Part shown: positions 1 through 13,440 of the stretch, piece after piece
Position numbering within the stretch: position 1 is the first letter of the stretch
Layout: each line of letters opens with the position of its first letter
Assembly (NCBI GenBank): GCA_051439605.1
Contig: JBFRWN010000041.1
Location: 1 to 13,440, forward strand
Source: Synechococcus sp.
GTDB taxonomy: Bacteria; Cyanobacteriota; Cyanobacteriia; Thermostichales; PCC-7336
Reading direction: 5' to 3'
Length of the DNA stretch: 13,440 bases
Program-made: the position numbers and the translations under genes
The notes under the pieces: model-generated
Seen by the model: only the letters and a program-made list of their open reading frames with translations
What the model was told of the DNA's origin: nothing
The model's database searches: none

Positions 1-155
1 CCGACAATACCTTTCAACATGGTGGACTTGCCTGCGCCGTTCGGCCCGACAATGGCAGTCAAGCTACCTTCAGAGATTTCGGTCTGAAGTTGAATCACGG
101 CCGGATTCCGATCGTAGCCAAGCGTGAGGTTTTGGAAAGCGAGGGCGTGGGTCAT
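1..155 (-). CDS. Metal (Zn/Mn-type, ZnuC/AztA-like) ABC transporter ATP-binding protein, 5' part; runs off the window edge
   Basis: Not in the ORF track. Manual translation from ATG at 155: MTHALAFQNLTLGYDRNPAVIQLQTEISEGSLTAIVGPNGAGKSTMLKGIV. Has Walker A GPNGAGKST and the typical 'NLTLGY..PAV' N-terminus; lies downstream of zur. Confidence 0.88.
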   Translation of the reverse strand, partial: MTHALAFQNLTLGYDRNPAVIQLQTEISEGSLTAIVGPNGAGKSTMLKGIV

Positions 156-286
156 CGTCCCCCCGGCATGGAGGTTGCCCAGTAAAACCCAGCCCAGAGT
201 GCCGCGACAACCAGTGACGCAGCGGCCAGCCGGTGGCCAGCCCCAAGCATAAGAAGCCTCAGGCTTTGTTTGCGACGCGCATTCAT
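152..286 (-). CDS. 44-aa small single-pass membrane protein between zur and the ABC ATPase
   Basis: Manual translation MNARRKQSLRLLMLGAGHRLAAASLVVAALWAGFYWATSMPGGR*. Its ATG overlaps the zur stop (ATGA, 286-283) and its TGA overlaps the ATPase start (ATGA, 155-152). Basic N-terminus followed by one hydrophobic helix. Confidence 0.75.
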   Translation of the reverse strand: MNARRKQSLRLLMLGAGHRLAAASLVVAALWAGFYWATSMPGGR

Positions 287-684
287 GCCGGGATATCTCC
301 CGTTCCACATGAGGAGCAAAGGCCGTGGAGTGCGATGACGTGGCGCGTCGACGTGAATCCGGATTGCCCGGCAACGCGGGAAAGCTCCTCGAACAAGTTA
401 GGTGCAAAGCTTTCCTCAACCGTGCCACACTCGTCGCAGATTGCAAAGATCGACGCATGTTGGCACTCTTTATACTGGCAGGCAATGAAGGCTTTCAGCG
501 ATTCAAGACGATGAACCAGCCCTCGTCCAGCCAACACCTCTAGCGCTCTGTAAACCGTTGGCGGCGCGATTTTCGGACTGACCTGACGCAACTCCCCGAT
601 CACGTCATAGGCGGACAGCGGACCACTATGACCACGCAGAACCGCCAACACCTGCGATTGTGTTTCGAGTGCTCGCTTGCTCAT
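283..684 (-). CDS. zur: Fur-family zinc uptake regulator Zur, proteobacterial type (133 aa from ATG 684)
   Basis: SAYD...PPTVYRAL HTH; two CxxC pairs (CDEC, CSSC); residues equivalent to the E. coli Zur regulatory site in HRLES, FIAC, HASIF and VEE. A GAGGT Shine-Dalgarno upstream of ATG 684 favours this start over 717. Heads a metal ABC operon. Confidence 0.85.
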   Translation of the reverse strand: MSKRALETQSQVLAVLRGHSGPLSAYDVIGELRQVSPKIAPPTVYRALEVLAGRGLVHRLESLKAFIACQYKECQHASIFAICDECGTVEESFAPNLFEELSRVAGQSGFTSTRHVIALHGLCSSCGTGDIPA

Positions 685-722
685 ATTTACCTCGTCATTC
701 GAGCAATGAACAGTCACATTTT

Positions 723-737
723 TGTTACTTTATAATA
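723..737. promoter_or_regulatory. Putative proteobacterial-type Zur box upstream of zur
   Basis: TGTTACTTTATAATA has 3 mismatches to TGTTATA-N-TATAACA. It sits in an AT-rich patch 38 nt upstream of the zur start. Confidence 0.55.
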
Positions 738-789
738 TATTTTCAACCTGTCAATCGCCAAGTGTTCGTTGTCAATTGAAGATAAGCTC

Positions 790-1035
790 GGTGGAACTGC
801 AAGAACGGGGCTTTCGGGTAGAAGGCGATGCTAGTGGAGATCGCCTAGGTAAGCAAATTCGCACAGCTGAGTTAGCGAAAAACCCAGTGACTGCGGTTGT
901 GGGCAAGCGAGAAGTCGAGCAGCAATCCCTGAGCCTGCGATAGCGTCAATCTGGAGATTTATTTGGGCGTGCTTATCCTTGATAAAGTTACAGGAAACAG
1001 TACAAGCCGCCATTACTCACAAATCAACCTTCTGA
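790..1035 (+). pseudogene. thrS: 3' remnant of threonyl-tRNA synthetase (anticodon-binding domain)
   Basis: [56 protein letters not shown] fits the ThrRS C-terminal pattern. In-frame TAG at 941-943, then after frameshifting KLQETVQAAITHKSTF* ends at 1035. No catalytic domain upstream. Confidence 0.78.
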
Positions 1036-1105
1036 ACTACCTCTGTGCTGACGTTAATGCCAATTTGCCTGGGGGCTGGCTAAGTCTTGATATAGTCTCG
1101 GAACA

Positions 1106-2026
1106 ATGTTTATGGCGTCCAAAATGGTAGAGCCCACGATCTCTCTGACCTCCATCAGCGCTCAACGCCAGTTCTATAACTGGCTCTACCAAGGGCAGTC
1201 GCTCAGCATTGCCTATGAAATCTTTGGGCAGGGCTCTCCGGTGTTATTACTGCCCGCCTTCAGCACCGTTTCCAGCCGCACCGAACTAGCAGGCATTGCC
1301 CAGATTCTGTCCCCTCATTTTCAAGTGATTGCTCTGGATTGGTTAGGGTTTGGGGAGTCCGATCGCCCCCGAATCCAATATGACCGCTCGCTCTACCAGC
1401 AGTTACTTCAGGATTTTGTTCATGATTGCTGCCCCCACCCTCTGGCCATCGTCGCTGCTGGCCATGCAGCAGGGTACGCCATTCAACTAGCCCAACGCCA
1501 GCCCAGCCTTTGCTCTAAGCTGCTGCTCGTTGCCCCCACCTGGAAAGGCCCATTCCGAGCGATGGGGGCACCGATTCTTGTGGCAAGCGGAGCTAGAAAC
1601 TTGGTGCGATCGCCCCTTTTAGGGCAAGCACTCTACGCGCTTAACACTCACCCCGCGTTTTTGAAGTGGATGTATCAGCGGCATGTATATGTCGATCGAG
1701 ACAAACTAACGCCAGACTTTATAACCAACAAACATCAAATCACTCAGAAACCTGGTGCCAGGTTTGCCCCCGCCGCCTTTGTCACGGCCGGTTTAGATCC
1801 AATGAGAGATCGGGAGGAATGGCTGAGTGTGGGACGATCGCTTACCTTGCCCGTACAGGCGATCGTCCCGGAGCAAGCTCCCCCAAAATCCAAAGCGGAG
1901 ATGGAAGCCCTGACAGCACTGCCCCAAATTCAAGAACAGCGCGTCTCCGGTACCTTGGGGGTATATGAAGAATACGCAGTTGACGTGGGTCATATAGCTC
2001 TGGAGTTTTTCCAAAACAAAGAATAG
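1106..2026 (+). CDS. Alpha/beta hydrolase fold protein
   Basis: G.GSPVLLLPAF, VIALDWLGFGESDRP and LLLVAP motifs. The nucleophile elbow reads AAGHAAG. Start could be 1106, 1112 or 1124. Confidence 0.88.
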   Translation: MFMASKMVEPTISLTSISAQRQFYNWLYQGQSLSIAYEIFGQGSPVLLLPAFSTVSSRTELAGIAQILSPHFQVIALDWLGFGESDRPRIQYDRSLYQQLLQDFVHDCCPHPLAIVAAGHAAGYAIQLAQRQPSLCSKLLLVAPTWKGPFRAMGAPILVASGARNLVRSPLLGQALYALNTHPAFLKWMYQRHVYVDRDKLTPDFITNKHQITQKPGARFAPAAFVTAGLDPMRDREEWLSVGRSLTLPVQAIVPEQAPPKSKAEMEALTALPQIQEQRVSGTLGVYEEYAVDVGHIALEFFQNKE

Positions 2027-2130
2027 GCTGCTACGGATTTTGGTAACGGTAGCGCTTTTTGGTGTGAGCGCATCGGAATGAAAATGCCCGCAACCTAGCA
2101 AAGGGTTACCTCAACCCATTAGGTCCGATG

Positions 2131-2153
2131 TAATAATGATTATCATTCTCATT
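2131..2153. promoter_or_regulatory. Cyanobacterial-type Zur box (two overlapping 7-1-7 units) upstream of the COG0523 gene
   Basis: TAATAATGATTATCA (2131-2145) has one mismatch to TGATAAT-N-ATTATCA and overlaps TGATTATCATTCTCA (2137-2151). Ends 22 nt before ATG 2176. Confidence 0.82.
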
Positions 2154-2175
2154 CGCCAACCTCCAGGAGTTGCTT

Positions 2176-3165
2176 ATGATTGCCGCCATCAATCCCACCG
2201 ACAATCGCACAACGGTGCCTGTGACCGTGCTTACAGGCTACCTGGGAGCCGGGAAAACGACGCTATTGAATCGCATCCTGACCTACGAACATGGCAAGAA
2301 GGTGGCAGTCATTGTGAATGAATTTGGCGAAGTGGGTATCGACAATCAGTTGGTGGTGGATGCGGATGAAGAAATTTTTGAGATGAACAACGGCTGCATC
2401 TGTTGCACGGTGAGAGGCGACCTGATTCGCATCATTGGCAACTTAATGAAGCGGCGCGACAAGTTCGATCATCTAGTGATTGAAACGACAGGGTTGGCAG
2501 ACCCAGCTCCAGTGATTCAGACCTTCTTTATGGATGACGAAGTACAGGCGAAAGCTCAGTTGGATGCGGTGGTGACTGTGGTAGATGCCCGTCACATTTG
2601 GCAACACTGGGAAGCGGAAGAAGCAGTGGAACAAATTGCCTTTGCCGATGTGATTTTGCTGAATAAGGTTGACCTAGTGACGGAGGAAGAGCTAGCTCAA
2701 CTGGAGCAGCGGATTCGAGGGATGAATGCGATCGCCAAAATTCACCGCACCCGCGACGCACAAATCGAGATGGATGCCCTGTTGGGGGTTAACGCTTTTG
2801 ACTTGAATAACGCACTGAAAATTGACCCAGAGTTTCTCAACGAAACAGCGCACGAGCATGACGAAACCGTGGGGTCTGTGGCCCTGGTCGAGTCGGGGAA
2901 ACTGGATGGCGAGAAGCTCAACGCTTGGCTCAGCCAACTCCTACGCGATCGAGGTCCAAACATTTTTCGGATGAAGGGCATCCTCAACATTTCCGGAGAA
3001 GACCACCGCTTCGTTTTTCAGGGGGTACACATGCTGTTTGACGGTCGTCAAGATCGGCCCTGGAAACCGGACGAGCCCCGCAAGAATGAACTGGTCTTCA
3101 TTGGCCGCGATCTAGAGCAAATGAACCTGGCGGAGAGCTTTCGGGCTTGTTTGGTGAGCCAGTGA
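2176..3165 (+). CDS. COG0523/CobW-family (G3E) P-loop GTPase, putative zinc metallochaperone
   Basis: GYLGAGKTT Walker A, VNEFGE, GCICC metal motif, IETTGLA Walker B, NKVD G4, CobW_C domain (RMKG...QGVH...LVFIGR). AGGAG at 2165-2169 supports ATG 2176. Confidence 0.95.
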   Translation: MIAAINPTDNRTTVPVTVLTGYLGAGKTTLLNRILTYEHGKKVAVIVNEFGEVGIDNQLVVDADEEIFEMNNGCICCTVRGDLIRIIGNLMKRRDKFDHLVIETTGLADPAPVIQTFFMDDEVQAKAQLDAVVTVVDARHIWQHWEAEEAVEQIAFADVILLNKVDLVTEEELAQLEQRIRGMNAIAKIHRTRDAQIEMDALLGVNAFDLNNALKIDPEFLNETAHEHDETVGSVALVESGKLDGEKLNAWLSQLLRDRGPNIFRMKGILNISGEDHRFVFQGVHMLFDGRQDRPWKPDEPRKNELVFIGRDLEQMNLAESFRACLVSQ

Positions 3166-3261
3166 TGCAATTTTGGATTTTAGATAGGTCCCGTATGGTG
3201 CTTTAGAGCGATACCTAACCCACCAACAATCCTGGGGGTAGAAAACTTGTGATTACTGCCC

Positions 3262-4338
3262 ATGCCCAAATCTAATAGACAGAAACTATTCAAACGCCTG
3301 TGGCAAACGACATTATCGGATTACGTGACAGCGATCGCCTGGTCACCTGACGGAGCATGGCTATTTGCCAGTTCCGCCGCAGGAGAAGTGGTGCGGCACA
3401 ACAAGAAGACGGGTGAAATGACTGCGTTGCAGGAGGCGCAGGGCGAATCAGTGGATGCATTGGCGATATCTGCCAATGGTGCTTTTCTGGCGGCAGGGGG
3501 ACAGTCGGGAACAGTGTGGATCTGGCAACTGGATGGCAGTACACCCATCTTGTTGACGACCCTGGAGCATGCCCGTGCTTGGATCGATCGCCTGCAATGG
3601 AATCCCCAACACCCTGAACTCGCCTTCAACCTTGGGCGCTATTGCCAGCTGTGGGACGCTTCCACCCAATCCGTTATCACCACCCTAAACTTCGAGTTCT
3701 CGTCGGTGCTCGATCTAGCATGGCATCCGCAGGGCAATCACCTCTCCCTCAGCGGCAATCAGAGCATCCAAACCTGGCAGCGACGTGACTGGGACGATGA
3801 CCCAACCGTGCGAGAGATTGGAGGTGCCAGTGGAGCGATCGCCTGGTCACCCAATGGCGCCTATCTTGCCTCTGGCTGTAACGATCGCTCCACCGTGGTT
3901 TGGGAGGAGGATAATCCCTACCCCTGGCGCATGCAGGGCTTTCCGGGTAAAGTCCGGCAGCTTGCTTGGTCAACGCCCCAAAAAGCTGTTGATGCGCCCC
4001 CCTTCTTAGCTTCTATCAGTGGCGAAGACGTTATCGTCTGGACAAAAGACCGCGATCCGTCAGTCGGCTGGAATCCTCAGGTACTGGACTTGCATCAGGG
4101 AATGGTCAGAGCAATCGCTTTTCAGCCCCAGTCACCCCTTCTTGCCTCCGCTGCCGAAGATGGCTGGCTTTGCCTCTGGCACCAACAAGCTAGTCGCCTC
4201 ACCCAAGTCCTTGAAGGTGCAGCCGCCGGATTCTCTTGTCTCGCTTGGACCCCTTCAGGAGGGGCGATTGCCGCTGGTGGTATCCAAGGGGAGGTACTGG
4301 TGTGGAGGGAAACCACCCAAGGGAAAGGATTTGGCTGA
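3262..4338 (+). CDS. WD40-repeat beta-propeller protein
   Basis: Repeated AIAWSPDG / ALAISANG / LAWHPQG / AIAWSPNG / AIAFQP / LAWTPSG units with ASG..DG...W signatures. Co-oriented downstream of the COG0523 gene. Confidence 0.92.
   Translation: MPKSNRQKLFKRLWQTTLSDYVTAIAWSPDGAWLFASSAAGEVVRHNKKTGEMTALQEAQGESVDALAISANGAFLAAGGQSGTVWIWQLDGSTPILLTTLEHARAWIDRLQWNPQHPELAFNLGRYCQLWDASTQSVITTLNFEFSSVLDLAWHPQGNHLSLSGNQSIQTWQRRDWDDDPTVREIGGASGAIAWSPNGAYLASGCNDRSTVVWEEDNPYPWRMQGFPGKVRQLAWSTPQKAVDAPPFLASISGEDVIVWTKDRDPSVGWNPQVLDLHQGMVRAIAFQPQSPLLASAAEDGWLCLWHQQASRLTQVLEGAAAGFSCLAWTPSGGAIAAGGIQGEVLVWRETTQGKGFG
4146..4260 (+). repeat. Direct repeat copy 1 (inside the WD40 gene); copy 2 at 9646-9757
   Basis: Begins with 36 identical nt CTCCGCTGCCGAAGATGGCTGGCTTTGCCTCTGGCA. 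Manual alignment gives 8 mismatches and one 3-nt gap over 112 nt. Confidence 0.95.
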
Positions 4339-4488
4339 CTCCAAATAAAAAAAGATGGAGTATGAGTGAATCATCACTTCGTAGGAAGCTTTGTGAGATT
4401 ATGGCCGGAAATGATCGATAAAAAGCAGATCACTTTAGTCCATGCGCGCTTATGAACTGAAACTAGCAGAATTACTGTTACAGGCTAT

Positions 4489-5595
4489 TCAAGCCTGCAT
4501 CTCCTGCAAATAACAGTGGCAGTCAGGCTTCTCTATTAAGGAAGCCGCCAGCCGATTCAACACCACAGCTGCCATTAACCCGCCGCCAACGGCTCCTTCA
4601 GTGGTGATGTAGGGTACCTTGAGCTGCATCAATTGTCGCTTGGCAGCAGGAGCATGGCTAAATCCAATAGGTAGACCAATCACTAGGGCTGGCTTTAACT
4701 GCTGAGTTGCAATGGCCTTGCAAAGTTCTATCAGTACCGAAGGGGCATAGCCGACAACCCAGATGTTATCGTCTCCCAAATCTTGCAGTTGTCTCTTCCA
4801 GTGGGTATCTTGCCAGAAAGCCTGCTCTGCATCGGCAGCACTATTTACATGGGGATCGTCCATCAGCGTATGCCAGTTGCACCCCAGATGGGCGAGACGC
4901 ACCTGATCCAGACTGGTTACCACAGCAGGAATATCCCCAATCACCGTGCAACCAGCAGATAAAGACTCGCGGGCCGCTTTAATAGCGTCTGAGCTAAACC
5001 GAACAAAGGCAGCCAACGCCACATCACCACAGGTCAAAACCAGGTGAGACAGCACATCGGCTTCAATTTCCGGACGCCGAGAGAGATCCGGTAACAACTG
5101 TTGCAGAGATTCCTGAAAATTATCGGGATGATGGGCGGCCGCCGCATCCAGATGTTGCCAGAGTTCATCCGCCAGGGCTTGGGCCGTTTGCGCATCCACA
5201 TCTAATAGTCGTAAATGGGCCAGAGCCTCCGCCTGCACCAACTGGCAAGACTGGTCCCGCCCAATCACCCCCTCAAGGGCAATGGCCGTCTGGCGCAACC
5301 GGGTCAAGCGCTGTAAGACGGCCTGGTACTGCTGCTGCAGTTGCTCAACCAGCGTCTCAGTTGGTGGTACTGCTGGCTGAGCTTCCAGCATCTGCTTAAT
5401 GTGGGCCAATTGAAATCCCTGTTGTTTCAACGCCACAATCCTGTTTAGCCGTTGCACATCGGCTTCTGTATAGAGTCGGTAGTTGCTCTCGGAACGCCTG
5501 GGTTGAGGCAACAACCCAATCTGATGGTAGTGCCGCACCATGCGGGGGGTGGTGCCGTGGCCGACGGCTTGAGTGAGGTCTTTTATCGTGAGCAT
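4489..5595 (-). CDS. coaR: Cobalt-responsive MerR-family regulator fused to a precorrin isomerase (CobH/CbiC-like) domain, CoaR/CorR
   Basis: N-terminal MerR HTH (TPRMVRHYHQIGLL...NYRLY); CobH-like VVGYAPS...PALVIGLPIGF...AK...GG; C-terminal Cys-His-Cys (KPDCHC) as in Synechocystis CoaR; divergent from a P1B ATPase. Confidence 0.92.
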   Translation of the reverse strand: MLTIKDLTQAVGHGTTPRMVRHYHQIGLLPQPRRSESNYRLYTEADVQRLNRIVALKQQGFQLAHIKQMLEAQPAVPPTETLVEQLQQQYQAVLQRLTRLRQTAIALEGVIGRDQSCQLVQAEALAHLRLLDVDAQTAQALADELWQHLDAAAAHHPDNFQESLQQLLPDLSRRPEIEADVLSHLVLTCGDVALAAFVRFSSDAIKAARESLSAGCTVIGDIPAVVTSLDQVRLAHLGCNWHTLMDDPHVNSAADAEQAFWQDTHWKRQLQDLGDDNIWVVGYAPSVLIELCKAIATQQLKPALVIGLPIGFSHAPAAKRQLMQLKVPYITTEGAVGGGLMAAVVLNRLAASLIEKPDCHCYLQEMQA

Positions 5596-5599
5596 GTCC

Positions 5600-5631
5600 T
5601 TGACATTAACATCAATGTCAACCTTTACGCT
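5600..5631 (+). promoter_or_regulatory. MerR-type coaT promoter/operator
   Basis: -35 TTGACA (5600-5605), 20-bp spacer, -10 TACGCT (5626-5631). A perfect 8-6-8 dyad TTGACATT-aacatc-AATGTCAA (5600-5621) overlaps the -35. The long spacer is the MerR-activation hallmark. Confidence 0.88.
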
Positions 5632-5661
5632 AAGGGCGCTCTAAAATGCTGGATTCGATAG

Positions 5662-7593
5662 ATGACCTTGACAATGAGGGTGCGAAAGCGAGTGTTTTAC
5701 TGGGGGTATATCTATCCAGAGGTGATAGCAGTGATGCTGTGCGCCGGGTTGACATTGCTGGGAGGGTTGGCACTGCAGGAAAGTTGGGTGGGACTGGGGA
5801 GTGCGCTATTGTTGGCCGGGTATGCGATCGGGGGCTACGAGAGTGCCCGCGAGGGGCTGACCACCCTATGGCAAGAGCATGAACTAGATGTGGACCTGCT
5901 GATGATTATCGCGGCGGTGGGGGCAGCAGTACTGGGGCTATGGCAGCGGCAGTATTACCTGTTGGTGGATGGGGCGGTACTAATCTTGATTTTCGCTTTT
6001 AGTGGTGCTTTAGAAACCATTGCCATGCATCGCACCGAACGAAATATTCGCAGTTTGATGCAGCTGACGCCAGATACGGCGCGGCGATTGCTGCCAGGGC
6101 AGGAACAGGTGGTGGCAACTCAGGATTTGCAGGTGGGAGATCGTATTCTTGTGAAACCCGGGGAACTCATTCCCATCGACGGGCTAATTCGGACGGGCCA
6201 CAGCACCATTAACCAGGCCCCGATTACGGGAGAGTCGATTCCTGTAGAAAAGTCCCTGGGAGATGAAGTGTTTGCCGGTACTATCAACGGTAGCGGTGCA
6301 CTTACGGTGGAATTACACAAACCGCCGGAAAGCAGCCTGATTCAGCGAGTAATTCGGCTGGTGGAACAGGCTAAAACCAGCCAGCCCCCTTCCCAGCAAT
6401 TGTTGGAAAGATTTGAGCGGGGATATGCCCGATTGATCGTAGTATCAGGGCTGGTCCTGGCTCTGGTGCCACCCCTGCTCCTGGGCTGGAGTTGGGAAGT
6501 GACGATTTACCGGGCGCTGATTTTTCTGGTAGTGGCCTCTCCCTGTGCCCTGATGGCGTCGATCATGCCGACCTTGCTATCGGGCATTGCCCGGGGGGCA
6601 CGACAGGGGATTTTGTTCAAAGACGGAGCCCAGCTAGAAACCATCGGTCGGGTAAAGGCGATTGCCTTTGATAAAACTGGAACCCTCACAACCGGGATTC
6701 TGCAAGTGAGCGACCTGGTGGCGGCATCCGCTTTTCAGTCTGAACAGGTGTTGCAAATCATTGCTTCTCTGGAAGTCTATTCAGAGCATCCTATTGCCCA
6801 GGCCATTGTGCAAACGGCGAAGAACCGGAACATTCCTTTATTACCCATGGATGCTGTTCAGGCTGACGTGGGTCAGGGAATCGTGGGGGTTCTGAAGGGC
6901 GTTCCCACGCGCGCTGGCAAGCTTGCTTATGTCTCGGCTGATCTGGCTGACTCGATTGATGCTTCTCTATTCCAGGTCGGACAACAGTTCGAAAGTGAGG
7001 GGAAAACGATCGTCTGGGTCGTCCAGCACCAGCAGATCATCGGGCTATTGGCGGTAGCCGATCAGGTTCGCCCCCAGGCTGCGGGCTTATTGAGCACATT
7101 AAAACAAATGGGTATTCCAGCGACTGTCATGCTCACTGGGGATAATACGGTCACCGCGCAGACTGTTGCCCAAAGCATCGGCATCAATGAGGTTTACTCA
7201 GACTTATTGCCGGAGGACAAAGTCACCGCCATTCAGCACCTCCAGGATAAGTACCACACGGTAGCGATGGTGGGAGACGGCATCAACGATGCCCCTGCCC
7301 TGGCTCAGGCGTCGGTCGGCATTGCCATGGGTGGGGCTGGGTCAGATGTGGCGTTAGAAACTGCTGACATTGTGCTGATGGCAGATCGTCTGGACAAGCT
7401 GGATCAGGCCATTCGCATCGGCAAAAAATCACAACGCATTATTAAGCAAAACATCACCCTGGCGCTGACCTCAATTGCCCTGTTGATGGTAGCTAATTTT
7501 TTGGGAGAACTTACTCTACCGGCTGGAGTGCTGGGCCATGAAGGCTCAACGCTGCTGGTAACGCTGAATGGATTGCGGTTACTCAGGGCATAG
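5662..7593 (+). CDS. coaT: Cobalt-exporting P1B-4 type ATPase CoaT/CorT
   Basis: TGES, SPC in the transmembrane metal site (VVASPCAL), DKTGT phosphorylation site, SEHP, TGDN, GDGINDAP, HEGST. No N-terminal metal-binding domain. Divergent from coaR. Confidence 0.92.
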   Translation: MTLTMRVRKRVFYWGYIYPEVIAVMLCAGLTLLGGLALQESWVGLGSALLLAGYAIGGYESAREGLTTLWQEHELDVDLLMIIAAVGAAVLGLWQRQYYLLVDGAVLILIFAFSGALETIAMHRTERNIRSLMQLTPDTARRLLPGQEQVVATQDLQVGDRILVKPGELIPIDGLIRTGHSTINQAPITGESIPVEKSLGDEVFAGTINGSGALTVELHKPPESSLIQRVIRLVEQAKTSQPPSQQLLERFERGYARLIVVSGLVLALVPPLLLGWSWEVTIYRALIFLVVASPCALMASIMPTLLSGIARGARQGILFKDGAQLETIGRVKAIAFDKTGTLTTGILQVSDLVAASAFQSEQVLQIIASLEVYSEHPIAQAIVQTAKNRNIPLLPMDAVQADVGQGIVGVLKGVPTRAGKLAYVSADLADSIDASLFQVGQQFESEGKTIVWVVQHQQIIGLLAVADQVRPQAAGLLSTLKQMGIPATVMLTGDNTVTAQTVAQSIGINEVYSDLLPEDKVTAIQHLQDKYHTVAMVGDGINDAPALAQASVGIAMGGAGSDVALETADIVLMADRLDKLDQAIRIGKKSQRIIKQNITLALTSIALLMVANFLGELTLPAGVLGHEGSTLLVTLNGLRLLRA

Positions 7594-7679
7594 GTTCCGC
7601 ACATCCAGAACTCACTCAACTGAAGTTATTAGTTGTAGTCCGTATGCCGGTTTTCTGGAGACACATCCCGAATTTGGTC

Positions 7680-7835
7680 CCAATATTCGGCTTGGTTCAC
7701 CTGAGGGTGGCACGAGATTGGAAACGATCGTTCGCGGTGCATCGCAAACTGCCACAGCTAGCAAACGACCTCGAGCGACTGAAGAAGCGTCTGGCGGAGA
7801 TCGAGGATAAACTCACCAAATCAAGGTGTCTTTAG
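7680..7835 (+). pseudogene. Possible 3' remnant of lpxD (C-terminal helical extension)
   Basis: RLGSPE in one frame, then after a 1-nt shift near 7706 VARDWKRSFAVHRKLPQLANDLERLKKRLAEIEDKL. This resembles the LpxD tail (GSP...W.RS.A...LP.L...L..LE). No hexapeptide repeats upstream. Confidence 0.45.
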
Positions 7836-7870
7836 AACAGGATTTGGGTTGGCAGTGGGGGTTTTTAGAT

Positions 7871-9244
7871 ATGCACGATAGGAGAATGCGCCATAGGAGA
7901 GTGCATGGTGCAAGAAGCCGTACCGGGCGCATACGCCGCAGGAAAGCGTCCAATCGGGTCAAAAGGCGATGGTGGTTCGCAGCAATTTTGGGAGCCTGTA
8001 TGGGGGGGATTGCGTTAGTTTCTGGAGGGCCTTCCAATACCTCGGCGGATCCCTCACTAGAGAAGAGGACGTTCGACGCGAGGCCAGTAGCCCCAACCAT
8101 ATTGCCAGCAGCACTACCACCCGCAAAGCCTGCCATCTCACCCGCCTATCAGACCAGCGTCAATCAATTTTTAGATCGCCTGCAATCCCGAGGATTTGCC
8201 AAACAGGCTCAAGGATTGATTCTTGTCTCCCCTGACGGTAGGCAATTAGCGAATCATCAACCCTCTGTTGGATTGCCAGCTGCATCGATTACCAAGCTAG
8301 CGACTACTCTGGCAGCTTTGAAAATTTGGGGCCCCCAGCACCGCTTTACCACCCAGGTCTATACGGTAGGGGAGGTGCGCGATGGGGTCTTGTACGGAGA
8401 TTTAGTGGTGATGGGGGGGGGCGATCCGGATTTTACCTGGGAAGATAGCTTCGCCATTGCTTCCGAGATTGGCGGCCTTGGCATTCGCCACGTGACTGGG
8501 GATCTGAAAGTTGTCGGTCCCTTTTACATGAACTACTACAGCAATCCGTCCACCTGTATCCAACTCCTGCGCTGGGGCATGCATCAATCGTTGTGGCCTC
8601 AGGAAGCTCGCCATCAGTTTGTTAAATGGGCGATCGCCCACCCCCTAGCCCAGAAGCCCAACCTCAGTTTTTCCGGATCGATGGTTCGGACTGAGTTGGT
8701 CCCGGAGAATGCAGAATTAGTTGTGGAGCATCAATCACTCCCCCTGACGACCATTCTCAAGAAGCTCAATACCTATAGCAATAATGCAATGGCCGATATG
8801 CTGGCCAGTCAGATGGGGGGGCTGACTGTTCTTGAGTCCACGGTTGCCCCGTTTGTCTCCAGCGGAGAAATGCAGGTGGTCAGCGCCTCGGGGTTGGGGC
8901 GCGGCAATCAGTTTTCTCCGAGGGCGGTGGTGGAGATTTTGGATGCATTGACAGCTGAAGCAGACAATGTCGGACTAAAGCTAGAGGATTGGCTGCCGGT
9001 TGTGGGACAGGACCGCGGCGGCACGTTACGACGGCGTACTGCCCCTGCAGGAACCGCGGCGAAGAGTGGGACTTTGAACAGTGTGGCCACACTGGCGGGC
9101 ATTTTGCCGGATCGAACTTATTTTGTTCTGCTCAACCAAGGGTGGGATTTAGCAACGATTCGTGCCCAACAAGACCAGCTGTTGCGGGAAGTGTTACAGG
9201 TGTCTGTAGATTCTGATTCTCCCCAATTTGATGCAAGCAATTAA
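7871..9244 (+). CDS. dacB: D-alanyl-D-alanine carboxypeptidase/endopeptidase, peptidase S13 (PBP4 class)
   Basis: PAASITK (SxxK), GGGDP, YSNN (SxN), SGL.R.N, AKSGTL (K-S/T-G). Arg-rich N-terminus followed by a hydrophobic anchor. Start uncertain (7826/7871/7886/7901). Confidence 0.88.
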   Translation: MHDRRMRHRRVHGARSRTGRIRRRKASNRVKRRWWFAAILGACMGGIALVSGGPSNTSADPSLEKRTFDARPVAPTILPAALPPAKPAISPAYQTSVNQFLDRLQSRGFAKQAQGLILVSPDGRQLANHQPSVGLPAASITKLATTLAALKIWGPQHRFTTQVYTVGEVRDGVLYGDLVVMGGGDPDFTWEDSFAIASEIGGLGIRHVTGDLKVVGPFYMNYYSNPSTCIQLLRWGMHQSLWPQEARHQFVKWAIAHPLAQKPNLSFSGSMVRTELVPENAELVVEHQSLPLTTILKKLNTYSNNAMADMLASQMGGLTVLESTVAPFVSSGEMQVVSASGLGRGNQFSPRAVVEILDALTAEADNVGLKLEDWLPVVGQDRGGTLRRRTAPAGTAAKSGTLNSVATLAGILPDRTYFVLLNQGWDLATIRAQQDQLLREVLQVSVDSDSPQFDASN

Positions 9245-9476
9245 GCAAATAGTCGATCGCATTCTCGTGGCTGCCATTTTTGCCGCCTTGGGGGCGTTTG
9301 CATGGTTTGCCGTGGCTGTTGCAGGGGCTTCTGCAGGGATTCCCCTTGGTTTCGATCTGTGGATGCAATTGTGGCAACCCTTGTTTCAGCCCACATTGGG
9401 CATGGTGATGGCGGGAGCCTTAGTGAGTGGTATTTGGGGATGGATTCGCCGGCAACGAGAGAGGTTTGCGAAGTAA
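9231..9476 (+). CDS. Small two-helix membrane protein, of a type I recall as a conserved cyanobacterial hypothetical
   Basis: MQAIKQIVDRILVAAIFAALGAFAWFAVAVAG...PLGFDLWMQLWQPLFQPTLGMVMAGALVSGIWGW. Two hydrophobic segments; overlaps the dacB end by 14 nt. Confidence 0.75.
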   Translation: MQAIKQIVDRILVAAIFAALGAFAWFAVAVAGASAGIPLGFDLWMQLWQPLFQPTLGMVMAGALVSGIWGWIRRQRERFAK

Positions 9477-9645
9477 ATCGCCTGCACTAAAAATCAGTTT
9501 CTTATCTTCTTTGAATTGCAATGGCATGTGTTCGCTGGCTGGGCTGTCTGCTCGCCATCCTATCTTTGGGTTTTAGAGCTGACATGTAAACAGAATCTTA
9601 AGCTGCCATCCTACGGGTCATGAGGCGAATTAGAGACCCAAAAAT

Positions 9646-9757
9646 CTCCGCTGCCGAAGATGGCTGGCTTTGCCTCTGGCATAAAGCGAGTCGCCTCACC
9701 CAAGTCCTTGAAGGTGCAGGCGCCGGATTCTCTTACCTCGTTTGGAACCCTTCAGGA
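9646..9757 (+). pseudogene. Fragment of a second WD40 gene copy (direct repeat copy 2)
   Basis: Reads SAAEDGWLCLWHKASRLTQVLEGAGAGFSYLVWNPSG versus SAAEDGWLCLWHQQASRLTQVLEGAAAGFSCLAWTPSG in the intact gene. Similarity stops abruptly on both sides. Confidence 0.85.
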
Positions 9758-9954
9758 AATTCCTTTAACCAAAAGACAGCTACCTAGTTGTTGTCTTCTC
9801 TATTCTTTAAGCTATGGCGGTTTCCAGGTAGACGGTATACAGAATACTACTCAAACCAAGAGCCCCTAAGCTTCTGCAGATTGAGATGTTCGCCACCAGA
9901 CTGGTAACCGCTCTATGTCAGCTCATTAACCAATACAGTCAGGGATGTACCGTT

Positions 9955-10098
9955 ATGAATTTATTGTCTCAATCAAAGCCTAAGGACAACCTCGTCGCTA
10001 GGCAACGGCTCAAGACTTGGGTCTATAACCGCCTGCAACTCGACCCAGATGTTTCTATCCCTGTTAAGTCACCTCCGGCAGAGCCGGAGGCTTCGTAG
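9955..10098 (+). pseudogene. Small gene truncated by the IS end (native part about 9955-10062)
   Basis: AGGGA upstream of ATG 9955. MNLLSQSKPKDNLVARQRLKTWVYNRLQLDPDVSIP then reads into the IS hairpin. Resembles the N-terminus of a small protein family I recall continuing with a C.EPGCPP motif, which is absent here. Confidence 0.5.
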
Positions 10099-10320
10099 GT
10101 TTAGCCCCCAAGGGGCAGTCCTCTCCTAGATTGTCGGCAATCTTAATTGCTCCAACCGTTCTTCCTCTTTTTCCTGGCGGCGAATATACGCTCTGACCGC
10201 TTCCTCATCCAATCCCACCGTCGACACGTAATAGCCACGCGCCCAGAAGCTTTCGCCGCTAAAGTTTCGACGACGGCCCATGAACCCCTTGGCTATTCCA
10301 ATCGCGCTTTTGCCCTTCAT
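10063..10320 (-). mobile_element. IS200/IS605-family element remnant (right end plus 3' half of tnpA)
   Basis: Subterminal hairpin CCTCCGGC-AGA-GCCGGAGG (10072-10090) and second hairpin GCCCC-CAA-GGGGC (10104-10116) just after the tnpA stop. No left end found. Boundaries approximate. Confidence 0.85.
10126..10320 (-). pseudogene. tnpA: Y1 (HUH) transposase TnpA, C-terminal half only
   Basis: KGKSAI...FWARGYYVSTVG.DE...YIRRQE carries the catalytic Tyr/Gln motif. The N-terminal HUH half is missing; feoB-like gene ends 60 nt away. Confidence 0.88.
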
Positions 10321-10380
10321 GGAATGTGCAACGCCAAAATGAGAATCATATTCATCGCATATTTTGGCAATCTAGAGATG

Positions 10381-12018
10381 TTATGACCAGTTGCCTCCCC
10401 AGGCCAGAAGCATCGAAAAAACCATCGCGGCGAGCGCCTGCCGAGCTATCAGGCCCACCGCAAACCGCACCGACTGTTCGCGGGCGATGGTCAGTACCGT
10501 CACCAGGCAGGGCAGCAACACCCCAGCCAGATAAACTCCGGTTAAAATTTGCAGCGGCGTCAGCACAGCCAGGGTTGCCGGTTCGGCGAAGAGCAGCAGT
10601 CCATCTTTGCGAATTGAGGCCAAAATAACGGGTAGAGCTGCTTCTGGAGGCAGGCCAAACAACCCCATCAGGGGATTAATCCATCCCCCCAGAGCGGTGA
10701 TAAAGCCAAACCAGTCCAACACTGAGGCGACGATCGAGATCGCTAAAAAGATGGGAATCGCATTGGCAAAAAACTGGCTGAGGGTACCTCGGGTTTCTCG
10801 CCAAATAGCTGACCAGCGGGGCACTTCCAAAAATGTGCGCCGTTCAATCATCAGGGTATTGTGCGGAGAACGGGCTGCTTTAGGCGCAATCAAACGGGTG
10901 TAGATCAGGGTGGTCAGGGTTAAATAGCTCAGGTAGGGTACGACTAAGCCAGGCAAATTGGCGGCGCTGAAAACCCCCAGGGTGGCACCGAACTGGTAGG
11001 AACAGGCGGATCCAAAGGCGATCGCACTCACACAGGTCTGCCGGGAACAACTGGAACAAGCCCGAGTAGCGATCGCGGCGGGCACATTGCAGCCAAACCC
11101 CATAATTATCCGCACCAAGTCTCGCCCGGACAGGCCAAAAGGTCTCAGGAGTGGATGTAGCGCTACGGTAATGCGTTCCACCAACCCACTTGCTTTGTAA
11201 GTGCCTAAAAACAGGGCATACAGAATCACCGTAGGGACGGCCCAGACAAATAACAGCGGACCCATCGTGACTAAGCCATAGCGGCCAATCAAAATCGCCT
11301 CTAGCAGCGATGGGGCCCGAGATAGGACATTGACCAGAGGGGCTAATCCGGTTTGTATCAGCGGATCGAGCATGCCCGCGACTCCATTGGCGACCCAAAC
11401 GGCAATGACCGCAGGCAACAGCAACAAAAGGATGGCCATCAACCAACCCCAGCGGGGATGCTCCAACCAAGTGGGCGCGGGCTCGATCCGCCAGCCTGCC
11501 GGAATCGGGTGCCATTGCTGAGGAAAGGGGGCTGGAGTCTGCAACCCCTCTAAAATCTGCTGGCGTTGTTCCTGGCTTAAATGACGGGCATCCACGGGAA
11601 TAAACCTCACCTGGAAGGTTTGCTCCCAGCGACCCACGACCTGCTGGGTGAAGTCAGACGGCAACACTTTATCCCAGAAGGTGACGACCACCAGCCCTTG
11701 TTTCCCGGCCACTAACGGTAGCAAATCCGCCAGTTCATCGTCTATGTGGGTCGCTTTAATGACTAACAAAATCCTGTCATGGGCCTGGAGTTGCGCTAGA
11801 GCAGTTCGGGTGGTGGTGGTGTCGGAGCGAAAGAGAATGCCTGGGGTGTCGATCAAGGCATCGTCTCTGGTCTGATAGGTCTCGCAGGCGATCGTCGAGC
11901 CCTGAATGTTAGTGCCGACAGGTGATCGCCCCGTGAGTGCTGCTGCTAGTTCAGATTTACCGGTGCTTTCTTTGCCAACAATTACGGTGGTGCGTCGGGC
12001 AGGCGGGGCAGTGGGCAT
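10381..12018 (-). CDS. Compact FeoB-like protein: N-terminal small GTPase domain plus Gate (nucleoside-recognition) membrane domain
   Basis: G1 GKESTGKS, G2 region NIQGST, G3 DTPG, atypical G4 TFWD. FeoB-like SG...R...G.SG....MGFGCNVPA, SACS, FLE.P and LLPC motifs. 545 aa from ATG 12018; the ORF is open to 12108 but that extension runs through low-complexity repeats. Confidence 0.85.
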   Translation of the reverse strand: MPTAPPARRTTVIVGKESTGKSELAAALTGRSPVGTNIQGSTIACETYQTRDDALIDTPGILFRSDTTTTRTALAQLQAHDRILLVIKATHIDDELADLLPLVAGKQGLVVVTFWDKVLPSDFTQQVVGRWEQTFQVRFIPVDARHLSQEQRQQILEGLQTPAPFPQQWHPIPAGWRIEPAPTWLEHPRWGWLMAILLLLLPAVIAVWVANGVAGMLDPLIQTGLAPLVNVLSRAPSLLEAILIGRYGLVTMGPLLFVWAVPTVILYALFLGTYKASGLVERITVALHPLLRPFGLSGRDLVRIIMGFGCNVPAAIATRACSSCSRQTCVSAIAFGSACSYQFGATLGVFSAANLPGLVVPYLSYLTLTTLIYTRLIAPKAARSPHNTLMIERRTFLEVPRWSAIWRETRGTLSQFFANAIPIFLAISIVASVLDWFGFITALGGWINPLMGLFGLPPEAALPVILASIRKDGLLLFAEPATLAVLTPLQILTGVYLAGVLLPCLVTVLTIAREQSVRFAVGLIARQALAAMVFSMLLAWGGNWS

Positions 12019-12094
12019 GGGGAGGGGAATGGGTGGATAGGCGGGGAGTGAAAAGGTGCAAGTTCTTAGTTTTGAGTTGGCGGCTGAGTAGAAG

Positions 12095-12120
12095 AATTCA
12101 AAATTCAAAATTCAAAATTC
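12095..12120. repeat. Heptamer tandem repeat (AATTCAA)x3.7, cyanobacterial STRR-like
   Basis: AATTCAA AATTCAA AATTCAA AATTC directly after the oxidoreductase stop. A degenerate AGTTCTT-AGTTTTG-AGTTGGC set lies at 12061-12081. Confidence 0.8.
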
Positions 12121-12129
12121 TGAACCTTG

Positions 12130-13254
12130 CTAACAAATGCAGTCGTTACTGCAGCAGGAGAGGTCATCGAGGAAGAGTCCGGCCTGTCGGTAGGCATCAA
12201 GGGGGCTGGGGTCGAGGCCGAGGCGATGGGCGATCGTATTGGCAATTACGGCAAAGCGCTGGCGGAATTTGTAGATGAAGCAGAAAATCAGGTCGCCATG
12301 CCGGACAGAGGGACCACTCACAAAGAGACCTGGAGTGAAGGTGGATTCGTCGTCTGGCGTGAGTGCAGCATAGCCTTCGGACCAATCGAATAGGTGAGCA
12401 ATCTGTTTCAAACTGGTGTCGAAACCGGTGCAGAGAATGGGGGGATGGGCTGTCGTCCACTTCTGATATTCGCTGTAGATTGCGTAGCCACCAGGAATCG
12501 GTTTGACTTCCTCAATGGGGGCGTTACTCACCATGTCTAGGCGACCGGTGCGATAGACAAATCCCAGACGCTGCATGGTGTAGGGTGACAGGGATACGCT
12601 GGGATCGGTGTCAGGCTCTGTCCAGACTCCCGTGCGATCGAGCACACCGACTTTCTTTCCCAGTGCCACTAAATTGGCAGCGGCATCCATGCCACTTTCG
12701 TAGCCGCCAATGATGATGAATTCGTCGCCCTCTAAATCCGCCCACGACCGAATCCGGCTGTTGTGGATACAGTGCTCTGCCCCCGGAAAGGGATTGAGAT
12801 GGGGATATTGATACTCCCCGGCGGCCCAAATGACAAATTGTGTGCGGATGTCTCCAGCGGCAGTATGTAGTTGAAAGCCCCCCTGGGACAACGGCTCGAC
12901 GCCCTTTACGTCAACCTCAGTCCGAATCGGTAACTCAAAGTGATCGGCAACGGTTTGCAGATACAGGGCGTATTGCTTGCCGCTGATATGCTCTTCCCGA
13001 AAAGCGATCGCAGGCGAAGTCTTCAAAGTCACTGCATTCAGGTCGAGCAGTCCAAAACCATGGCTTGGAAATGACGGGGTGATGAAGTTCATCTCTTCAG
13101 GCCAGCGACTAAAGGAAGCTCCAACCTGGTGTCTTTCTAAAATTGTGAAGCGTTCTAGACCCAGTTCTTGGAGCACGACGCCACAGCCAATGCCTGCAGC
13201 GCCGGCACCAACAATCACAACGTCATAGGACCGATTCGTTTGGGGTTGGCTCAC
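12130..13254 (-). CDS. FAD/NAD(P)-dependent oxidoreductase (pyridine nucleotide-disulfide / flavoprotein monooxygenase-like) with Cys-rich C-terminus
   Basis: DVVIVGAGAAGIG (FAD Rossmann), WAAGEY, IIGGYESG (NAD(P)H), LCTGF, FCFIYKFRQRF, tail DDLSCCSNDCIC*. GTG start at 13254. Confidence 0.9.
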   Translation of the reverse strand: MSQPQTNRSYDVVIVGAGAAGIGCGVVLQELGLERFTILERHQVGASFSRWPEEMNFITPSFPSHGFGLLDLNAVTLKTSPAIAFREEHISGKQYALYLQTVADHFELPIRTEVDVKGVEPLSQGGFQLHTAAGDIRTQFVIWAAGEYQYPHLNPFPGAEHCIHNSRIRSWADLEGDEFIIIGGYESGMDAAANLVALGKKVGVLDRTGVWTEPDTDPSVSLSPYTMQRLGFVYRTGRLDMVSNAPIEEVKPIPGGYAIYSEYQKWTTAHPPILCTGFDTSLKQIAHLFDWSEGYAALTPDDESTFTPGLFVSGPSVRHGDLIFCFIYKFRQRFAVIANTIAHRLGLDPSPLDAYRQAGLFLDDLSCCSNDCIC

Positions 13255-13280
13255 GCTGAATGATTCGAAATTATTGAGCT

Positions 13281-13305
13281 AATGAGAATGATAATCATTC
13301 TCATT
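13281..13305. promoter_or_regulatory. Perfect 12-1-12 palindrome, cyanobacterial Zur-type operator upstream of the oxidoreductase/feoB-like unit
   Basis: AATGAGAATGAT-A-ATCATTCTCATT contains overlapping TGAGAATGATAATCA and TGATAATCATTCTCA; 26 nt upstream of the GTG start. Confidence 0.85.
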
Positions 13306-13389
13306 TTATTTGTCCAGCATGTAATTCAGAAGGTACAAGGTGCAGTTGCTGGCTCCTGGCTTGTCTGCTTTTCCAGTCATTTCTGCGCC

Positions 13390-13440
13390 TTATCCCATCA
13401 ACGCCGCCGTTGTCAGGCCGAGACCGATGCAGACTGTGGC
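13390..13440 (-). CDS. Possible 3' end of a membrane protein gene entering from outside the window
   Basis: ...ATVCIGLGLTTAALMG* is a hydrophobic C-terminal stretch, too short to assign. Confidence 0.3.
   Translation of the reverse strand, partial: ATVCIGLGLTTAALMG

Follow-up and report, generated by a model that had tools for sequence, protein, structure and literature searches.

The two genes at 10381..13305 almost certainly constitute a zinc-starvation module regulated by Zur, and the operon is best read as a Zur-controlled importer of zinc or of a substitute metal, a reading to which we give a probability of roughly 0.6. The permease is a member of a separate branch of the FeoB superfamily that is present in both bacteria and archaea. 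The gene pair and its zinc regulation are already known in staphylococci, and the present example is not a first sighting. The window (the whole stretch of DNA analysed, 13,440 nucleotides) covers positions 1 to 13,440 of contig JBFRWN010000041.1 from Synechococcus sp. (GCA_051439605.1).

The operon consists of two co-oriented genes on the minus strand, a flavoprotein followed by an FeoB-like GTPase-permease, beneath a palindromic operator. The relevant features are as follows.

13281..13305 (no strand): perfect 25-bp palindrome, a Zur-type operator of two overlapping 7-1-7 boxes, matching the cyanobacterial Zur consensus perfectly
13288..13316 (minus): sigma-70-like promoter TGGACA-17-TATCAT, its spacer and -10 covered by the operator
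12130..13254 (minus): FAD/NAD(P)H flavoprotein, 374 aa, GTG start, Pyr_redox_3, a relative of S. aureus 3d1c
12133..12156 (minus): C-terminal flavoprotein tail CCSNDCIC, with C367, C368, C372 and C374
12019..12129 (minus): intergenic spacer of 111 nt, from the flavoprotein gene to the permease ATG
10381..12018 (minus): FeoB-like GTPase-permease, 545 aa, with a G domain, a linker of about 30 aa and a Gate/CNT-fold membrane domain
11539..11994 (minus): G domain, residues 9-160, with G1 GKESTGKS, G3 DTPG, G4 TFWD and G5 DAR
10993..11100 (minus): Gate-1 region, residues 307-342, with C310 and C339 in common with FeoB and the family-specific C321-x2-C324-x4-C329
10507..10611 (minus): Gate-2 region, with R470-K471-D472 and C504, candidate membrane ligands as in FeoB (D or E)
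10338..10356 (no strand): weak second Zur-type box (3 mismatches), just beyond the permease stop
2135..2153 (no strand): operator of the COG0523 gene at 2170-3165, with 19 nt in common with the palindrome

The palindrome (12+1+12, no mismatch) is the longest in the window. Its nucleotides 13281-13299 recur without change, on the opposite strand, in the site upstream of the COG0523 gene, which belongs to the same regulon and lies outside the operon. An earlier note on this DNA had described the co-oriented pair, the 111-nt spacing, the perfect palindrome and the 19 shared nucleotides, and these coordinates were confirmed. A promoter scan of the region returned one candidate where 1.8 are expected by chance, which leaves its location over the operator as the one informative point. 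Translation of the permease from the ATG at 12018 yields 545 aa, and an alternative TTG at 12108 would yield 575 aa. The permease gene is followed by an IS200 remnant. The weak box at 10338..10356 probably represents what remains of the operator of a downstream gene since lost; close relatives carry a box at the same place with two mismatches (L009) or one (L010), and in the latter hisI and a hexapeptide-repeat gene lie downstream of it.

A consensus summarizing published cyanobacterial Zur sites was scanned across the genome, with three shuffles as the control. The palindrome operator is the best match genome-wide. At two or fewer mismatches the genome contains 14 matches, as against 0, 2 and 2 in the shuffles, and only two are perfect: the palindrome operator and the operator of a second copy of the operon on contig C59. 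The 14 matches correspond to 11 sites, two of which are the flavoprotein operators. Six of the other nine precede folE, COG0523, COG0523/hisI, two ZnuA-family ABC systems and zrgA, and the remaining three strong sites lie before a relaxase or unannotated genes. The Zur control proposed in the earlier note is thus upheld, both by the rank of the operator and by the zinc-starvation genes that most other matches precede. In the second copy an in-frame stop falls right after the G domain of the permease, and a convergent COG0523 gene abuts it. Viral contigs yielded two pattern matches, none confirmed. The sequencing runs listed for the stretch were all of DNA. As for iron genes used as a control, no long-chain flavodoxin was found in the genome, the isiA-type match proved to be psbC rather than isiA, and the gene of a possible Fe-binding SBP, perhaps futA, has no Zur-type box (best 8 mismatches); as a control this is weak.

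The permease resembles FeoB (TIGR00437, PRK09554; NFeoB 3iby, 3a1s) in its G-domain fold, its two Gate regions and the residues C310, C339, K471, D/E472 and C504. It scores 99 bits against the feoB equivalog TIGR00437 (cut-off 315.65), and Pfam Gate is found in two stretches. The modelled G domain aligns to NFeoB with Z 17.8 (rmsd 3.2, 165 aligned), and NFeoB structures are the top matches in both Foldseek and VIA-align. The modelled membrane domain aligns to a CNT with Z 15.2 (rmsd 4.9, 295 aligned); the values for CNTnw (5l24) and CNT3 (8tz1) are 15.2 and 14.3. Identity to these CNTs is only 9-10%, and the FeoB-type cysteine ligands and the G domain are features of the permease. A search of solved structures with the permease sequence gave no matches, and fold searches with the model included no full-length FeoB among their matches. 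An ESM Atlas search returned Gate/FeoB clusters only.

Several features set the permease apart from FeoB: an added CxxCx4C, a flavoprotein partner, a Zur box and no FeoA. In G1 the permease has E-S where FeoB has P-N, and the position of the K+-ligand Asn is S18; Asn is present there in 55/56 FeoB-type rows and in 7/69 family rows, being lost in the other 62. Asn11 of FeoB has a role in K+ activation (PMC3153494). Similarly, G4 reads T/S-x-x-D rather than the N-x-x-D of FeoB (T113 in the permease; Asn in 55/56 FeoB-type and 0/72 family rows), and G5 ends in Arg. After the Gate motif GFGCNVP comes TRACSSCSRQTC, and the length of 545 aa, the TFWD motif and this cysteine cluster are all as first described. 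C45 in the G domain was considered as a fourth cysteine of a site with CxxCx4C, a proposal weakened by its presence in only 39/72 sequences. The linker of about 30 aa replaces a helical (GDI) domain of about 100 aa in FeoB. The earlier note had remarked that canonical FeoB is larger; the size is correct, but compactness and loss of the GDI domain are not confined to this protein. Most of that domain is likewise missing from several FeoB-type proteins, 570-610 aa long, that still sit beside FeoA, and some FeoA-linked FeoBs have only about 40 aa between the G and membrane domains. Compact size and the RKD motif were therefore rejected as family markers, since FeoA-linked compact FeoBs have both.

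The candidate membrane ligands are equally conserved in FeoB-type proteins, where C310 is found in 58/58, C339 in 57/58 and C504 in 57/57, and residue 472 is D in 12/58 and E in 46/58. For this reason the sequence does not favour zinc over Fe(II), and the earlier preference for zinc or cobalt as cargo finds no support in these four positions. C339 and C504 correspond to Cys429 and Cys675 of P. aeruginosa FeoB, in which the C675S substitution abolished Fe-stimulated GTPase activity (PMC4847171).

The flavoprotein is closely related to 3d1c (E 2e-79; Z 43.6, rmsd 2.2, 351 aligned). Next come the bacillithiol disulfide reductase Bdr/YpdA (Z 30.6) and, level with it, a flavin monooxygenase (Z 30.0), followed by the N-hydroxylase DesB (Z 27.6). 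Bdr/YpdA (7a76, TIGR04018) and the class-B flavin monooxygenases (4a9w, ArsO NF040505) share the two-Rossmann FAD/NAD(P)H fold at Z about 30, with 16-21% identity in structural alignments. However, the flavoprotein falls below the family cut-offs (75 vs 339.9 bits for TIGR04018; 55.3 vs 425 bits for ArsO NF040505), and unlike Bdr/YpdA and ArsO it carries a four-cysteine tail and reads GGYESG at the second dinucleotide motif. One relative goes by the name CzcO in one source. The Rossmann motif begins at residue 14, leaving no room for a signal peptide, and a cytoplasmic location is therefore likely. The terminal CCSNDCIC reads as noted earlier. Across 35 aligned relatives each of its cysteines is kept in 90% or more; among 16 flavoproteins derived from the loci the tail is missing in one (L022) and reduced in two (L016, L033). 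The structure model has low confidence at the very end, in the tail. C325, after the second FAD-binding motif, is invariant among the aligned relatives. Complex prediction for permease and flavoprotein gave a score of 0.01 (mark 0.32), which speaks neither for nor against a complex.

The family occupies one side of a branch with support of 99 in two trees, and the permease is not nested in the FeoB-type proteins; none of the three results that would have told against the earlier reading was obtained. A flavoprotein neighbours the permease at 19/25 GTDB family loci and at 0/54 FeoB-type loci, so that the proposed linkage of the two genes is conserved. COG0523 genes are neighbours at 9/25 and 0/54 loci, respectively, and 14/25 family loci have Zur-regulon-type neighbours. 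FeoA is usual but not universal in feo operons. It neighbours 50/54 FeoB-type loci and 0/32 family loci, and none was found in the window, as observed earlier, or in the 99.98%-complete genome. A cyanobacterial-type Zur box (three or fewer mismatches) is present at 6/9 cyanobacterial family loci and a Bacilli-type box (four or fewer) at 4/5 Bacillota loci; the type of box tracks the host lineage. Archaeal, planctomycete, verrucomicrobial, spirochaete, Chloroflexota and Erwinia loci showed none of the three box types. Three family loci with readable DNA context lack the G domain (L024, L027 and L090, the last retaining a remnant). Together with the stop after the G domain in the C59 copy, this weakens the earlier view that the importer must be NTP-gated.

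The 'Subgroup 14' TrxB-FeoB-COG0523 cluster was printed in 2009 (Haas et al., PMC2770081, supplement Fig. S13) in a figure that includes cyanobacterial examples, so the staphylococcal grouping of COG0523, FeoB-like and oxidoreductase genes that the earlier note mentioned is real. This cluster is SA2370-SA2369-SA2368 of S. aureus (NWMN_2483-2481, HG001_02624-02621). As in Synechococcus, the flavoprotein directly precedes the permease and is of the 3d1c type, including a CCx3CxC tail. The S. aureus operon is tied to the family through 3d1c, the S. epidermidis permease (L090) and gene order, SA2369 itself lying outside the alignment. The S. epidermidis permease falls inside the 99-supported branch; it has 460 aa and only a G-domain remnant, whereas the Synechococcus permease has a full G domain. 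The staphylococcal operon also includes COG0523, whereas in Synechococcus none follows the permease and the COG0523 gene with the same box is 7 kb distant. Calprotectin induces the S. aureus operon 43-152-fold and sulfide 2.4-5.5-fold; sulfide elicits no iron-limitation response (PMC5480029). A Zur box has been reported for it, and in 2026 zur-dependent expression: in medium with 10 uM FeSO4 and zinc, a zur mutant contains approximately ten times as much of the oxidoreductase (logFC -3.30, adj. p 4.5e-9; PMC13586535 Table S4). The proteomics detected the oxidoreductase and the GTPase, not the permease. The candidate is thus less new than the earlier note implied. With cluster and regulation already in print, the window contributes one more member and a more precise hypothesis rather than a first description. 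A literature search, outside the Edmonds 2021 COG0523 review and Haas 2009 supplement file 10, returned no functional, transport, metal-binding or growth study of any member.

In the proposed mechanism, Zn-Zur on the palindrome would block the promoter when zinc is in excess, and both genes would be expressed as zinc falls, a step with strong support. The permease, with its modelled Gate/CNT-type membrane fold, would most likely move a thiophilic divalent metal, zinc or a stand-in, inward via a Cys3-Asp site of C310, C339, D472 and C504. The G domain is probably a regulatory switch rather than a power source, given that some members lack it. The next acceptor of the ion would be the family-specific CxxCx4C, presumably on the cytoplasmic side. 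Where feo operons have FeoA, this operon has the cytoplasmic flavoprotein, which may draw on NAD(P)H either to hold these thiols in the reduced state or to free metal bound to thiols. Its flexible four-cysteine tail might hold the ion as a buffer or hand it on to COG0523 chaperones and to spare zinc-enzyme copies; this is the weakest step. That the operon imports a metal of any kind is held with the same measured confidence as the reading as a whole. Zinc itself as the main cargo is a serious possibility short of an even chance. More tentative still is a history in which an old FeoB-superfamily branch became an importer of zinc or zinc-thiolate, the tailed flavoenzyme replacing FeoA, the GTPase becoming optional and a thiol relay (Cys3-Asp, CxxCx4C, tail) leading to COG0523.

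The strongest competitor, itself unlikely, is a transporter that still imports Fe(II) (or Mn/Co) but has come under the zinc sensor, with substitute metals loaded during zinc shortage into the spare enzymes FolE, a gamma-type carbonic anhydrase and HisI, and a flavoprotein that reduces or releases the metal. It overlaps the substitute-metal arm of the preferred reading and is weighed here as the iron-specific case. The ligand set shared with FeoB, including the counterpart of P. aeruginosa Cys675, is compatible with it, as is the proposal of Haas et al., as PMC3323870 summarizes it, that COG0523 proteins linked to zinc might deliver a metal other than zinc. This genome encodes no FeoB above the curated cut-off, so the permease could be its Fe(II) route; however, such an FeoB coexists with the family in 8/22 family-bearing genomes, which suggests a separate job for the family permease. 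The absence of neighbouring FeoA, the replacement of the K+-ligand and G4 Asn in most members, and the extra cysteines, which favour a soft ion, also argue against iron. An ordinary iron-regulated feo operon under FurA is hardly credible. The palindrome, read as a Fur box, is 17/19 identical (2 mismatches) to the classical Fur motif, and the genome encodes six Fur-family proteins, but the same box precedes zinc-starvation genes here and becomes the Bacilli Zur type in Bacillota, loss of zur derepresses the S. aureus counterpart of the operon in the presence of iron, and the permease falls far short of the feoB cut-off.

The nucleoside-transporter fold of the membrane domain would also suit an organic cargo, such as a small sulfur compound or zinc complexed with a thiol or a metallophore. 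In that case the flavoprotein would be a monooxygenase or disulfide reductase making or breaking the ligand, in keeping with the nearness of Bdr/YpdA, flavin monooxygenase and DesB folds and with the invariant C325, and the cysteine clusters would be zinc sensors or structural sites. This is improbable: 25 neighbourhoods (147/161 neighbouring ORFs scanned) contain no recurrent biosynthesis or export genes, and the FeoB-type metal ligands are nearly invariant. Less probable again is a protein that imports nothing, either a sensor of zinc or redox state in the membrane or an exporter redistributing metal to the envelope in zinc starvation. The fold does not reveal the direction of transport, several members do without the G domain or have it split, and with ZrgA and the high-affinity ZnuA-family ABC systems already under the same box, another zinc importer looks redundant. 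However, the closest characterized relatives are importers, and Zur normally represses uptake and sparing genes (PMC6103462).

FeoB is regarded as the iron(II) transporter. A branch that answers to the zinc sensor and lacks FeoA and at times even the GTPase would reveal what determines the choice of metal among these proteins and whether the G domain works as a motor or as a switch. If the more tentative history of a zinc importer is correct, it would represent a route of zinc uptake distinct from the ABC and ZIP types, in cyanobacteria, marine archaea, staphylococci and a zinc island of Klebsiella plasmids. Such a branch could also explain the source of the metal of COG0523 chaperones, and would give a role to one of the operons most strongly induced by calprotectin in S. 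aureus and to the Klebsiella plasmid gene. The family gene is carried by 499 Klebsiella plasmid records, and family proteins are annotated as FeoB.

The gene pair consists of a flavoprotein and a FeoB-like permease in series behind a single palindrome:

13281–13305, perfect 25-bp palindrome, overlapping a sigma-70-like promoter (minus strand)
13254–12130, minus strand, flavoprotein of 374 aa, downstream of the palindrome
12018–10381, minus strand, FeoB-like protein of 545 aa with a GTPase and two Gate regions, 111 nt past the flavoprotein

The pair belongs to a previously noted cluster under Zur regulation. Supplement Fig. S13 of Haas 2009 (PMC2770081) includes TrxB-FeoB-COG0523 clusters from S. 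epidermidis, S. aureus, Crocosphaera and Cyanothece, and the gene order of the S. epidermidis cluster, with ZnuA, matches that of our S. epidermidis locus, L090. The earlier note had described a 19-nt identity between the palindrome and the operator of the window's COG0523 gene, TFWD at G4 of the permease, extra cysteines in the same protein, and a CCSNDCIC tail on the flavoprotein; all four are present as stated. The assembly, in which the window is contig C41, is 4.9 Mb and 99.98% complete, and the closest relatives of its proteins are cyanobacterial. It contains seven COG0523 and six Fur-family genes. No FeoB, FeoA, isiA or long-chain flavodoxin was found in the whole genome, and nothing in it exceeds the curated cut-off for FeoB.

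Sequence alone does not fix the class of the operator, because the palindrome is close to a classical Fur box as well. The genome was scanned with a 19-letter consensus summarised from the cyanobacterial Zur sites in Haas 2009 (PMC2770081, supplement file 6). Allowing up to two mismatches, there are 14 matches; three shuffles gave 0, 2 and 2. Only two matches are perfect, namely the window's operator and the one belonging to a second copy of the pair on contig C59. The 14 matches represent 11 sites, nine of them other than these two operators. Six of the nine precede folE, COG0523, COG0523/hisI with a carbonic-anhydrase-like gene, zrgA, and two ZnuA-family ABC systems (scoring below family cut-offs, hence zinc or manganese), while three precede a relaxase or unannotated DNA. 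The boxes at C112:2327 (before a MobF relaxase), C27:82542 and C95:358 each have two mismatches, and are either chance occurrences or further regulon members. Across loci, the box type follows the host: the cyanobacterial type occurs in 6/9 cyanobacterial loci, the Bacilli type occurs in 4/5 Bacillota loci, and the Klebsiella locus has a weak core of the proteobacterial type. None of these three types matched in loci of the remaining lineages. A control with iron genes of this genome was weak. For the corresponding S. aureus operon (NWMN_2481–2483), the 2026 ZinS paper (PMC13586535) credits an upstream Zur box to RegPrecise and lists the permease as a putative ferrous transporter. In its zur mutant the oxidoreductase and the GTPase both rise (logFC -3.30 and -2.70). 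Because the box follows the host and because of this mutant experiment, a Zur-type operator, and with it Zur-type control of the pair, is strongly supported. According to Peng 2017 (PMC5480029), calprotectin induces the three S. aureus genes 43-, 83- and 152-fold and also gave an iron response, whereas sulfide induces them 2.4–5.5-fold without one.

A profile built from 57 relatives identified at least 79 GTDB loci, a sample. The 79 listed comprise 25 members of the family, the FeoB-superfamily branch holding the window's permease, and 54 FeoB-type loci. The 25 derive from Cyanobacteriota, Bacillota, Planctomycetota, Verrucomicrobiota, Chloroflexota, Actinomycetota, Spirochaetota, Pseudomonadota and archaea. 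Among the matches listed, the flavoprotein is present in 19/25 family loci (directly upstream in 17) and COG0523 in 9/25, versus 0/54 FeoB-type loci for each. Five of the six family loci without the flavoprotein start at most 300 nt from a contig end, and the sixth (L027) has another gene upstream instead. FeoA occurs in none of 32 family loci (the 25, plus three from a plasmid collection and four from genome searches) versus 50 of the 54 FeoB-type loci among the matches listed. The linkage and missing feoA that the earlier note proposed to test hold across these loci, and the conserved pairing, operon structure and FeoA absence are strongly supported. Zinc-starvation-type neighbours appear in 14/25 family loci (counting hisI, thrS, folE/folE2, cysS and metal-ABC genes; 147/161 ORFs scanned). 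A FeoB over the curated cut-off accompanies the family member in 8 of 22 family-bearing genomes.

The family is rare and patchy in cyanobacteria, with 4 carriers among 300 other genomes of 90% completeness or more; one carrier, G233, has the gene in two frames. Plasmid records that carry it number 532, of which Klebsiella accounts for 499. The pair on Klebsiella plasmid NZ_CP100602.1 (L088) lies within a zinc-starvation island of hemB, thrS, folE2, dksA, zigA and hisI; the accessible text of Haas 2009 (PMC2770081) describes this island and does not name the flavoprotein or permease. An Acaryochloris plasmid copy sits among zigA and four Fur-family genes.

The earlier note had set the permease apart from canonical FeoB. 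In both membrane-domain trees (150 rows, FastTree, 10 short rows dropped; 40 rows, IQ-TREE quick), which are unrooted and use a non-representative FeoB sample, the family forms one side of a 99-supported branch, strongly supporting a separate branch. A 534-aa protein, P0082, takes an intermediate place in the trees, between the family and the FeoB-type proteins; it carries FeoB-type G1/G4 motifs, yet has two of the family's extra cysteines and its Q342.

In the AlphaFold model of the permease (pLDDT 89) the G domain is NFeoB-like, a short linker replaces the helical domain, and the membrane part matches concentrative nucleoside transporters. Judging from secondary structure and this fold, the two hairpin tips would carry C310 and D472, while C339 and C504 would lie where helices break, the four residues together forming one central site. 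All four positions are common to the family and FeoB, with C339 and C504 corresponding to the Cys429 and Cys675 studied in FeoB (PMC4847171). Q342 (92/92), the G1 Glu (67/69), C321 (86/92), C324 (84/91) and C329 (65/92) are family-specific. The G4 Asp is kept, but the G4 Asn and the K+-ligand Asn of FeoB (ligand role, PMC3153494) are lost. The window's permease resembles FeoB in fold and probable ligands, yet is not recognised by FeoB membership tests. The G domain is missing at L024:5285–6451, L027:860–2002 and L090:5602–6984, three family loci with readable DNA; the gene directly after the permease encodes a COG0523 GTPase in L024 and L090. Seventeen further family proteins, seen without DNA context and perhaps fragments, also lack it, and rows without a G domain are dispersed over the tree. 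Since three loci lack the domain and a stop separates it from the rest of the permease in the C59 copy, it is probably regulatory.

That copy (C59:4670–7762) comprises operator, flavoprotein and permease, and is 91.4% identical to window 10336–13440. Codon 153 of its permease, immediately past the G domain, is an in-frame TAG, and in each half synonymous differences still outnumber non-synonymous ones ~2:1. A pseudogene of recent origin, a naturally split gene or DNA from a second strain could each account for this copy; contamination of the assembly is put at 4.12%.

The flavoprotein model (pLDDT 90.6) best matches 3d1c, a structural-genomics entry from S. aureus, followed about equally by Bdr/YpdA and a flavin monooxygenase. 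Across 35 relatives, conservation is at least 90% for each tail cysteine and complete for C325. A search of largely open-access literature found no functional study of either protein; the text consulted in PMC3323870, PMC6103462, PMC13339975, PMC11672702, PMC11920956 and PMC13648555 supplied general background or did not mention the cluster. On the favoured reading, the permease would move a thiophilic metal inward via the Cys3-Asp site, a cytoplasmic thiol relay would receive it, and the flavoprotein would have a redox or metal-release role. No computed feature separates zinc, iron and cobalt as cargo, and the reading of the permease as a zinc importer is rather unlikely (about 0.3).

Elsewhere in the window, a Zur-like gene (3–717; nearest model the proteobacterial-type PRK11639) precedes an ABC ATPase gene that the contig end truncates. 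Contig C91 carries a copy at 88% identity, together with cysS and a COG0523 gene, and the region is possibly an acquired zinc island. At 4489–7593, a MerR-CbiC fusion regulator is divergent from a heavy-metal P-type ATPase, an arrangement like that of the cobalt sensor CoaR and exporter CoaT. A near-identical repeat (9646–9757) of the 3' part of a WD40 gene (4146–4260) lies beside an IS200 transposase remnant (10126–10320); together these are traces of a second, broken COG0523-WD40 unit.
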